Shown: piece by piece, positions 1 through 64,000 of the stretch | How the letters are laid out: each line of letters starts with the position of its first letter | How positions within the stretch are numbered: position 1 is the first letter of the stretch | IMG/VR virus record: IMGVR_UViG_3300020045_001345 | Coordinates: 13,920 to 77,919 of that record | Direction: 5' to 3' (one strand) | Source of the DNA: a virus | Taxonomy: Duplodnaviria; Caudoviricetes | Length of the DNA: 64,000 nt | Notes under the pieces: model-generated | Seen by the model: only the letters and a program-made list of their open reading frames with translations | What the model was told of the DNA's origin: nothing | Database searches by the model: none | Translations under genes and position numbers: made by a program

Positions 1-1
1 T

Positions 2-70
2 AAAATTTTATGTGATAGTGTGAATGCACAGGGGAATCGTTTAACTACGTTTGAGGCTGATTCGGTATGA
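2..70 (+). pseudogene. 3' end of an ORF entering from outside the window; resembles the N-terminus of the other (Thy1-like) phage ThyX family, cut short
   Basis: Reads KILCDSVNAQGNRLTTFEADSV*, similar to the recalled 'AKIIADS.S..G.RITTFE' start of phage Thy1-like proteins. The stop overlaps the HNH start (ATGA at 67-70). The start codon is off-window. Confidence 0.4.
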
Positions 71-612
71 AATGGGAAAGTCATTTCTACTACGCTCCAG
101 AGATTCCAAACGGCCTAAGGTGGGTAAGAGCGGCATCAAATAATAGACTTAAGGCAGGAGATCCCGCTGGTAGTAAGAAATTCGACAAAGGAAAATATTA
201 CTACCAACTAAAGTTAGGGTATAATAACTGTCAAAATCATAGAATAGTTTGGGAAATGTTCAATGGAGAAATTCCTGAAGGTTTTGTAGTAGATCATATT
301 GACGGAAATCCAAGCAATAACACAATAGAAAATCTGAGAGTTTGCACAAACCAAGAGAATGCCTATAACTCTAAGAAGTCAAAATTAAATAAGTCAGGAA
401 TTTCTGGAATAAGTATTAAAGATAATGGGACAGGTACACTTTACGTTACTGCACAATGGAATTATAGTGGTAAACGATGTTGCAAAAACTTCTCAATAGC
501 TAAGTATGGGTATGACATAGCTTTTGAACTGGCTGTTGCTGCCAGAAATGCTGCACTTAAAACAATTCAAGAAACTGGTATAAACATTCACGAAGGGCAC
601 GGAAAACGATGA
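67..612 (+). CDS. Free-standing HNH homing endonuclease
   Basis: HRIVWEMFNG...VVDHIDGNPSNNTIENLR..T..EN HNH motif; C-terminal AP2-like DNA-binding region. Confidence 0.9.
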   Translation: MKWESHFYYAPEIPNGLRWVRAASNNRLKAGDPAGSKKFDKGKYYYQLKLGYNNCQNHRIVWEMFNGEIPEGFVVDHIDGNPSNNTIENLRVCTNQENAYNSKKSKLNKSGISGISIKDNGTGTLYVTAQWNYSGKRCCKNFSIAKYGYDIAFELAVAARNAALKTIQETGINIHEGHGKR

Positions 613-1274
613 CATTTAAAGCAAAACTAATAGCAACAACCCAACCTACTGATGAAATGAAAGCTTTAGGTGTTTCAGACTTGAAAGATTTGATAACTAT
701 GTGTGCAAGAGTTTCAAATCCTTCTAACCAAATGAATATGGATACAGCAGATAAACTTATTGCATATCTTATGAAGTATAAACATTTCAGTCCTTTTGAA
801 ATGGCTAATTGTGTTGTGGAAGTAAACTGTCCGCGAGACATTGCACGTCAACTTCTACGTCATCGCAGTTTTTGTTTTCAAGAATTTTCACAGCGATATG
901 CTGATGTAACACAACTAGAGGACGCTTTCTGTATCCGAGAGCTGCGAATGCAAGACACTAAAAATCGGCAAAATAGTATTGTAACAGGTGATGAAACCTT
1001 ACAACGTGTCTGGAATGATATTCAAAATGAGGTGCTTGATCTCGTAAAAGAGCGCTATAATACTGCTATTAGTTTTGGTATTGCAAAAGAAGTAGCTCGT
1101 GTTATTCTACCAGAAGGTCTTACAATGTCTCGCCTATACGTCAATGGCACAATCCGTAGTTGGATTCATTATTTAGAAGTTCGTATGGAGGAAGGTGTTA
1201 CGCAGGCAGAACACGTACAACTTGCTACATTAATAGCAGAGCAGATTAATACTGTTTTTAAAGTTACTAAGTAA
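609..1274 (+). CDS. thyX: Flavin-dependent thymidylate synthase ThyX
   Basis: RHRSFCFQEFSQRY (RHRx7SxR signature), H.SPFE, KEVARVILP. Confidence 0.95.
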   Translation: MTFKAKLIATTQPTDEMKALGVSDLKDLITMCARVSNPSNQMNMDTADKLIAYLMKYKHFSPFEMANCVVEVNCPRDIARQLLRHRSFCFQEFSQRYADVTQLEDAFCIRELRMQDTKNRQNSIVTGDETLQRVWNDIQNEVLDLVKERYNTAISFGIAKEVARVILPEGLTMSRLYVNGTIRSWIHYLEVRMEEGVTQAEHVQLATLIAEQINTVFKVTK

Positions 1275-1286
1275 ATAAGAACTAAA

Positions 1287-1484
1287 ATGACTATATTTGA
1301 AACACAAGAAGCTCTACCACTCTCTAGTAATCAGAAAGATGTCTTAATCAAAATATTTGTAGAAGGACTCTCTCAAAGAGATACTTCATTACTACTTGGT
1401 ATCACACCTCAACGTGTCGGTCAGCTTAAACATGAGGGTGTACTACGTATGATGAAGCTACTAAAAATACAAAGAAACACTTGA
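1287..1484 (+). CDS. Small sigma70 region-4-like helix-turn-helix protein
   Basis: LSSNQKDVLIKIFVEGLSQRDTSLLLGITPQRVGQLKHEGVLRM matches the sigma70_r4 pattern (L..R.+.V+...+..G.S..EIA..LG+S..RV.Q+...A+.+L). Confidence 0.75.
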   Translation: MTIFETQEALPLSSNQKDVLIKIFVEGLSQRDTSLLLGITPQRVGQLKHEGVLRMMKLLKIQRNT

Positions 1485-1527
1485 CAAATTCCCTCACAAG
1501 GCATATTATTTGTTCTGTGAGGGAATT
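1481..1527 (+). promoter_or_regulatory. sigma70 promoter with a 12-bp inverted repeat enclosing the -10 box
   Basis: TTGACA(1481)-17-TATTAT(1504); arms AATTCCCTCACA 1487-1498 and TGTGAGGGAATT 1516-1527. Confidence 0.8.
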
Positions 1528-1633
1528 GCTGCATTTGCAGAGGATGTTTTAAGGAGAGCTTTACTTGTACTCCGATGAATATATCTTAGAAGATATTGAA
1601 AGTGGTTATTTAATATACACATAAGGAGAGATT

Positions 1634-3301
1634 ATGAGTGGTTATTGGAAAGCAGATAAACAAGGAGAAAATGGAATGAATAAAGAAGTATTTGTGCCAA
1701 AGGAAACACTGAAGGATGTTGAGGGGTATCCCTTTAAAGACTTGCCAGAGCGAGGGCTTAGGAAAGAAACACTACAGCGTTTTGGTGTCAAAGTAGGACT
1801 ATCTGAAGAAGATGGTACAACTGTCGTTGCTGTGTATTTTCCATCGTACAATCAGAAGGGTAAAATCACAGGGTACAAAAAACAAGATTTAACAAAAGAT
1901 AAGAGTGAGAAGTATCACTGGTCTACCATTGGCAGCGTTTCTATCCAGAATAAATTATTTGGTCAAGAGGTTGCTGAAAGTATTCAAAGAAAACATACAT
2001 TTCTACACGTAACAGAGGGGGAATATGACGCATTAAGTTGCTTCCAAGCTTTAAAAGATCAAGTGAAAGGTACAAAGTTTGAAGGGCTTGAACCATCTAT
2101 CACCAGCATCCCTCTTGGCACAGCCAATGCAGTAGAAGCTATGCTACATAATCAGGAATTTGTTCTGAGCTACTCTTCATTGTGTATGTTCTTTGATGAT
2201 GATTATTGCACACCAGCAGAGAAGTTAAAAGGTGTGATGAAGGGGCATGAAGCTCGTGAGGCTGTTGCCAATGCTTTTGTTGGTGCAAACATAGATTTGT
2301 TTACGGTGTCTACTACAGGTGACTATAAAGACGCCTCTGATCTCCTTCAGGACGGTAAGAGTGATGAACTTGCAAAACTTGTGCAGTTTGGTAAACGTCA
2401 ATTTAGTGCTGAAAAAATTGCCAATGCAGCCAGTATAAGTTTTGATGAAATCATTGCAAAACCGCCAGAAGGCGTCTATATCAAAAGTTTTCCAATGTTG
2501 ATGGAGAAGATTCATGGTTTTAGGTGTTCAGAACTGACACTACTTACCAGTGGGAGTGGTGTCGGAAAAAGCACTATCACTTCAATTTTTGCAGCTGATT
2601 TTATTGATGCTGGTAAGAAGGTTGGTCTTATTTTTCTTGAGGAAACAAAAGTACAGACATTGCAGCGTATGGTTGCACATAAACTGAAAGTTAATTTCAA
2701 TAAGTTTAAGGAAAATCCGCTCTCTGTCGCTTCTAAAGAGAGTATCAGAGAGGCTTATGACAGTATTGTAGATAACGATATGGCTGTCTTTCTTGACCAT
2801 TTTGGTAATCTACCTGTATCAGAGTTGATGAGCAAAGTAAAACACATGCATCTAGTTTCTAAATGTGATTTTATTATTATTGATCATCTTACTTTGTGTG
2901 CGTCAGGTGGAGGGGGTGAGTTAGATGAAAGACGAGTATTAGATCAAGTAATGACAGAGCTGGCAGCGTTTTGTGCATCAAACAAAGTAGGTATAATTGC
3001 CATCAGTCATATCAATCGTGGAGGTTTTGCAGATAACAAACCTCCAAAGGATGCTGATGAGAATCCTTACTGGGTTAAAGTGGACAAATCTCACATGCGA
3101 GGGTCATCAGCTTTGGAACAGTTGAGTTGGACTATTTTAGGAGTAGAAAACCAGATCATGCCAGACCGAAGCCGTGGCAATGTACGCCTCACTGTTTTGA
3201 AGAACAGAACATTCGGATCTTTGGGGGTTGCAGACGAGTTTAGTCTTAATCAAGATACATGGGAAGTTGAATTAGCTAACCAAGACCCTTGTGAATTCTA
3301 A
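1634..3301 (+). CDS. T7 gp4-like DNA primase/helicase (TOPRIM + DnaB-type helicase); no N-terminal Zn-binding domain visible
   Basis: VTEGEYDALS and FFDDD (TOPRIM), KDASD, Walker A GSGVGKS, IIIDHL, SHINR, RGSSALEQLS, KNR. Confidence 0.93.
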   Translation: MSGYWKADKQGENGMNKEVFVPKETLKDVEGYPFKDLPERGLRKETLQRFGVKVGLSEEDGTTVVAVYFPSYNQKGKITGYKKQDLTKDKSEKYHWSTIGSVSIQNKLFGQEVAESIQRKHTFLHVTEGEYDALSCFQALKDQVKGTKFEGLEPSITSIPLGTANAVEAMLHNQEFVLSYSSLCMFFDDDYCTPAEKLKGVMKGHEAREAVANAFVGANIDLFTVSTTGDYKDASDLLQDGKSDELAKLVQFGKRQFSAEKIANAASISFDEIIAKPPEGVYIKSFPMLMEKIHGFRCSELTLLTSGSGVGKSTITSIFAADFIDAGKKVGLIFLEETKVQTLQRMVAHKLKVNFNKFKENPLSVASKESIREAYDSIVDNDMAVFLDHFGNLPVSELMSKVKHMHLVSKCDFIIIDHLTLCASGGGGELDERRVLDQVMTELAAFCASNKVGIIAISHINRGGFADNKPPKDADENPYWVKVDKSHMRGSSALEQLSWTILGVENQIMPDRSRGNVRLTVLKNRTFGSLGVADEFSLNQDTWEVELANQDPCEF

Positions 3302-3328
3302 ATAACCAGACAAACTCTTAGTAAACCC

Positions 3329-3361
3329 TTGACATAGCTATTGTGAGCAATTACAATAGCT
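3329..3361 (+). promoter_or_regulatory. sigma70 promoter with inverted repeat over the -10 box
   Basis: TTGACA(3329)-17-TACAAT(3352); arms AGCTATTGT 3336-3344 and ACAATAGCT 3353-3361. Confidence 0.85.
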
Positions 3362-3386
3362 TCATTCAATCAACAAGGAGAACATA

Positions 3387-3749
3387 ATGACAGGATTTGT
3401 TGCAAATAGATTTGTCAAGCTACTTAAAAACAAAGGCTTCAGGGTGGTAAGGGAAAACCATACACGATACTCGGGCATTTGGATTGTAAGGGGTTTTGGT
3501 ATTTACGGTGTTATTGCACCTCACATGAAGGAATACTATAATGCTGATTTCTTTGTAGATAACGAAGAATATTGGGATAAATTCTCTCATGCAGTTGTTA
3601 AGGTGGACATCTCTAAAGTGAATACAGAAGATTTATTTGAGGATATTTCTTACTTGACTTCTGAAGAAGGTAGAGAGTATAATAGAAGTTATGCCTATCT
3701 TGATGACAATAGAGCCAGGTTTAAGACAATGATCAATAAGGAGAACTAA
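3387..3749 (+). CDS. Hypothetical protein
   Basis: ORF with AAGGAG Shine-Dalgarno directly after a promoter. Confidence 0.75.
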   Translation: MTGFVANRFVKLLKNKGFRVVRENHTRYSGIWIVRGFGIYGVIAPHMKEYYNADFFVDNEEYWDKFSHAVVKVDISKVNTEDLFEDISYLTSEEGREYNRSYAYLDDNRARFKTMINKEN

Positions 3750-4349
3750 ATGTCAACACAGATGAAAATTAATGTTCAGAAGAATACAGCAAACAAGATA
3801 CTAGACAGCCTATTTGTAGTAGATCCTTTCTGCATTGTAGCAGGAGGTGCTCCGAGAGACTGGCACTTAGGGAAAGTTGCAACTGACATTGACATATTTC
3901 TTTATATTAAAGAGAATATACAATTAGGAATTGTGAAGAAAATGCTAGAGAAGGTATTGCTCATAAAATTATCAGAAGCTATGGAAGGGCATAATATACC
4001 GGATTGGTACAAGATGAACCCAAATCTTCGTTGTGTGTTCAATTTTAAGAGATGTGGTGTGAAAATTCAAATTATGGTTATGAGGGAATCTACTTTTAAA
4101 AGTGTACTTCCAAATTTTCCTCTTAGTATTTGCCATGCTTGGTATAAGAACGAAGTTGTACACTTAGAAAAACATTTTATCAGATCCATTACACATAAAG
4201 CCATATACAAGACTTCAGTTATTTATAATGATGAGCACCAATATATTCAGAAAATCCTTGCCAAATTTCCAGATTTCACTTATTATGAAAATTCTGTAGC
4301 TTTAGCAGAACACATATTAGATAATCAAGGAGAACCAAATGTTAAATAA
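3750..4349 (+). CDS. Nucleotidyltransferase, CCA-adding/poly(A) polymerase head-domain-like
   Basis: IVAGGAPRDWHLGKVATDIDIF = class II NTase GG.xRD...DxD motif. Confidence 0.8.
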   Translation: MSTQMKINVQKNTANKILDSLFVVDPFCIVAGGAPRDWHLGKVATDIDIFLYIKENIQLGIVKKMLEKVLLIKLSEAMEGHNIPDWYKMNPNLRCVFNFKRCGVKIQIMVMRESTFKSVLPNFPLSICHAWYKNEVVHLEKHFIRSITHKAIYKTSVIYNDEHQYIQKILAKFPDFTYYENSVALAEHILDNQGEPNVK

Positions 4350-4554
4350 AATTAAGCAGCTTTTCACACTTTCCTACATACTTACAGTTCATATGAAGTC
4401 TGGAAAGAGCATAACTTGCAAGTGTAAAAACTTTACAATTGGTAGGAAAGGAAATGAACTTATGAGTTATAATATTGAGCTTAGTAAAGACTACCCTGAC
4501 TATATTTGTTTGTCAGAAGTAGAGGCTATTACATCCGTTAAGACGTATTTCTAA
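4339..4554 (+). CDS. Hypothetical protein
   Basis: Tightly packed ORF with SD. Confidence 0.7.
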   Translation: MLNKIKQLFTLSYILTVHMKSGKSITCKCKNFTIGRKGNELMSYNIELSKDYPDYICLSEVEAITSVKTYF

Positions 4555-4568
4555 ATAAGGAGAACATA

Positions 4569-4961
4569 GTGACAACATATATTAAATTTAACGTTAGTGT
4601 AGCACGAGAAAATATTGGTGGTGAATATGAGGATGACAGTTGGAGCAGAGATTCTTACATAGGAAGCTGCTCTATTTTGTCTGCTAAGATTGTCAAAGAT
4701 GATGGTTATGACACACTTGCAGTTGCTGAGGATTTGAAAGCAGGAGCTATTATCTTCCTAGTATGGGCAGAATACACCACAGGAGATAGCTTTGGAAGTG
4801 ATGGAGGGAACTATGAACTTCTTCAAGTGTTTACAGACGCTGACTCTGCTGTGGCAAGTAGAATGTTCTACGAGAATGATACACGTAGTTATCACCCTTG
4901 GCAGGGATACTTTGAATCTCTTGATGGAATTTTTGTTGAAACTATGATACTAGGTGTATAA
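4569..4961 (+). CDS. Hypothetical protein (acidic)
   Basis: GTG start with AAGGAG SD; in operon. Confidence 0.7.
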   Translation: MTTYIKFNVSVARENIGGEYEDDSWSRDSYIGSCSILSAKIVKDDGYDTLAVAEDLKAGAIIFLVWAEYTTGDSFGSDGGNYELLQVFTDADSAVASRMFYENDTRSYHPWQGYFESLDGIFVETMILGV

Positions 4962-5282
4962 ATGACAAACGCTAAAAATGAACTACTAGATCACATCAAC
5001 AAACGAGTAATACTAGCAGCAACCATCTCTGATGGAGATTACGATGGTGGGTACAGAGATTATCCAACGTATTATGCAGAGTTAAAAGTTGGATACACAC
5101 CAAACCAGTTTGCACAATTCATATTAGCATTAGATTTTGAGTATGATTCTGGGTATGGTTGTCAGGAGTTATACGGTACAATTTGGTACTCTGATGGGAC
5201 ATGGAGCAGCCGTGGAGAGTATGATGGCAGTGAGTGGTGGGATTGGAATATACTACCAGATATTCCAGATAATTTGAAATAA
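4962..5282 (+). CDS. Conserved phage hypothetical protein
   Basis: YDSGYGCQELYGTIWYSDGTWSSRGEYDGSEWW resembles a recurrent phage family; abuts the previous stop. Confidence 0.7.
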   Translation: MTNAKNELLDHINKRVILAATISDGDYDGGYRDYPTYYAELKVGYTPNQFAQFILALDFEYDSGYGCQELYGTIWYSDGTWSSRGEYDGSEWWDWNILPDIPDNLK

Positions 5283-5289
5283 GGAGATT

Positions 5290-5505
5290 ATGATGAAAGA
5301 TGGATACAGAGTAATATATCCAAGAGGTGATAAGTCTAAACTCGCAGTAGCTTTTGTACTAGACTATGAGGAATCGGAATGGAAACTGGCATCTACGAAA
5401 ATCTTTGATGAGTGCGCTGATTGTAAGACCTATGCAAAATCACTAGCTTTAAAATATAGTAAGGAGTATGATGGTGGTGAAGATGAGCAGGATTACTTAG
5501 AATAG
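5290..5505 (+). CDS. Hypothetical protein
   Basis: SD plus operon packing. Confidence 0.7.
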   Translation: MMKDGYRVIYPRGDKSKLAVAFVLDYEESEWKLASTKIFDECADCKTYAKSLALKYSKEYDGGEDEQDYLE

Positions 5506-5513
5506 GAGACAGA

Positions 5514-5657
5514 ATGGAACATCTAATATTACACACTATTACAGTATTACTTTTTACCCTTAACATAATAGTAGGAGTAAGCAATTATTTATCAAAGAGC
5601 TATGGTTTGGCAGCACTGAGTGCCTTTTCAACAGGTTTATTAATAGGAGGAATGTAA
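5514..5657 (+). CDS. Small membrane protein (47 aa, below ORF-track cut-off)
   Basis: MEHLILHTITVLLFTLNIIVGVSNYLSKSYGLAALSAFSTGLLIGGM*; GGAG SD; two hydrophobic stretches. Confidence 0.65.
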   Translation: MEHLILHTITVLLFTLNIIVGVSNYLSKSYGLAALSAFSTGLLIGGM

Positions 5658-5788
5658 TGAATTTTATAATGGCACTACTTTTAGCATTAAATATGTTTAT
5701 AGCATTCCACTCCCACCAATGTAACCGTCATTTCTATACTGCACTGGCCTGTTTTACAATGGGTTGGATATTGAGAGGATTCCTATGA
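5657..5788 (+). CDS. Small membrane protein (43 aa)
   Basis: MNFIMALLLALNMFIAF...FTMGWILRGFL*; TAATG overlap upstream and ATGA overlap downstream. Confidence 0.6.
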   Translation: MNFIMALLLALNMFIAFHSHQCNRHFYTALACFTMGWILRGFL

Positions 5789-6054
5789 ACATCATTTCAG
5801 CGCTACAGAGCCAGATAGCTCGTAATAAAAATGAATTATGTATCCTAAATGATGATATTAAGCTGTGGAGAAGTTTACTCCCAGTGCAGACTAGACACTT
5901 CTCGCAAGATCTTTACAAGAAAGTTCTACAACGCGATAGACAATTACTTAAGAAACTTGTAGCTATTCAGAAGGCTTTGAAGAAACAACTTGCTTTGCAT
6001 ATTGAGTTGACAATACACGGTAAACACATTCCTTATAAGCGATATTTAACATGA
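5785..6054 (+). CDS. Hypothetical coiled-coil protein
   Basis: ATG at 5785 preferred over TTG at 5764 (GAGG SD, ATGA coupling). Confidence 0.7.
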   Translation: MNIISALQSQIARNKNELCILNDDIKLWRSLLPVQTRHFSQDLYKKVLQRDRQLLKKLVAIQKALKKQLALHIELTIHGKHIPYKRYLT

Positions 6055-6215
6055 GTGTCATTGACAGAAGTAAGCTTGACAGAATTAGAAGTTACCTGTT
6101 AGTATGTCAGGAGTTTGACACGCCTATTATGGATGATGTAGAGTATCAGTATGAGAAGTTTAGAGATGCGTATGAGATACATAATAGGTTTATTTTGAAG
6201 ATTATTGAGGAGTGA
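6051..6215 (+). CDS. Small hypothetical protein (54 aa)
   Basis: MSVIDRSKLDRIRSYLLVCQEFD...KIIEE*; fills the gap with an ATGA overlap. Confidence 0.6.
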   Translation: MSVIDRSKLDRIRSYLLVCQEFDTPIMDDVEYQYEKFRDAYEIHNRFILKIIEE

Positions 6216-6219
6216 TAAA

Positions 6220-8292
6220 TTGAGTCATAAGTGGATATACGACATCGAGACTTTCCCTAACATATTCACTTTTAGTATTATTCGAGAAGATGGTAAGTTT
6301 GCTCAAACATTTGAAGTGAGTTTTCGTAAGAATGAAATCGATCGTATTTTCACTTGTTTGGATTACTTAAATAACGAAGGCGACTATCTTGTAGGCTTTA
6401 ACAATTTGGGATTTGACTATCCTATTATTCACAAATTGTTAGTTTTAAGAGATTCTAATAAAATTCCAGTAAATGGTTTGACTATTGCTAAAAGAGTTTA
6501 CAAATTTGCACAAGAACAAATTGAAAGCTTTAAAAGTCAATTTCCAAATACAGTAAGAGAATCTGAAAGATATGTAAAGCAAATTGATTTATTTAAAATT
6601 CATCACTTTGATAATAAAGCTAAAAGTACCAGCCTTAAAATGCTTGAGTTCAATATGCGAGAAAACAATATTGAGGACTTGCCCTATCCTGTTGGAATGG
6701 AATTAACAAGTGAACAATGTGATGTACTTATAAAATATAATGCCCATGATGTAAAGATGACTTTGGTATTTTATAATTACTCACTTCCGGCCATTAATTT
6801 CAGGGAACAATTAACTCATAAATATAATCGTGATTTTATGAATCATAATGATACTAAAATTGGTAAAGACTATTTTATTATGAAGCTAGAAGAAGAGCGT
6901 GTTCCTGTTTATAAAAAGGTGGACGGTAAGAGGGTTATTAATCAAACTAAAAGACCTTTCATTAAAATTAAGGATTGTCTCTTTGATTATTATAATTTCA
7001 AACAACCTGCCTTCGTTGCCATGAAAGATTGGTTTGCTAAACAAACTATCAGAGAAACTAAGGGGGTCTTTACTGACATTGAAGAACATTTGTTAGGTGA
7101 TGTTGCTAAATATGCTGAATTGATTGTAAGCAAGAAGAAATTTAAATTAGAACCAACTCGTGAAGAATATAATTTGTTCAAGAAAGAACATCCCATGGGG
7201 TGGGTTGACAAGGTTGAATTGAAATCTAAGAAGAAAGGTGAAATACAATATTCGTACTGGGGTTGCTGGAAAGTAGCTGAAACTTTGAATGTTATTGTTG
7301 GTGGTTTTCGATTTGATTTTGGTGTCGGAGGTATTCATGGTAGTTTATCTAGTAAAATAGCTAGAAAAACTAAAACTTATGACTTAATTGATGCTGACGT
7401 AGCTTCTATGTATCCCAATATTGCTATTTCAAACAATGTATATCCTGAACACTTGACACAGAAATTCTGTACAATTTACAAAGATGTATATGAACAACGC
7501 AAATCGTTTGACAAGAAAAGTGCTGAAAACGCTATGTTGAAATTGGCTCTAAATGGTGTTTATGGTGACTCAAATAATCAGTATAGTCCATTTTATGATC
7601 CAAAATATACAATGCAGATTACGATCAATGGGCAACTTAGTTTGTGTTTGCTTGCTGAACAACTCCTTGAAATAGAAGGGTTGAAAATAATTCAAGTGAA
7701 CACCGATGGCATTACTGTTGCTTTACCAGTTGGAACCAGAAATGAATATAATTCAATATGTGAGAACTGGCAGAAACAAGTTGGTTTACAATTGGAATTT
7801 GCTGAATATAACAAAATGATAATCAGGGACGTAAATAATTATATTGCTCTTTACACAGATGGTAAAGCTAAGAACAAAGGAGCTTATGAATACAAAGATT
7901 TAGCTTGGCATAAAAACCAATCCTCTTTGGTAATTCCAATGGCTGCTGAAGCTCACATGTTAACAGGAATAGACCTTCGAGAATTCATTATGAACCATCC
8001 TGAAAAGTTTGATTTTATGTTGAGAACTAAAGTACCTCGTAGTAGTAGACTTGTTTTAGTTGGCGAAGATGGTGTAGATGTTCCTCAACAAAATATTTGT
8101 AGATATTATCCTTGCAAATCAGGTGGAAAGCTTGTTAAAATTATGCCACCATTAATTGAGGGTGGAGAAGAACGTAGATTATCAATTGATTCAGCTTGGA
8201 ACGTAAAAACTTGTAATGATATCAAAGATTTTATTGGTGATATTGATTATGATTATTTTGTTGCAGAAGCTGAGAAATTAGTTATTAATTAA
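6220..8292 (+). CDS. Family B DNA polymerase with 3'-5' exonuclease
   Basis: ExoI YDIETF, ExoII GFNNLGFDY, ExoIII YNAHDV; Pol motifs DADVASMYPNI, KLALNGVYG, NTDG. TTG at 6220 follows a GAGGAG SD (track start 6205). Confidence 0.95.
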   Translation: MSHKWIYDIETFPNIFTFSIIREDGKFAQTFEVSFRKNEIDRIFTCLDYLNNEGDYLVGFNNLGFDYPIIHKLLVLRDSNKIPVNGLTIAKRVYKFAQEQIESFKSQFPNTVRESERYVKQIDLFKIHHFDNKAKSTSLKMLEFNMRENNIEDLPYPVGMELTSEQCDVLIKYNAHDVKMTLVFYNYSLPAINFREQLTHKYNRDFMNHNDTKIGKDYFIMKLEEERVPVYKKVDGKRVINQTKRPFIKIKDCLFDYYNFKQPAFVAMKDWFAKQTIRETKGVFTDIEEHLLGDVAKYAELIVSKKKFKLEPTREEYNLFKKEHPMGWVDKVELKSKKKGEIQYSYWGCWKVAETLNVIVGGFRFDFGVGGIHGSLSSKIARKTKTYDLIDADVASMYPNIAISNNVYPEHLTQKFCTIYKDVYEQRKSFDKKSAENAMLKLALNGVYGDSNNQYSPFYDPKYTMQITINGQLSLCLLAEQLLEIEGLKIIQVNTDGITVALPVGTRNEYNSICENWQKQVGLQLEFAEYNKMIIRDVNNYIALYTDGKAKNKGAYEYKDLAWHKNQSSLVIPMAAEAHMLTGIDLREFIMNHPEKFDFMLRTKVPRSSRLVLVGEDGVDVPQQNICRYYPCKSGGKLVKIMPPLIEGGEERRLSIDSAWNVKTCNDIKDFIGDIDYDYFVAEAEKLVIN

Positions 8293-8302
8293 AGGAGAAA
8301 TA

Positions 8303-8476
8303 ATGCCAAACATGAGTTCAGAACAACTAGAGCTATTAAAAGTAGCTTCTACAAAAGTCTTTCAGTTAGCTGGAGGAGATGCTTCTATGCTATTACATAA
8401 AGCAATTCCTCTACTTGAAACGGTGTCACGTATTGGTATTGAAGTTAAATACATATTACACCCTAGTATTAATTAA
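8303..8476 (+). CDS. Small hypothetical protein (57 aa)
   Basis: MPNMSSEQLELLK...LHPSIN*; AAGGAG SD. Confidence 0.6.
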   Translation: MPNMSSEQLELLKVASTKVFQLAGGDASMLLHKAIPLLETVSRIGIEVKYILHPSIN

Positions 8477-8487
8477 GGAGAAATAAT

Positions 8488-9024
8488 ATGATTATAGGTT
8501 TAGCTGGAAAAGCTGGTTGTGGTAAAACAACCGTTGCAAAATACTTAGTAGCCAAACACGGCTTCACTGAGGTTAGCTTCGCAACAATCCTCAAAAACAT
8601 GCTTGTCACAATGGGCTTCCCAGAGCCTTCCAATCGTGACGACAAAGAAAAGCTGATAGAAGGCTTTGACTTCTCTTGGCGGCATGCTGCCCAGTGCTTA
8701 GGTACTGAATATGGCAGGAATTGTCTTGACAAGGACATCTGGGTAAAGCTTACAATGAAAGATTTAGACCCTACTAAGAACTATGTGTTCAGTGATGTTA
8801 GATTCACGAACGAGAGTGCTGCCATAGAACAAGCAGGAGGCTCTTTGCTCTTAATAGAAGGTCGTAAAGTAGATTTAGGAGAAGCCTCTACACATGCTTC
8901 AGAGAATAGCCTTGACCTGAACTATGTAGATGCTGTGATTGAAAATACTGGCACAATTGAACATTTACACGAATGTGTGGAAGAGTTTCTAAAGTTTGTT
9001 GACAACACCGATCAAATAGATTAA
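8488..9024 (+). CDS. Deoxynucleoside monophosphate kinase (T4 gp1/T5 dNMP-kinase-like)
   Basis: IIGLAGKAGCGKTT P-loop, Q.LGTE.GR, DVRF.NE, H.SE. Confidence 0.88.
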   Translation: MIIGLAGKAGCGKTTVAKYLVAKHGFTEVSFATILKNMLVTMGFPEPSNRDDKEKLIEGFDFSWRHAAQCLGTEYGRNCLDKDIWVKLTMKDLDPTKNYVFSDVRFTNESAAIEQAGGSLLLIEGRKVDLGEASTHASENSLDLNYVDAVIENTGTIEHLHECVEEFLKFVDNTDQID

Positions 9025-9056
9025 TATACAACCTTCAATAAACAAAGGAGAACTAA

Positions 9057-9320
9057 ATGAAACTATCTGTAGAAACAAAAACTATTAAAACACCATCACT
9101 AACACTCACAGGTCGAGAAGCAGAGATACTTGTAATACTTGGAAACTCACGTGTAATTGCTGACATTGTATTTAATAGTAATATTGCTGAAACACTAGAA
9201 AGTTATGGACTCACACAGCAGGAACTTTATAAATTATTAATTGACTTACCTAGTATTTCTGAATTTAATGTCAAAACTAATGGAAAAATTGTTAGTAAAT
9301 ATAATCAATATGACAACTAA
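9057..9320 (+). CDS. Hypothetical protein
   Basis: ORF with AAGGAG SD. Confidence 0.7.
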   Translation: MKLSVETKTIKTPSLTLTGREAEILVILGNSRVIADIVFNSNIAETLESYGLTQQELYKLLIDLPSISEFNVKTNGKIVSKYNQYDN

Positions 9321-9335
9321 TGGTGGGGGAACTAA

Positions 9336-9566
9336 ATGCACTGCAAAGACTGTAACCACTGGAAACCTTACCTAGAATTCTTTTACCTAGCTAAGCCAAA
9401 TAACTCTGCTGAACAATCAGGAGGCATGTGCACAAACCAACTTATTGATGAAGATTGTGGTAGTGAGTACAACTACTTAGAAAACTCACTCACCTACCCT
9501 TACCAAGAAGGTGGATATTTCTGGACAGGTGCTAAATTTGGTTGTGTTAATTTTGAGGAGAAATAA
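9336..9566 (+). CDS. Cys-rich hypothetical protein (possible Zn finger)
   Basis: CKDCNHW...C...FGCVNFE. Confidence 0.7.
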   Translation: MHCKDCNHWKPYLEFFYLAKPNNSAEQSGGMCTNQLIDEDCGSEYNYLENSLTYPYQEGGYFWTGAKFGCVNFEEK

Positions 9567-9776
9567 ATGGAAATTTCAGATAAAACACAAAAGTTTCTAA
9601 CGTCAGAGTACGGCTATGATTATTCGATAGACGACTACTTCCAAGACTTAGTAGATGAGCACAGTATTAGTTACGAGACAGTGGAACATCTAGCAGAGCT
9701 TCTAGGTGAGGAAGAACTCTTTGATGGACTTATTGTAGCTTGTGAAGATGCTTCAATTCGCACAGAAGGATTTTAA
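9567..9776 (+). CDS. Hypothetical acidic protein
   Basis: Operon packing, SD. Confidence 0.7.
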   Translation: MEISDKTQKFLTSEYGYDYSIDDYFQDLVDEHSISYETVEHLAELLGEEELFDGLIVACEDASIRTEGF

Positions 9777-9777
9777 A

Positions 9778-9912
9778 ATGTCAGCACAATTCACTGAGGG
9801 ATGGAATGACTACTACAGAAGTGGAGACTACCAGAACCCTTATGAGCCATACTCTACGTCTTATGAAGCGTATGACGAAGGATTTGAAGCAGCTAGAGAG
9901 GATGACGCATGA
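9778..9912 (+). CDS. 44-aa ribosome-modulation-factor (RMF)-like protein
   Basis: MSAQFTEGWNDYYRSGDYQNPYEPYSTSYEAYDEGFEAAREDDA*; pattern F.EG......G...NPY......Y..G+..A; AAGGA SD; ATGA overlap with the next gene. Confidence 0.55.
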   Translation: MSAQFTEGWNDYYRSGDYQNPYEPYSTSYEAYDEGFEAAREDDA

Positions 9913-10181
9913 CTGAAACACCTGAAATGTATTTATTCGTATTCCTAGCATCTCTTTGCGCTGTGTTCCTAAAGACATTTCAGCAATTCTCAGTAGCTAA
10001 GAAGAAGTACTTATGGATAACACCCGTATCTGTTCTAATGTGTATATTGGAAGTGTTCATAGTTGGTATGTATGTTAAGAATGGATTGTCATTGATTATT
10101 ATCATTGCTGGTATTGGGTCTGGAGTCGGATCTATGATAGGAATTTATGCTCATAGTAAGATTGAGGAATTAACTAAATGA
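9909..10181 (+). CDS. Small multi-pass membrane protein (DUF2179/DUF5698-like pattern)
   Basis: Three hydrophobic segments; LEVF and G.G.G.G..+G motif. Confidence 0.65.
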   Translation: MTETPEMYLFVFLASLCAVFLKTFQQFSVAKKKYLWITPVSVLMCILEVFIVGMYVKNGLSLIIIIAGIGSGVGSMIGIYAHSKIEELTK

Positions 10182-10624
10182 AAGCCCACAGCCTACACAC
10201 AACCACAACCTTCCGTGTACCTAAGAAGCCTCCCAAAACTGAAATAGAGAAGTGGAGAGTTCTCAAGGAAACTGTTATGGCTCTGGTTGTTGCTAACCCT
10301 CCTAAGCTTGGTGGCTCACTAGCAAGGAAGCAGCATAATAACCAGCTCTCTGTGCGCTTCAAAGATAGGAAAGGAGTTCCTAAATGGTATCCCTTCCAGA
10401 AATGGGGTAAAGGAGCTGAGTGGGATGTCACTACTAATCATTGTGAAATTATACTTCTTAGGATGTATGAGCAAAGGCTTGCAGAGCACACTCCAAATAT
10501 GTTATACCTTGCTAGGAGGGCTTCTTTGGAACAGATAAGAGACCTTGAAAAAGGTGTTGACATTGAGAAGAAGTTTGGTATAATAGATGTATTAGAAATT
10601 AATGAAGGAGAAGATGAAGAGTGA
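10178..10624 (+). CDS. Hypothetical protein
   Basis: ATGA overlap; operon packing. Confidence 0.7.
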   Translation: MKAHSLHTTTTFRVPKKPPKTEIEKWRVLKETVMALVVANPPKLGGSLARKQHNNQLSVRFKDRKGVPKWYPFQKWGKGAEWDVTTNHCEIILLRMYEQRLAEHTPNMLYLARRASLEQIRDLEKGVDIEKKFGIIDVLEINEGEDEE

Positions 10625-10634
10625 TTTAAAAGTG

Positions 10635-10663
10635 TTGACAAGCTCTTTAATATTTGTTACAAT
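10635..10663 (+). promoter_or_regulatory. sigma70 promoter (extended -10)
   Basis: TTGACA-17-TACAAT with TG at -15/-14. Confidence 0.85.
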
Positions 10664-10708
10664 AGTGGTTGTGTTAGTTTATTTAATTATCAATATTTAG
10701 GAGAATCT

Positions 10709-10999
10709 ATGAAATTTGCTATATTTGTGTTTAGCTGTGTTAATGTGTTTCTGCAAGCATTTTCAATCCAGTTGCTGTGGAATACTTGGTTGTTGCCAAC
10801 GTTTCCAATTACGTTTGCTCAAGCTATTTTAGTCCCTGTGGTTTATAGTTTAGCCACCTTTAAAATGGCAGATATGGTTAAAAATAATGCAGCTATGAAG
10901 GGCTATACTGACGAGGACGTGCTGACATTCTCAGTAGCATTTGCACTGGCATATGGAGTTGCTATCGGAGTGTTTTATGCTGTAAAAGCTTTTATGTAA
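10709..10999 (+). CDS. Membrane protein
   Basis: Three hydrophobic helices; AGGAG SD. Confidence 0.7.
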   Translation: MKFAIFVFSCVNVFLQAFSIQLLWNTWLLPTFPITFAQAILVPVVYSLATFKMADMVKNNAAMKGYTDEDVLTFSVAFALAYGVAIGVFYAVKAFM

Positions 11000-11088
11000 A
11001 AGAATATGTGGCAGCTTCTTTAAGCTGTAGCTGGCATAGCAGCTTTAGCAAATGCACTATGCACTAATATATTAAAGGAGAAGTATAA

Positions 11089-11736
11089 ATGGCAACAATT
11101 GATAATGTTTATTTCGCATATTGCAAAATCCAGTCACCAGTAGCAGCAATCAAAAAAGAGAATACAGAAGTATCTGTAAACTGTATTGTATCAGAAGATG
11201 ATGCTGACACATGGGCTGAGAACTGTCCTAACAACCCTGTAAAGTCTTACAAAAATGCAGCGTTTGAAGAGAAGTTCAAAATGAAACCTCCTTTTGAAGA
11301 TCAGAAAAAACAGTTTGTGTTATCTGTTAAGAAAATGATTAGTAAAAATGGTGTGGATTTGCCAGAGAAGTTCCGCCCGCGTGTGTTTGAAGTAATTGAT
11401 GGAGAAAATGTAGATATTACATTCCAAAAATTGGTGGCTAACGGAAGTCGTGGTAAACTCTCTTACAGTACTTATTCAGCCCCAACACCAGAAGGTACTA
11501 AGATTAACGCACAGCTTGTGGCTATTCTGGTAGAAGATATGATTGAGTATGTTCCTTCAGAGGGTGAAGGTGGTGACGGAGAGACTTCTGAAACTCCTGC
11601 TAATGCTTTTGGTAAGGTTGCTTTGGCAAGTGCTCCTAAGAATCAGGCAGCAGTTGTTAAGCAGACCGATGTGAAGCCTGTTAAGAAGGTTGCTAAAGTT
11701 GTACTGGAAGACGAATCAGAAGATTCTCCATTTTGA
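11089..11736 (+). CDS. Single-stranded DNA-binding protein (T7 gp2.5-like)
   Basis: Acidic C-terminal tail ending in Phe (LEDESEDSPF); position among replication genes. Confidence 0.7.
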   Translation: MATIDNVYFAYCKIQSPVAAIKKENTEVSVNCIVSEDDADTWAENCPNNPVKSYKNAAFEEKFKMKPPFEDQKKQFVLSVKKMISKNGVDLPEKFRPRVFEVIDGENVDITFQKLVANGSRGKLSYSTYSAPTPEGTKINAQLVAILVEDMIEYVPSEGEGGDGETSETPANAFGKVALASAPKNQAAVVKQTDVKPVKKVAKVVLEDESEDSPF

Positions 11737-11754
11737 TGTAAATAATTAGCACAA

Positions 11755-11790
11755 GCCCTATGCCAGTTTTGGTGTAGGGCATTTTATTTT
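11755..11790 (+). terminator. Intrinsic terminator
   Basis: GCCCTATGCCA-GTTT-TGGTGTAGGGC followed by ATTTTATTTT. Confidence 0.8.
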
Positions 11791-11800
11791 GAGGAGAGTT

Positions 11801-12610
11801 ATGAAACACATCGTATGTTATTCAGGTGGACATTCAAGTGCCTTGGTAGCTATAGAGGTTGTCCGTAGATTCGGAAAGGATAACGTTATTCTACTAAACC
11901 ACGATATTAAAGAGTCTAGTGAGGGTGCTGACATAAAGAGATTCAAACAAGAGGTTGCACAATACTTAGAACTCAGTATCACATATGCTAACCACTTGCA
12001 ATGGGACGAGAAAGATCAGTTTGATGTCTGCATAGATGCTAAAGCTTTTAAGGTTGGCAGTGGAACTGCCCTTTGTACAAATAGACTAAAAACTCAACCT
12101 TTCGAGAAATACCTAAAAGAACATCACCAAGAGAAAGATTGTATAATTTATTACGGGTTTGATAAGAATGAGGGTGCTCGTATCCAGCGCAGGATTGGAC
12201 ATTTAGGAGGTCTTGGATTTAAAACAGATTACCCATTAGCATTGTGGGATGTTAGAACTATAACCAGTACGAAACAAATCGGTATTGACCCACCTAATAC
12301 TTACGAGGATTTCAAACATGCTAATTGCGTAGGCTGTTTGAAAGCTGGACAACAACACTGGTATATTGTGTACATGAAGCGAAAAGATATTTGGGAGAAA
12401 GCTAAGAAAACTGAAGAGATAATTGATTATACAATAATGAAAAAAGATTCGCTAGAAGGGTTTGAACCTTTCTTTGAGAAGATGTACAGCATGGGAATAA
12501 CTACAACTGAGCATGAAAATCCAATGACCTTCTTTGCCAGAGTTAAAAAGATATTCAAAGAATTTGAGGCAGACGAAGAAGATGTAAAACCTTGTGAATG
12601 TGTATTTTAA
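11801..12610 (+). CDS. PAPS-reductase-like / PP-loop adenine nucleotide alpha-hydrolase family protein
   Basis: IVCYSGGHSS PP-loop, CTNRLK, HANCVGCLKAG, terminal CECVF; ATG at 11801 has a GAGGAG SD. Confidence 0.78.
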   Translation: MKHIVCYSGGHSSALVAIEVVRRFGKDNVILLNHDIKESSEGADIKRFKQEVAQYLELSITYANHLQWDEKDQFDVCIDAKAFKVGSGTALCTNRLKTQPFEKYLKEHHQEKDCIIYYGFDKNEGARIQRRIGHLGGLGFKTDYPLALWDVRTITSTKQIGIDPPNTYEDFKHANCVGCLKAGQQHWYIVYMKRKDIWEKAKKTEEIIDYTIMKKDSLEGFEPFFEKMYSMGITTTEHENPMTFFARVKKIFKEFEADEEDVKPCECVF

Positions 12611-12619
12611 GGAGTCGAG

Positions 12620-12805
12620 ATGGTGATAAATAAAGTTGATAAATTTACTTGGCATAGAGTGTTCGTACTCTTCCCGAAAGACACAGTTGATAATGAATTA
12701 GTATTCATGCAGAAAGTTTATCGTAGGTGGAATGTAGAGCTTGGTGGTTTTTGTGACTCTTCTGGTTACTCTGGTTCGGATGGTGGTTGGGAGTATAAGT
12801 TATGA
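12620..12805 (+). CDS. Hypothetical protein
   Basis: SD; ATGA overlap with the exonuclease gene. Confidence 0.65.
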   Translation: MVINKVDKFTWHRVFVLFPKDTVDNELVFMQKVYRRWNVELGGFCDSSGYSGSDGGWEYKL

Positions 12806-13821
12806 GTTACTTAATAATAGACGCAGATTATCTCGCCTACACTGTGGCTTCTGTATTCCAAGAAACTTACATTCTAGCCACACACCCAGAACTGAAAGAA
12901 CCTATTAGAGTTAAAAACAAGACAGAGCTTTGGGGAGAGTGGCGCAAGAAGAAAGGTGGTTGGATTGCTGAATACAATTCAAGGTTCTTTGCAAACTTAA
13001 AGCCAGAGGATTTCACATTAGTAGAGTATCAAGAACCACTGTGTATTAAAGCGGCTAAGAAGTCCCTAGACACCCGCTTACAAGGTTTGTTAGAAGAAAC
13101 TGGTGCGAGTAGCTATAAAGGATTTGTAGGTCGTGGGGATACATTTAGAAGCTCTCTAGCTACCTTGTTAGAGTATAAAGGAAACAGATCAGCATCAAGA
13201 CCTGTGCACTTGACAGAACTAAAACAATACCTTGTAGATAAACATAAATGTCGATGGGTTGAGGAAGTAGAGACAGATGATGCTGTAACAAGTAGTGGGT
13301 TTGCAGCATATAAGAAGTGGAAAGAGTCTGGCAAAGAGTCTGATAAGGGGATTATCGTGTTTGCTGATAAGGATCTAGTACAGACAGACTCGTGGCAGTA
13401 TCATGTTGGACAAAACAGTAAGCCAGAGCTTCGTGTTGGGCTTGGAAGTATTTATCGAGATGACAGTGGTAAGGTGAGGGGGTTTGGGAGGAAACATTTT
13501 TATTGGCAGGTTATGACATCGGATCTCAGTGATAATTTTTCAGCTTCCTGTTTCTCTGATATTAAGTGGGGGGATATCAAAGGCTTTGATTTATTGGTTG
13601 AGTGTAAAACTGATAAAGAGTGTTTAGAAGCTCTTGTGAAAGGTTTCAAATACCTCTATCCAGAGCCTAAAACAATTGTTGGGTGGAGGGGTGATAGCAT
13701 TAATATTGATTGGCTGTATGTGTTGACAGAATGCTTCAATTTGGCTAAGATGCTACGTACATTAGATGAACAGCCAACAAACGTAAAAGAAACTCTTGAC
13801 AAACTAAAGATTGCCTACTAA
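12802..13821 (+). CDS. 5'-3' exonuclease (T7 gp6/T5-FEN-like)
   Basis: LIIDADYLAY, YKGNR, VETDDAV, ADKDL, SDLSDN acidic catalytic motifs. Confidence 0.88.
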   Translation: MSYLIIDADYLAYTVASVFQETYILATHPELKEPIRVKNKTELWGEWRKKKGGWIAEYNSRFFANLKPEDFTLVEYQEPLCIKAAKKSLDTRLQGLLEETGASSYKGFVGRGDTFRSSLATLLEYKGNRSASRPVHLTELKQYLVDKHKCRWVEEVETDDAVTSSGFAAYKKWKESGKESDKGIIVFADKDLVQTDSWQYHVGQNSKPELRVGLGSIYRDDSGKVRGFGRKHFYWQVMTSDLSDNFSASCFSDIKWGDIKGFDLLVECKTDKECLEALVKGFKYLYPEPKTIVGWRGDSINIDWLYVLTECFNLAKMLRTLDEQPTNVKETLDKLKIAY

Positions 13822-13824
13822 ACT
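13796..13824 (+). promoter_or_regulatory. Putative sigma70 promoter
   Basis: TTGACA-17-TAAACT at the end of the exonuclease gene. Confidence 0.6.
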
Positions 13825-13854
13825 ACTCACAACATAACAAAAGGAGAACTAAAA

Positions 13855-14292
13855 ATGACACAGAATGAAATGACACCTTGCGAGAAATTAGGATACAAAG
13901 TAGGGGATGTATTTATAGTTGAAGAATCTTATGGTGGTGATATTCCATATAATGACAATCTGCATGTAGTTCTTGCAATAGATGATGGTACAGAATGTCC
14001 TAAATTTGTAGTTTTAGGAGCTAATTTAAGCTCTGATAAAATATCAAAACATGACTACATATACTTATATAATGTCGTAAAAGTTTCTGCAACCTCTGAT
14101 ACCACAGCACAAGACGTATTCACAGCTATCAAAACATTCCTCGCTAAACAGCCTGAGCATTTTCATGCAGATGTCGCGATAACTCCTACAAATTACATTG
14201 TGACACTAGTAGGTTTGGAGTTTAGCTGCGAGACAGATGAGAGATTATTAGAAGTTCTTAGTGCGCTGTCAGTGTTGTTTAAGGGGGATTAA
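13855..14292 (+). CDS. Hypothetical protein
   Basis: AAGGAG SD; TPCEKLGYKVGD start. Confidence 0.7.
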   Translation: MTQNEMTPCEKLGYKVGDVFIVEESYGGDIPYNDNLHVVLAIDDGTECPKFVVLGANLSSDKISKHDYIYLYNVVKVSATSDTTAQDVFTAIKTFLAKQPEHFHADVAITPTNYIVTLVGLEFSCETDERLLEVLSALSVLFKGD

Positions 14293-14294
14293 TT

Positions 14295-14495
14295 ATGGCT
14301 ACAATATCTAAGAAATCAGAACGTACACAAGCTAAGATTGAACTTCAAGTTGCTCTGGAAGAAATGCAACAAAAGATTCGACAAGATGTCACTATTAACA
14401 AGTGGAATATGAAGAAGTTGGTAGAATCCCAAACAATTCTGAAACGTAAGGCTGCTGAAATTCATCAGTTGATGCTAAGCTTGGATGTGTTGTAA
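14295..14495 (+). CDS. Hypothetical coiled-coil protein
   Basis: Heptad-like composition; operon packing. Confidence 0.65.
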   Translation: MATISKKSERTQAKIELQVALEEMQQKIRQDVTINKWNMKKLVESQTILKRKAAEIHQLMLSLDVL

Positions 14496-15001
14496 TGGCT
14501 GCTAATGGATTTACACACGAGTCACAAGCAGCTGAGTCAGTTTCTTGGTACACACCTAAGTGGGTATTTGATGAACTTTCACTACAGTTTAATTTAGATC
14601 CTTGTGCTCCTGTAGGTGGAGTACCTTGGATACCTGTTAAACAAGTGTATAGTTTACCTACAGATGGATTAAAAGAAACTTGGGATGGTTTAGTATGGTG
14701 TAATCCCCCTTACGGAAAAGAAACACCTAAGTGGCTTAAGAAGATGTCTGAGCACAAAAACGGGGTAGCTTTAGTGTTCTCTCGCACAGATGTAAAATGG
14801 TTTCATGATCACGTAGCTGGATCAGATGCTATACTATTTTTAAAAGGTCGTATCCAGTTTGTAGATGGTTTAGGTGTCACAGGAGGCTCTGGTAGTAGTT
14901 GTGGGAGTTTGCTTGCTGCTTGGGGAACAGAATCTGTGGAATCTCTCAAGAAAATGTCTGAAAGAGGCTTAGGATTTTTGGTGACTAACAATGGCTATTA
15001 G
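14495..15001 (+). CDS. Phage DNA N6-adenine methyltransferase (T1/HP1 Dam-type family)
   Basis: W.TP..+FD.L..QFNLDPCA, VWCNPPYG (NPPY), RTD..WFH. Confidence 0.9.
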   Translation: MAANGFTHESQAAESVSWYTPKWVFDELSLQFNLDPCAPVGGVPWIPVKQVYSLPTDGLKETWDGLVWCNPPYGKETPKWLKKMSEHKNGVALVFSRTDVKWFHDHVAGSDAILFLKGRIQFVDGLGVTGGSGSSCGSLLAAWGTESVESLKKMSERGLGFLVTNNGY

Positions 15002-15506
15002 AAATCCTAAGAAACCCGTAGAATTCTTCACATGGCTGCGCAGTGGGTTAAGGAAGATATCAAGAACTTATCCACCCATCTATAAGGCTCTGGCAGATGC
15101 TAAACGTCCTTATGTTGGGGATAATGCCAGACAACGAGTGTGCTATTTATGTGCTAAATGCCTGAAAACTTATAGTACAAAAGAAGTAGCTATTGATCAC
15201 AGAATAGATTGTGGAAGCTTGAAGTGTTGGGAGGATGTTCAGGGGTTTATGCAGAGACTATTCTGTGGTGTTGAGGGTCTTGACGTATTATGCCACACAT
15301 GTCATGATATTAAAACAGCACAGACACGATATGGACTCTCAGAAGAAGAAGCTAAAATCTTGAAAGAGGTAGCAGCTATTATGAAAGAGCCTAAAGAGGA
15401 TGTAATTCAATTTATCCTTGACAATGATTTTGATAACGTTTATAATACAAACAATGCAGCAAATCGTAAAGCTGCTGTAACAATGATTTTAGAGAATATA
15501 ACTTAA
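14991..15506 (+). CDS. HNH-family (EndoVII-like) endonuclease, possible resolvase
   Basis: CAKC...IDH..DCG...LDVLCHTCHDIKT. Confidence 0.75.
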   Translation: MAIRNPKKPVEFFTWLRSGLRKISRTYPPIYKALADAKRPYVGDNARQRVCYLCAKCLKTYSTKEVAIDHRIDCGSLKCWEDVQGFMQRLFCGVEGLDVLCHTCHDIKTAQTRYGLSEEEAKILKEVAAIMKEPKEDVIQFILDNDFDNVYNTNNAANRKAAVTMILENIT

Positions 15507-15517
15507 AGGAGATTAGA

Positions 15518-15742
15518 ATGGCAATGTTAGTAATGGTTGATGAAGACACAGTTAAACCAACACAATGGGGTTACGTTAATCAAGACAAGGATTTAGAGAC
15601 AGTCACAATTGATCCTAATGATACTGTTGTTGCTAAGATTGAACTGTATGGCCACCATGAAGTTTATATTTACACAAAAGATATTCCAAATCTTATTAAA
15701 GCTCTGCAGGCGGCATGCAATTCGATTAATAAAAACTTATGA
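15518..15742 (+). CDS. Hypothetical protein
   Basis: SD; operon packing. Confidence 0.65.
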   Translation: MAMLVMVDEDTVKPTQWGYVNQDKDLETVTIDPNDTVVAKIELYGHHEVYIYTKDIPNLIKALQAACNSINKNL

Positions 15743-16086
15743 CAACATACATACCAGATACTTGGGCAGTTGTTAAGATTAGACTAGCAGGCTCTAACAC
15801 AGCTCCTTACTACAAAATATTAGCAGGATGGCGAGGAGGCTATGCGACAGGAGATAGCTGGAAACTTAGTAGTGGATGTGAAGGTATTACAAAGGATGAG
15901 TTTGGTTGGCACATCCCTCAGTCTAGTGGTAGCTTGTACTCGTGCAGAGAATTTTCAGAGGGCTTAAGTGCTTACACTGAGAGTGTGTTTAAGGACATTT
16001 TTGATAAACTTACTAAAGATGATGTGTTTGAGATTGTCAGTGTTGAGGAGCTTGTTAATCATTTTAAGGGGAATAATATTGAGTAA
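15739..16086 (+). CDS. Conserved phage hypothetical protein
   Basis: Y.PD.W.VVKI...YKILAGW.GGY..GDSWKLSSG pattern. Confidence 0.7.
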   Translation: MTTYIPDTWAVVKIRLAGSNTAPYYKILAGWRGGYATGDSWKLSSGCEGITKDEFGWHIPQSSGSLYSCREFSEGLSAYTESVFKDIFDKLTKDDVFEIVSVEELVNHFKGNNIE

Positions 16087-16969
16087 GAACAATTGGAAGC
16101 AACAGGCAGTGGCTTTGATGAATACTAACACGTTATCGTGGAGAGAAATTGCTAGGGTGTTGGATAAAAGTCATAGTACGGTATCAGATTACTTGCGGAA
16201 GCAGTGTAGTATTGACGGAGAATATCAAGAGGTTAAGAAGGAGTTTGAGGGGAGTTTGTTTGTGAGTGGTGTTAATACACGTGATGATACACCTAAACAC
16301 GATAACTCTCGCATTCTAGTGCTATCAGACCTTCATGCACCTTATCATCATCCAGACACATTGAAATTTATTGACATGCTGCACAACCGCTACGCTTTCA
16401 CAAGGGTTATCTCGGTTGGGGATGAGCAAGATATATCAGCTAGTAGTTTTCATGACCACGATGTAGATATGCTAAGTGCTGGACATGAACTAAAAGAGGC
16501 TCAAAAGTTTATGAAAGAACTTGAGAGTCGATTTCCGGTAATGGATATCATGTCAAGCAACCACGGTGATTTATATTACCGCAAGGCTAAACACCATGGC
16601 ATACCTCTACATGTTATTAAGAGCTATAATGATGTGTTGTGTGTTGGTAAGGGTTGGAAGTGGCACAATGACCTAGTAATAGACCTGCCTACAGGAGAAC
16701 AAGTTTACTTCTGTCATGGGAAGAGTCAAAATGGTTTGAAACTCTCTCAGAATATGAGCATGAATTGTGTTCAAGGTCACTATCACAACTCTTTTAATAT
16801 CCAATATTGGAGCAGCCCACGAGCTTTATATTGGAGTATGCAAGTGGGGTGTCTTGTAGATGATAAGAGCTTGGCAATGAGTTATAATAAGCTTACTGTT
16901 AATAGGCCTATCATTGGGTGTGGTGTTATTATTGAAGGTATTCCTCAGTTGGAGGCTATGCCGTTATGA
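16079..16969 (+). CDS. Calcineurin-like metallophosphoesterase with N-terminal HTH
   Basis: SDLH, GDE, SNHG, CHG, GHYH motifs; LSWREIARVLDKSHSTVSDYL HTH. TTG at 16079 preferred over the track start at 15968. Confidence 0.85.
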   Translation: MSKNNWKQQAVALMNTNTLSWREIARVLDKSHSTVSDYLRKQCSIDGEYQEVKKEFEGSLFVSGVNTRDDTPKHDNSRILVLSDLHAPYHHPDTLKFIDMLHNRYAFTRVISVGDEQDISASSFHDHDVDMLSAGHELKEAQKFMKELESRFPVMDIMSSNHGDLYYRKAKHHGIPLHVIKSYNDVLCVGKGWKWHNDLVIDLPTGEQVYFCHGKSQNGLKLSQNMSMNCVQGHYHNSFNIQYWSSPRALYWSMQVGCLVDDKSLAMSYNKLTVNRPIIGCGVIIEGIPQLEAMPL

Positions 16970-17553
16970 TTGTAGACGACTTTAAGAATTCAAAAGGGTT
17001 GTGGGTAAAAGAAGTCGCTAAAACTGGTAATATCCGTAACTTTACTAGATCAGCTATATTTTATTGGAATATGATGTCACGGTGTGTTAAGGGTGGGAGT
17101 CAACAGGTTAAAAGACCTCGTTATGCGGGTGTGGAGTGTCTATTTAAAGATTTTCAAGAGTTCGCAGAATGGTGCCAATACCAAGTAGGATATTACACAA
17201 ATGGTTTTCAATTAGATAAAGATTTATTATCAGAAAACTCAAAAATATATTCTCCAGAAACTTGTGTGTTTATACCAATACAACTTAATACGTTACTAAT
17301 TAAAAGAGATTCAGATAGAGGTGAATATCCAGTTGGGGTGTGCGCCGCCAACAATAATTTTATGGCTCAATGTTCAGTAGGTAAAAATAGGCAGGAATAT
17401 CTAGGTGTTTTTGCAACACCTGAAGGAGCATTTCAAGCCTACAAAACTTTTAAAGAGGGTTTTGTCAAACAACAAGCTAATAAGTGGAAAGAACAAATCG
17501 ACCCGAGAGCTTATCAAGCTTTAATGGATTACGAAGTTCTTATAACTGATTGA
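16966..17553 (+). CDS. Free-standing homing endonuclease (HNH-like/AP2 type)
   Basis: W.NMM.RC, F..FAEWC, QLDKDLL....K.YSPETCVF+P..LN; paralog of 62747..63340. Confidence 0.85.
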   Translation: MIVDDFKNSKGLWVKEVAKTGNIRNFTRSAIFYWNMMSRCVKGGSQQVKRPRYAGVECLFKDFQEFAEWCQYQVGYYTNGFQLDKDLLSENSKIYSPETCVFIPIQLNTLLIKRDSDRGEYPVGVCAANNNFMAQCSVGKNRQEYLGVFATPEGAFQAYKTFKEGFVKQQANKWKEQIDPRAYQALMDYEVLITD

Positions 17554-17579
17554 CACTGCTCTACGAATAATGATATAAT
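17550..17579 (+). promoter_or_regulatory. sigma70 promoter (extended -10)
   Basis: TTGACA-18-TATAAT with TG. Confidence 0.75.
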
Positions 17580-17605
17580 AAACCTTTCAACACTAAGAGG
17601 ACAAC

Positions 17606-17887
17606 ATGCAACAAATAGTTATACAGTTACCGTCACTACCACTACAATTAATCTGTACCTCCACAGCACATATAGGCTTTTCACCAATGGGTTTGTTTAA
17701 AACAATTGTAGAATATCTCCCAACAGGTGAAATGGTTGTTATAGATGACACAGGTATTAAAATAGGTGAAACAGAGTATAAATATAACACAGGAATTGCT
17801 TACAAATCCGAGCCACTTCTGTTAAAATGGCTACAAGGCTTGCAGTTACAGATGCCTGCTTTTAACAACAGCCCTTTTGGGTTTTAA
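17606..17887 (+). CDS. Hypothetical protein
   Basis: GAGG SD after promoter. Confidence 0.7.
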   Translation: MQQIVIQLPSLPLQLICTSTAHIGFSPMGLFKTIVEYLPTGEMVVIDDTGIKIGETEYKYNTGIAYKSEPLLLKWLQGLQLQMPAFNNSPFGF

Positions 17888-17896
17888 GGAGAAACA

Positions 17897-18364
17897 ATGA
17901 TTACACAGAAAAGTTTAGGTAAGAACTACACGGCCACACAGAAGTTTAACGAGATTTCAGGAAACCTAGACAACATTACAACGCAGAGTATTGCCCTGCA
18001 ACTTGACCTTATTCAAGAGGAATACTTAGAAACTGTACAAGCCTATGACGATAAAAACATGCAAGAGATTTGCGATGGCGCTGCAGATATGTTTATAGTT
18101 GTTTGTGGGCTGCTACAGAAGCTTGACACACACGGCTGTGACATGGAAGAAGTTCTCAATCGTGTATGCGAGAATAACCTCTCAAAATATCCTCCTGTTG
18201 GAGCATCTGTACGGTATGATCCATCACACACTGTAACAGTTAATGAGAAGTATCAGGTTCAGGTTATCAAGGATGTTAATGGAAAAGTTCGTAAGCCTTT
18301 AGACTTCGTACCAGTTAATCTCTACGGGTGTATTCCTAAAACATTCTTTAAGGAGGCTCAATGA
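17897..18364 (+). CDS. MazG-like/PRA-PH-like all-alpha NTP pyrophosphohydrolase
   Basis: LIQEEYLET...EICDGAADM..V..G...V.ENNLSK. Confidence 0.8.
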   Translation: MITQKSLGKNYTATQKFNEISGNLDNITTQSIALQLDLIQEEYLETVQAYDDKNMQEICDGAADMFIVVCGLLQKLDTHGCDMEEVLNRVCENNLSKYPPVGASVRYDPSHTVTVNEKYQVQVIKDVNGKVRKPLDFVPVNLYGCIPKTFFKEAQ

Positions 18365-18885
18365 TTAATATTAGTCTTAATGATTTACTATTATTTCCAG
18401 AACTATCAAGCTACACAGAAGATGAATTGTTACCAACATACATGGATATTATCACACTACCATTCCTGCATAAGCTTGGACTAGATACAATGCAAGGGTA
18501 TGAGTTTGTAGCTAATAACTTCCGAACTCTGCAAGACACTGTAATCCTCGGTTATCACGTATCAGGTGAGATTAGACGTGATGATGAGTGGCGTAAGAGT
18601 CCATTGTGTAGTACACTTGATCGTATGATTATTACTACCAAAGAAGATATTAGTTTGACACGAGAACTTTGTAGTCTTATGAATTGCTCACTAAATTATA
18701 AGAGTTTTGATATTGGTGAAGAGGAAACTGTGATAGACTACGAAGATGATTGTGAGCCAACTTATGAAGCTGTCAGTGGAATTATGTTAGAGATGCGAGA
18801 GAAGTTGTTAGCTGTTCGTGGAAGTTCTCTTGGAGCTGATGGTGGAATGAAGACATATGAAGAATATTTAGGCTTTGTTGCTTAA
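18361..18885 (+). CDS. Hypothetical protein
   Basis: ATGA overlap; GAGG SD. Confidence 0.7.
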   Translation: MINISLNDLLLFPELSSYTEDELLPTYMDIITLPFLHKLGLDTMQGYEFVANNFRTLQDTVILGYHVSGEIRRDDEWRKSPLCSTLDRMIITTKEDISLTRELCSLMNCSLNYKSFDIGEEETVIDYEDDCEPTYEAVSGIMLEMREKLLAVRGSSLGADGGMKTYEEYLGFVA

Positions 18886-18891
18886 ATACTA

Positions 18892-18934
18892 TTGTAATTT
18901 AGAGGAGTGTATGATACTATATGCGTCCTCTAAA
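18892..18934 (+). promoter_or_regulatory. Putative sigma70 promoter of nrdBA with inverted repeat enclosing the -10 box
   Basis: TTGTAA-17-TGnTACTAT; arms TTTAGAGGA 18898-18906 and TCCTCTAAA 18926-18934. Confidence 0.7.
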
Positions 18935-18960
18935 ATTAATAAGAAAGGAAGAGTGATAGT

Positions 18961-19953
18961 ATGTCAAAGTTACGAGAACCTACTAACAGTTTTACAATCA
19001 AGTATCCAAAACTTGTAGAATACGCAGATTTGCAATTGAATGAATTTTACTGGAAATGGAAAGAAGTGCAAGTAGAGAAAGATAAACATCAGTTTTTAAC
19101 AGAAATCACAGAAGCTGAGAAACATGCTATTTTAACAGCAGCTAAGCTGTTTGTTAAATACGAGAGTTTTGTTGGTAACGAGTTTTGGATGAATCGAGTT
19201 GTGAAGATGTTTCCAAGACCAGAAGTGGAACGACTATCAGCTACGTTCGGAATGGTTGAACTTGCTATTCACAGTCCATTTTATCAGGCATTAAACACAC
19301 AGCTAGGACTTGATACAGATGAGTTCTGGGAAAGTTATGTTGATGATCCTGTGTTAAGTGCTCGTATGGAATATCTAAATAGTTTCATTGACTCTAAAGA
19401 TGATCGTCTGGCTCTTGCTGTATTTAGTATGATGGAGGGAGCTATTCTTTTTAGCAGCTTTGCTTTGTTTAAATCGTTCAATAGCAATGGTCATAACTTG
19501 TTAGTAAATTTTGGTGCTGGAATAAATCAGAGTGCATTGGACGAGGGGTTGCACCACGAAGCAGGAGCTTACTTATTTAAACAAGACTTGAAAGAATCAA
19601 AGCTATCTTTTGAAGAGAAAGAATCTTTGTTTGAGCAAATTAGAGAAGCTGGTGTGCAACTCTATGAGCATGAGGATGCTATTATTGAAAAGTTCCATGA
19701 AAAGGGAGAGCTGCGAGGAATTACAAAAGACCAGTTTAAGATCTTTATTAAGTCCCGTATTAATTTCTGCCTGTTAAATTTTGGTATTGATCCTGTGTTT
19801 GATATTACAGGAGTAGACAATCCAGTAGATGGTTGGTTTGGTGCTAAGATTAAGGGATACATTGCTAATGACTTCTTCAACACTTTAGGTAGAGAGTACT
19901 CTACGAGATTCACAGAAGATAAATTTAGCTGGAAGATTAAGGAGAGTGTATGA
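18961..19953 (+). CDS. nrdB: Class I ribonucleotide reductase beta subunit
   Basis: E..IHS.FY (radical Tyr), EG..+FSSF, DEGLH di-metal ligands. Confidence 0.93.
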   Translation: MSKLREPTNSFTIKYPKLVEYADLQLNEFYWKWKEVQVEKDKHQFLTEITEAEKHAILTAAKLFVKYESFVGNEFWMNRVVKMFPRPEVERLSATFGMVELAIHSPFYQALNTQLGLDTDEFWESYVDDPVLSARMEYLNSFIDSKDDRLALAVFSMMEGAILFSSFALFKSFNSNGHNLLVNFGAGINQSALDEGLHHEAGAYLFKQDLKESKLSFEEKESLFEQIREAGVQLYEHEDAIIEKFHEKGELRGITKDQFKIFIKSRINFCLLNFGIDPVFDITGVDNPVDGWFGAKIKGYIANDFFNTLGREYSTRFTEDKFSWKIKESV

Positions 19954-21716
19954 CTAAGAAAAAAGAATTAAGCTACGAAGATTACTCAGAATTGCGAAAA
20001 CAGGGTCACGAAGATGGTACTGTCCCTTTGTGGATGCAGACAGCAGGATTACAAGTATTCCTTAAAAAGTATTTGTACCAAGCCAAGAATCCATTAGAAC
20101 AGTTTGGACGTATTGCGTACACCCTTAGTAAGTATGCTCCGTTCATGTCAAGCCCATCTGACCCAACTATTTCTTTTCAGAATAAGAAGGAAGTTAGTAT
20201 TTACTGGGAAGATAAGTTCTTTGAGATTCTTTGGAAAGGTTATTTCTGTTGCTCTACACCACTCCTTGCCAACACAGGTACAGATCGAGGACTCCCTGTA
20301 AGCTGTTCTGGCGGTATCCCTATTGAGGACTCTGTAATGGGTTTCAGTGAGGCTGCTAAGGAAGTAGCAATGCTTACCAAGCATGGTTTTGGCACAGCAG
20401 TAGATCTTAGTGCTATTCGTCATAGAGGTGCTGAGTTCAAGGGTGGCGGTGTGGCTGGAGGTGTAGTACCAATTGCTAACTGGATGGATTTTGTAACGAC
20501 AAATGTAAGCCAAGGAGCATCACGTAGAGGAGCTGTTGCATGTTATTTAGACATTCACCACAAAGACTTCTATGAGCTTGCTGATTACCTGCAGCATAAT
20601 CCTGATAAGCTGAATGTAGGTTGGAAAGTCAATGATAAGTTCATTAGTAAACTGGAGTCTGGTAATAAAGAGGCACAGAAGCGATTTGCAAAAGCTTTGT
20701 ATGTAAAATCAGTAACTGGCAAAGGCTATTTTCAATTTATGGATAAAGCTAACCGATTAAAAGGTGAAGCCTATGAAAAAAATAACCTAAGTATAAGTGC
20801 AAGTAATTTATGTAACGAGGTTTTTCTTCACAGTAGCAAAGACTTGACATACACTTGTATTTTGGGTTGGATGAATGGTAGCAAGTGGCTTGATTGGAAA
20901 GATACAGATGCTGTGTTCGTTGCTACTGTTCTGTTAGACTGTGTAGTATCTTATTTCTTGGAAGAAGCTGGAGATATTGATGGTCTTGAAAAGTCTGTGG
21001 CAATGACTAAGAAGGGACGTGCTGTTGGACTTGGTTTTGGAGGACTTCATACGTTATTTCAACAAGAGATGATTCCATTTGAATCTCCAGAGGCGTATAC
21101 GTTGAATAGAGAGATATTTGAGTACATTAATAATGAGTCCTTGAAAGCGTCTAAAGCTCTGGCTGTTGCAGAAGGGGAGCCTGAATGGTGCAAGGGGTTG
21201 GGTATTCGCTTCACACATCGAATGAATGTTGCGCCTACTAAAACTACTGCACTGATTTATGGGGGTGTTAGTGAGGGTATTAGTCCAGATGTAGCTTTAA
21301 GTTTTACTCAGTCTACAGCAGCAGGAGAAGTGGCACGAGTAGCACCTACATTACTTGCTTTAATTAAGAGTAAAGGTTTAAATGTAGAAAATTGTATCGC
21401 TGACGTAGAGAGTAATAAAGGTAGTGTGCAGAAAGTTTCTTGGTTGACAGCTACTGAGAAGCTTGTGTTTAAGACTGGCTTTGAGATTCAGCAAGAGGTT
21501 ATTCTTCGTTTGGCATCTTCTCGACAACGATATATTGATCAAGGACAATCCCTTAATCTATTTATTGATAAACGGCACTCAGAAGAGTATATTTCCTATA
21601 TTCATCAACTTGCTTTTAAAGATCCATATATTAAAGGTTTGTACTATTTGATAGGTAAACGTGAGGGCGATAACGAAGAAGTAGTCGAGCTTGAAGCATG
21701 TGAAAGTTGCACATAA
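19950..21716 (+). CDS. nrdA: Class I ribonucleotide reductase alpha subunit (short form, no ATP cone visible)
   Basis: STP..AN, VSC, SQG..RRGA, SNLCNE, APT, DQGQSLN, GLYY, C-terminal CESC. Confidence 0.95.
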   Translation: MTKKKELSYEDYSELRKQGHEDGTVPLWMQTAGLQVFLKKYLYQAKNPLEQFGRIAYTLSKYAPFMSSPSDPTISFQNKKEVSIYWEDKFFEILWKGYFCCSTPLLANTGTDRGLPVSCSGGIPIEDSVMGFSEAAKEVAMLTKHGFGTAVDLSAIRHRGAEFKGGGVAGGVVPIANWMDFVTTNVSQGASRRGAVACYLDIHHKDFYELADYLQHNPDKLNVGWKVNDKFISKLESGNKEAQKRFAKALYVKSVTGKGYFQFMDKANRLKGEAYEKNNLSISASNLCNEVFLHSSKDLTYTCILGWMNGSKWLDWKDTDAVFVATVLLDCVVSYFLEEAGDIDGLEKSVAMTKKGRAVGLGFGGLHTLFQQEMIPFESPEAYTLNREIFEYINNESLKASKALAVAEGEPEWCKGLGIRFTHRMNVAPTKTTALIYGGVSEGISPDVALSFTQSTAAGEVARVAPTLLALIKSKGLNVENCIADVESNKGSVQKVSWLTATEKLVFKTGFEIQQEVILRLASSRQRYIDQGQSLNLFIDKRHSEEYISYIHQLAFKDPYIKGLYYLIGKREGDNEEVVELEACESCT

Positions 21717-21731
21717 TTATAAAGGATTTAA

Positions 21732-21974
21732 ATGTTAACAGTTTATAGTAAGAATGGATGTAATGCTTGTGAGCAAGCTAAAGCACTTTTGACAAGTAAG
21801 GAGATTGAGTTTGTAGTTAAGAATGTTGATGAAGACTTTGATGCTTATGACTTCATTATCTCAAAGCAACACAGAAGCTTTCCTCAAATCTACAAAGGTG
21901 ATAGCCTATTCGTTCAAGGAGGTTATCAAGGGCTTCTACAAATGTGGAAAGATGGAGAATTAAAAGCAGCATAA
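21732..21974 (+). CDS. Glutaredoxin (NrdC/NrdH-like)
   Basis: YSKNGCNAC..AK, FPQIY, GGY. Confidence 0.9.
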   Translation: MLTVYSKNGCNACEQAKALLTSKEIEFVVKNVDEDFDAYDFIISKQHRSFPQIYKGDSLFVQGGYQGLLQMWKDGELKAA

Positions 21975-21977
21975 AGC

Positions 21978-22017
21978 TTGACAACACTAAGAGAAGCTAC
22001 TACAATGGCTTCTCTTA
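21978..22017 (+). promoter_or_regulatory. sigma70 promoter with a 10-bp inverted repeat enclosing the -10 box
   Basis: TTGACA-17-TACAAT(22001); arms TAAGAGAAGC 21988-21997 and GCTTCTCTTA 22008-22017. Confidence 0.85.
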
Positions 22018-22036
22018 ACAAACTAAGGAGAAACAA

Positions 22037-22405
22037 ATGACACAAATTAAAGAATCTGCAACAGAGTTAAAGAGCATTGTCTCACAAATTGCAAAGAAGA
22101 AAGAACTCTTGAAAGACTACAAAGAGAACAATGAGAAAGTGCAAAAGTTACAAGATTTAATCAAAGAAACTCAAGAAGAAATTAAAGTTATTCTTGCAGC
22201 TGATTTAGATTATTTTGAAGTAGAGAATGAAATGAAGGAGCTTGTAAAAGAGCTTAAGCAAGGAGCTAAGAATGCTTGTAAGAACACTGGTGTGAAACCA
22301 GCAGACTTGATCGCATTTATGAATGCTCAACTTAAAGATGAAGGTGTTGTGAAGGTTGTTGAGAAAGGTCAAATCTTCTCGTCATTACGTAGTCAAACTA
22401 ATTAA
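22037..22405 (+). CDS. Coiled-coil hypothetical protein
   Basis: K/E-rich helical sequence; AAGGAG SD. Confidence 0.75.
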   Translation: MTQIKESATELKSIVSQIAKKKELLKDYKENNEKVQKLQDLIKETQEEIKVILAADLDYFEVENEMKELVKELKQGAKNACKNTGVKPADLIAFMNAQLKDEGVVKVVEKGQIFSSLRSQTN

Positions 22406-22419
22406 TTAAAGGAAACATT

Positions 22420-22647
22420 ATGAACTATTTAGTATTAATCCCAACAATCATTGAACTTATCAAATCAATTGAAATCCTCTTGCCACAGTCTTCCGGTAAA
22501 GATAAACTGGCAGCTGTTATTGCTGCAGTAGCTAATATTGCAGGAGAAGCCAGTGACATTGCTCCTAAGCTTACACCGTTGATTTCAGCTATCGTAGCAG
22601 GCTTGAATATCCTTGGAATCTTTAAGAAGAAAGCTGTCACAATCTAA
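22420..22647 (+). CDS. Small amphipathic protein (holin-like pattern G..KL..V; function unproven)
   Basis: LIKSIE..LP.SSGKDKLAAV...N.LG+FKK. Confidence 0.6.
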   Translation: MNYLVLIPTIIELIKSIEILLPQSSGKDKLAAVIAAVANIAGEASDIAPKLTPLISAIVAGLNILGIFKKKAVTI

Positions 22648-22661
22648 TAGGCGTAAAAATA

Positions 22662-22690
22662 GGGAGGCTCCCACACGGAAGTCTCCCTTA
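22662..22690 (+). terminator. Putative intrinsic terminator
   Basis: GGGAGGCTCC-CACAC-GGAAGTCTCCC-TTT. Confidence 0.55.
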
Positions 22691-22736
22691 ATGCCACCCA
22701 CGGCTCAATCGGTATTGTTAATTCTGAAAGGATGTT

Positions 22737-22940
22737 ATGGACAATGTATTAATTCTCCAACAGCTCGTAGAAGCTGGAGATGCTATTACAGCTCAACTTG
22801 GAAAACCTCAACAAGAATGGCTGCTAGATAATGTAAAGAACCTGAAAGGGTTTGTTGTTACTGAACAGGGAAGAACTGCTTTGTTATTATTTCTTGAAGA
22901 GTTCTGTGACCACACTTTGAAGCTTAAGACAGCACACTGA
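22737..22940 (+). CDS. Hypothetical protein
   Basis: AAGGA SD; last + strand gene of the block. Confidence 0.6.
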   Translation: MDNVLILQQLVEAGDAITAQLGKPQQEWLLDNVKNLKGFVVTEQGRTALLLFLEEFCDHTLKLKTAH

Positions 22941-22954
22941 TAACAGTGACACTG

Positions 22955-22980
22955 AAGGGAGGGGCTTGACGCCCCTCTTT
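22955..22980. terminator. Terminator at the convergence of the + and - gene blocks
   Basis: GAGGGGC-TTGAC-GCCCCTC-TTT. Confidence 0.75.
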
Positions 22981-23090
22981 GCTGCTTATATGCACTATGA
23001 ATTACACCTGCGCTGATGTTTCAGTATTCGTGCAACAGCCTTGTCAGCTACGCCCTAGACTATAGTGCTAAGTGAATAGCTTTATAATCA

Positions 23091-24059
23091 TCAATGAACT
23101 TTAGTGTTAGCGGCAGTTTGTTGACCAGAGCTTCCAGACATTGTTCCCAAGTTTACAATACCTTGAGAAATATGTTGTTGTTGGTTGGCAAGGACAGCCA
23201 ATGCATTTGACAACACTTGCAATTGTTGTTGCTGCTGGCTTTGTACTTGGTTTTGATTAACATTTTGTGTTACGTTAATCTCGACATCTCTGCTACGCTG
23301 AACAGCACGTTGTTCAGCAAGAGCACCCTCTGCAACTGTCAACTGGCGATTGAGTGTTGCATCATTCTGAGCTATTAGCAATGCTCTATTTTTGTCACTC
23401 TCGTCACGAATAGCTGAAATTATTGCATGTTGGGCATTTTGTGTAGCTGTTAAGTTTGCAACACCATAAGATGCTACAGTTTCCTTGACAGCTGAGTTGG
23501 CAGACAAAGAAGAGGCAATTGCATCTGAAATATTCTTATTGATCATTGCCTGACCAGTTATAATATTCGTAGAATGATTGCTAATATTGTTATTAATATC
23601 AGCCTGTGCCCCTGCTAGTGCCAATTGCACCTGTGCCTCGTTGTAAGGAATAGCTGCCTTAATATCCCCCAGTGTTTGTAAAACTGTAGAGTTATTCAGC
23701 GTATCTGTAACTCCAGCCAATGCGGCTGTCAATTGGGTTGGGGTTACAACACCACCCTCAGCACCACCTCCCAAAACACCGTTTCGATTCAGCAGCACAC
23801 CGCCTAAAATACCACCGAGCAATCCAGCCCCCAAGCCGCCACCCACAGCAGCACCTGTACCACCACCTGCGTTTCCCATTAACATAGGAAGAACAGAGCC
23901 TAAGCCATCTTTTTGATAAATATTCACGTCTGGAGTTGTCATTTCAATTTCCTTTTCAAGTTGTTTTACTTCCTGCTCAATATGAGCCGCACGTACAGCG
24001 GAAGCTGTCTCATGCTCTTGCAACGTAGATACTTCTTGCGGAATCATTTCTTCATCCAT
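23091..24059 (-). CDS. Gly-rich membrane-segment plus Asn/Gln-rich coiled-coil protein, function unknown
   Basis: GGGLGAGLLGGILGGVLL, long helical region, poly-Q stretch. Probable starts are 24059 (AAGGAG SD) and in-frame 23942 (AAGGAA SD). Confidence 0.75.
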   Translation of the reverse strand: MDEEMIPQEVSTLQEHETASAVRAAHIEQEVKQLEKEIEMTTPDVNIYQKDGLGSVLPMLMGNAGGGTGAAVGGGLGAGLLGGILGGVLLNRNGVLGGGAEGGVVTPTQLTAALAGVTDTLNNSTVLQTLGDIKAAIPYNEAQVQLALAGAQADINNNISNHSTNIITGQAMINKNISDAIASSLSANSAVKETVASYGVANLTATQNAQHAIISAIRDESDKNRALLIAQNDATLNRQLTVAEGALAEQRAVQRSRDVEINVTQNVNQNQVQSQQQQQLQVLSNALAVLANQQQHISQGIVNLGTMSGSSGQQTAANTKVH

Positions 24060-24216
24060 TTGAAGCTCCTTTACAATAAGAACCTCTTGTATCTCTACAA
24101 GAGTCATTCAGCCACTGACATCATGGCAATACTTAAATATAATGAAACTAATAAAACTTTAACATTAATAATTACAACTAAACTTAAACTCTATTCCATT
24201 TATTGTCTCTACATAA

Positions 24217-24657
24217 TCAGAAATTACTGTCAACGTTCTTTGTTCTGTTGCTGCGTCTATCCTTAACCATTGCTTCCCTTGCCTCAGCGATAAGGGCTGG
24301 AGTGAGGGGGAACAACTCATTAGCTCCTTCTTGCTCTTTAGTAGGCTCGATGATAAGTTCTGGTTGTATTTCTGGCAGAACATCGGATGTAGGCTTTGCT
24401 GGCAATCCCATTTTCTTTGTTGTAACGACTGTGAGTACCCAGTTGACGGCTGCAAAGATACCGCCAGCAATAAGCAAAGCAGTTTCATTATCCAAAGGTA
24501 TTTCATACTTAGTACCTTTCAACAGTCCAACAATAGCTATTAATAGTGCAGCAATAACAGGTTGACCTTCAGCCTGAACCTTCTTCCAGAAAGCTGGATT
24601 AGCTACTTGCTCACCCATCTTCATGAGATTGTAGAGAGCTTTTAATTTAGCAAACAT
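24217..24657 (-). CDS. Putative holin-like membrane protein
   Basis: Two hydrophobic helices (VIAALLIAIVGLL; ALLIAGGIFAAVNWVLTVV); directly follows the endolysin (TAATG overlap). Confidence 0.6.
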   Translation of the reverse strand: MFAKLKALYNLMKMGEQVANPAFWKKVQAEGQPVIAALLIAIVGLLKGTKYEIPLDNETALLIAGGIFAAVNWVLTVVTTKKMGLPAKPTSDVLPEIQPELIIEPTKEQEGANELFPLTPALIAEAREAMVKDRRSNRTKNVDSNF

Positions 24658-25094
24658 TATATAATTCCTTGTGAGTATTTCATCTTACCGCTATTCATTG
24701 TTGCTGTTAACACTTGGTTTCTGTAAGGCTTATCAGCTAATCCAATATGTACCCAAGTTGGCTCGGCTATTAGCTGATCAAACTTAATACCCGAATCACG
24801 TATCAATATTGCTAATTGTCTAGGAGTATATCCTGCAACACTTATGTCAGCAGCAAAGCCTTCAACATGAGCACTGTTTATAGCCCCTCCAACAGCTTTG
24901 TTTAGTGCAGGGCTACGGTAGGCACTACTAACCTTAATTGGCTTGTTTACAAGGCTTCTAACCGCTTCTAGGACGGATGAGAGAGCCTTTAAATGTTCTA
25001 TCACTTCCTTAGAAGGAGTGTTATCAATTCCTTTGGCAATTGCTGTGTTGGAACTGGTAAGCTCCTCTAATGTAAAATGTTCACTGAGGTTCAT
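24657..25094 (-). CDS. Endolysin, peptidase M15A-type Zn peptidase
   Basis: HFTLEEL..S.TA...GIDN.P, SAYRS..LN.AVGG...SAH..G.AAD, WVHIG. Confidence 0.92.
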   Translation of the reverse strand: MNLSEHFTLEELTSSNTAIAKGIDNTPSKEVIEHLKALSSVLEAVRSLVNKPIKVSSAYRSPALNKAVGGAINSAHVEGFAADISVAGYTPRQLAILIRDSGIKFDQLIAEPTWVHIGLADKPYRNQVLTATMNSGKMKYSQGII

Positions 25095-25239
25095 TTAAAT
25101 CTCCAAAGAAGTATAAACGCCATGTTAGCTTTGTCTTAACACTTGTATGAAAAGACTCTGCCAACTTGAACATCATATACTCCAACACTGTGTATGTTAC
25201 AACTACGCCTAACAAAAAGCCTAAGAAGAAAATTAACAT
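25081..25239 (-). CDS. Small membrane protein (52 aa) in the lysis cassette
   Basis: MLIFFLGFLLGVVVTYTVLEY...; TAATG coupling to the upstream gene; overlaps the endolysin start. Confidence 0.55.
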   Translation of the reverse strand: MLIFFLGFLLGVVVTYTVLEYMMFKLAESFHTSVKTKLTWRLYFFGDLNEPQ

Positions 25240-25637
25240 TAGCCAATCACAGACTTAATACTATTCGCAGTGGCTAGGAGCCAACCAACTAAGAGTCCAA
25301 CTGTTACAATAGTGCCAACTGTGACAGTGATTTTAAGCCATAATTTATCAAGTTTATTCTCAAGTCGTTCTAAGTCAAACTTACTTGCAAACTCTTTCTC
25401 GATTTCTTTTTTAAGCTCCCTTTGGTCTGAGACATTCTGTACATTCTGTTCTTTAATCATTACAATAACTTGTGCTACTTGTAGCTTGATTTCTGTTAAG
25501 GCTGTTACGCTCTTGTGATCATTTTCAGCAATCTTCTTCTCCATATCACTCATTCTTTGTTTCGCAACTTCTCTGGCGACAAGATGCATAGCCTCGTCAC
25601 GAGAAATCATTTCTGGTATGTGCTCACTAGGTTCCAT
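25239..25637 (-). CDS. Coiled-coil protein with C-terminal TM helix (holin/XhlA-like)
   Basis: Heptads followed by LWLKITVTVGTIVTVGLLVGWLLA; ATG at 25637 has a GAGG SD. Confidence 0.6.
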   Translation of the reverse strand: MEPSEHIPEMISRDEAMHLVAREVAKQRMSDMEKKIAENDHKSVTALTEIKLQVAQVIVMIKEQNVQNVSDQRELKKEIEKEFASKFDLERLENKLDKLWLKITVTVGTIVTVGLLVGWLLATANSIKSVIG

Positions 25638-25641
25638 AATG

Positions 25642-26148
25642 CTATTCCTCGTTAATAAAATAGACAGGGAATCCCTGATTTTGTAGTTGTTTAACAATTG
25701 CTGCTGGTGTGGCTTTATTACCTAAATTGACATTAGAGAGTTTTCTACACTCTATTAGAAACTCTGCACACTGCCACAGGTTATCTCTTCCAATATTTAA
25801 TAAGCTGAGTTGTCCCTTGATTGCTTGCCATTTAGAATACTCCCCGACACCAACTTGTGAGAGTGCAAACTCTACTTCTGCTGAGGTTGTATCTGAGTTT
25901 AGAGGAATCCAATAGAAGCCATCTTTGACAAAATGTGACAAGGGTTTTATCCTCACCTTTGGGGTGACAGCCTCTACTACAAACAATCTTCCCCCTATAT
26001 CCCACACAAGCCCTACATGGCAGTATTCAGATTCTGTGAATACACGAACAGCCTGTATCTGTAAGTCGTACAGGCTTGCCCATTTATAGTGAGAGAGGGC
26101 TATAATATCCCCACTCTTGATATTACTTCTTATCTCACTATATTTCAT
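25642..26148 (-). CDS. Permuted papain-like amidase (YiiX/YebB-type NlpC/P60)
   Basis: KSGDII, SEY.HVGLV (His first), later QCAEF (Cys), TP..+. Confidence 0.8.
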   Translation of the reverse strand: MKYSEIRSNIKSGDIIALSHYKWASLYDLQIQAVRVFTESEYCHVGLVWDIGGRLFVVEAVTPKVRIKPLSHFVKDGFYWIPLNSDTTSAEVEFALSQVGVGEYSKWQAIKGQLSLLNIGRDNLWQCAEFLIECRKLSNVNLGNKATPAAIVKQLQNQGFPVYFINEE

Positions 26149-26149
26149 A

Positions 26150-26461
26150 TTAGCTGGCTACAAAACCGTATTGAGCTTTCCACACTCTTGCTAATGCTAC
26201 ACTGTTACGAGCAAGAGAGCTTAAATTTGACCAGTAGGTCATTGAAAAGGTTTGTCCAGCAGCATCTGTGAATACTGCTGTCAGTTCACCTTCACTTGCA
26301 CCGTGTGTATCTATGTGGATGATGTGACCACCAGCGAAAGGGAGAGGAATACTGAGAGGGGATGTAGCATAGAAATTATGGTAATCTGCTAGCATCTTAG
26401 GAGGTACTACGGAAGGATCGTTAGTTGCTTCTAAGTATGCTTTGTTTTGTGTGTTTAACAT
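26150..26461 (-). CDS. Hypothetical protein
   Basis: AAGGA SD; operon packing. Confidence 0.7.
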   Translation of the reverse strand: MLNTQNKAYLEATNDPSVVPPKMLADYHNFYATSPLSIPLPFAGGHIIHIDTHGASEGELTAVFTDAAGQTFSMTYWSNLSSLARNSVALARVWKAQYGFVAS

Positions 26462-26477
26462 TTTATTTCCTTTAAGT

Positions 26478-26858
26478 TTATGAAAAGTATAACTTCTTTA
26501 GTGCCATGTTCTCTAAAGCATCAACAGCTGTGTTTAGAATAGAGTTCTTAAGTGTGCTATCCACTCCGACAATACCTTTGGAGATAAGAATGTCGATAGC
26601 TTGAGCTACATCTGGGCGTTTTAAATCAACCCATTTCCTGCTCTGTACATCCTTAATAATAGCTTGAACAAGAACATCTGTAGAAGCCAATACATTGTAT
26701 TTTGCAACACCAAATCTGTCAAAGAATGTTCCAATATCTATGAACCACTCTGTTACATCTGAGGCATCTACTACTGGTTGGTTATTAAGTTCTCTTGAAA
26801 TTTCAACCCCGTACAAGGTTGTAACAAGATATTCACCATCAATATATGTTTCTCTCAT
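26478..26858 (-). CDS. Putative tail-fibre-associated/chaperone protein
   Basis: I....FFDRF pattern; position after tail-tip genes. Confidence 0.5.
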   Translation of the reverse strand: MRETYIDGEYLVTTLYGVEISRELNNQPVVDASDVTEWFIDIGTFFDRFGVAKYNVLASTDVLVQAIIKDVQSRKWVDLKRPDVAQAIDILISKGIVGVDSTLKNSILNTAVDALENMALKKLYFS

Positions 26859-26866
26859 AGTGGTTC

Positions 26867-27355
26867 CTAGAATGTCCTATAATTGTAACCAATGACAATA
26901 GTGGAAGTCTCTGTTAAAGAACTTGCCACCTCCACTAGTAGACTTGTGTTGAAATAGGTTGGTTGGAAAACTACAGGAATTCCTGTAGCGCTCGGAATTG
27001 TTCCTATAATGGAAGTGCCAGATGGTGCTGCATTAATTGCCGCTGAGGTTGAGTCAAATACTACAAGTCCATCAATTGTAACTTTGATTCTATGAGTCCT
27101 AGAGGTAGCATCACCATTGATGGTGAATAGTAGATCTATCTGCCCTGATCCAGACACACTTAGAGCAGATTTAAGTATGTTAGCTGTTACTGCTCCCAGA
27201 GATGTAGTTTTCACTGTTCTGGTAACTTCAGTTGAACTAATTTGATTAACTACTCCTGTAAAGCCTGATGTTGAGTGGGCATTTACTATCGACTTCGTAC
27301 TTTTAAGAGCAACAGCACCAATCTGAGGTGTTTGAAACTCGAATCCACTAGCCAT
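26867..27355 (-). CDS. Putative small tail structural protein
   Basis: S/T/G-rich beta-type composition; position. Confidence 0.55.
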   Translation of the reverse strand: MASGFEFQTPQIGAVALKSTKSIVNAHSTSGFTGVVNQISSTEVTRTVKTTSLGAVTANILKSALSVSGSGQIDLLFTINGDATSRTHRIKVTIDGLVVFDSTSAAINAAPSGTSIIGTIPSATGIPVVFQPTYFNTSLLVEVASSLTETSTIVIGYNYRTF

Positions 27356-27756
27356 TAGTAATCACCTCCAAAGGTTGTAACATTAATTGCTTTAGCAGCT
27401 GTTACCGTAGTTAATGAAGCTATTTTTAGTGTTGCACTTGGCTTTAAGAAGATTGCTCCACTTGTAGGAAGCCAAGGCATCAACAAAGGCTGCAAGCCTG
27501 AAACTGGTGCAGCAGATCCTGTAGTTCCTGCCAGAGCTGGCACAGAAATTGTCCCAACAATAAAGTCAGAAGCACCATTGTTGACTATTAATGTTAAAAT
27601 TTGTGGTGCAGTGTCTGTAGAAGTAATTGCAAGTGTGTCAACTCTAGTGCCAAGAGCACCTGCCGTAACTAATATTTTTGCAGTAGTGGTATCTGCTGGT
27701 AATATTTGAACTGATGTACTGACAATACTACCAGCGAAGATTGGATTAGAAGCCAT
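27355..27756 (-). CDS. Putative small tail structural protein
   Basis: MASNPIF...GGDY beta-rich protein; position. Confidence 0.55.
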   Translation of the reverse strand: MASNPIFAGSIVSTSVQILPADTTTAKILVTAGALGTRVDTLAITSTDTAPQILTLIVNNGASDFIVGTISVPALAGTTGSAAPVSGLQPLLMPWLPTSGAIFLKPSATLKIASLTTVTAAKAINVTTFGGDY

Positions 27757-27821
27757 ATTATTATTTCCTTAATTATTGTGGGTGTATTTAAATTCTTAAC
27801 CTATCAACTAAATTGTGTAGG

Positions 27822-28163
27822 TTAGAATCCTTGGTAGTATTGCAGCATGTGAATGTTGACACTATTTGCTATTTTTAATGCTGCCACAGTGGCAGCTGCA
27901 CTCCCTGCGGCTGTTTGAGCAGCCAAAGCACTAGAAGCAGCGCTCAAGCTATAGTTGTAAGTTAGTGTTAAATTTGTTGCAGTTAAGTCAGCATTAGACT
28001 GTACAGTGATTGCCAGAGGATTCATCTGAGCTACAAACGCATTTAGTTCTGTGCCAAAAGTAGGCAAAGCACCTAAGAAATTATTAGCATTAGTGTTAAA
28101 TGTAGCAGCAGGTTGTGTCCTAGCAGGTGTAGTAGGTAATGCTGTTATAGTAGGTAGTGCCAT
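27822..28163 (-). CDS. Putative tail fibre/tip protein (Ala-rich coiled coil)
   Basis: ITALPT.P.R..PATF...A..FL.AL..F..E.N. Confidence 0.55.
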   Translation of the reverse strand: MALPTITALPTTPARTQPAATFNTNANNFLGALPTFGTELNAFVAQMNPLAITVQSNADLTATNLTLTYNYSLSAASSALAAQTAAGSAAATVAALKIANSVNIHMLQYYQGF

Positions 28164-29071
28164 TAAGTAAGCCCTTCAATTGTGAGTGTGCATGTTGATA
28201 GTGTTGAGTAGGCTACATTTATCTCAAAGTCTTTATAGAATCCATAAATCAACATAGCTCCTGAAAGTCCTTCTGGATCTGATTCATTTGTACCAGACCA
28301 AATGATAGGTGTACTTCTGTAACTGGCAAATAGTTTTTGTAGCTCTGTAACAGTGGTTGTTTCTAAGTATAAATTAAAGTTTCCACGCTTTGAGTATGGT
28401 CTTTGTGTTATTGTATAATTACCAAAAGCATCAATAGTTTTTAGAGAGTAATCAATGTTTCCCACTGAGCTTCCCCACTGACTGTCGCCAATGAACTTCT
28501 GCTGTCCCATTACACAAGTGCCGATAGAAGGAGAGAACCCTGTATCTGTCGCAGTTATTTCAAGAGATACATTACTGTATGGTGGCAGGTCAAATAGCAC
28601 TAAGTCATTAGTTCTGACAATAGGCTCAAAGAAATATGGATACCAGTCAATAATTCCTGAGTCTGATATTAATGAAACTGTGTTATCATAGACAACTCCC
28701 TCAATGGCGTCTGTAGCCTTTACTCTGACAGATGCTGCACTTATGTTAATAAATGCCACGCTGTCAACAACAGAATTTGATTGAGTTGTTGTGACAATAG
28801 TGTTAGGATTTGTAGTAGTAGTCCCTACAATCTTATCAAACATTTTCCAACGGTTTGTATAGCCTATATTCAACCACTTTGATGTGTCTGTTACAGGTTG
28901 ATTTAAGTTTGAATTTACAACAGATTCATACACTTGGTGGGTTGCCACCACAATCACTCTATCACCTATTGAGTAAGTTGTGGCAGCACTCCAAGCAGCA
29001 TAATCTGTCTCTGGGACATTAGAACTCAGCAATATTGAGTCTGTTATCGCTAGAGGTCTGATTATCTTCAT
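28163..29071 (-). CDS. Distal tail/baseplate protein with a CBM5/12-like insertion
   Basis: AWSAATTYSIGDRV...HQVYES...W; first gene after the tape measure. Confidence 0.7.
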   Translation of the reverse strand: MKIIRPLAITDSILLSSNVPETDYAAWSAATTYSIGDRVIVVATHQVYESVVNSNLNQPVTDTSKWLNIGYTNRWKMFDKIVGTTTTNPNTIVTTTQSNSVVDSVAFINISAASVRVKATDAIEGVVYDNTVSLISDSGIIDWYPYFFEPIVRTNDLVLFDLPPYSNVSLEITATDTGFSPSIGTCVMGQQKFIGDSQWGSSVGNIDYSLKTIDAFGNYTITQRPYSKRGNFNLYLETTTVTELQKLFASYRSTPIIWSGTNESDPEGLSGAMLIYGFYKDFEINVAYSTLSTCTLTIEGLT

Positions 29072-29104
29072 TTCATCTTTCTATTAATTAAATCATTCAA
29101 CTGA

Positions 29105-32100
29105 TTAAACGACTTGAACTTGAACAGGAGTATTAGCAGTATCACCTTTTACAATCAAACCATTGACATTCCAGTTATCAACAATCTTATAAGTTTTTGT
29201 AAGTTTGTCTACAACAGCATTGGCTTGTGCTCTAGCTTCACTTCTCAAATCTTTAAGCTCCTGAACAACTTCTCTCATCGAATTACCATTCAAGAGTTCT
29301 TTAGTTTGAGCAGCGTTGTAGACATGAGCAGGAGAGCTATCAATCAACTCAGCACCTACTTCACCTACAAGAGCCATACCACCTGAATGGAAACCACCGT
29401 CAGCAAATGCAGGAATGTTAGTTCCTTGTGCTGCTGATAAAGAGCTTCCTGTGGTGACCAAACTTCCCATCACTTGTGCTCTGATTCTATTAAGTTCTTC
29501 CATAGAAGATGCTTGAGAATCAGCCATAGCTAACAATGCTTGAGAAATAGCAGGAAGTTGTTTAGCGGCCTCTATGTCTCCAGCCCTAGCTTGAGCAGAT
29601 GTTGTAGCAAATGTTGCTTGTAGACCTGCATAGCTTTGTGCTGTGTTTCCAGTGAGAAGCCCTTTGATACGCTTAACTTCAGCAAACAAGCTATCTGTCA
29701 CAGATTGCCAAGCACTTCTAGCTGTGTCAGCTGCTTGTTTGGCAGCATCTCCAGCAGCCTTAGAAGCACTAGCAGCAGCACTTTCAGCCTCTGCTTGATC
29801 TTGCAAGGCATAGATGCGTAACTGGAAAGGTCTTAACGATTCGTCCATTGCAGCCAACTCGTCAGCACGTCTAGCATTTAATGCACCAGCTTTATCACCT
29901 GTCAACTCCATGATTTGTATTTCTAAACCTCTTCGCTGACTAGCAATCGCATTAGCTTTTTCTAATGCGGAAGCTTCATCTTGAAGGGCATAGATACGGT
30001 TCATCTGAGCTTGGAGGGTAGCATCTGTTGTGGCAAGTTCCCTCTCTCTACTAGCAGCTAAATTCTCAAGAGAAGTGTGTTGTAGCTCATACTCTTGTAT
30101 GTCCATTTCCTTGCGCTTGCTGACCAAATCTGCTGCAGACAATGAAGCCTCTGTAGCAGGAACAATCTCAGCATAGGCTTCTGATAATTTCATCAGAGAC
30201 ACATACAGTTCGTAGTTACCTTCTCTATTGGCCTTCTCGACTTCAGCCCTAAAATCAGCCCTATCAGTTGGCATTTCTATTCCAAGTCTGGCAAGAGCCT
30301 CTGTCATAGCTGTAACAGCTTTAGCAGACTTTTCACCTTCTGTGTAGAAATTATCATAATAGGAAGACGACACTTCTTGAAGCTTGTCAATACCACCATA
30401 CAAATCTATTAAGGATTGTGAAGCTTTGATACCAGCTACGTCTAGTGTGAATAAACTATGACCAAGTTGAGTCATTGTCTCGTTAGTGACAATCATCTCA
30501 CTAGAGATACGCACTAATGTTTCAAAAGCACCTTCACCCACTTTAGCAAACTCTAACAACCCAGACATCACACTAGAAGCCATTGTGTCAGCAGCTTTGG
30601 AAATAACACTGTTGATAGCTTGGGCTAGTGCATCGCCTGAAAGTCCTTTGAGAGAAATACTTGCATCAATTACTAAGTTCTTCAAAGCATCGTCAACTTG
30701 TGCAGCAGATACTCCAAGACCTTGAGCTGCAACTTTTAGAGTTGCTTCTAAGCTTGTAAATATCTTGCCGAACTGTGTAGAGAGTTCTGCTCCGACACCT
30801 TGTGTTTGTACTGAACTGGAAGTACTCTTGCTAAGACCAAACCAGCTTGATTTAGTTGTATCAACATTCGCGTATTGATTAACACCTTGACCAGCTTGCA
30901 ATTGGCCTAGAGTACCTTGTACTTTTAAACCAGCGTCTGTGATATTCTGGGTTACTTTACCCCACAGATTGTTAATAGCTGAGGAAATTTTACTCCCTAA
31001 AAGTGGCCCGAATAATGCTTTTGTTACATGAGTCATGGCACCAGATATCGCATCTGTTGCACTACCTTTAGCATTAATTTGACCTTCTTTAATACCAAAG
31101 CCAGTACCCTCTGTTAATCCTGTTGTCTTCACAATTAGGTTAGCTAACCCTGACATTGACTTATCAATACTTCTTAATGATTTCATCATATCAGACGTAT
31201 GAGACAATCCTGTGTCAGCATACTGTTCCATCATCTTCAAAGAGTTTTCAATTGAAGCAGATTTGGCAGAGCTATCACCAAACACTGTTCCAGTTCCTTG
31301 AGTTTTCTGAGCGTCTGCTGCTTTGGCTCCACCGCCAGAACTGCTTTTAAATCCTCCACCAACAGCAAAACCCAGTGTAGCAACTGCAGCAGCCATAGCA
31401 GCCATCCTTGCAAACGCTGTATATGGATCACCATTAGCTTGATTTAGAACAGCCTTTACCGCCATCTGCCCCATTTCAATTAAGTTCATTGCTACTTGAG
31501 CTGCATGAGCTGTTTGTGCAATTCCTTCCATAGTTTTGTAACCATTGCTTCCTTCTTCAAAGAAGCCTTTGGCTGCACTAGCCATGTCACCATACGAAGC
31601 TATTCTATACTCAGTTTCTTTGTTGCTGATTTTCTCTGTGTACTCAGCAAGCTCCTTAGAACCTTTTGAATACTTCTTATTAGCAGCTTCGCGAAGGTCG
31701 TCTATGTGAGCTTGTTTAGCCCCATAAGTGTCAATAGCTTTAGCGAATGGCTGCAGAGCAGCAGCAGCCCCTTTAAACGCACCTTTAATAGAATTAGCCC
31801 ACTTATCTACTTTAGAAGGATTAAAAGCCTTGTCAAGTATGTCCTGCGCTTTCTTAGCCTCTTCCAGACCACCAAGCTCTGTAGTTAAACCAGCAGCTTG
31901 CTTCTTAGCCTCTATTAAATCATAGGCAGCTTGTATCTCATCAAGAGTTCTGGCAGTACCTTTCTTAGATGTTTCAATAGCTTGCAAATCAGCTAATTCT
32001 TTAGCCTCTACAGCACCCTTAGCCATTCCAAAAGTGTCTACTAAACGTTGCAAGTTTTCAGCTTCAGCTTGTGCTGATTTGACAGCTTCTTGGCTAGTTT

Positions 32101-34354
32101 TTAATCTTGAAGCATAAGCTGTTGCAGCTTCCTTAGTTGCTTCATTCTCATTGAATAGGGCATTAACAAGGACAAGCTTGGAGATTGCGGCTTCGTTATC
32201 AGCAAGTCTTGCCTTAGCTCCTGCTACATTTTTCTCTTTACCTAAAGCTAAATTCTTAGAAATAACTTCGTTTTCTTCTCTGTGCTTCTCTATAGATTTC
32301 TCCATAGGTGATAGCTTTGCACCAGCGCCCTCAGCAGCAAGTTGTTTCTGCAGCTCAAGCTGTTCTTGCATCATTACATTAGCTTTGTTCAGAGACTCTA
32401 GTTGTACTGTGAAGTGCTTCTGAGTGTTCTTGTCAGCATAACTCTTCTTAATCGCTGTAACAGCTTCTGCATACTTCTCAGCAGATAATCTAGTCTTATC
32501 CAGAGCTTCAATCTCAGCTTTCATCTGACCAGCTTTATTTAAATCATACTTAGCATTTATCTCAGAAGTATATTTAGCTTGATTAGAATTCTTTACAGCC
32601 AAGTCTAGTTCTTGTTTCTTTAATTCTGACAGTCTGATTGAATTGTCAATTTCAGCTTTTTGAGAGATTAATACTTGCATAGCTGCTGTGCCACCGATTG
32701 TCTGTCTTGCAGACTCTTGTTTAGCTAGAGCAATAATACGAGCATTTATGTCAGCCAATCGACCTTCATTAGCTCCACCTTCTTTTAGATTCAGTTTATC
32801 CTTCTCCTGAATAACACCTCTAATTTTATCAATCTGCTTTTGGTATGCCTCTGTTTCAGCGTTAACTTCTTTTACCATATCAGGGATAGATTTAGAGAGT
32901 TCTTCTGTAGACTTCTTAACTTCATTTATACCAAAGCCATATAAATTCCAAACAGCTATACTGGCACCTACTGCAAATGCTGCTGCAGATATTGCCAAGC
33001 CAATAGGAGTTTTACCAAGCAGACTCATAGCCACTTCAACCAACCCTACTGCTTTAGCTAATTGTATTAGAGACAAGGCAGCTCCTGCAGCCCATCCAGC
33101 TAGGCCAAAAGTTACAAGTCCTGAAATTATTACACCGATAGATTTTAAATGATCTATGATAAATACTAAAGTACCGCCTACAGCTTTGGCTAAAGTTGGC
33201 ATGTAGTCTACTAAGTCCATTACAGCTTTTGACAGCTTTGAACCTAATTCAGAATCTTGTCCAAGTTCGCCTATAGCTTTAAACCATGCATTCTTTACCA
33301 TTGTCATAGCACTATCAACAGTGATAGGGAGTGACTCAAAATCCTTGCGCATTTGTGGCAAGGCATTCTTCATGGCATTAGCTAATAATTCTCCTGTAAT
33401 AAGTCCTTGCGAACCCATCTTCTTAAGAGTTTCTGTGGTGTTTTCACCCCATTGACCTGTCCTACGAAGCTCAGTTTCAATTGCTCTTAAGATGATTGGA
33501 GCGCCCTCAGCCACAGCATTAAATTCAGCACCGTTCAGCCTACCAGCATTCATAGATTGAGAGAACTGCAGCATAACAGAAGAAGCCTCAGCAGCTGTAC
33601 TACCGCCAAGTTGCAAGGCAAGTCCCATTCCTTCAACCATACCCATTGTATCTTTAGCTGACTTTCCCATCATTTGCATTGGCAGAGCCATACGAGTATA
33701 GAGCTTTGCGGCATCTTCTAATGGCACACGTATCTTCTGAGCTAATACAAACAAGTCTTGCTGAATAACTTTAGCAGCTTCCATAGAGCCTGTTGTGAGT
33801 TTCAGCTTCGCTTGCATCATTACCCAAGCATCTGATTGTTCTATGATACCTTTGGCAAAATTAACACCAAGATATGCTGTTGCTGCCACAGCCATAGACT
33901 TTAATGTGTTGTTCCAAATAGAGCCACTAGAATGTGCTGATCTTAAACTCTCTTCATTTTTTTTAGTTGCTTTCTCTAAAGCTATTGCAGCTCTCTCAGA
34001 CTCTTTCTGAGCAGATGCTTGTGCTTTGTATATATCAACTTGCTTACCAAGAGCTGCAGCTGTTGCAGTCTGAGCAGCATCTAATTGCTTAACAACGGAC
34101 ATATATCTTGCAGTTTCCTCTGCATTCTTACCCATTGTGTTAGCTTGTTTGTCAAGCTTTGCTAAGTATTTCTCTGTAGCAGATGTGGAGGAATTTGTAA
34201 TAGCTGGAAGTTTTGCTTGTGAGACTAGAAATTGTTTAGTTTCTGAATCAACACTCTTAGCTGCTATTGCTAAGTCTTTTAAACTCTTAGTGGCATCATC
34301 AATACCCTTTGATTTTACTTCTATTCCAAGTGCACTGACATTCATTCCAGCCAT
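29105..34354 (-). CDS. Tail tape measure protein
   Basis: 1749 aa, Ala-rich helical; lambda-like tape domain (QFSQSM.AGRLNG.EFNAV.EGAP); follows the chaperone pair. Confidence 0.95.
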   Translation of the reverse strand: MAGMNVSALGIEVKSKGIDDATKSLKDLAIAAKSVDSETKQFLVSQAKLPAITNSSTSATEKYLAKLDKQANTMGKNAEETARYMSVVKQLDAAQTATAAALGKQVDIYKAQASAQKESERAAIALEKATKKNEESLRSAHSSGSIWNNTLKSMAVAATAYLGVNFAKGIIEQSDAWVMMQAKLKLTTGSMEAAKVIQQDLFVLAQKIRVPLEDAAKLYTRMALPMQMMGKSAKDTMGMVEGMGLALQLGGSTAAEASSVMLQFSQSMNAGRLNGAEFNAVAEGAPIILRAIETELRRTGQWGENTTETLKKMGSQGLITGELLANAMKNALPQMRKDFESLPITVDSAMTMVKNAWFKAIGELGQDSELGSKLSKAVMDLVDYMPTLAKAVGGTLVFIIDHLKSIGVIISGLVTFGLAGWAAGAALSLIQLAKAVGLVEVAMSLLGKTPIGLAISAAAFAVGASIAVWNLYGFGINEVKKSTEELSKSIPDMVKEVNAETEAYQKQIDKIRGVIQEKDKLNLKEGGANEGRLADINARIIALAKQESARQTIGGTAAMQVLISQKAEIDNSIRLSELKKQELDLAVKNSNQAKYTSEINAKYDLNKAGQMKAEIEALDKTRLSAEKYAEAVTAIKKSYADKNTQKHFTVQLESLNKANVMMQEQLELQKQLAAEGAGAKLSPMEKSIEKHREENEVISKNLALGKEKNVAGAKARLADNEAAISKLVLVNALFNENEATKEAATAYASRLKTSQEAVKSAQAEAENLQRLVDTFGMAKGAVEAKELADLQAIETSKKGTARTLDEIQAAYDLIEAKKQAAGLTTELGGLEEAKKAQDILDKAFNPSKVDKWANSIKGAFKGAAAALQPFAKAIDTYGAKQAHIDDLREAANKKYSKGSKELAEYTEKISNKETEYRIASYGDMASAAKGFFEEGSNGYKTMEGIAQTAHAAQVAMNLIEMGQMAVKAVLNQANGDPYTAFARMAAMAAAVATLGFAVGGGFKSSSGGGAKAADAQKTQGTGTVFGDSSAKSASIENSLKMMEQYADTGLSHTSDMMKSLRSIDKSMSGLANLIVKTTGLTEGTGFGIKEGQINAKGSATDAISGAMTHVTKALFGPLLGSKISSAINNLWGKVTQNITDAGLKVQGTLGQLQAGQGVNQYANVDTTKSSWFGLSKSTSSSVQTQGVGAELSTQFGKIFTSLEATLKVAAQGLGVSAAQVDDALKNLVIDASISLKGLSGDALAQAINSVISKAADTMASSVMSGLLEFAKVGEGAFETLVRISSEMIVTNETMTQLGHSLFTLDVAGIKASQSLIDLYGGIDKLQEVSSSYYDNFYTEGEKSAKAVTAMTEALARLGIEMPTDRADFRAEVEKANREGNYELYVSLMKLSEAYAEIVPATEASLSAADLVSKRKEMDIQEYELQHTSLENLAASRERELATTDATLQAQMNRIYALQDEASALEKANAIASQRRGLEIQIMELTGDKAGALNARRADELAAMDESLRPFQLRIYALQDQAEAESAAASASKAAGDAAKQAADTARSAWQSVTDSLFAEVKRIKGLLTGNTAQSYAGLQATFATTSAQARAGDIEAAKQLPAISQALLAMADSQASSMEELNRIRAQVMGSLVTTGSSLSAAQGTNIPAFADGGFHSGGMALVGEVGAELIDSSPAHVYNAAQTKELLNGNSMREVVQELKDLRSEARAQANAVVDKLTKTYKIVDNWNVNGLIVKGDTANTPVQVQVV

Positions 34355-34362
34355 AATAATTC

Positions 34363-34811
34363 CTATTCTTTATTCTTGAGTTTTGCAAAAAGACTCTTAA
34401 CACTGCTTGCCACTTCATCCCTCACCAATTGAGTTACCTCTAAAGTTTTACTATAAGGTTGTGACCTATTTGCATCTGATGCTTGATTGTATTCATTAAC
34501 ATAAGCCTTGCTCATGTTCTTTAATGTATTAATTTCCCACAATGAGAAGTCTCTCTGTGTGCATGATATCCAAGCCTTGAGTTCTTCCCAAGAGAGTTCT
34601 ACCATACCTCCCATATCACTAGAAGACATTCCACTCTCAAAAAAAAGAGGGACTAGATATTCAGCCTCACAATCTGGTAAGCTCAATTCTAGTCCCTCTT
34701 TATATTTTTCTCTTAGCTCACCAATCCTAGACATCCTAGCTTCTTTAGGAGTGGCATGATACCACCCCAATTGACGAGCATAGAGTTCTAGGCTAGACTC
34801 AGCACTTAGAT
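34363..34811 (-). CDS. Tail assembly chaperone extension (gpT-like), reached by -1 frameshift
   Basis: -1 frame is open from the slippery site through YLSAESSLELYARQLGWYHATP to the stop at 34363. Confidence 0.8.
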
Positions 34812-35213
34812 AAAATTTCCAATGTCTTCTACAGCAGCGTCTACAGCTTTACGAATCCAATCTAAATCATTGTCATTATAGAGCTTGCGAAATTGTGCAG
34901 GAGTTGTAAGATTCTCTTCACCATCATATTCCAAGTTAGCGGTGCTTACAGAGCATGCTACCAAGATTTCAGTGGCATCAGAGTTCATCTGAGCTGGTGT
35001 ATATTTCTTCTTCAGATTCTCAAAGCGGCGAGCTTGGATAGCTTCAGAAGCATTACGATATTGTTTGGAGTTCTTACCGTAGATTGTAATTGTGACAGGC
35101 TTCTCTTTCAAGTCGCCATCTGCAAACAGCAGATCACCTGTTTCTGGGTTTGTCAATTGCAAGTCGTATGTAGAACCTGATTTTACTGCTAATGTTGAAA
35201 GTTTGAAGCTCAT
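34806..35213 (-). CDS. Tail assembly chaperone (gpG-like)
   Basis: L.NP.TG..L, I.+YG..SK.YR; position between tube and tape measure genes. Confidence 0.8.
   Translation of the reverse strand: MSFKLSTLAVKSGSTYDLQLTNPETGDLLFADGDLKEKPVTITIYGKNSKQYRNASEAIQARRFENLKKKYTPAQMNSDATEILVACSVSTANLEYDGEENLTTPAQFRKLYNDNDLDWIRKAVDAAVEDIGNFI
34812..34818 (-). promoter_or_regulatory. Programmed -1 ribosomal frameshift site A-AAT-TTT
   Basis: GGA AAT TTT ATC TAA at the end of the chaperone gene; XXXYYYZ heptamer in the correct phase. Confidence 0.8.
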
Positions 35214-35271
35214 GTGGGTGTTCCTTTATGTGATTAATATTATGGTTTATTAGGTAGCTCTTTGGCTATTG

Positions 35272-36009
35272 CTAATTGGTGATTGCTGGTGGTTCTAATA
35301 TCAAGGTAGCAATTCTTGATAATAATACTGGTAAATTCACTTCATAGAAGCATTCTGTATAACCTGCAAACTTATTCTCGTATTGCTTATGAGTTGTTCG
35401 TAGTTGTTTGAGAAGTAAGCTCTCGATATTCTTAATCTTAGTACCTGAGTCTCTAACTGTGTAAATTACCTTAAAAGCTTTTCCACTATCATTTCTTACT
35501 GCTGATAATCTTTTACCTATTTTGGAATTAGTAATACCAACTTTAGTAATTTCACCATCACTGAAGACATATAGAATACCTTCTTTAGCTGTCTTGTATC
35601 CTCCGCCTTCTGAACACATCTGACAACCAGAACCTCCGTTACACAAGAGTTCTCTAGGTATTTTTACAAAATCACCATGTATTTGACAGGTCAGTGTTAC
35701 TTCTGTCCAAGAGTTTTTGTAGATAATTTTATCGTAGTTGTATGTATCATTTCCAACAAGTTTCTTGTGTTTAGCTACAAGTTCTTCTTTATTACTAGAA
35801 TACAAATTACTCATACGCTCACATCGGCATTTTGAACAACCTACACCTCTCATGTGATGATTTGGCGTTACTGAAAATATCCCGTGTTCCTTGCATAATA
35901 TATCTACTTTGATATGAGAAAACTCGTAATTAGTTGGGGAATAGTCGTAGAGGTTATTGTGTGTTTCTTCTGAACGTCTAATAAACTCTTGTTGTGTTAA
36001 TTTCTTCAT
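35272..36009 (-). CDS. Free-standing homing endonuclease (Zn-ribbon repeats plus GIY-YIG/T5orf172-like C-terminus)
   Basis: EFI......H...YDYS, C..HG.F...P..H..G.GC..C repeats; ILY....G.ITKVGITN...R. ATG at 36009; the track extension overlaps the tube gene. Confidence 0.8.
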   Translation of the reverse strand: MKKLTQQEFIRRSEETHNNLYDYSPTNYEFSHIKVDILCKEHGIFSVTPNHHMRGVGCSKCRCERMSNLYSSNKEELVAKHKKLVGNDTYNYDKIIYKNSWTEVTLTCQIHGDFVKIPRELLCNGGSGCQMCSEGGGYKTAKEGILYVFSDGEITKVGITNSKIGKRLSAVRNDSGKAFKVIYTVRDSGTKIKNIESLLLKQLRTTHKQYENKFAGYTECFYEVNLPVLLSRIATLILEPPAITN

Positions 36010-36012
36010 ATT

Positions 36013-36036
36013 AAAAGACAGGGGATTTCTCCCCTG
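36013..36036 (-). terminator. Intrinsic terminator after the major tail gene
   Basis: CAGGGGA-GAAA-TCCCCTG-TCTTTT. Confidence 0.85.
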
Positions 36037-36043
36037 CATTACC

Positions 36044-36478
36044 TTAATATACCGGACTGTCAATCTCAATGTTGGCTGTTCCGCCAACGATGGAATCAAC
36101 ACTACCAATTTTCTTAACGAAACTCACAACTTGACAAGTGAAATAAGATGTAGTACCATCATTTTCAACGATACGCATTGCATAGCTTAAATCAGAATCG
36201 GAAGCTGTCTTGAGAATAATCTGACCAGCATCGCTTGTTTGACTAGCAAACTCAAAGCTCATAGTACCAGCATCATAGGAACCCTTCAGTTTACGAACAT
36301 TCCGGTCACCAATTGGACTATGTTTAACTACATTGTATGTTTTACCAAAGTCACCAATTGATACAACTTCACCAATTGGTGTGTAAGTTTTTGCAGACAA
36401 AGTGGACAGATCAACTGTACCAACCATTGCCACTGCTGCGATAGATACTGTAGTACCTGCTGCTGAATGAATAGCCAT
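36044..36478 (-). CDS. Major tail tube protein
   Basis: AGTT+SI, IGEV.SIG.FG, RK.KGS.DAG, D.GQ..L; siphovirus tube pattern. Confidence 0.85.
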   Translation of the reverse strand: MAIHSAAGTTVSIAAVAMVGTVDLSTLSAKTYTPIGEVVSIGDFGKTYNVVKHSPIGDRNVRKLKGSYDAGTMSFEFASQTSDAGQIILKTASDSDLSYAMRIVENDGTTSYFTCQVVSFVKKIGSVDSIVGGTANIEIDSPVY

Positions 36479-36521
36479 ATTTAATTCCTTGTATTATTTA
36501 ATTGTTTAATGTAATATGCTA

Positions 36522-36887
36522 TTAAGCGTACACAGTGATTTTGAGAGTAGCTGCACCAGACAATGTTACATTGTTAGCTGCTGTGGAACCTGCCAGATAC
36601 GCAGTGATTTTATCAAGGTTGATAATCTTCTTAGCTGCTGCTGCAACTACGATTGACAAACCGGCTGACAAGTCGATAGTGGTAGAAGTACCAGCTACAG
36701 GGTAGGTTGCTGAAGGGGCTGTACCTTTGATAACAACTGTCAAAGAACCACCAGTGGTGTTGTCAAGTTCTACCAATTGGTTGGTGCCTGCAACGTATGT
36801 CATTGTATCTGAGGCTGAAGCTGTGTTGACTGTTGCTGTAACTGTGCCATTTACACCTTGCAGAGCTGTTGAAGTTAAAACTGCCAT
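36522..36887 (-). CDS. Putative virion structural protein (beta-rich)
   Basis: A/T/V-rich; strong SD; between the tail terminator and tube genes. Confidence 0.6.
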   Translation of the reverse strand: MAVLTSTALQGVNGTVTATVNTASASDTMTYVAGTNQLVELDNTTGGSLTVVIKGTAPSATYPVAGTSTTIDLSAGLSIVVAAAAKKIINLDKITAYLAGSTAANNVTLSGAATLKITVYA

Positions 36888-36945
36888 TTGTATTTCCTTT
36901 TAAATAATTTGCCTTTCGGCTAGAACCCTTGAAAGGGCAAATTTA

Positions 36946-37335
36946 CTAATTTTCGTATCTGTATCTAAATCTAACAGGAATAATCCTGAAATCATTTACT
37001 ACTAGATGTGGTAGCATGCTTGGAGTCTGCTCTACACTTACAGGGCTAAACTTTGGAATGATTGGGAACAAATTCACAATATTCTGTGCTAATGTTTCTA
37101 GCGTAGCACTACCGTGTCCATCTCTGCCGTAGCAATTTATCTGCACCATACCAACACTACGAATCTTTTCACCGTCAATGGTTCTATTAATCGTAGTTGA
37201 TGGTATAATGGATATTTGAAGCCATTGTCCAGAAGTAGGCGGAGTGAATGGTATTCCTTCATAAGCAATCGGTATAACTTGAAGGTCTGCCCATGCCTTA
37301 AGTCTCGTTTCAAAGACTTGTCTTATTACATTCAT
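36946..37335 (-). CDS. Tail terminator/completion protein (DUF4128-like)
   Basis: IAYE...F.PP..G.WL, G..QI..Y...G.G, PV..RY. Confidence 0.75.
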   Translation of the reverse strand: MNVIRQVFETRLKAWADLQVIPIAYEGIPFTPPTSGQWLQISIIPSTTINRTIDGEKIRSVGMVQINCYGRDGHGSATLETLAQNIVNLFPIIPKFSPVSVEQTPSMLPHLVVNDFRIIPVRFRYRYEN

Positions 37336-37344
37336 GTGATAGCC

Positions 37345-37782
37345 TTATAAGAATTTTGCAGCAGCTTTTACAAGTGCTTTATCAACCATTGCATATTTTG
37401 TGGCTCCATTCCAAGTCCATTGCCCAGAAGACTCACCTTTAGGCCAGCCAAGAGCCTCAACCCTGTAAGCATAATCGTGATTATTAGTTAGTGTGACAAC
37501 ACCATCTTTTTTAAGGAAGGCTTTGTAGTCTCTGACATCATAAATTCTATTGTAGCTATCAGCACCGTAATCATCAGTTGTTGTGCTTATATCTGATGAG
37601 AATTTATTCTGTGCTGGATACCAAGAATTTATTAATTGACCAGATGAGTAATCACCTGTAGCTGGATTTGGAGATTCTAGGACAACATCTTTGAATATCT
37701 CCACACAAACCATGTTGAGATTGTCATTAACTTCCTGTAGGACATTGGCAATATTATTTTGTATTGATTGTGCAAAATTCAT
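37345..37782 (-). CDS. Neck protein (HK97 gp10-like)
   Basis: V...SP....G....G.L.NSW, TLTNN..YAYRVE..GW, MV. Confidence 0.75.
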   Translation of the reverse strand: MNFAQSIQNNIANVLQEVNDNLNMVCVEIFKDVVLESPNPATGDYSSGQLINSWYPAQNKFSSDISTTTDDYGADSYNRIYDVRDYKAFLKKDGVVTLTNNHDYAYRVEALGWPKGESSGQWTWNGATKYAMVDKALVKAAAKFL

Positions 37783-37803
37783 AGTTGCCTTTAATTGTCC
37801 GTG

Positions 37804-37832
37804 ATTATAGCATGAAGGTTGTATTTTGTCAA
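37804..37832 (-). promoter_or_regulatory. sigma70 promoter for neck and tail genes
   Basis: TTGACA-17-TGnTATAAT on the - strand. Confidence 0.88.
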
Positions 37833-37839
37833 GAGATTA

Positions 37840-38625
37840 TTAACGTTGCTTACAAGATAATTTAATAGTTCTGCTATCAGTTCTTGTTAATGAAGTTGTA
37901 ATAGTGTTAGTTATCTTATAAATATTGCCAGCAACACCTCCTGTTACAAACAATGAGGTTATACCTCCTGCTATTTGTTCTAAGGAAGCTACTAGAGGAC
38001 TTTCAACTGTCCAAGTGCTTGTGGCAATAGTTTCACCACTAGCAAGCCATCCAGAGGATGCCCAATCAAATCCATAGTCTAAACTGGCAAGTGGTGCATG
38101 ATCAAATTCGTGATCGCCATCTGCATTGAGCATTTCACCTCCTGTGTTGAGTGTGTAAGTTATTGTTAAGGTTGAGTAGTCTGAAGACTCTGTTAGTTGT
38201 GCTGAGATGTTTATAGAAAGACTCAGTTGAGATACAACAGAATCTGAAAGCTCTTGTAGGTTACTTTGGATGTCTATAACATCGGCTACAGTAATAATAG
38301 TTGAAGTAATTGTGTCAGACTCTTCAAGAATACTTACTGTTACTGTTGCAGCACCTGCAATTGTGAGAAGGCTACTAGTTAAAGTATCACCAACCTCAGT
38401 TAAGGAAGAGGATACATTTGCAGAAACAAAAACAGCGGCACTTAAAATATCGGAAGACTCTACACTACTAACTTGAGTTGTAATAACTAAAGCAATAGTG
38501 GTAGAGATAATATCTGATCCCTCTATAACAGTGAAATCTATGGTGTTACCTGTTGCTATATCTTGTGTGTTGCTTGAAAATACAGCGTCAGACCCAATAA
38601 ACTGAGCGGAATATACAGCAGCCAT
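37840..38625 (-). CDS. Fibre-associated protein: about 6 ExxD repeats plus a C-terminal fibre-adaptor-like domain
   Basis: 21-24-aa repeats (IEGSD, VESSD, TEVGD, LEESD, QELSD, TESSD); C-terminal LDY.FDW...WL..GETI..STW...RTI.L. Confidence 0.7.
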   Translation of the reverse strand: MAAVYSAQFIGSDAVFSSNTQDIATGNTIDFTVIEGSDIISTTIALVITTQVSSVESSDILSAAVFVSANVSSSLTEVGDTLTSSLLTIAGAATVTVSILEESDTITSTIITVADVIDIQSNLQELSDSVVSQLSLSINISAQLTESSDYSTLTITYTLNTGGEMLNADGDHEFDHAPLASLDYGFDWASSGWLASGETIATSTWTVESPLVASLEQIAGGITSLFVTGGVAGNIYKITNTITTSLTRTDSRTIKLSCKQR

Positions 38626-40997
38626 TATTGCACCACTACTACACCACTAAAGGCTTTTGCTGGAGGTACTTGGGTATTAGTTCCATCGGAGTCTGTAACA
38701 ACTAGCCAACCTAAACCACTCGCTGGAAGTGTTGTAGCAGGGATTACTAATGTCAGCAAACCAGACACATCTGTAGTAGCCCCAACACCTGATGAAGCGG
38801 GTGCAATAAATGCAGTAGGGGACACATTATCGAATAATGCCCACTTCAACCCTGTCAAATTGGCAATAGGTGTTCCAGAGGATGTTACCAGATTCATCTG
38901 AACTTTTCTAGCATAATATGCAACATTCAGTGTATTGAAAGCTCTAAGCCCCACTTCAATAGTTTCAGCCCCTGTAGCACCATAGTGTACTGAACCTGAG
39001 AAGGCTCCGTTCATATCCGCTATTCCTACCACATTTGCATTGGTAGTTGCTACATTTGCAATTGCTGCATGGATTGCATTAAAACCTGTATCACTTGAAG
39101 ATGTCCCACCACTACCGACTGCACAGCCTGTGGAATTCAGGTTCATCAGAACCCATTTCTTACCTGTACGAGTAAACCAATCATCTACTAAAATATTGAG
39201 AGAAGATTCATAGGATGAACGAGTTGTACCATCCCCGCAGTTTGTCTCTCCTTGCCACCATAGAGCTGCTTTATATCCACCTATTGAGGTAGCTGTGGCA
39301 AGTGCTGCTCCATATAACTGTGTGGTAGCTAAATTTACAGCCCACGCTGCGATGGAGGTAGAACCCATTGCACAAGGTATGAATGCACAAGGAACACCTA
39401 CTGCCATTATTCGGGTTGCAAGATTTCCGAAGTAAGATCCTAATGGGGTAGGATCGGCATGAACTGAATATATAGCTCCTGTTGCGTCATCGAACTTAGT
39501 ACCAGCAGTCTCAACGTTCTGTCTCCATGTCCCTGCTTTGTCTCTCTCGATTGGTATCCAAGAAGGGTTCCCAATAGGTGCAACAGCAGGGACATATATA
39601 TTTGATTTACCAACATGATTCGATTGACCAAGAACTAAGTAGACATCTCCTACCCCAACGTAAGCCAAGCTTGCAACAACACCTGTTGCATTTGAGAATC
39701 TTATACTTAAATTTCCTTGACCAACACCAGACAGAACAGTAGTGGTATCAAATACTCCTCCTGTTGGTGAAGCTACCAGTGTTGTCCATGCACTGCCATT
39801 CCAACTTGATTCTATGCTGGTAGGAGTTCCAACATAAGTACCAGTAATACGAATAGTTGCATTATTTGAGGCGTCACGTTGAAATAGTCTATATGGTACT
39901 GCCGCTGTTGCAGGTGTACCGGGGACAGTGAACGCAATTGAATTTGCCACTACTGTCAAACTTGTAACCGTAGTCAATACAGCTGGTAAGTTCTTCCACC
40001 TAACTGTTAATGTACCTGTCCCTACGCTCTGCCCAGACAAGACGCCACTAAATGTACCACCTGTTGGAGCTACAGCAACATCAGCGTATGCTCCACCATT
40101 AAAGGATGCCTCAATTGTGGTTGGTGTGTTTCCACCAGCGTATGTACCAGTAATTGTTATATTAGTTCCAACTGTAGAGCCATTTGTCGGTGTTGAAACT
40201 GTTATAGAATCTGCTACTGCTGAGTTTGAATAATAAGAGTATGGATTAGCTGCATGTGCTCCAACCTCAGCAACTGATAGCTCGCGTGTCCAGTAAATAT
40301 CATCTAAGAGGATAAAGTCTTGTTCTGCACCCGCTGAATTATCGTACAAACCTGCAATGGTTGCTTGATTTGTCGTGGCAGCAAAATTCTCAGTATCTCC
40401 AGAGACTGTTTTTACCAGTGTACCATTGACATAAAATTTGACTGTCCCACCAGCCGCACTTCGTGTGATGTGCAAGTCAACTACAGAATTAATGGCGTTT
40501 GCAGGATTACCGGCATCGTTCCAATTCATTTTTGTAGTGCCAGCACCAAAATATGGATACAAACAATATCCCGTTCCAACTACTTCATAGACGCCAAAAG
40601 TAATGGCTGACTGTGCATTTCCACTATTCAAACGACCAACACTACGAACTACTGTATTTGCTGCAGCAACTGAAGGCATACGCATGCGCTTCCATACTGA
40701 AAACGCACCTGTGCCGACTGCCATACCGAGAGAATTTAAACTTGGTAATGTGTAGTAAATATTATGGACTGTGCGACCATTTGAGGTATCTCTCCCTTTA
40801 CCTGCTGATGTTGTGACTATTGGTGGAGTTGTTCCAGCTACAGTCCAGTGCCTAGAATTTCCACTATTATCTTTACCATTTGAAGTTGCTGTGCTGCCAT
40901 CCTCAGAAGCCCATGAATATGCAGCGACAATACCTGTGTTCAATGCATCCGCGGTGAGTGCCAGAGGTTCAATTCGTTGACTTCGTAATACGGGCAT
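38625..40997 (-). CDS. Virion-associated protein: LamG/concanavalin-like, Ig-like and SGNH (sialate O-acetylesterase-like) domains
   Basis: YLVLGQSNH (block I), PCAMGSTSI..W, LWWQGE.N (block III), FSGSVHY (block V-like); N-terminal FYVNG..V and LDD...W.R.LS..E+ LamG pattern. Confidence 0.75.
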   Translation of the reverse strand: MPVLRSQRIEPLALTADALNTGIVAAYSWASEDGSTATSNGKDNSGNSRHWTVAGTTPPIVTTSAGKGRDTSNGRTVHNIYYTLPSLNSLGMAVGTGAFSVWKRMRMPSVAAANTVVRSVGRLNSGNAQSAITFGVYEVVGTGYCLYPYFGAGTTKMNWNDAGNPANAINSVVDLHITRSAAGGTVKFYVNGTLVKTVSGDTENFAATTNQATIAGLYDNSAGAEQDFILLDDIYWTRELSVAEVGAHAANPYSYYSNSAVADSITVSTPTNGSTVGTNITITGTYAGGNTPTTIEASFNGGAYADVAVAPTGGTFSGVLSGQSVGTGTLTVRWKNLPAVLTTVTSLTVVANSIAFTVPGTPATAAVPYRLFQRDASNNATIRITGTYVGTPTSIESSWNGSAWTTLVASPTGGVFDTTTVLSGVGQGNLSIRFSNATGVVASLAYVGVGDVYLVLGQSNHVGKSNIYVPAVAPIGNPSWIPIERDKAGTWRQNVETAGTKFDDATGAIYSVHADPTPLGSYFGNLATRIMAVGVPCAFIPCAMGSTSIAAWAVNLATTQLYGAALATATSIGGYKAALWWQGETNCGDGTTRSSYESSLNILVDDWFTRTGKKWVLMNLNSTGCAVGSGGTSSSDTGFNAIHAAIANVATTNANVVGIADMNGAFSGSVHYGATGAETIEVGLRAFNTLNVAYYARKVQMNLVTSSGTPIANLTGLKWALFDNVSPTAFIAPASSGVGATTDVSGLLTLVIPATTLPASGLGWLVVTDSDGTNTQVPPAKAFSGVVVVQ

Positions 40998-41014
40998 AAA
41001 TATTCCTTAAATTA

Positions 41015-42154
41015 TTATTGACAAAGGACATTAACTGCCCTAATATTCTTACCAACATACAATGCCCTGATGTCAACGGGTACTTCTACGAATCTAGTAT
41101 TCTCAAATACTGTCAAGCATCTTCTATCAACTTCTACAAAGGATATTCTTATGTCTTCTGCTATAACAGCTACTCTACAAGGGTCTACTGCATAGTTAAT
41201 AGCGTCTGTGACAGTTATTGTGCTTTGTAACGTGTCATCCGTTTCTACAACACTTGTAGCTACTGTTATTGAAATATTTGATACAGAAACTAGCTCATCT
41301 GCGTCCTCGTTATTAGAAGATGATAAAGTTATCAACAAACTTAAAGATGAGGCTGCTGCGTCAGGTTCTTCAACGACATTGAACGAAACACTAGCCGGAG
41401 GCACAATTACAACTAAATTACTTGATAAGGTGTCTGAGAGTTCTGTAATATTTGAAGCAACACTGATAGAAGAAATAACACTAGCTAAGGCTGTGTCAGC
41501 AGCTTCTTGTAGCACACTTGACAGTATCACTGCTATAGACACACTACTGACAATCGTGTCTGGCTGTTCTAACACATTAAGTGAAATGTTTGCACTGGCT
41601 GCCACAGTTTGTACTGTTGATGCCAAGCTGTCAGAAACCTCGGTGTTTGCAGAAGTAATTGATATCTGTGAAGTAACACTGGATGACGCAGCATCCGAGG
41701 TTTCTGACAAACTAGATGATATACTTATAAGATTTGTAACACTTGACGACAGAGAGTCACTAGATTCTACGTTGTTGCTAGTAATACCTATGTTGGCTGT
41801 AGCTGCAGAAGATAAGCTATCACCACTCTCTGTGATAGCACCTGTTATAGCTACTGAACTTACAATACTTGCCGTTGCTATATCAGGTGCTTCTGTTACA
41901 CTAACTGTAATTGTTGCACCAGCTACCACTGTCTGCACACTTGATACAAGAGTGTCAGGTGATTCTGTCAGGCCGCTGTTTATTGTTATTGGCGTTGTTA
42001 TGGCTGATGAAACACTATCAGAAAGCTCTGTAACAACACCTACTACTTGAATTGAAACAACACTACTTGTTGTTAGTATATCTGGGGACTCTGCAAGATT
42101 AGCACTTACAGAGATTCCACCACTTGATGATAAAAGAGCTAATAATAACGACAT
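41015..42154 (-). CDS. Ser/Thr/Val-rich tandem-repeat fibre-like protein (14 repeats of 21-24 aa, ExxD motif)
   Basis: AESPD, TELSD, TESPD, TEAPD, TESGD, VESSD, SETSD, TEVSD, LEQPD, QEAAD, TELSD, VEEPD, NEDAD, VETDD. Confidence 0.8.
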   Translation of the reverse strand: MSLLLALLSSSGGISVSANLAESPDILTTSSVVSIQVVGVVTELSDSVSSAITTPITINSGLTESPDTLVSSVQTVVAGATITVSVTEAPDIATASIVSSVAITGAITESGDSLSSAATANIGITSNNVESSDSLSSSVTNLISISSSLSETSDAASSSVTSQISITSANTEVSDSLASTVQTVAASANISLNVLEQPDTIVSSVSIAVILSSVLQEAADTALASVISSISVASNITELSDTLSSNLVVIVPPASVSFNVVEEPDAAASSLSLLITLSSSNNEDADELVSVSNISITVATSVVETDDTLQSTITVTDAINYAVDPCRVAVIAEDIRISFVEVDRRCLTVFENTRFVEVPVDIRALYVGKNIRAVNVLCQ

Positions 42155-42235
42155 CTAAAGCTCCTATACGATTAAGATATACTACCTGCTTCTACTCCTT
42201 TATAAACCTGAGATGTTTCATAAAATTGTGACATA

Positions 42236-43699
42236 TTATAATATCCAACCGTAGTCAAAGGTAATGATGAATGTCACTACACCAGAGGTTGTTACAGCTC
42301 CTAAGTTCTTGGCTGCAATTGCTGTGAATTCTGAGGGATATACAGGGACAGACCTATCAAAATTTATTGATATAGTTTGTCCTAATGTTCCAACTGGTGC
42401 AGCAGCTGCAAATGTTTGTATTCCTAGTGGGATACGTCTAGGAGCTTTAGCAGCAGCTGCTTCAGTCGTTGCGAGAGATACGTTTGTATGTCCATAGCAC
42501 AAACTAAAAGCATAAATAATAGGAGTAGCATTTCCTGCTAACACGGTAGTTACAACTGACTGGATAGTAACGCCACGAATGACAAGTTGTTTACCAGATA
42601 TTGCAACAGTTGGTACAGGGTTTTGATAACTACAAACAATACCATCTGTGGCTACAGCTAGGGTTGGCAGAGCTGAGAATTGCCCACCAAGACCAACTCC
42701 AAGAGCTGCTGTGGTGTTAGTCATTACAGCACCTGCGCCAGCTGCTAAGGAGTTGGTATAGAGGGCTGTGGATCCCACTGTATGCCCTTGTTGACCTTGA
42801 TGTCCACCTGTCAGCAGAGCAGCTGTAGCAGCTTCTGAACGCATGTTAGTGAAGCCACCACTGCTAATGAGGTATTCTACAACTTGCATACCTTGTACAG
42901 CCGATGCAGCAGTTCCACCTATGGAATGTCGAACAGTGAATGGAGCAGATGCACTGTAAATTGGTCTACGTGTAGCTGCTGACAATGAGATTTTACCCAT
43001 TACTTGGAAGCTATTACCGTCCTGAATATCCATCCAAAACACAACAGATCTTGAGCTAGATGAGATAATTACGTCATACGCATTACCAAGAATAGGGCTA
43101 AATGCAGCACCTCCGCTGGCAACTACAAAAGTTCCAGTTGTTTGTTCTGTTCCGTTAACATTACTGACACCAAACAATCCTGTGTTGTTAGCACGGATGT
43201 ACACACCATCTAAAGGTGCAAATGGAACTGTCTGAGCATTGGTAGATAAGCCGACATCCATTGTAGTGTTAGTCACAGCCCATGTACCAGTCCATCTAAC
43301 TTTTAGGTAGACATAAGTCTCTGTTGCTGCAAGAATTGGAAAATGCTGTCTTGACTGATACAACACACCAGTGTTTAGAGTGGTGATACCCGAAGCATTT
43401 GTTGCCAGCTGACCACCATAGCCGAGTGTCATAGTTGTAGCTACAGCACTTGACAAGCCTGTGTCTTGAGCAGCATAATTGAAAACATCCCTTCCCAAAA
43501 TACTATCAAGCTCTGTACGCATGCGATAGTCTTCTGAAGTTTCTGCAGCTAATAGAACAGGAACACCTGTTACCAAGCCTACATCAACTTCTGACATTGG
43601 TCGGCTGTATCCAGACTGTGCTACCACCATTGGGAGAGTTGTTTTGATATTACCATTTGCATCTACTACTGAGCCAACAATCTGAGCATCTAACGCCAT
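42236..43699 (-). CDS. Putative virion structural/lectin-like protein
   Basis: A/G/T/V-rich beta-protein of 487 aa within the fibre module. Confidence 0.65.
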   Translation of the reverse strand: MALDAQIVGSVVDANGNIKTTLPMVVAQSGYSRPMSEVDVGLVTGVPVLLAAETSEDYRMRTELDSILGRDVFNYAAQDTGLSSAVATTMTLGYGGQLATNASGITTLNTGVLYQSRQHFPILAATETYVYLKVRWTGTWAVTNTTMDVGLSTNAQTVPFAPLDGVYIRANNTGLFGVSNVNGTEQTTGTFVVASGGAAFSPILGNAYDVIISSSSRSVVFWMDIQDGNSFQVMGKISLSAATRRPIYSASAPFTVRHSIGGTAASAVQGMQVVEYLISSGGFTNMRSEAATAALLTGGHQGQQGHTVGSTALYTNSLAAGAGAVMTNTTAALGVGLGGQFSALPTLAVATDGIVCSYQNPVPTVAISGKQLVIRGVTIQSVVTTVLAGNATPIIYAFSLCYGHTNVSLATTEAAAAKAPRRIPLGIQTFAAAAPVGTLGQTISINFDRSVPVYPSEFTAIAAKNLGAVTTSGVVTFIITFDYGWIL

Positions 43700-43716
43700 A
43701 TAATTCCTTTATAGTT

Positions 43717-43995
43717 TTAAGCCCACACCCATCGTAGCTTAAATTTTCCTGTTAATTTTTCTATTGATCTAGCGTAGATGGTGAAGCCAGTTGCATCTGT
43801 AGGGACTCCACACGAGACTCCCATTAATGTGGCAGCATAGGTGTGATCACTCAGAGTGTGCTCAGAAGAGGCTTCTGCCATAATCCAAGCTTCAGCAGCA
43901 TTTGTAGAGAGTATTGAGGATTGCCCTGTTACGTCTACAAATGCTTCATTTGAACCAGCTCCAAAGTCTATTTCTATTGAACCTTGTGCGCTCAT
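43717..43995 (-). CDS. Putative small structural protein
   Basis: G...IDFG, GFTIYA, G.F..RWVW. Confidence 0.6.
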   Translation of the reverse strand: MSAQGSIEIDFGAGSNEAFVDVTGQSSILSTNAAEAWIMAEASSEHTLSDHTYAATLMGVSCGVPTDATGFTIYARSIEKLTGKFKLRWVWA

Positions 43996-44002
43996 ATAAT
44001 TA

Positions 44003-44401
44003 TTACGCGTTAGCTGCTGTGATCTGGAAGCCAGAAACTGTAATTCCTTGGGAAACAGCTAGTACAATATTATCGAAGACGAATGGGGTTCCAGAAGTTC
44101 CTGCCTCGCCTTGGATGTGTGCAACAGTTCCAGCATTGTCATAAATACGACAATAGCCTGCTGATCCGGCGCCTGAGCCAACTCCAGTCCAAGTACCAGC
44201 TTTAACTTTAACACCAGCAGAAGCAGCTGCCATCCAATCAGCAGGGAGTGTCAGAGTTGCTAACAATGTACCAGTTGCAGCAGCTGCACAGTTTGCTGGC
44301 ATAGTACCAGTATAAATCTTCAACAGGGCTGTAGCACCTGTAGCAGTTTCGATAGCATCTAAACGTGCATTGTTGACTGTTTGTGAATATTGAAATGCCA
44401 T
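44003..44401 (-). CDS. Putative small structural protein
   Basis: YS....NARLDAI, LKIYTG..PA, GT.LA.LTL; recurrent phage family. Confidence 0.65.
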   Translation of the reverse strand: MAFQYSQTVNNARLDAIETATGATALLKIYTGTMPANCAAAATGTLLATLTLPADWMAAASAGVKVKAGTWTGVGSGAGSAGYCRIYDNAGTVAHIQGEAGTSGTPFVFDNIVLAVSQGITVSGFQITAANA

Positions 44402-44416
44402 GAGAATTTCCTTTAA

Positions 44417-44815
44417 TTATTTGCGTATATGAAGTTCTAGGAGTACACTATTAGCACCGCTAGGGTTTGTATCTTTAAGGGCTAATATTTTCCATATTTC
44501 ACCATTAATCTTAATTTTATCTTTGTTAGGCTTTACAACGGGCATGGTGTAACGTGTGCTAACTTTATTTCTGGGCTGCACAAAGCATTGTCTGTCGCCA
44601 GCTTCTATTAGTGTTCCTGTGTTAGAGCTAATACCAGCCTTAGAGGTTGGGTAGTCTAGTAGGATTGTATTCACTAAGTATGAAGTTTCTACAGGCTCGT
44701 AAATTCCTGTTGATGGATCATAAACAGGTGTAGATTCTATCAGCAGAGTTGCTGTACCTCCCATGTCAACCATCATGTCTGCTACAACACTGTCAAAGTC
44801 TGATAGCATACCCAT
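44417..44815 (-). CDS. Head closure/stopper protein
   Basis: Position after the adaptor; YDP.TG, I..GD, P....DKI.I.G..W.I; ATG at 44815. Confidence 0.7.
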   Translation of the reverse strand: MGMLSDFDSVVADMMVDMGGTATLLIESTPVYDPSTGIYEPVETSYLVNTILLDYPTSKAGISSNTGTLIEAGDRQCFVQPRNKVSTRYTMPVVKPNKDKIKINGEIWKILALKDTNPSGANSVLLELHIRK

Positions 44816-44816
44816 G

Positions 44817-45263
44817 TTAGTACCCTGTGTATGGAAGTGTAGCACTAGGTGCTGCTAGAGCATCAAGAGCTAACTGCTGGCTTTGAGTACCATTAGAGTA
44901 GTTGTTGTTCCAGTCCTCCGTGAACTTGATCAAAGGATTAACATCTGTAGAACTACCGCTATAAGGGATAGGACTAATATCCATCATAAAGGCGGGGTTT
45001 GTGAAAGTTAATAATAAGAATTGTTGGTAGTTTTTGAAGGCTTGTTCACCGTATATCTCTATCTGCGATAGCTTCCTGTGCGTCTTGTGAGCCAGCATTC
45101 CAAGAAGGTATGATGCTATGATCTTGGCGGTGCGTATCAGATTGTTATCATTATCTGCTAGTGTCTGAGTGTATACTGAATCGGGGAGGAATGGGATGTC
45201 ACCATAATCAGCCACCCTCAAACGCAGCTTACCTAAATTTGTTGTAGGATCAATATGTGCCAT
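44817..45263 (-). CDS. Head-tail adaptor protein
   Basis: DP.T..GKLRL..AD...+.FL.D..Y; first structural gene after the capsid and endonuclease genes. Confidence 0.7.
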   Translation of the reverse strand: MAHIDPTTNLGKLRLRVADYGDIPFLPDSVYTQTLADNDNNLIRTAKIIASYLLGMLAHKTHRKLSQIEIYGEQAFKNYQQFLLLTFTNPAFMMDISPIPYSGSSTDVNPLIKFTEDWNNNYSNGTQSQQLALDALAAPSATLPYTGY

Positions 45264-46200
45264 TCTTTTCCTTTTGTATAGTTATTAGTTCTTCTACTTT
45301 TGATAGGAGAGATTGGTAATCTACTGACAAGAAGCATTCTGAGGAACCTTCAAATTTTGCTTTAGGTTGCTCGTAGAGAGTTCTTAAATATCTCAGGGCT
45401 TCTGTTTCTACAGCATCTGGAATAGAGCCATCCTCGAAGTGATATTCTTTTAGGACTATGAATTCTGCTCCGAAGCTTCTGGATATAGTGTTAGCCCGTA
45501 GTTCAACAGAAATATTGGTAATTCCTACTTTAGTAATATCACCGGACTTTAAAATATATAGTATTCCTGCTTTGTTTGGGCTATATCCTGTCTTTCTACA
45601 GCTCGCACAACCAGAACCACTCATGTGATTTGCAGCAGATTGCATAAAATATCCAGAGTGGTTCTTACAAAATATCTTTACTTTATTGCAAGCACAGACA
45701 TACTCTACAGACTCATAAGAGTAATTACCTTTGTGAACTTCGTTCGATCTACTTACAAACTCTTCTTTAGTTAGTCTGTTAGCACTCTCTATTCTTTCTT
45801 TAGCACACAGAGGACAGCCTTTACCACTAAGATGATTTATAGGTTTCTGTAGAAAATATTCAGAGTGCTTGTTACACCATATCTTTACTAGAACATGCGT
45901 TCCAACATATTCAACAGCATGATAAGAGTATCTTTCACCTTGGGCTTTTGTCGCCCTGTCCACAAATTTTTCATGTGTTAAAGTATTACCCGTAGACACA
46001 GATTCATACCTACATATAGGACATCCTCTGCCGCTCATGTGTGATGCTGCCGATTGTGAAAACTCTAAAGTATGCTTATTACAAATAATGATGACATGAC
46101 CTGTATTTCTTGTGTACTCTGCTTTAGAGTAATTATACTTATCGCCATGTTTCAATATCGAATTTTCTATAAATTCATCTGTTGTCAATCTCTTAGACAT
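45250..46200 (-). CDS. Free-standing homing endonuclease (3 Zn-ribbon repeats plus GIY-YIG/T5orf172-like C-terminus)
   Basis: Three F+.....HG..Y.Y...C.KH...F.Q....H.SG.GC..C repeats; AGILYILKSGDITKVGITN; paralog of 35272..36009. Confidence 0.8.
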   Translation of the reverse strand: MSKRLTTDEFIENSILKHGDKYNYSKAEYTRNTGHVIIICNKHTLEFSQSAASHMSGRGCPICRYESVSTGNTLTHEKFVDRATKAQGERYSYHAVEYVGTHVLVKIWCNKHSEYFLQKPINHLSGKGCPLCAKERIESANRLTKEEFVSRSNEVHKGNYSYESVEYVCACNKVKIFCKNHSGYFMQSAANHMSGSGCASCRKTGYSPNKAGILYILKSGDITKVGITNISVELRANTISRSFGAEFIVLKEYHFEDGSIPDAVETEALRYLRTLYEQPKAKFEGSSECFLSVDYQSLLSKVEELITIQKEKNGTY

Positions 46201-46214
46201 TTAGTATCCTTATT

Positions 46215-46239
46215 AGAAAAGCCTTGTTAAAGGCTTTTC
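46215..46239 (-). terminator. Terminator-like hairpin after the major capsid gene
   Basis: GAAAAGCCTT-TAAC-AAGGCTTTTC. Confidence 0.7.
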
Positions 46240-46292
46240 AGGTAAAGATGCTGGCAGGACTTACCCTGCAAAGACATCCGTATTAGTTGCTA

Positions 46293-47312
46293 TTAGGCAA
46301 CAGTTGCACGCACGACTAATTCAGGACGCAGGAGTGCTGAGATGTGGTTACTTTCTGATTCCAAGACAATAGATGAACCGTTCGTAGAAGGTTGCTCGAA
46401 CAGATAGACCTGCTCTCCGAGCGTGTTCACCAAGGAAAATTTATTGGCAGGTGAGAAAAAAGTTTTGAAGGAGTCTGTGCCTGTAGGAACAAAAAATGCT
46501 TCATTAGCTGTAATCAATGGTGTACCATTAAATGAGTCGCGCATTTCAATGAAGCGAACGCCCATGAAATTAAATTCACGATGCAATGCTGTTACACTAC
46601 CGCCAGGCGCTTGACGTTGACGCAGAGGCTCTTGGGTAGATGCATAATACTGGTATGCCTGCTTGATTGTGGCATGAGAAATCAATCCAGCAAAGAAGCC
46701 GGGTGAACACAAACCTACAATCCCAGTCAAACTTGTCATACCAGCATTGTCTTGGATCGCTGCGATAACAGCTTCAATTTTAGCAGCAACTTCAGTACCT
46801 GCTGTTCCCAAAATAAACGGGACAACTGTGCGAGTCACAGAAAATTCCGAGTTCCAATTCTGCGTGATTGTGCCAGAAGGTGCATATGCTGTTCCTGCAA
46901 CAATTGCTTGAGCACGAGCAACTTCCAGAGTACGTGCGTGTGCTTTGCGCAGATACAACATCTTCTCAACGCGCTTATTAGCTAAAGTATCGACATCTGC
47001 CGCTGTGCCATAGGCACGCTTGCCTTGAATGTCTTGTGGTAAGATTTGGTCATCCAACGGGAAGTGAGGAACAGCGAATGTATGGATTTGTTTAGCAGCA
47101 CCTTTAGACACGTTGTTACGATCACCACGTACACGGTCAATGATAACACCACCGTTTTCTTGACGAGACTCAAACGCTACTGTATGCTCTGCTACAGGGA
47201 CTTCTTCAAACAAACCCAATTGACCAATAGTACCCCATTGGTTTTGAATTGTGGAAATTTCTTGTGTCCAATCGTCAACACTGAAATTATTACCAAAGCT
47301 ACGTACAATCAT
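46293..47312 (-). CDS. Major capsid protein (lambda gpE-like)
   Basis: I...P.QWG.I..LGLF, F.+PHFP.DD.I.P.DIQG.RAYG, H..T.E..R.QAI..G, ESN.+....RP..VV. Confidence 0.93.
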   Translation of the reverse strand: MIVRSFGNNFSVDDWTQEISTIQNQWGTIGQLGLFEEVPVAEHTVAFESRQENGGVIIDRVRGDRNNVSKGAAKQIHTFAVPHFPLDDQILPQDIQGKRAYGTAADVDTLANKRVEKMLYLRKAHARTLEVARAQAIVAGTAYAPSGTITQNWNSEFSVTRTVVPFILGTAGTEVAAKIEAVIAAIQDNAGMTSLTGIVGLCSPGFFAGLISHATIKQAYQYYASTQEPLRQRQAPGGSVTALHREFNFMGVRFIEMRDSFNGTPLITANEAFFVPTGTDSFKTFFSPANKFSLVNTLGEQVYLFEQPSTNGSSIVLESESNHISALLRPELVVRATVA

Positions 47313-47384
47313 TTTATTTCCTTTAATTTATTATTTGTATTGCAACCAGAGTAATCTAGTTGCTAATGAGTTCTAAGCTAGGGC

Positions 47385-47813
47385 TTAAACAGTAGCTTCT
47401 AGGAAGATACCAAGAGCCTTCAAAGAAGCATAAACAACACCCTTCTTAGTAGCATCGTTATAGGTAGCATCCAACAAGATTGCATCCTTCGACAGAACAA
47501 CCTTACCACGTGTCAGTAAGAGTGCATTGACATCGGTAGCAGCTGCTGTTACAGTGGATTCAGTAGCACCGAAAGCATTACCAATATATACGCCTGCAGC
47601 AACTTTTGATCCATCAACTGCTGTCTCAACTGCAGGGATATACTTACCAGAAGCTGTGATCTTACCCATGATAGTACCTAATGGAATTGTAACAATACCT
47701 GCTGTATTAACTACTACAACATCATTGAACAACTCTGGAGACTCGGGAGCGTCATATTTTTTAATCAAGTCACTCAGAAGAGCGTAGCCAGATTGCGAAG
47801 CGATTATTGCCAT
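47385..47813 (-). CDS. Head decoration protein (gpD-like)
   Basis: GT+MGKITASGKY.P....A.DGS.VA.G+, ..L..LGI. Confidence 0.8.
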   Translation of the reverse strand: MAIIASQSGYALLSDLIKKYDAPESPELFNDVVVVNTAGIVTIPLGTIMGKITASGKYIPAVETAVDGSKVAAGVYIGNAFGATESTVTAAATDVNALLLTRGKVVLSKDAILLDATYNDATKKGVVYASLKALGIFLEATV

Positions 47814-47830
47814 TTTATATTTCCTTTAAA

Positions 47831-48364
47831 TTATTTTGCAGACGAGGCTTGTTTAGCCTTGATGATTTGCATTTCTTTGCTTTCTACGACCTCTGGAGCT
47901 TTCGCTTCAGCAGTCACACCAGTTTCCTGAAACATTTGGCTAGTAGCCTCTTTATCAAGATTACTACTCATGCTTGAAACAACACTATCAAACGAAGCGT
48001 CATCCAATACACTCAATGTACTTAGCAAAGTAGTAGCTTTTTCAGTGCCTACAGCCATTTCCAAAGATTCTTTACGGTGAGCTAACTGCTTTGCAGCAGC
48101 AACAGCTACGAGTTCTTGTTTAGCAGCCTCAACAGCTAACAGAGCTTCTTGAGCTTCTGCAAACTTAGTTGACATCTCTGTAAACTTACTATTCAGTTCA
48201 CTGAAAGCAGCAGTTTGAAGTGCAAGAGACTCCTGTGCAGCACTCAATTGAACAACCATTTCAGCGGCTGACAATTGTGCCAGAGCTTCTTCTTTCTTCA
48301 TATCTACTTCCTTTTCACTCACGTTAAAAACCTTGTTAAATTCTTTTCGGATGCCTTTAAGCAT
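47831..48364 (-). CDS. Putative scaffolding protein
   Basis: Ala/Glu coiled coil between the protease and decoration genes; alternative start at 48301. Confidence 0.7.
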   Translation of the reverse strand: MLKGIRKEFNKVFNVSEKEVDMKKEEALAQLSAAEMVVQLSAAQESLALQTAAFSELNSKFTEMSTKFAEAQEALLAVEAAKQELVAVAAAKQLAHRKESLEMAVGTEKATTLLSTLSVLDDASFDSVVSSMSSNLDKEATSQMFQETGVTAEAKAPEVVESKEMQIIKAKQASSAK

Positions 48365-49214
48365 TTGTAACTCCTTGTTTTGATACAATGTATTTTACGA
48401 ATTCTCTGTTAGTCATGATTTTGTTTACAAGACCAATTTCAAGAGAGTCTTTTGCTAGGAATGTTTTAGCCTCAGTATCCTTGACAGATTGCTCGGATAA
48501 TCCTGTATAATTTGATACATGGGAGATAAACTCACCATATAAGAAATCGACTTTCATCTGTAGATCACCTAAGAACTCTTTTCGGAAGCTTCCATCTTCT
48601 GCATAAGGAATCTTTTCAGATCCTGCTGTGATGAAGACTGGTTTAAGTCCTTCCTGCTCTAGTTGTTTAGACCTGTCGCACAAACTAATCAACACACCTA
48701 TACTTCCAGTTTCTGCGTAAGGATTGCAAACAACCTCATCAGCTACACACGCAAACAAGTAAGCTGCAGAAGCTGCGCATCCTTGTACATAGGATACTAG
48801 AGTTACTCCTGCGTCATCACACATTGCTCTCAGGTCATTTGCACTCTCAAATGCTCCTGATGCTTCACCGCCGCCGCTGTCAATGTCTAGGATAATAGTT
48901 GTACAGCCAGATTCTATTAGTTCGTCAGCTTGTTCTAGGATGTCCTCGTAAGAACAACCCCCACACATTGCCTCCCATCCAGTGGGCTTGTTTGTCAAAG
49001 CCCCGTGAATCTCGATAACACCTACATTGTTGATATCATCTAAATCGTCAGGTTCTCCTTCGACTTCTGGAGTTTCTGGAACGACTGGAAGCACCATCAA
49101 CCCTGCGTTACGAGAATTTAAGAAAGCCTCAATAGAGTTAAAACTTGATTGTGAGATAAGAAGAGGGGTATGGTACAATTGCTGTGTAAATCTTAGTAAT
49201 TTATGTGACTTCAT
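48357..49214 (-). CDS. Prohead protease, S49 (SppA/gpC-like) family
   Basis: I.+HGAL, LDIDSGGGE.SG, AASAAY..A..AD, TGSIGV; ATG at 49214. Confidence 0.9.
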   Translation of the reverse strand: MKSHKLLRFTQQLYHTPLLISQSSFNSIEAFLNSRNAGLMVLPVVPETPEVEGEPDDLDDINNVGVIEIHGALTNKPTGWEAMCGGCSYEDILEQADELIESGCTTIILDIDSGGGEASGAFESANDLRAMCDDAGVTLVSYVQGCAASAAYLFACVADEVVCNPYAETGSIGVLISLCDRSKQLEQEGLKPVFITAGSEKIPYAEDGSFRKEFLGDLQMKVDFLYGEFISHVSNYTGLSEQSVKDTEAKTFLAKDSLEIGLVNKIMTNREFVKYIVSKQGVTNA

Positions 49215-49846
49215 TCTGTTCCTTCTTGTAATTTTAACCAACTCATGTAGGCTGTATCTTCAGAAGGATTCCACCCTGACTTTATTTTATTTATAACCTT
49301 CATAACACTGTCAGAGCCAATGTTTAACATTCTACCAATACTCCTTCTTCCCATGCCTTGTTCAACTACAAAAGGATATATAATTAGTGATGACTTCCAA
49401 GCATCCTTATTAGAATAAGGATGCTGCCAAGGGAACTCAAAAGAATACTGTAACACCCCTCTTTTCCTATTTTCCTCATTACACTTACTTGTTCTTTTTT
49501 TACCTGTATTCTTCTTGGATACTTTCAATATATGATCAGGAGTATTTTCACAACCCTCTCTGGTGTATTTTCCACCTGTTGCAAGATTCCAACCAATTTT
49601 CTCAGAAGACCTAAGTGTGTTTTCCATGTAATAACAGTAGTCAATATCACCTGAAATTAAGGTGTCACAAACAAGTATATCTTTATGAGATTTTATGGCA
49701 TTTATAATCCTAGTTATGCCTTTGGAGTTAGCAGCAGACAAGTGTCTAGTATATCTATCTTTCACAGAGAGGCTAGTTACTCCTACATACCCCTGAGTTA
49801 AAATATCTGTGTGAGTTGGTAGATGTATCCAATATACGTATGCCAA
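49211..49846 (-). CDS. Free-standing GIY-YIG homing endonuclease
   Basis: YVYWIH...GYVGVT...RY..H, E...I..GWN...GG; TTG at 49846 follows an AAGGAG SD. Confidence 0.82.
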   Translation of the reverse strand: MAYVYWIHLPTHTDILTQGYVGVTSLSVKDRYTRHLSAANSKGITRIINAIKSHKDILVCDTLISGDIDYCYYMENTLRSSEKIGWNLATGGKYTREGCENTPDHILKVSKKNTGKKRTSKCNEENRKRGVLQYSFEFPWQHPYSNKDAWKSSLIIYPFVVEQGMGRRSIGRMLNIGSDSVMKVINKIKSGWNPSEDTAYMSWLKLQEGTE

Positions 49847-49847
49847 A

Positions 49848-51347
49848 TTAATTCTCCTTATTTGCGACTGAAGTATCACCACTGCCGAAAGGATCTTTTG
49901 CTGTTCCGTTACCAGTTGGTGACTTCATACCTTCACCAGATTTACTTTGCACACCTGACATATTGGCTGGAAGTAATTCACTGTGAACTGGTTCGTCATC
50001 TGGAAGCGGTTGCACTCCCAACATAACACGAATTCTGTTCATCAAGTCTCTTGTCATCTCTACCCCACCAACAGCAAATATCCTCTGCACAGCAGAACTA
50101 AAATCTGTCAGATCAACTTCCTCTGTGCTCTCATAAGAGAATGTAGCCATGTTTTCACAAGACCATCCATTCATCTGATAGAGCATCTTCATCAGTGTAC
50201 TATTGAGGACACTAGAAATCTCTTTAAGCTTTGAGTCTATTGCTAATGCTAGAATAGATGTCTTAGATTCTGCTAACGAGAAGCTACCACTGCCATCTGC
50301 GCCGAGTTTTAGTACGTCTACAGAGAGAGCTGATAGAATGTCTTGTTGCAATCCTTTAATGACGCTCTCAACGTTGTTGGCGTTACTACCTTTACTTTCA
50401 AGCAACGAGTAGCTGAACATTGGGAGCTTAGACTCAGGATCATATTGCTGGGGAACTAATAGCCCTGCAGTAGTGCCATTGTTATGCCCATCAATAATCT
50501 TCTTGAAAGCCTCTGCAGCAACACCTTTATCGGGAGCCTCTGTACCAGCTAAATACTGTGCAGGAAGCTCAATCTTCAACATACCCTTAGCTTCTTTAGC
50601 AATGGATATGAGTTGCTGCTCCTGCAGAAGAGTCATCTGCTTGTAAGCTAGGTAAATATTTGAGAAGATACTTCTACCTTCTGGATTACCTTTTGTTTGA
50701 TTTGTGGTAAAATGTAACAGCTTGCTGTAAGGGATATCAATGAAACCATCAATGTCAGTACGATTCATGAACTTATAAGCATTCTCAAGATTACGAAGAG
50801 ATTGCTTTACAGAGATTAATGTGTTACCATCTTCTGTGAAGTTCCAGCCTGATATTGTGTCTTGTGAACGTGTTGGAAGTTTTTTAATTCCTATCAGCCC
50901 ATCATTGAAGGCGCTGCCATTACGTTTCAAGCGTCTGTATAACACCATCTCATTGAGAGCAAAGCCGTAACGTAATACTGGAATAACACTCTCTATGAAA
51001 GAAGCCCATGTGTGCTCCATATCATGCATCATTGTCGAGATGAGTCTTGCACGTTCTTTCTCGGTGCTAGTGGCATTGACAGGAGGGAGAACTTTCCAAT
51101 TAACCCTTGTCATCATAAACCTATAGACATTCAAACAAGCCCCAACTGTAGGGTTGTTCTCAATTTCATTAATAGTCTTGATAATAGCTGGGTAGCGGAA
51201 GGCTCTTGAAGCTTCTTCTTGTATTTGTTTGTTCGATATTTTCAATCCACTGAAGCCTATTTCTGTTAAAGATAGTCTTGGGATTGTAGAGCCTTCGTCA
51301 GGCTGTGAAGCGCCAATAACGCCATCAGGCGAGTTCGCTGTAGGCAT
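49848..51347 (-). CDS. Portal protein (DUF935/Mu gp29-like)
   Basis: YGF...E.V, GNPEG.S+...Y.AY, GS+.LAESK, follows terL. Confidence 0.88.
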   Translation of the reverse strand: MPTANSPDGVIGASQPDEGSTIPRLSLTEIGFSGLKISNKQIQEEASRAFRYPAIIKTINEIENNPTVGACLNVYRFMMTRVNWKVLPPVNATSTEKERARLISTMMHDMEHTWASFIESVIPVLRYGFALNEMVLYRRLKRNGSAFNDGLIGIKKLPTRSQDTISGWNFTEDGNTLISVKQSLRNLENAYKFMNRTDIDGFIDIPYSKLLHFTTNQTKGNPEGRSIFSNIYLAYKQMTLLQEQQLISIAKEAKGMLKIELPAQYLAGTEAPDKGVAAEAFKKIIDGHNNGTTAGLLVPQQYDPESKLPMFSYSLLESKGSNANNVESVIKGLQQDILSALSVDVLKLGADGSGSFSLAESKTSILALAIDSKLKEISSVLNSTLMKMLYQMNGWSCENMATFSYESTEEVDLTDFSSAVQRIFAVGGVEMTRDLMNRIRVMLGVQPLPDDEPVHSELLPANMSGVQSKSGEGMKSPTGNGTAKDPFGSGDTSVANKEN

Positions 51348-51377
51348 TGTTCTTGCTCCTATGAATTATTTCGTGGG

Positions 51378-51406
51378 ATTATACCACAGAGTTGAATGTT
51401 TGTCAA
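51378..51406 (-). promoter_or_regulatory. sigma70 promoter for portal and head genes
   Basis: TTGACA-17-TGnTATAAT on the - strand. Confidence 0.88.
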
Positions 51407-51407
51407 G

Positions 51408-51456
51408 AACTATTTCGGTATAAATGTGATAAACTTGTAAATATGCCGAAATAGTT
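51408..51456 (-). terminator. Long hairpin between terL and the portal promoter
   Basis: AACTATTTCGGCATA...TATACCGAAATAGTT, abutting the -35 box. Confidence 0.55.
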
Positions 51457-51483
51457 GTAAGACTAATAATATAAATGTACCTT

Positions 51484-53156
51484 TTAAGGTACTGAAGGTA
51501 CGGGGCTAGATTGTGTTATTGGCGTTATTGAGAAGATTGGCATAGATTGTGACTTCATACAAGTATTAGCTGCGTCTGAAGTAGCATCCACAGGATCATC
51601 AAATCCACCGCGTCTACCTGTAAAATCCTCTAAGCAGGCAATATACCAGTTGTTCCATTCACCAGCCAACATGGAGCAATTGCCTGATTCACATAAACTT
51701 GAGAAAGGGCTGAATCGTGCCACTTTACCAGAGTGTCCAGACATCACACTAGATTGTGTAGGTATCCCATTCTCTGCTAAAACTTTACGGTAATAGGCGT
51801 GTGCTACAGATCCACCAGCTCCTGAGTCTTTTGGTAACACAATTTTTACATCAGCGCCATCTTCAATAGCAATTGCTATAATTTGCTTCAATACGCCATC
51901 TGGTCTGTCTCTAAATTTATATGCATCTAAGATATAGTAGTGGCCTGTTACTTTACCTTTACCAACTTTTACTCCGCAAGTCCAATCGGGATTAGGATTT
52001 GACTCAGAAGGGACAGTTGCAGCTAAGTCGTATCCACGCACAATAACAGACAGTTCCTCTGGGATTTCATTTACGATTGGAACCCAAGCACTTCTCCAAA
52101 GTTGGCTAGCTTCTTCTTTAGCATGCCAGCTTCCTAGATACAGGCGCTCTCTCTCAGTACGTTTAAGATTCTCAAGCCTCTCTACATAAGCAGGGTTTAG
52201 CACCTTCATAATAGGGTTATCACGGACAGTTGCACTGATATACGTGTATGTCTGGGGTTTTATTCCGTCACCATATGTAGCAATAAGCTCTTCTTTAGTG
52301 TCTGCAATAACAGTTACACCACCCCAAGTAGCATAATACCTCTCAATTCCTGACAGCTCTGGTTTAGGGATTCCTGTTTCAAGGTCGAGATATGGTTTTA
52401 CGAACTGGTAAAGATAGCAGGTCATGCTAGGGTTAGCGGTTGCAATTAATTGGTGTGGAGCTTTTGCTTTAGACCTTATGCGAGATTCTAGGTACTTTAT
52501 TTGAACATCAGAATGCCATTGAGCCTCATCGAAGATGATTAGGGATGCCTGTAATCCGTCAAAATTATTAATATCCCTGTCATGCTGGCACACTTTAAAT
52601 TGTACTTGTGCGCCAGAGGGGAATGTTGCAGTCATTTGAGGGTGAGATTTAAATTCAGCTCCAAATTGCCTCCACATACTCTGTGCTTCCATAAACAAGC
52701 CTCCTGCCTGTGAAAGCTGTGTGCTTGTTTGTCTTATGAAAACTGCCCTAAAATTAGGGTCGTTAATATACTTCAATATTAACATCAATGCTTGGTGTGA
52801 CTTGCCAGCCGGATATTCAAGTAAGTTCGTGAGGCTTACCCCGCAATTAAGCTGCTATACCTTCATATATACGTATAGAGTTGACTATATCATCATCCCA
52901 GTAGGATGCCTTCCGTTTCCACTCACTTGAGTGTACGAGCTTTCGCTCTAGTCGATGAACGTTCGCCTATAGGCGCTTCGCTGCTGATAACCCGCTAGGG
53001 CTTCCCAGTCAATTAAAAAGGTTTGCTCTACAGATTGCTCTGCAGAGGGGCATAGCAATTTTACCCTGCACCACCACCAAAGATCACGAACGAACTCTTG
53101 CAATTCAAGAACATCCTATGTGCTTCTGAGGCGGGTGATAATTTTATTTTACTCAT
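51484..53156 (-). CDS. terL: Terminase large subunit, two exons: 53156-53063 joined to 52808-51484 (472 aa)
   Basis: The spliced junction restores Walker A VIFGGGAG-S-GKS; Walker B LIIFDEAQ, coupling motif ATANP, nuclease RGYDLA and FDDPVDA. Confidence 0.92.
52809..53062 (-). ncRNA. Group I self-splicing intron (254 nt, no internal ORF)
   Basis: 5' exon ends in U pairing with G of the IGS (GGGU/GCCC); terminal G at 52809; P AAUUGACUGGGAAG (53014-53001), Q UAUCAGCAG (52989-52981), R GUUCAUCGACUAGA (52960-52947), S GAUAUAGUC (52891-52883); P2 CUCUGCAGA-GCAA-UCUGUAGAG; P8 CAUCC/GGAUG. Confidence 0.92.
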
Positions 53157-53409
53157 TTATACTCCTTAAATTGGTTCGCGGGCTACCCTTACCATGCTCC
53201 ACGAAATCGGCACAGCAAACTCTGTGCCCTCTCCACAAAATGCTATTAAAGCACTTACAGGAACCTCCTAGCTACTGAGGAGAGGCAGGATTACGCCCAG
53301 AGGTTCCTGTAAAAACTCTATAATACGAAAGTGGTGCTTACCCAGCACGAAGTGGTGGCTTGCCCGACCAGCACCCCAATCAAGGGGAAAGTCCCATAAG
53401 GGGAACTCT

Positions 53410-53482
53410 TGGAGCAGCCTGACGGATTTGAACCGTCTTCTTAACCTTGGAAGGGTTAGCCCTATCCCAGTAGGAAGGCTGC
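53410..53482 (-). tRNA. tRNA-Gly(UCC), 73 nt, encoded CCA, atypical D arm
   Basis: Acceptor GCAGCCT/AGGCTGC-T-CCA; anticodon stem TAACC/GGTTA with loop CT-TCC-AA; T arm GACGG-TTCAAAT-CCGTC. Confidence 0.85.
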
Positions 53483-53492
53483 ATAAATTGAA

Positions 53493-53667
53493 TTTGTAGC
53501 CGCTGCTCACCGAGCAATTTAATTCAGCTAATAGATTATTACAAAGGATTTCATACCTTCTGCTGACACATTTAAAGGGTTGTGATTGTTTATGTCTTAT
53601 AATTTGACAAATGACATAAACAAAAGCTCACACTTTTACCGAGTCTATACTCGCAACCTACTACAAA
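53493..53667 (-). ncRNA. Unassigned multi-stem structured RNA candidate
   Basis: Closing stem TTTGTAG/CTACAAA; internal stems CGAGT/ACTCG, TTGTTTATGTC/GACATAAACAA, TCAGC/GCTGA, AAGG/CCTT, TGCTC/GAGCA; no ORF with an SD. Confidence 0.5.
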
Positions 53668-53701
53668 ACTTGCTATGTCCACTACACTGTAATGTACAAA
53701 T

Positions 53702-53778
53702 TGGTGGAGCTGGTAAGATTTGAACTTACGACAATAAGCCTTGTGGACTTTGGTTCTACCAGACTGAACTACAGCTCC
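53702..53778 (-). tRNA. tRNA-like gene (77 nt) with degenerate anticodon arm; isotype undetermined
   Basis: Acceptor GGAGCTG/CAGCTCC-A-CCA; D arm GTTC-AGTCTGGTA-GAAC; T arm GTAAG-TTCAAAT-CTTAC; anticodon loop CC-ACA-AG lacks U33. Confidence 0.75.
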
Positions 53779-53783
53779 GTACT

Positions 53784-54119
53784 CTAATCAACCTCTTGAA
53801 TATTAGCAAAATCCAAGATAGGTCTACTATTAACAACACTCAAACTCTCCGCAGGACTGCCTTTATACTTATACTCTGCAATGAGTCTTGTAATATTATC
53901 AGTATTTTGTTTATCTAATACACTTACGTAAAATTCTAGTAGCTTTGTTGCACAAGCTAGTTTAAGCTTCTCATCTTGTGTTGTTTCCATTGTTGTTTCT
54001 AGCATATCAATAGCAGCATTAGACACTTTAGATAGCTTTTTAACAATAGTATCAAAACTTCCTTTTCTCTGCATGAAGCCAGAAGTTTCTTGGATTACAC
54101 TAATTTTCTGTGTAGCCAT
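53784..54119 (-). CDS. terS: Putative terminase small subunit
   Basis: Helical 111-aa protein, first gene of the morphogenesis operon, upstream of terL. Confidence 0.6.
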   Translation of the reverse strand: MATQKISVIQETSGFMQRKGSFDTIVKKLSKVSNAAIDMLETTMETTQDEKLKLACATKLLEFYVSVLDKQNTDNITRLIAEYKYKGSPAESLSVVNSRPILDFANIQEVD

Positions 54120-54147
54120 AATATCTCCTTATATCTTCTAATAACGA

Positions 54148-54176
54148 ATAGTAACATAAACTATCCATTTTGTCAA
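54148..54176 (-). promoter_or_regulatory. sigma70 promoter of the morphogenesis operon
   Basis: TTGACA-17-TGnTACTAT; short dyad ATAGT/ACTAT over the -10 box. Confidence 0.85.
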
Positions 54177-54199
54177 GTGTTTTATTACTTTGCCGTATA

Positions 54200-54228
54200 T
54201 TGACAAATGAAGTCTCTCATGTTATCCT
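54200..54228 (+). promoter_or_regulatory. Divergent sigma70 promoter of the + strand block
   Basis: TTGACA-17-TGnTATCCT. Confidence 0.7.
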
Positions 54229-54384
54229 ACACACTCACTAACAAATAGGAAAACTTATGAAAAAGAATTTTAAGTATTGGCTGTTGATCTGGACACACTT
54301 AATCACAGGAAAACGTGTAATAGATTTCATGGGAGCAACTTATATAGTCTATGGAAGAGTTGTCAGGAAGGTAGGAGACTACAA

Positions 54385-54624
54385 ATGAATTTCGTTACAG
54401 CTTCATTACAAGATATTATAGAATTTCTTGACGCTTGTAAAAACTTAGAATACACTTCAAACACTCTGGTAATTGAGTACCAAGCAATCTCAGACAGTAA
54501 AACTGAGTTGAAAATTAAGATTGCTTATGAGATTGTCGTGGCTAGACGAGCTTGTAGCAAGGCTATAAAATACTTAGATAAGTACAAAGCTGAGTATGAT
54601 TTTGAACAACATGTAGGAATTTAA
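54385..54624 (+). CDS. Hypothetical protein
   Basis: ATG at 54385 with AGGAG SD (track start 54277). Confidence 0.65.
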   Translation: MNFVTASLQDIIEFLDACKNLEYTSNTLVIEYQAISDSKTELKIKIAYEIVVARRACSKAIKYLDKYKAEYDFEQHVGI

Positions 54625-54635
54625 GGAGAATAAGT

Positions 54636-54860
54636 ATGAATGTATTTAATGTAACATTTAGAGGTTACGAAGGAAAGCAAGAAGTTGCTAAAATAGAAAC
54701 ACAGATGTCAAATGAGGAGCTTATTCATTTTACTTCTGATAGTGTAAAGAATTTCATATCTGAGAACCACCCAGAAGGAAATAAATTAAAACTCACAAAT
54801 GCACTTGCCTCTGTCGGAGATTTTGCATATCGTAAAGGAGATCAAATTGAACTGTTTTAA
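54636..54860 (+). CDS. Hypothetical protein
   Basis: AAGGAG SD. Confidence 0.7.
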   Translation: MNVFNVTFRGYEGKQEVAKIETQMSNEELIHFTSDSVKNFISENHPEGNKLKLTNALASVGDFAYRKGDQIELF

Positions 54861-54955
54861 TGTAGAAGAATTTATCACAGAACTAGAAGAACTTGAAGAG
54901 GCTCTTGATATGCACGAGAGTTTGACAGCTATGCAACCACTGTATCAAGAAGGGG

Positions 54956-55195
54956 ATGAGTATGTATGAGTTGTCAACCATAGTTACTGACTTCCCTGCT
55001 TTTAAGGTTCTTAATAGGCTTACGGGAGTAGAGTATCTTGGTAATATATCAACCTACAATCAGATACAGTATAAAATTGGTATCGAAGCTTGGCTAGAAG
55101 ACTTTATTCAACTTAGCTGGCTTGACAGCAAAACGGTAGCAGAATCTTTAGAAATATGGGCTAAAGCATTAACACAAAAGGAGGAATTACAATGA
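54956..55195 (+). CDS. Hypothetical protein
   Basis: Operon packing. Confidence 0.65.
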   Translation: MSMYELSTIVTDFPAFKVLNRLTGVEYLGNISTYNQIQYKIGIEAWLEDFIQLSWLDSKTVAESLEIWAKALTQKEELQ

Positions 55196-55437
55196 ACAAA
55201 GAAGGATTTTCACATAAACTTGAATTACTGTGTGCTAGTAGTGAAGAGGGGTTGCAGCTTGAGATTGATAAATGGGTTGCAGATGGTTGGAGTGTATATC
55301 AACCTATCACGGCTGAAATGTTCTGCTATTCAGCTAGTGTTATTAAATATACAAAGCTACCTATGACTCGCCATGAAGTGCTAGAGAAGGCTCGGGCTGC
55401 TCGCTCTCACTTGAAGGACAAGAATGCCTCAGAATAA
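55192..55437 (+). CDS. Hypothetical protein (DUF1737-like motif I..GW...Q.+)
   Basis: LQLEIDKWVADGWSVY; C-terminal VLEKARAAR. Confidence 0.6.
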   Translation: MNKEGFSHKLELLCASSEEGLQLEIDKWVADGWSVYQPITAEMFCYSASVIKYTKLPMTRHEVLEKARAARSHLKDKNASE

Positions 55438-55627
55438 CCTCCCCAACACGCTAGAACAAGCCTTAAAACGCATAGAAGAACTAGAGGCTACCCTAGTAGC
55501 CTTTTGCTCTGGGAAGCTTCCTAAGAGCTATACACTACAACAGAAGCTCTTTCAACAATATGGCGAGAGACTTGCATACTTAGAAGATTTATATAAGAAA
55601 GGAATACTAAATGGTAGCTTCGATTAA
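55424..55627 (+). CDS. Hypothetical protein
   Basis: Overlapping operon packing. Confidence 0.6.
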   Translation: MPQNNLPNTLEQALKRIEELEATLVAFCSGKLPKSYTLQQKLFQQYGERLAYLEDLYKKGILNGSFD

Positions 55628-55859
55628 TGAACACACAAATGACAGAATTAGAGTAGGTACTAATAGCAGTGATACTTATGGGAATGCTTATGATTCTATT
55701 TTCAGGCAAAATACTGTAGAGTTGGCTGACACTAAGAACCTCTTGATTACACTGGAGAGTAATCTGCTAGATGATCTTATAAGTAAAACTACTAAGAATA
55801 GTATTTCAATTGATAGTTTCTTAGGAGACATTATTAAGAAGAATTTAAAGTTCTTGTAA
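55611..55859 (+). CDS. Hypothetical protein
   Basis: ORF ends just before a terminator; true start uncertain. Confidence 0.55.
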   Translation: MVASINEHTNDRIRVGTNSSDTYGNAYDSIFRQNTVELADTKNLLITLESNLLDDLISKTTKNSISIDSFLGDIIKKNLKFL

Positions 55860-55868
55860 CACATTGTC

Positions 55869-55890
55869 AATACCTAGAAATAGGTATTTT
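55869..55890 (+). terminator. Intrinsic terminator
   Basis: AATACCTA-GAAA-TAGGTATT-TT. Confidence 0.75.
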
Positions 55891-55893
55891 CTC

Positions 55894-55922
55894 TTGACTT
55901 TTCTCAATTGCCATGCTACAAT
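55894..55922 (+). promoter_or_regulatory. sigma70 promoter upstream of phoH
   Basis: TTGACT-17-TGnTACAAT. Confidence 0.8.
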
Positions 55923-55988
55923 CCTTTAGTCAATGCAATAAGTTGACATTTATTAACAAATAGAAGTTTTTGAGATAGGATACATATT

Positions 55989-56735
55989 TTGAGCCATAAT
56001 GCATCGCGTACAAGAAAACGTAAAGTAAGAGAGGAAGTAAAGCCTCCAATTAAAAAAGTGTTTTTAGAAAAAGCTAGAGAAGTTGTTCTAGCAAAGGCTA
56101 TATACCCACTGAATGATAGACAGGAGGAATATTTTCAAGCACTGAAAGAGAAAGACCTTGTAGTGGCAACTGGTCTTGCAGGAAGTAGTAAAACATTTGT
56201 AGCTTGCTGTTTTGCTGCCGATGCCTACACACTTGGAGTAATAAACAAAATTGTACTTGCACGACCAGCTATGTCGGAATCTAAGAGCCTAGGTTTTAAC
56301 AAAGGAGATTTGAATGACAAGATGAAACAGTGGGTAATGCCTATGTTGTCCGTGCTATACATGAGAATGGGTAAAGTTGTTGTAGATATGGCAATTGAGG
56401 AAGGTAATATTCAACTACAACCACTGGAATCTATCAAAGGTATGAGTTTCGGGAAACAAACATGGGTGATTGCTGATGAAGTAGAGGATTGTTCAATTGC
56501 TGAAATCAAATCTATCATTACTCGTAATGGCGGTGCAAAGATGACTTTGTGCGGAGATGTTACTCAGTCTTGTTTGAAAGAACACAGTGGTCTTAAGGTA
56601 TTGCAAGATTTGATAAGAGGAGATAAACGTTTGCAAGACTCTGCAGCATTGATTGACTTTGATGAATATGATCACATTGTACGTAGTAAATTGTGCAAAG
56701 ATTTTATTATTGCTTTTGATAAGGCTGGATATTGA
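55989..56735 (+). CDS. phoH: PhoH-like ATPase
   Basis: P.N.RQ.EY, GLAGSSKT, RP......LGF..GDL..K, +KGMSF, IADE, GD..QS. Confidence 0.92.
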   Translation: MSHNASRTRKRKVREEVKPPIKKVFLEKAREVVLAKAIYPLNDRQEEYFQALKEKDLVVATGLAGSSKTFVACCFAADAYTLGVINKIVLARPAMSESKSLGFNKGDLNDKMKQWVMPMLSVLYMRMGKVVVDMAIEEGNIQLQPLESIKGMSFGKQTWVIADEVEDCSIAEIKSIITRNGGAKMTLCGDVTQSCLKEHSGLKVLQDLIRGDKRLQDSAALIDFDEYDHIVRSKLCKDFIIAFDKAGY

Positions 56736-56736
56736 T

Positions 56737-57273
56737 ATGATTTCTCCAGAAAATGAATTAAAAATAAATAGCCCCTTAAATAAAGTCAGGAGAGCTTGGA
56801 GAGATATAAAATCAAGATGTTATAAAGAGACTCATAAAGAGTATAAAAGATATGGAGGAAGGGGGATAACTATACAAAATTCTTGGCTAAGTAATTCAAA
56901 AGGTTTCTGTAATTATGTAATGAGTCTCCCAGACTTTGATCTTAAATATAGCTTAGATAGAATCGACAATAATAAAGGTTATGAAGAAGGTAATCTTAGG
57001 TGGGCTAGTGATGCACAGCAAACTAGAAATCAAGGAAAGCAATCTAACAACACATCAGGTGTTTGTGGTGTAACTTGGTATTTTAATAGGACAGGAGGGA
57101 CTCGTGCTATTGCTTGGTGGTATGATTTAGATGGAAAACCAAAGAGTAAATCGTTTCCAGAGAAGAAGTTTGGTCTGCTCCCAGCTTTTAAAATGGCTGC
57201 AGAGCACAGAAAAAGTATGATTAAAGAACTAAATAGACAGGGTGCAGGATACTCTGAAACACACGGAAACTAA
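56737..57273 (+). CDS. Free-standing HNH homing endonuclease
   Basis: W..+K.RCY....Y.RYGGRGI, SLDRIDNNKGYE.GNLRWA...Q.RN; C-terminal GAGYSETHG. Confidence 0.88.
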   Translation: MISPENELKINSPLNKVRRAWRDIKSRCYKETHKEYKRYGGRGITIQNSWLSNSKGFCNYVMSLPDFDLKYSLDRIDNNKGYEEGNLRWASDAQQTRNQGKQSNNTSGVCGVTWYFNRTGGTRAIAWWYDLDGKPKSKSFPEKKFGLLPAFKMAAEHRKSMIKELNRQGAGYSETHGN

Positions 57274-57283
57274 GGAGAACCTA

Positions 57284-57994
57284 ATGAAGAAATTAGCAAA
57301 AGAAACACTAATCCCTTTGGATTTTATGAAACCAGTAGGTTTTGAAGTTATATCAACTCCTGTAGCAATGTCATACGTTGTCAATATTGATGAAGACTTT
57401 GACCACACTAATCAATTTGATGATGTTGTGCGAGTTCTTGAGAGTGCTGGTGATAATGATTACATGCGTATCAACCTTAGCTCTAACGGAGGTGCTTTGT
57501 TTGCTGTACTGCCGTTGTTAGGTGCTATGCAGATGACACAATGCCATGTTCATGTTCATATTTGCTCAGATGCTTCGAGTGCTGCAACATTTGTGGTCAT
57601 GTTAGCTGATAGCGTATCAATTAATGATTATGTGACTATGTTATTTCACAATGTATCCTATGGAGTTGGTGGTAGTGGCGGTAAAGTAGCAGCTAATGTC
57701 AAACACACAATAAAATCTAGTGAGAAGATACTACGAGAACTCTATTCAGACTTCTTCTCAGAAGAGGAAATTTCATTGCTCCTAGCTGACAAAGACTACT
57801 ACCTTGACACAGAAGAATTCTTGTTACGTTATGAAGCACGTGAGAATATTCGTAATGAGAGGATGGAAGCTGAGATTGCGAAGAGGGTGGAAGAAGCTGA
57901 GAAGAAGGTTGTTAAGAAGAAAGTTGCAAAACCTAAGAGTTTAACACTTGATAAGGCAAATGACATGATTGCTGAGTTGTTAGCTAAGAAGTAA
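57284..57994 (+). CDS. ClpP-like (Clp protease proteolytic subunit family) protein
   Basis: INLSSNGG, DASSAATF+.+.AD, MLFH; ATG at 57284 with AAGGAG SD. Confidence 0.8.
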   Translation: MKKLAKETLIPLDFMKPVGFEVISTPVAMSYVVNIDEDFDHTNQFDDVVRVLESAGDNDYMRINLSSNGGALFAVLPLLGAMQMTQCHVHVHICSDASSAATFVVMLADSVSINDYVTMLFHNVSYGVGGSGGKVAANVKHTIKSSEKILRELYSDFFSEEEISLLLADKDYYLDTEEFLLRYEARENIRNERMEAEIAKRVEEAEKKVVKKKVAKPKSLTLDKANDMIAELLAKK

Positions 57995-58000
57995 TTATAG

Positions 58001-58036
58001 AGCCTCTCAGCCTTAATTGGTTTGAGAGGCTTTGTT
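58001..58036 (+). terminator. Intrinsic terminator
   Basis: AGCCTCTCA...TGAGAGGCT followed by TTGTT. Confidence 0.7.
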
Positions 58037-58039
58037 GTA

Positions 58040-58068
58040 TTGACTCCCACAATTTATGGTGTTACAAT
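58040..58068 (+). promoter_or_regulatory. sigma70 promoter
   Basis: TTGACT-17-TGnTACAAT. Confidence 0.8.
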
Positions 58069-58109
58069 ACACTTTTAATAAAAGCACTAAGTGTATTAAG
58101 GAGGAACAG

Positions 58110-58850
58110 ATGAAAGTCGATGTACAACAAGCACACAAGCTAAGAGAAGAAGGCTGCACATATAAAGAGATTGCACAAACAATTGGTTGTAGTGAGGATT
58201 GGTGTAAACGTAACCTTAAGTTTGTAGTTAAGAATCAAAAGGATGAAGAAATATTAGCACAAACAATAAAAAGAGCTAAATCCGTTGACGGCATAACAAA
58301 TATTGAAATACGTAGAATAATAAGAACATTGCACACAAATTCTTTTTGTAAGGAAGATAGACAAAGAGAAGACAAGATATTTAATCGTATTAAAGTAAAA
58401 TTAAGGAAGATTGATGGTTGTTTAGTGCGGCCTTACTGGTTACAGCCACAACAAGCACAACAATCATTCGATGCACTAATGCAATCCACAAGACTAATAA
58501 GTGATAGAGTAGAAGAGGAGGTAGCTTCATTCATTGAATTATTTGACCTTGATGAATCTTATACTAACAGCATACGATGGGCTATTGTTTCACTTACTCA
58601 TGCTGGTAGTAAGCTTGGTTCTGGTACAGATATTCAATCTACAATTAATAACTTAGAGAACTTAGTTACTAACCTTAGAGACAGGAATACACCACTACAC
58701 TTCTATAATAATACTTACGTCAAAAAGTGCGCACTAAAAAAAGAAGATGGAGAAAAAGTGTATTGTGGTGAAAGTGTAGTTCCTGAATTACTACCAATTG
58801 AGGCTTATTGTGATGAATTTAGGCTTGACAGTGCTGTAAATATATGTTAA
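58110..58850 (+). CDS. N-terminal HTH DNA-binding protein
   Basis: A.KLREEG.TYKEIA..IGCS..W..R; ATG at 58110 with AAGGAGG SD. Confidence 0.7.
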   Translation: MKVDVQQAHKLREEGCTYKEIAQTIGCSEDWCKRNLKFVVKNQKDEEILAQTIKRAKSVDGITNIEIRRIIRTLHTNSFCKEDRQREDKIFNRIKVKLRKIDGCLVRPYWLQPQQAQQSFDALMQSTRLISDRVEEEVASFIELFDLDESYTNSIRWAIVSLTHAGSKLGSGTDIQSTINNLENLVTNLRDRNTPLHFYNNTYVKKCALKKEDGEKVYCGESVVPELLPIEAYCDEFRLDSAVNIC

Positions 58851-58868
58851 TATTTGTGCATATTAACA
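58825..58868 (+). promoter_or_regulatory. Putative sigma70 promoter with inverted repeat over the -10 box
   Basis: TTGACA-17-TGnTAATAT; arms TGTTAATAT 58845-58853 and ATATTAACA 58860-58868. Confidence 0.65.
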
Positions 58869-58883
58869 AACAAGGAGCAAACT

Positions 58884-59426
58884 ATGGTTGATTGGAATGA
58901 ATTGTTTTATTATGACGAAACGAGTCCTAGCTGTTTGAGATGGAAAGTTGACCGTTACAGTGGGAGGTATTATAGCATATTAGAAGCGTCAGCTGGAGAT
59001 ATTGCTGGCGGGGTTACAAGTGAAGATTATTGGAAAGTACGTTGTTGTGGTTCTAAGAATTTCGCCCACAGGATTGTTTATACTTTAAAATTTGGTGTTA
59101 TTCCAGATAATATGCAGATTGACCACATTGATGGTAATAGGTTAAATAACAAAATTTCAAATTTAAGAGCTATTAGTAAACTTGTCAACTCACGAAACAA
59201 GAAAAGTGAATCTAGGAACACTTCTGGTTTCGTTGGTGTATATAGAACTAGGAGTTATTGGACAGCAAGTTGGTATTGCGCCACAACTTTAAAACAAAAG
59301 ACCAGAAACTTTTGTACTTTGAAGTATGGGGAGGACTTGGCTTTTGATAAAGCTATTGCTTATAGAGTTGCAATGATATTCAAACAGAATATGTTAGGGC
59401 AGGGTACACAGAACGACACATATTAG
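58884..59426 (+). CDS. Free-standing HNH homing endonuclease
   Basis: AHRIVY...G.IP..MQIDHIDGNRLNNKISNLR; paralog of 67..612. Confidence 0.9.
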   Translation: MVDWNELFYYDETSPSCLRWKVDRYSGRYYSILEASAGDIAGGVTSEDYWKVRCCGSKNFAHRIVYTLKFGVIPDNMQIDHIDGNRLNNKISNLRAISKLVNSRNKKSESRNTSGFVGVYRTRSYWTASWYCATTLKQKTRNFCTLKYGEDLAFDKAIAYRVAMIFKQNMLGQGTQNDTY

Positions 59427-59436
59427 GAGATTGTAA

Positions 59437-60252
59437 ATGAAATATATACGCTACGTTAGCGACATCCATTTAGACCATGATAAAGGCACTCTCTGGATAC
59501 CTCCTTCAATGGAAGGTGACTCAGACACAACCCTGATTATTGCAGGTGACTTATGGGTAGACTGTAAGCACATCTTGCAAACAATCAATGGGGAGAGCTG
59601 GATGTCATCTGTTGCATCCAGATTTAAATACATTGTATACGTCTTGGGTAACCACGATTTATGGAAAACAAGGCTAGATACAGCGGCACAGAAGTGTAAA
59701 GAGGCGGCAATTGAGCAGGGCTTACACAACGTATTCCTTTTAGACTGCGAGAGCATCAACCTAGATGGGAATATCTTTGTTGGTGGAACGCTATTTACTG
59801 ACTACGGCAACAGAAACCCTCTCAGTATGCTCCAAGCTGTAGATTACATGAATGACTATAAACTCACTCGTGTAGGAGAAGACTACCGCAAGATGAAACC
59901 TATAGATTGCTTACACATATTTGACAAAACTAAGAAGCTCATATTTGACACTAAGAAGCCCGAGAATGGAAAGCTTATTGTTGTGACACACATGGCTCCT
60001 AGTCATCTCAGTGTGCATGAGAAATATCGTAATAAGCAGGACGCGATGGCAAACACATGGTATTATAGCGAGCTTGGAGAGGATATTATAGGCAGTGAGA
60101 TTGACTATTTTGTTCACGGTCACGTCCACTCTACCTTTGACTATACTATAGGGGATACTAGAGTGTTATGCTCTCCAAGAGGTTATGTCAATTATGAGAA
60201 TGATACGGGGTGGAATGATTGTGCTAGAATTGAACTAAATAAAGGAGATTAG
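59437..60252 (+). CDS. Calcineurin-like metallophosphoesterase
   Basis: SDIHL, IAGD, LGNHD, THMAP, HGHVH. Confidence 0.9.
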   Translation: MKYIRYVSDIHLDHDKGTLWIPPSMEGDSDTTLIIAGDLWVDCKHILQTINGESWMSSVASRFKYIVYVLGNHDLWKTRLDTAAQKCKEAAIEQGLHNVFLLDCESINLDGNIFVGGTLFTDYGNRNPLSMLQAVDYMNDYKLTRVGEDYRKMKPIDCLHIFDKTKKLIFDTKKPENGKLIVVTHMAPSHLSVHEKYRNKQDAMANTWYYSELGEDIIGSEIDYFVHGHVHSTFDYTIGDTRVLCSPRGYVNYENDTGWNDCARIELNKGD

Positions 60253-60253
60253 C

Positions 60254-61297
60254 ATGGGAGGTAATTGCTTAAAAGATTGCACAACAAGACGTTACAATCG
60301 TGCAGAATACTATGCACTAGAGAATGAGGTGATGTATAAGCTTGACAACCTATTTCCAAATGATTGTAAGTCACCTATTCTTTCGTACCACGATAAAGAG
60401 TCCTTCGGAGATATGGATATTCTCATATCCTCAGAATTCATGACACAGGATATGATTGAAGCTATTATTGACGAGTTTCAGCCCAGACAAGTGTTTAAGA
60501 ACGGCAATTGTCTATCCTTTGAGTATAAAGAGTTTCAAATTGACCTTATTGCCACTGGTGTTGCTAATTACGAAAGCTCACAACGCTACTTTGCCTATAA
60601 TGACTTAGGGAATCTCTGTGGAAGACTAGCAGGAGCTATTGGCCTAAAACTAGGACATGATGGCTTGTCATATAATTATCGAGAAGGTACAAATCTAATT
60701 GCTAATATCCCCATCTCTAAACATTGGTATGAAATTCTCCCTATTCTCGGACTAGACTATAATCCATTCTTTGAAGGCTTTAACACATTAGAAGAAATTT
60801 TCAACTTTGTAGCTTCTAGCACATACTTCCGTAAGGACATATTCTTACTAGAAAATAGGAATCACACAAGCCGTGTAAGAGACTCTAAACGTAAGACGTA
60901 CATGGCGTTCCTAGAATGGCTTGAGAATGGCTCCTGCAAGCACGTAGAAGCCACTGAAACACGTTCTAAAGAAGAGTGGCTACATATCCACCTTGAATCA
61001 ATTAAAGGCTTTAAAGAGGCTTACAATGCATCTGAGAAGAAGCACATAGACTGGGTGGAATATACATCGAGGTTCAATGGTAAGATTGTTAATAGGATTA
61101 CAGGGTTGGAAGGGAAGGAGCTTGGAATGTTTATGACATTTGTTAAGGCACACTATCATGGAGCTGAAACTCTGCAGAGGGATGTTCTTAAAATGAATGT
61201 GAAATTAGTTGACAGCTGGATTATGCACATGTATAAACTATACTCAGGGACATTAGAAGTAACAAATTTAGAATTTACAATTGCACAGGAGAAATAA
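60254..61297 (+). CDS. Putative Pol-beta-superfamily nucleotidyltransferase-like phage protein
   Basis: KESFGDMDIL (G-D-x-D), FQIDLI third acidic residue, YNDLGNL.GR. Confidence 0.6.
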   Translation: MGGNCLKDCTTRRYNRAEYYALENEVMYKLDNLFPNDCKSPILSYHDKESFGDMDILISSEFMTQDMIEAIIDEFQPRQVFKNGNCLSFEYKEFQIDLIATGVANYESSQRYFAYNDLGNLCGRLAGAIGLKLGHDGLSYNYREGTNLIANIPISKHWYEILPILGLDYNPFFEGFNTLEEIFNFVASSTYFRKDIFLLENRNHTSRVRDSKRKTYMAFLEWLENGSCKHVEATETRSKEEWLHIHLESIKGFKEAYNASEKKHIDWVEYTSRFNGKIVNRITGLEGKELGMFMTFVKAHYHGAETLQRDVLKMNVKLVDSWIMHMYKLYSGTLEVTNLEFTIAQEK

Positions 61298-61476
61298 TGA
61301 ACTTAGAAGATATTCATAACAGGGCAGTAGACTTCATAGCAGTTAATAAGGAGTGTTACGTAGCTGCATGGCTGTTGCAGAATAAGGATAAGAATATAGA
61401 CGATTATGAGATTGTGTACAGCTCAGGGTGGGACGGTGTTTTCCGTATGAGCTTGGCTAGGAAGTTTAGGTTATGA
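61297..61476 (+). CDS. Small hypothetical protein (59 aa)
   Basis: MNLEDIHNRAVD...RKFRL*; TAATG coupling. Confidence 0.6.
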   Translation: MNLEDIHNRAVDFIAVNKECYVAAWLLQNKDKNIDDYEIVYSSGWDGVFRMSLARKFRL

Positions 61477-61484
61477 AATAAGTA

Positions 61485-61530
61485 TTGCACAATATTTAAA
61501 TGTAGTGTAACATGTACACTTGTAGCATTT
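61485..61530 (+). promoter_or_regulatory. Putative sigma70 promoter with dyad over the -10 box
   Basis: TTGCAC-17-TAACAT; AGTGTA/TACACT inner arms, AAATG/CATTT outer arms. Confidence 0.5.
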
Positions 61531-61559
61531 GTGTATTAACAAATTAAGGAGAATAAATA

Positions 61560-62072
61560 ATGGTTGATAAATTTAAAGCTGGTGATAAGGTTGTTCGGAT
61601 TAGTAATGGATGTAGTTTTGCACGAATTGGGTCAGTTAACTCTGTTACTGCGTGTAGAGGGTTTGAACTACACTTAGAAGGCTGTGGTTCTGCATTTTAT
61701 GCCCCTTATTTTGAATTATACATCGAAGCTCCTGCTCCGCTAAAAGGTTTCTTTCGTATTAAGGATGAGGAGCACTCTAAGCTTGTGCAGGAGCATCTTT
61801 TTAGCTTAGGGTATGTATGGCAGAGTGGTCGGGCTTCAGTTCGTAATACAGATCAACCTATTATTTATGTGTCTAGCTGTATATTCTACAACTCAGATGT
61901 TTTTAAAGGCTATAAAGAATATGCTCTTGAGTCATCTACAACATACTCTATTAAGGAAATTTCACCAGATCCAGTTGAAACAATCAACATTGGTGGAATG
62001 GAGTATTCTAAAGAGGGTGTTGAAAATGCTTTAAAAGGGTTGCAACCTATTGATACTAAAGGAGTGTCATAA
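61560..62072 (+). CDS. Hypothetical protein
   Basis: AAGGAG SD; FKAGDKV start. Confidence 0.7.
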   Translation: MVDKFKAGDKVVRISNGCSFARIGSVNSVTACRGFELHLEGCGSAFYAPYFELYIEAPAPLKGFFRIKDEEHSKLVQEHLFSLGYVWQSGRASVRNTDQPIIYVSSCIFYNSDVFKGYKEYALESSTTYSIKEISPDPVETINIGGMEYSKEGVENALKGLQPIDTKGVS

Positions 62073-62551
62073 TGGCTAAGGTTAAATACAGCCCATTCAC
62101 AGGTCTTGCCAACCCTCGATTATCTCTAAATAGCATCAGAGATGATCACGCAGACAAGGCATGGCTCTACAATCCTAATACTGGTGTTGCTAGAACTTGT
62201 CATGAAGTGGGAGAGGATTGCTTTGGATTTAGTATCCCTATTAGTAGCTATGAAGACGAGGCAGCTATTGAAGCTATTATGAATAGTTTTAATTTTGATA
62301 AAGTATTAAGTGTTATGGAAATGCTTAATTGGGTATATTCTGAAGGTGTTCCTTCTTTGTTACAAATTAAAGAAGTTGCTAGAATGTTATTGTGTAGTTT
62401 GATTACTGCAGATTGTGAATATGTAGCTACAGGAGGATTTGTGGCAAGGAAAGTGATGAGTGACTGTGGTTCAAATTACTCCTTAGAGTTTGTTGTTGAA
62501 AGCTGGGATGAATATACTAGTGATAATGATACCAATGAGGAGGAGTCATAA
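62072..62551 (+). CDS. Hypothetical protein
   Basis: TAATG coupling; I+..F+FDKV...M..LNW.+ pattern. Confidence 0.7.
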   Translation: MAKVKYSPFTGLANPRLSLNSIRDDHADKAWLYNPNTGVARTCHEVGEDCFGFSIPISSYEDEAAIEAIMNSFNFDKVLSVMEMLNWVYSEGVPSLLQIKEVARMLLCSLITADCEYVATGGFVARKVMSDCGSNYSLEFVVESWDEYTSDNDTNEEES

Positions 62552-62754
62552 TGGCTACTAAACGTCACAATTATGGAGCAGGGAGCAATGCAGGCATACT
62601 AGGTGCTTGTTTGGCTATGACATTCTGGAAGTGGATATTATTAATATTGTTTATTGTCTGGGTGCCAGCTTGGGTATGGATTGTATTGTTAGTTGCTGTG
62701 ACAGTGTTTGGAATATTTTATGCTATTTACAGTGAGGAGAAGAAGCATGAGTAA
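62551..62754 (+). CDS. Small membrane protein
   Basis: Long hydrophobic Trp-rich segment. Confidence 0.7.
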   Translation: MATKRHNYGAGSNAGILGACLAMTFWKWILLILFIVWVPAWVWIVLLVAVTVFGIFYAIYSEEKKHE

Positions 62755-63340
62755 GAAGCTTGTGTATGGTGCAGGTATTTATGATAAGGGTGAGTTTGCT
62801 GGATCTGAAAAGGTTGGTAACAAGTGGGTAGCGACTAAAGAATATGTCTTGTGGAATAATATGCTGAAACGCTGCTGTTCAGAAAAATTCCAACTAAAAC
62901 GCCCTACATATGATGGGTGTTATTCATCTGATAATTTTAAGAACTTTCAACTATTTGCAGAATGGTGTCAGAGTCAGACAGGGTTTAAGATGAAAGATTA
63001 CCACTTAGATAAGGATATGCTTATTAATGGTAATAAATGTTATAGTGAGGACAATTGTGTATTTGTACCGAGACAACTAAACATCTTTCTGACAAATATG
63101 AGGAGTGACCAAGGAAATTGCCCGGTGGGCGTTAGTTTCCATAAAAGAGACAAGCATTACCGAGCAATGATGTGTATAAAAGGGAAGAGTACATACCTAG
63201 GCTACTACAGCACACCAGAAGAAGCATTCAATGTCTACAAAACAGCTAAAGAAGCTCGAGCTAAAGAACTAGCAATAGAATATGCAGGGCTTGTAGACCC
63301 CAGAGTGATTGACGCTCTTAACAGGTATGTTGTAGAGTAA
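62747..63340 (+). CDS. Free-standing homing endonuclease (HNH-like/AP2 type)
   Basis: VYG.GI, W.NML.RC, NFQ.FAEWC, LDKDML..GNK.YS...CVFVP..LN; ATG at 62747. Confidence 0.87.
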   Translation: MSKKLVYGAGIYDKGEFAGSEKVGNKWVATKEYVLWNNMLKRCCSEKFQLKRPTYDGCYSSDNFKNFQLFAEWCQSQTGFKMKDYHLDKDMLINGNKCYSEDNCVFVPRQLNIFLTNMRSDQGNCPVGVSFHKRDKHYRAMMCIKGKSTYLGYYSTPEEAFNVYKTAKEARAKELAIEYAGLVDPRVIDALNRYVVE

Positions 63341-63358
63341 ACAGACTAAGGAGAACAA

Positions 63359-63895
63359 ATGAATATATTTCTAATAGCAGACTTGCATCTATCTCACAAG
63401 GGAATTGTAAAGTTCTTACGGGAGGATGGGGTGACAAAGGAGCGCCCTTTCGAGACAACAGAGCATATGGATGCTGCCATCATTAGTAATTGGAATAATG
63501 TTGTAAAGGAAGGTGATAAGGTTTATGTCTTAGGAGATGTTGTCATCAATCGTAAGGCTATGCCACTCTTAGGTAAGCTCAATGGCACTAAAGTTCTCAT
63601 AGCTGGAAACCATGATACAATGAGAACAACAGAATATCTTGAGTATTTCAAAGAAGTGAGAGGTAGTGGTGTACTTGCCAATATGCTGTTAACTCACATT
63701 CCAGTGCATCCTGACAGCTTGGAACGGTGGGAGGGATCGTTCCACGGACATTTGCACAGCAAGAGGGTGAGGCTTCCTGACGGAAGTATTGACCCTCGTT
63801 ATTTATGTTTGAGTGCAGAGCATGTTAATTACACACCTATTAGTTTGGAGGATGCTTTGTTGAAATGGGAAGCACAACAGCCTAAAATGCTATAG
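63359..63895 (+). CDS. Calcineurin-like phosphoesterase
   Basis: ADLHL.H, LGDV, GNHD, THIP, HGHLH. Confidence 0.9.
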   Translation: MNIFLIADLHLSHKGIVKFLREDGVTKERPFETTEHMDAAIISNWNNVVKEGDKVYVLGDVVINRKAMPLLGKLNGTKVLIAGNHDTMRTTEYLEYFKEVRGSGVLANMLLTHIPVHPDSLERWEGSFHGHLHSKRVRLPDGSIDPRYLCLSAEHVNYTPISLEDALLKWEAQQPKML

Positions 63896-64000
63896 AACAG
63901 ATTCAAACCAATCAATATTGTTCAAACATCTAAAATACTTAAAAATAAATCCAGTGCAGCTATGTAAGTGCACTGAAATACCTTCAAAATATATCAAATA

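Follow-up and report, generated by a model that had tools for sequence, protein, structure and literature searches.

The terL locus and its interrupted P-loop

The window, a 64,000-nucleotide stretch of a phage genome, carries the gene for the large terminase subunit (terL) on its reverse strand, with two tRNA genes and a 111-aa open reading frame (ORF) upstream of it and the portal gene downstream. The large terL ORF proposed by gene calling begins at 52788 (MMLILKY...) and does not contain the glycine-rich P-loop. The complete gene is divided as follows.

53167..53162, reverse strand: ribosome-binding site AAGGAG, preceding the ATG at 53156
53063..53156, reverse strand: terL exon 1, 94 nt, comprising 31 codons and the first base of a Ser codon
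52809..53062, reverse strand: ORF-less group I intron, IA-like, 254 nt, with its terminal G at 52809
51484..52808, reverse strand: terL exon 2, in which both Terminase_6N and Terminase_6C are found, ending with the stop codon

Read from the ATG at 53156, the frame of exon 1 corresponds to MSKIKLSPASEAHRMFLNCKSSFVIFGGGAG, which ends in FGGGAG and then meets a UAA. This stop is in frame and spans the 5' splice site, being formed by the last base of the exon and the first two of the intron (U(-1)A1A2). Exon 2 begins at 52808 with CUGGCAAG, which reads CU GGC AAG UCA, that is, (S)GKS. Excision of 53062..52809 brings GGG U next to CU GGC AAG and yields GGGAG-S-GKSHQALMLILKY (FGGGAG-S-GKSHQAL), within a predicted spliced gene of 94 + 1325 nt, equivalent to 472 codons and a stop. 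Unspliced RNA would yield only a 31-aa peptide and a fragment without P-loop, which makes DNA packaging dependent on splicing. The source phage is uncultured, and the prediction that its terL is spliced rests on sequence.

The product expected from splicing exists as an uninterrupted gene in other phages. In the IMG/VR relative L004, which is 57% identical, an intronless terL reads FVIFGGGAGSGKSHQALMLILKY; its FLNCKSNFVIFGGGAGSGKSHQALMLILKY coincides exactly with the predicted spliced product of the window, the Ser included, and its FGGGAGSGKSHQAL is restored exactly by the excision. No Rfam intron match was obtained in the terL locus of L004, and the predicted spliced sequence is the intronless allele in L004 and 35 IMG/VR relatives. 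In addition, exon 1 aligns collinearly with the N-terminal part of terL in intronless relatives and in Felix O1-type phages. The latter are the closest cultured relatives (around 42% protein identity), their terL being collinear via GGAAGAGKT, and megablast with the terL region as query gave no match among 50,697 phage records. The initial annotation had proposed the 94-nt exon, the intron at 53062..52809, the 472-aa terminase and a Walker A motif that is missing from the terL ORF call and complete after excision, and had suggested intronless relatives as a check; all of these statements hold, L004 having exactly the predicted spliced sequence.

Comparison with the intronless DNA leaves the insertion point no room to slide, a one-base shift being the sole alternative that stays in frame. 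With the junction moved in this way (exon 1 ending in GGG and the intron in the G at 52810), Ala is encoded instead of Ser. The shifted junction was rejected because it has no U at position -1, loses the U.G pair of P1, and departs from the closest relatives, which have Ser or Cys.

Identity and fold of the intron

The Rfam group I model (Intron_gpI, RF00028) matches 53073..52862 on the reverse strand over the full model (1-253), with 62.2 bits and E 2e-13, and thus above the curated gathering score of 50 bits; the covariance-model search that had been recommended for this segment therefore supports its assignment. No other Rfam family at the terL region is explanatory, the nearby mir-145 and Plastid-ycf2 matches being far below their cut-offs. 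Neither an endonuclease ORF nor any ORF with a plausible start is present inside the 254 nt, as had been stated, and no endonuclease of such size would fit in them. For the predicted fold, the intron was numbered 1-254 (the window position is 53063 minus n) and its helices were mapped by hand, as listed here.

53048..53058, reverse strand: internal guide sequence UUGCUAUGCCC, which supplies the P1 and P10 strands
53066..53062 with 53052..53048, reverse strand: P1, exon/intron GGGUA with UGCCC (U11-C15), U53063.G53051 at the splice site
53058..53053 (5-10) with 52807..52802, reverse strand: P10, UUGCUA with UGGCAA of exon 2 (+2 to +7), 6 bp
53026..53047 (16-37), reverse strand: P2, a 9-bp hairpin with a GCAA loop
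53021..53016 (42-47) with 52914..52909 (149-154), reverse strand: P3, hand-mapped
53011..52959 (52-104), reverse strand: P4-P5-P6-P6a domain, hand-mapped
52953..52949 (110-114) with 52887..52883 (176-180), reverse strand: P7, GACUA with UAGUC, hand-mapped
52948..52937 (115-126), reverse strand: P7.1, GAGC-GAAA-GCUC, with a GAAA loop
52933..52920 (130-143), reverse strand: P7.2, CACUC-AAGU-GAGUG
52908..52894 (155-169), reverse strand: P8, which together with J8/7 belongs to the catalytic core at 52883..52953
52878..52855 (185-208), reverse strand: P9, in the peripheral 3' domain at 52820..52878
52840..52820 (223-243), reverse strand: P9.2, in the same peripheral 3' domain
52809 (254), reverse strand: terminal G, the 3' end of the intron

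All of the hand-mapped helix pairs are standard pairs in the window sequence, including the elements singled out in the initial annotation (U.G in P1, GACUA/UAGUC in P7 and the GCAA-capped P2, with the terminal G). Two extra helices, P7.1 and P7.2, are present between P7 and the 3' strand of P3. These two helices are the defining feature of subgroup IA introns, and on this basis the intron is grouped with the phage-typical members of that subgroup; under the Michel-Westhof scheme we take it to be a candidate for subgroup IA2. The minimum free energy fold of the intron alone was not significantly better than that of shuffled sequences (z = -1.7), and this value was set aside as evidence because the P3/P7 pseudoknot cannot be represented in such a fold and a poor z is expected for a pseudoknotted ribozyme.

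Introns in the P-loop of related phages

Truncated terminase calls are common among the relatives of this phage. With exon 2 as the query, 5.8 billion proteins yielded 349 homologues at E < 1e-30, and about one third of the best 120 of these 349 begin at or just after the P-loop, like the gene call in the window. At seven loci chosen for their N-truncated terL calls (L008-L014), an RF00028 match of 66-94 bits lies directly before the truncated ORF in every case. IMG/VR was also scanned with terL patterns that took no account of introns, and 71 loci were retrieved, about 65 of them informative; the P-loop is uninterrupted at 35 loci and carries an intron in 30 of the 65 (around 46%), 25 of these introns having been solved automatically and five by inspection. 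When 20 IMG/VR loci were rescanned at the Rfam gathering threshold, 13 P-loop introns and four further introns were above the cut-off, and the relatives' introns reach 66-97 bits at this threshold, compared with 62 bits for that of the window. The P-loop introns of relatives are all ORF-less and measure 224-301 nt, and second introns are also present in the terL of some relatives.

Junctions were accepted only with a U immediately 5' of the intron, a G as its last base and, after splicing, a product matching [FY]GGGAG[SC]GK[ST]. Counted from the F/Y codon, the following insertion sites were obtained; at L058 and L059 no junction combining a U at -1 with a terminal G was found.

Site 9: after nt 9, between FGG and G, several loci
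Site 12: after nt 12, between FGGG and A, several loci
Site 18: after nt 18, L077 only
Site 19: after nt 19, the window, L009, L013, L019 and L067

The introns fall into two lineages. Members of lineage I have no P2 and carry the guide GCCUCC, which pairs with GGUGGU; they occupy sites 9 and 12, that is, the positions after the second or third GGU of the GGUGGUGGU run, and the extension of their guide helix covaries with the upstream codon (UUC/UUU/UAU/GGC). Lineage II possesses P2, has a clade support of 0.97 and includes all the site-18 and site-19 introns as well as the site-12 introns of L010 and L061. The window intron is the most divergent member, with at most 61% identity to any other.

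Covariation support for the fold

The predicted structure was evaluated on a MAFFT alignment of the window intron with six related introns from relatives, with the P3/P7 pseudoknot and P10 included. In these seven introns, 82% of the cells pair according to the hand-derived structure, versus 36-46% in a control in which the 3' partners were slid by 1-3 columns; changes on both sides occur in 37 of the 74 pairs, and none of 500 shuffles attained any of the observed covariation measures. In the same alignment P3 is 100% paired, with four covarying pairs, P7 is 100% paired, with one compensatory change from U-A to C-G, and P6 is likewise 100% paired, while P6a, P7.2, P8 and P9.2 reach 95-98%. Covarying pairs account for 4/4 in P6a, 4/5 in P7.2 and 5/6 in P9.2, and the changes in P3, P6a, P7.1, P7.2 and P9.2 are almost entirely compensatory. 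Low pairing in P1, P2, P5, P9 and P10 is an artefact of the alignment, since MAFFT misregistered these helices in the other six introns, and they were rechecked by eye and with a per-sequence script. The counterparts of P2 in L009, L013, L019, L067, L077 and L010 are perfect hairpins that differ in sequence and have GUAA or GUGA loops. Across the site-19 introns, synonymous changes at the wobble position of the Gly codon are matched by changes in the P1 guide, the exon/guide pairs being GGAU/GUCC in L009, L019 and L067, GGGU/GCCC in the window and GGUU/GACC in L013. This covariation between exon and guide is direct comparative evidence for the placement of the 5' splice site. Chance as the origin of the match is excluded by the covariance-model score, together with the covariation and the fact that excision regenerates a conserved motif exactly.

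A decayed relic that no longer splices, in a metagenomic genome that is itself defective or mis-assembled and whose terL is a pseudogene, would agree with the long branch of the window intron and with its Rfam score, the lowest among the site-19 introns; moreover, the source contig is a metagenome assembly estimated to be 91% complete. Nevertheless, none of the core helices is broken, P1, P10, the U.G pair and the terminal G are all in place, each exon remains open and conserved, the changes that separate the intron from those of relatives are compensatory and not disruptive, and the neighbours examined (portal and terL exon 2) are open and conserved as well, so that we regard a relic as most improbable. 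The intron is real, and it is a new, rather divergent example of the known phage group I introns. Very probably it is functional, an endonuclease-less intron of the phage IA type whose splicing would restore terL and whose spread is most likely DNA-based. From the arrangement of its elements we infer self-splicing by the following route. The intron would be transcribed within the terL pre-mRNA, and the guide near its 5' end would pair first with the 3' end of exon 1 (P1, with the U.G at the cleavage site) and afterwards with the 5' end of exon 2 (P10). A guanosine-initiated, two-step transesterification would then cut out the 254 nt and ligate the exons, which would complete the Ser codon UCU and make the Walker A motif, GGAGSGKS, continuous in the 472-aa large terminase.

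Patchy distribution and mobility

The distribution of these introns is patchy. In a terL tree built with FastTree, close relatives differ in state, none, 9, 12 and 19 being intermingled, and the window (site 19) groups with L008 (12), L015 and L016 (none) and L009 (19). Another example is the set formed by L019 (19), L018 (12), L021 (none) and L011 (12), which share 87-91% nucleotide identity in exon 2. Such interleaving implies frequent gain, loss or replacement, and hence mobility. Other elements are found in the same codons, since inteins lie between GK and S/T in the relatives P0049 and P0070 and at the loci L041 and L063, 8 nt downstream of the intron site of the window. Intron and intein occur together in L063, and L075 may carry an intein before SGKT.

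The same distribution bears on a possible regulatory role, in which the intron, besides being a selfish element, would act as a switch that lets packaging start when the GTP level or the translation state permits splicing; such a role would be an addition to the main explanation and not an alternative to it. The UAA on the 5' splice site means that ribosomes would leave the terL RNA exactly at P1, and the splicing of T4 introns is affected by translation. A packaging switch tied to GTP and growth state has already been published for other phages, the idea having been proposed for the terL, polymerase and RNR introns of Bastillevirinae, some of which splice late in infection (PMC11878797). However, the P-loop intron is absent in 35 of the approximately 65 informative relatives and intron state differs between close relatives, which indicates that the intron is dispensable for the life cycle; furthermore, the sequence shows no feature that points to regulation in particular. 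A regulatory function of the window intron is considered decidedly unlikely.

Endonuclease genes are frequent at the terL start. Many relatives, with or without intron, have an ORF of 205-420 aa that ends right at the terL start codon, and the Pfam domains in these ORFs (AP2; HNH_3 + AP2; NUMOD4 + HNH_3; DUF723/DUF4379/T5orf172, MUG113) identify them as predicted free-standing homing-endonuclease types. A homing-endonuclease gene (HEG) of this kind stands beside terL in L009, L010, L012, L013, L014, L019 and others. Three site-19 loci have a HEG beside terL (L009, L013 and L019), which belongs to cluster 2 in each of them; cluster 1 accompanies sites 9 and 12, and cluster 0 is mostly found beside intronless genes. 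This association between cluster and site is suggestive, the independent events being few and confounded by shared ancestry; across all loci, the presence of any adjacent HEG shows no link with that of an intron (roughly 60% vs 55%). Homologues of all three HEG clusters are present in the window, away from terL, and no HEG adjoins terL in it. The initial annotation counted eight free-standing endonucleases, a figure close to the at least seven HEG-like ORFs found here.

67..612: HEG-like ORF
16966..17553: HEG-like ORF
35272..36108, reverse strand: HEG-like ORF
45250..46200, reverse strand: HEG-like ORF
56653..57273: HEG-like ORF
58854..59426: HEG-like ORF
62708..63340: HEG-like ORF

A free-standing endonuclease may plausibly mobilise the window intron in trans; genes of this type adjoin terL in many relatives, though not in the window. 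The intron belongs to a population of related small introns that are gained and lost in the P-loop-coding DNA of this clade, and its spread would most likely proceed via double-strand-break repair, after free-standing homing endonucleases have cut the intronless terL of a phage in co-infection. Arrival by guide-directed reverse splicing, followed by reverse transcription and recombination and without endonuclease homing, has also to be considered. Related introns are found at four staggered positions within 11 nt, their guide fitting the local exon each time, as in the lineage-I introns with the guide GCCUCC after the second or third GGU of the GGUGGUGGU repeat. Staggered sites are exactly what integration guided by RNA pairing predicts, and in the intron tree the sites are mixed within lineages. 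Yet slipped recombinational repair on the GGT repeat, together with guide adaptation, would give an identical pattern. In addition, the loci examined showed no reverse transcriptase, HEG-like genes are abundant beside terL, and mobility by reverse splicing is without direct experimental support in bacteria (PMC3984707). On these grounds this route appears rather unlikely as the origin of the intron, and endonuclease-driven repair from a co-infecting donor is favoured. The shifts between sites could be explained either by guide-directed reverse splicing or by slipped recombination on the GGT repeat.

Tentatively, and with more doubt than conviction, the 11 nt that code for GGGAGS might be regarded as a battleground in this freshwater phage clade, in which two ORF-less intron lineages have been repeatedly re-targeted among at least four positions by change or re-use of their guide. 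To the same picture would belong the inteins that occupy the next codons and the three families of free-standing endonucleases at the terL start.

Comparison with known systems

The closest parallel is the terL of the Vibrio phage ICP1, which is spliced from a short N-terminal exon, as demonstrated by RNA-seq and RT-PCR (Barth, Nguyen & Seed 2023, PMC10448857). The exon has a T5orf172 endonuclease gene as its neighbour, and the intron carries no gene of its own, an arrangement interpreted by the authors as collaborative homing (PMC10448857). In the ICP1 record, exon 1 corresponds to ORF129 (33 aa, ending in ...CFYGGA) and exon 2 begins with AGGGKSW; the ORF-less gap of approximately 250 nt between them matches RF00028 with 42 bits and E 3e-9, below the gathering score of 50, and its guide GGUACC pairs with the exon sequence GGUGCU. 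By our own reading of this sequence, the ICP1 intron would lie inside the Walker A codons, at site 12, a location of which there is no mention in the original work (PMC10448857). ICP1 and the window thus have in common a short N-terminal exon and an ORF-less P-loop intron, in a terL of the same broad type. They differ in that the ICP1 site is 7 nt upstream of that of the window and in that the T5orf172 gene stands directly upstream of exon 1 in ICP1, the layout of collaborative homing, whereas only tRNA genes are found there in the window. No nucleotide similarity between the two introns was detected, ICP1 being absent among the 30 matches listed for the window intron.

In these nucleotide comparisons the core of the window intron is 66-80% identical, over approximately 140-200 nt, to introns of Bacillus (phiNIT1 group), Staphylococcus, Vibrio, Xanthomonas and Acinetobacter phages. 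The introns of T4 td, nrdB and sunY, of SPO1-type DNA polymerases and of Twort orf142 share with it the core, P7.1 and P7.2 included. These IA introns interrupt other host genes at other sites, and many of them carry an endonuclease ORF in a peripheral loop, unlike that of the window; the Twort orf142 introns are small and ORF-less, as is the window intron.

Collaborative homing has been described in other phages (PMC3984707; PMC10448857). As in the window, an ORF-less intron resides in a conserved essential gene in the case of the T3/phiI DNA polymerase intron and in that of the S-PM2 psbA intron with F-CphI (PMC3984707). A free-standing HEG is found right beside the interrupted gene in many relatives of this phage, while the window genome has no adjacent one. 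Group I introns in terL are themselves well known: they have been found in 5 of 52 genomes of Bastillevirinae, with self-splicing shown (PMC11878797), and in Shewanella phages, including KASIA (PMC8541194), and they have also been reviewed (PMC3984707). In the Bastillevirinae and KASIA genes, some of which have two or three introns, splicing restores the frame as predicted here; these and other terL introns are mostly long (mean around 800 nt) and endonuclease-encoding, in contrast with the ORF-less 254 nt of the window. The initial annotation was right in describing terL introns as known; its view of the P-loop location as notable was overstated, given that around 46% of informative relatives and, by our reading, also ICP1 have an intron there.

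Mycobacteriophages provide well-documented cases of inteins in the P-loop of TerL (Kelley et al. 2016, PMC5050341). Like the window intron, these inteins are selfish elements within the Walker A motif, but they splice at the protein level, and the window terL contains no intein. Two further phages, from GenBank, have introns in terL that are not annotated. The Acinetobacter phage YMC13/03/R2096 has two, the first of them directly after ...VYGG, with no placement of this first junction that would give a canonical Walker A. Finally, the Xanthomonas phage DES1 has one located 13 aa past the Walker A motif and containing a GIY-YIG-like ORF.

Significance

For annotation, the consequence is direct, because gene callers reduce the terL of the window, and roughly one third of the 120 best homologues, to a fragment without P-loop, and recognition of the intron leads to a complete terminase. 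A single intron of this kind is ordinary, and the P-loop site is common to ICP1 and to nearly half of the phage's own clade. The more interesting part, and the one worth following up, is the clade-wide hot spot with its staggered sites, in which tiny introns, inteins and free-standing endonucleases, in a large, patchy population, converge on a single run of a dozen bases in an essential ATPase motif, each splice site being marked by covariation between exon and guide. This clade offers a tractable system in which collaborative homing can be set against guide-directed transposition of endonuclease-less introns, and it is also suitable for asking whether an intron shields its target from the endonuclease of a competitor. 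If guide-directed switches between sites are true, or an arms race in which an intron protects against endonuclease cutting elsewhere, these phages would provide an unusually rich natural data set on the movement of endonuclease-less introns.

Introns and inteins in the terminase P-loop

Among the relatives L015-L085 and L008-L014, the P-loop codons of terL often hold small group I introns that lack an ORF; of about 65 informative IMG/VR relatives, 30 have one. Their insertion positions are four and staggered, after nt 9, 12, 18, and 19 of the [FY]GGGAG[SC] coding stretch, the last being that of the intron in the window. These introns form two lineages, and a single guide, GCCUCC, serves those of lineage I at two positions of the GGUGGUGGU repeat. 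For the P-loop introns of two relatives, L058 and L059, no boundaries were found that give U at -1 together with a terminal G: the former (2195-2500) has an implied terminal A, or else G at -1, and the latter (2150-2500) lies at nt 15/16. These boundaries represent either non-canonical splice sites or assembly errors.

The P-loop also houses inteins, inserted between GK and S/T (the terL proteins P0049 and P0070, and the relatives L041, at 940-1010, and L063, at 560-660), and a LAGLIDADG_3 domain is present in the intein-bearing protein P0049. Both kinds of element coexist in L063, with 15 nt between intron and intein; in another relative, L075 (1090-1190), an intein may lie immediately 5' of the SGKT codons.

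Further introns in relatives and named phages

Extra group I introns are found deeper in the terL genes of relatives, and probably also in genes downstream of terL, in the portal region.

Additional introns in relatives (locus and coordinates)
L037:2575-2794, group I intron
L061:3639-3898, group I intron
L063:2429-2703, group I intron
L067:5284-5491, group I intron
L044/L064:5440-5608, nhmmer match
L045:3709-3893, nhmmer match
L066:2761-2909, nhmmer match
L069:1567-1741, nhmmer match
L076, nhmmer match

Among named phages, Acinetobacter phage YMC13/03/R2096 (L007, KM672662), whose terL is annotated as a 387-aa fragment, has two unannotated RF00028 introns in the 5' part of this gene (2054-2323 and 2439-2661; 79 and 97 bits), separated by a mini-exon encoding ...GSAKTYGGLLRHLQYVNSPHY. 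Another example is Xanthomonas phage DES1 (L006, OK624832), in which terL is annotated as two proteins with a group I intron between them (2459-2665; 100 bits), 13 aa past Walker A and followed by a GIY-YIG-like ORF. In Vibrio phage D181 (L005), a group I intron (2457-2664; 102 bits) comes directly after a gene labelled 'homing endonuclease'.

Genes around terL and free-standing endonucleases

Directly upstream of terL, the window has tRNA-like genes at 53702-53778 and 53410-53482, which ARAGORN assigns to Cys (ACA anticodon) and to Gly (UCC). In Rfam the Cys gene scores 53.9 bits, but its anticodon loop is odd. In relatives, tRNA genes form arrays at this position, the largest having seven or more members. 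Seven free-standing homing-endonuclease-like ORFs, of the HNH_3/AP2 and DUF723/T5orf172 types, are dispersed in the window and are homologous (31-46% identity) to endonuclease genes abutting terL in relatives.

Homing-endonuclease-like ORFs of the window
67-612, +
16966-17553, +, cluster seen beside site-19 introns (after nt 19)
35272-36108, -
45250-46200, -
56653-57273, +
58854-59426, +
62708-63340, +, cluster seen beside site-19 introns

Finally, the intronless relative L004 has, just upstream of terL (2021-2891), a 208-aa ORF of cluster 0 (DUF723/T5orf172 family), made up of repeated motifs that resemble zinc ribbons, and then a 67-aa ORF; the arrangement suggests an endonuclease gene that has been truncated or split.

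Follow-up and report, generated by a model that had tools for sequence, protein, structure and literature searches.

A candidate family of small structured noncoding RNAs in phage tRNA arrays

It has been known since T4 that small stable RNAs can accompany the tRNAs in phage tRNA clusters. Those of T4, rnaC and rnaD, are 139 and 119 nt long and lie inside the tRNA cluster on the tRNA strand. Small RNAs of the 3'ETS-leuZ type are short, weakly structured and act by base pairing. 3'ETS-leuZ itself is a sponge RNA derived from a tRNA spacer (bioRxiv 10.1101/2021.04.25.441314). Larger structured RNAs also occur next to tRNA genes, including the phage- and prophage-associated GOLLD and ROOL RNAs, which often adjoin them (PMC12286853). 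Likewise, HDV-like theta ribozymes sit beside phage tRNA genes, with the cleavage site adjoining the tRNA, and a role in tRNA maturation has been proposed for them (PMC10879173).

We analyzed a 64,000-nt stretch of DNA from an uncultured phage (hereafter the window). It spans bases 13920-77919 in an IMG/VR virus record of 77.9 kb whose completeness is estimated at 91%. A TerL comparison places the phage closest, among cultured phages, to FelixO1-like myoviruses of Salmonella and Escherichia (42% identity). An earlier reading of the letters of this DNA (the original prediction) had singled out a spacer of about 175 nt between two tRNA-type genes as a candidate for an undescribed structured phage ncRNA, which processing of the flanking tRNAs could set free. 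With a probability of roughly 0.6, we favor the joint reading that this spacer is a small structured ncRNA gene of a rare, uncatalogued family, which is carried as a cassette of tRNA arrays, released by tRNA processing and active in trans as a folded RNA.

The features surrounding the candidate are listed in their 5' to 3' order on the minus strand.

54148..54176, minus strand: promoter-like site (TTGACA, 17 nt, TACTAT, with TG), a consensus match only, 5' of the terS-like ORF
53784..54119, minus strand: 111-aa ORF at the terS position, 29% identical to the ORF at the equivalent place in the related locus L002
53702..53778, minus strand: tRNA-like gene (ARAGORN tRNA-Cys, anticodon ACA; Rfam tRNA 53.9 bits), CCA encoded, odd anticodon loop
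53493..53667, minus strand: candidate ncRNA, 175 nt, between the tRNA-like gene and tRNA-Gly(UCC), within the interval between the terS-like ORF and terL
53410..53482, minus strand: tRNA-Gly(UCC) (ARAGORN and Rfam), CCA encoded, beginning 10 nt past helix P1 of the candidate
between tRNA-Gly(UCC) and terL, about 250 nt, minus strand: structured leader, followed by a short first terL exon
52862..53073, minus strand: group I intron in terL (Rfam 62 bits)
51484..52788, minus strand: main terL ORF (Terminase_6N/6C; T4-type TerL)
following terL, minus strand: portal gene (Mu-type)

Both tRNA-type neighbors postulated for the candidate were recovered by ARAGORN and Rfam. The tRNA-like gene has a good tRNA score, yet ARAGORN assigns it the anticodon ACA and it has a C at position 33. 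In related phages, the equivalent place 5' of tRNA-Gly(UCC) is often occupied by tRNA-Thr(UGU), and L002 has merely a T-arm/acceptor remnant there. The name terS for the 111-aa ORF is a guess from position, and searches of Pfam and PHROG gave no match for it. The promoter-like site at 54148..54176 is the nearest candidate start for a transcript that would carry the terS-like ORF, the tRNAs and the 175-nt RNA, and no promoter-like site closer to the RNA was found. In L002, which is a complete relative, a perfect sigma-70 consensus (TTGACA, 17 nt, TATAAT; 2039-2067) directly follows the terS-like ORF and heads a 970-nt non-coding, tRNA-containing interval, which suggests a strong promoter belonging to the RNA array of that phage.

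The original prediction could not match the spacer by eye to tmRNA, RNase P, SRP, 6S or a known ribozyme, and Rfam 15 bears this out. A scan of 52700..53900 (gathering thresholds and E ≤ 10) returned both tRNAs, the group I intron, and chance miRNA and ycf2 matches that lie outside the candidate. On the candidate itself, even at E ≤ 10, there was no match to any family, including the models of known ribozymes (HDV-like and others) and aptamers. ARAGORN and RF00005 made no tRNA call inside 53493..53667, and the candidate has no cloverleaf T arm (GTTCRAnnC-type loop). A protein-coding reading was rejected: as had been proposed, there is no credible ORF, because stop codons interrupt each frame in two or more of the four homologous sequences described below and no frame is open in all of them.

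The RNA shares the niche of T4 rnaC and rnaD, in that all four members adjoin tRNAs of the same strand, and the route of release is probably the same. The T4 GenBank record labels rnaC and rnaD (species 1 and 2 RNAs) "small, stable RNA", without a function. Homology to these RNAs was rejected, given that our covariance model of the new RNA (CM R1, filters off) scores at most 6.6 bits over the T4 tRNA region. Furthermore, rnaC combines an acceptor-like stem with a T arm like that of a tRNA (GGUUCGAAUCC), whereas the 175-nt RNA has neither. Bacterial and phage Y RNAs of the YrlA type (RF02553) are likewise structured, are 100-200 nt long and are closed by a terminal stem, but the 175-nt RNA lacks their T-arm-like module. 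RF02553 has no match in the spacer at E ≤ 10 and, elsewhere in L002, reaches only a chance-level 19.5 bits (gathering threshold 69). GOLLD and ROOL, for both of which Rfam holds a model, measure about 500-800 nt or more; our RNA (157-183 nt) matches neither.

The comparison with 3'ETS-leuZ concerns origin, since that functional RNA is excised from a tRNA precursor by the tRNA-processing machinery. The present RNA differs in folding into multiple helices over 175 nt, with junctions that are conserved. A search for antisense targets turned up none that was convincing, given that complementarities within the window reach no more than 11-13 nt, which is about what chance provides. We also observed that the 9-mer TGCTGACAC, which complements a conserved strand of the candidate (J3/4-P4, see below), has four further sites (11202, 30585, 31212 and 41493) compared to 0.66 expected from shuffles. 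This excess was picked post hoc and is given no weight; it may reflect codon usage.

Searches with TerL recovered more than 370 related proteins, through which 77 loci of related phages were obtained. Three homologues of the candidate were found. The first (L003) came from a close terL relative, in which the corresponding stretch likewise opens with UUUGUAG and closes with CUACAAA. A full-length copy (L029) was identified with nhmmer over the related loci, and a third copy (L082), on a 1.5-kb contig, came from a metagenome scan with a pattern built from shared 3' motifs. The four members are as follows.

53667..53493, minus strand of the window: upstream tRNA-like gene, gap 34 nt; reference for terL identity
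L082, 192-365: upstream tRNA-Gly(GCC), gap 17 nt; contig without terL
L029, 1832-2014: upstream tRNA-Asn, gap 3 nt; terL 58% identical to that of the window
L003, 2424-2580: upstream tRNA-Leu(UAA), gap 3 nt; terL 82% identical to that of the window

The members are 157-183 nt long and 55-80% identical in pairwise comparisons. CM R1 scores them at 122-186 bits (window, 185.9), and the highest-scoring other match among 560 kb of related loci is at 16.8 bits. All four copies lie 3-34 nt 3' of a tRNA in the same orientation. The similarity starts and stops with the RNA, because each of the four has different flanking tRNAs. Alignment of L003 is poor in its 5' half, and the equivalents of its P2 and P3 stems are our own reading.

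One architecture fits all four members. It is predicted to be a five-way junction in which P1 closes the loop and from which P2, P3, P4 (enclosing P5) and P6 branch off. Its elements in the window are given below.

53660..53667, minus strand: 5' strand of P1, UUUGUAGU, paired with 53500..53493 and invariant in all four members
53640..53653, minus strand: P2 hairpin, CGAGU, loop AUAG, ACUCG
53582..53632, minus strand: long P3 hairpin, with basal P3a (UGUGA/UCACA), a 4-nt bulge and an 11-bp perfect helix
53567..53581, minus strand: J3/4, conserved single strand, ACCCUUUAAAUGUG
53524..53566, minus strand: P4 domain, with P4 UCAGC (53566..53562)/GCUGA (53528..53524) enclosing P5 and J5/4
53517..53523, minus strand: J4/6 linker, AUUAAAU, 7 nt, the same in all four members where aligned
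53504..53516, minus strand: P6 hairpin, UGCUC, loop GGU, GAGCA (5 bp, 3-nt loop)
53493..53500, minus strand: 3' strand of P1, GCUACAAA

P1 comprises 7-8 bp, UUUGUAG(U)/(G)CUACAAA. The distal part of P3 is the 11-bp perfect helix TTGTTTATGTC (53623..53613)/GACATAAACAA (53597..53587). Inside P4 are P5 (GAAGG/CCUUU, loop UAUGAAAU) and J5/4, a conserved 14-nt strand (GUAAUAAUCUAUUA). P6 is separated from P1 by 3-4 nt across the members (3 in the window).

Every helix named in the original prediction is present where it was placed on the minus strand, including the closing TTTGTAG/CTACAAA (53667..53661 and 53499..53493), the 11-bp helix and the TCAGC/GCTGA domain. Two hairpins had been drawn inside that domain. 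Only one of them, P5, is conserved. The other (UAAUA/UAUUA) is peculiar to the window, and the strand in which it lies is elsewhere kept for its sequence rather than as a stem. Several alternative pairings can also be drawn: GGUUG in J1/2 with CAACC, CACA with UGUG in place of P3a (RNAalifold), GUUGC with GCAGC in place of P6, and a contact between the P3 and P5 loops. Among the four sequences, P6 and P3a carry compensatory support and the alternative pairings carry none.

The prediction of a structured RNA is borne out by compensatory changes in P2, P3a, P4, P5 and P6. We aligned the four members with MAFFT, without the use of structure, and scored 28 pairs; 92.7% of the cells form standard pairs. 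Changes on both sides occur in 9 of the 28 pairs compared to 3.3 +/- 1.4 in shuffled alignments (1 of 500 as high), and controls in which partners were slid by 1-3 columns give 0-3 such pairs. An alignment fitted to the model contains 12 two-sided pairs compared to 4.2 in shuffles (0 of 500 as high). These covariation statistics are nonetheless weak because there are only four members.

Among individual helices, P6 is 100% paired, and three of its five pairs change on both sides (UGCUC/GAGCA in the window, UCUCC/GGAGA in L029). P4 is also 100% paired, with two two-sided pairs (window, UCAGC/GCUGA; L003, UUGGC/GCCAA), and P5 is 85% paired, again with two (window, GAAGG/CCUUU; L082, GGCGG/CCGCU). 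P3a has changed on both sides between the window (GUGAG/CUCAC) and L029 (GUAAG/CUUAC). The third pair of P2 is A-U, C-G or G-C across the window, L082 and L029; as read from the alignment, this stem is CGCU/GGCG in L082 and CGGA/UCCG in L029. P3 differs in length and sequence among the members, and its distal stem in L082 is UAUAUUC/GAAUAUA. P1 is 97% paired, and six of its eight pairs never vary. Since P1 and much of P4 are invariant, they provide no evidence from covariation. The constancy of P1 may point to a role in recognition or processing.

The invariance of the terminal TTTGTAG/CTACAAA sequence would also suit an element that acts as DNA, with the RNA structure as a by-product. Such an element could be an inverted repeat bound by a protein, a site for recombination or homing, or a packaging (pac) site. 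In agreement with this idea, three members have the RNA between packaging genes, in an interval that attracts mobile elements (the group I intron and homing-endonuclease-like DUF723 ORFs). However, several compensatory changes restore pairing only via G-U, and thus only on the tRNA strand. The kept pairs include G-U wobbles (U8-G168 and P6 of L082) that correspond to C-A mismatches on the opposite strand, and the constraint therefore acts on RNA of the tRNA strand. Furthermore, the L082 copy resides in a tRNA array by a YqeY gene, on a 1.5-kb contig without a terminase gene, and there are complete relatives that lack the RNA. For these reasons, we regard a DNA-level element as highly improbable.

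The junction strands are the most conserved parts, and P2, P5, P6 and distal P3 vary. Across the window, L082 and L029, the invariant columns are 8 of 8 in J2/3, 11 of 14 in J3/4, 11 of 14 in J5/4 and 7 of 7 in J4/6; in the last of these, all six ungapped columns are invariant across all four members. The combination of stems that vary with compensation and junctions (J2/3, J3/4, J5/4 and J4/6) that are nearly invariant suggests a defined tertiary core.

Conserved junctions between variable stems are also typical of ribozyme cores. This raises the alternative that the RNA is self-cleaving or otherwise catalytic and matures the adjacent tRNA, much as the HDV-like theta ribozymes would. Only 3 nt lie between the CCA of the upstream tRNA and the RNA in L003 and L029, and the theta ribozymes show that ribozymes beside tRNAs are employed by phages (PMC10879173). 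Several features of the 175-nt RNA count against this proposal, in addition to the absence of any Rfam 15 ribozyme family at E ≤ 10. Theta ribozymes are of the minimal, double-pseudoknot HDV type, whereas a length of 157-183 nt is large for a self-cleaver and, in our reading of the predicted fold, the 5' strand pairs with the 3' terminus, unlike a nested double pseudoknot. The spacing to the tRNA also varies, and with gaps of 17 nt (L082) and 34 nt (window) a cut would not fall at the tRNA end in those members. We therefore consider a tRNA-maturing ribozyme very unlikely.

The folding energy of the candidate was compared to that of shuffled sequences. The 175-nt sequence folds at -42.2 kcal/mol compared to -33.7 +/- 3.3 kcal/mol for 200 dinucleotide shuffles (z = -2.54; 1 of 200 as low), and z drops to -1.53 once the flanking spacers are added to the fold. 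The window sequence is thus more stable than its shuffles, whereas in the homologues the excess is weak or absent (z of -0.9, -2.0 and -0.5). Enforcing P1, P4, P5 and P6 costs 0.1-2.4 kcal/mol relative to an unconstrained fold of the window, L029 and L003 sequences. For L082 the penalty of the common architecture is 8 kcal/mol relative to the MFE of that sequence. By our estimate, a 7-bp inverted repeat by itself is about what chance provides in a 219-nt spacer; the TTTGTAG/CTACAAA repeat is more than chance because it is kept in all three homologues. Judged from these sequences, the thermodynamic signal is modest, and it is comparison rather than thermodynamics that supports the RNA.

The RNA is rare. 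It is present as one copy in its own genome and absent from 42 of the 44 related virus records searched whole with the covariance model. Of these 44 records, 14 are at least 90% complete, as are 13 of the 42 that lack the RNA, and many of the scanned loci have tRNA arrays. CM R1 detected no further member over 73 + 4 + 15 loci. Pattern scans of IMG/VR viral contigs returned only the L029 contig and false positives in coding sequence. The corresponding scan of JGI/ENA metagenomes returned L082, the L029 contig and 11 other matches, all due to chance. Likewise, a scan of 185,579 prokaryote genomes gave four chance matches, none of which was scored by the covariance model. With blastn against GenBank phages, the 651-nt interval has no match, and the RNA alone has only chance 45-nt matches to Enterococcus phage coding sequence. 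A search for relatives of L082 via YqeY yielded none that are close, and the one 81-kb contig examined has no tRNA array nearby.

The spread of the RNA does not track the TerL tree, since the L029 RNA is 69% identical to that of the window and the L003 RNA 56%, even though the TerL of L003 is much closer. The constant partner is the tRNA array, not the terminase, because the tRNAs in L082 form a different array that precedes a small ORF and a YqeY-domain gene rather than terS/terL. Single-copy in its own genome and missing from most relatives, the RNA is thus an accessory cassette of tRNA arrays, and a rare one. The interval between terS and terL is a hot spot in this clade, holding 0-16 tRNA genes and homing-endonuclease-like DUF723 ORFs. 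Locus L095, whose TerL is 68% identical, shows the reach of this hot spot, with 16 tRNA genes in the interval at 647-2703.

These same distributional facts bear on two further explanations that tie the RNA to its neighbors. A packaging RNA like the phi29 pRNA (multi-branched, about 174 nt), which joins the packaging motor, would match the candidate in size, in multi-branched fold and in its terL-adjacent position in three members. The Rfam phage pRNA family, which we take to be RF00044, is among the models that found no match at E ≤ 10. The phage encodes a T4-type TerL and a Mu-type portal, and no use of a pRNA is known for such systems. Moreover, relatives that share these packaging genes, close and complete ones among them, do without the RNA, and L082 carries it on a 1.5-kb contig that has no terminase gene. 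A pRNA is thus barely credible.

The second of these explanations is that the sequence acts in cis within a polycistronic precursor, either as a spacer that guards the folding or processing order of the tRNAs or as a part of the terL leader. It is always inside a tRNA array and on the same strand, and in L029 no tRNA follows it, so that the conserved terL leader comes directly after the RNA. Against this, a mere spacer would not keep nearly invariant junctions across phages whose TerL proteins are only 58% identical, and 42 related records, including the 13 that are at least 90% complete, manage without it. In addition, L082 places the RNA in a different context, and the window has a tRNA between the RNA and the terL leader. 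A purely cis-acting role is in our view unlikely.

The vicinity of terL holds other structured elements that are distinct from the 175-nt RNA. A motif in the terL leader, UUGUGGAGA(G/A)G followed immediately by a 6-9 bp hairpin, occurs in at least 12 related phages and is far more widespread in the clade than the 175-nt RNA. In four leaders examined by eye (window, L002, L003 and L029), a CCUCUCC-type upstream strand could pair with this motif, which may be a cis-regulatory structure of terL. Its sites are as follows.

53157-53409, minus strand of the window: terL leader motif
L002, about 2700-2810: terL leader motif
L003, about 2900-3060: terL leader motif
L029, about 2040-2125: terL leader motif
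L007, L008, L009, L053, L054, L056, L057 and L095: terL leader motif also present

In related phages, the gaps between tRNA-Thr and tRNA-Gly are occupied by a further, unrelated set of structured spacers that are also conserved. These spacers have blocks in common, for example AAAGYCYUCGG ... GGCACC or GACACGGAGCAC, and those of L014 and L054 share a nested hairpin domain. The spacer in L002 has no Rfam match.

L014, 1948-2106: tRNA-Thr/tRNA-Gly spacer
L054, 2347-2893: tRNA-Thr/tRNA-Gly spacer
L018, 1456-1688: tRNA-Thr/tRNA-Gly spacer
L026, 1840-1993: tRNA-Thr/tRNA-Gly spacer
L002, about 2330-2400: tRNA-Thr/tRNA-Gly spacer

Finally, the terL gene of the window, like that of three close relatives (L003, 3217-3426; L004, 689-899; L005, 3197-3431), is split in its 5' part by a group I intron (Rfam 62-90 bits). 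In the more distant relatives L002 and L006, terL is uninterrupted and encodes 480-483 aa.

Under our favored reading of the 175-nt RNA as a tRNA-array cassette released by tRNA processing, the RNA would be transcribed together with the neighboring tRNAs, probably from the promoter-like site 5' of the terS-like ORF. We infer co-transcription and release by the tRNA-processing enzymes of the host because the genes share a strand, no promoter-like site is nearer, the CCAs are encoded and the gaps to the tRNAs are short. The 5' end would be set by cleavage and trimming behind the encoded CCA of the upstream tRNA, which would fit the position of all four copies downstream of a same-strand tRNA. 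The sequence just 5' of P1, AGU-UUUG or, in L003, GAA-UUUG, resembles the A/U-rich preference of RNase E. At the 3' end, RNase P would cut at the 5' end of tRNA-Gly, and 3' trimming would then proceed to P1. L029 has no following tRNA, and release of the 3' end by RNase P therefore cannot be general. P1 would clamp and protect both ends, and the folded RNA would probably work in trans, most likely by binding a protein.

A bolder proposal sees in the junction strands the core, whether active or binding, of a new functional class of RNA carried by phage tRNA arrays, either a ribozyme acting on tRNA precursors or a decoy or aptamer for a host factor. The factor could possibly be a tRNA-targeting defence nuclease or an RNA chaperone, for example. 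We consider this quite unlikely; if true, the RNA would be more than a passively stable by-product.

We regard the RNA as a real, conserved and structured ncRNA whose family is new to a niche that was already known. With four members, this is a solid candidate motif and no great surprise. It adds to phage tRNA clusters a family that is unrelated to rnaC and rnaD and more elaborately folded, and one that moves between the tRNA arrays of different phages. A function for it, if found, whether in tRNA processing, in counter-defence or through a protein partner, would help explain the non-tRNA RNAs in phage tRNA arrays.
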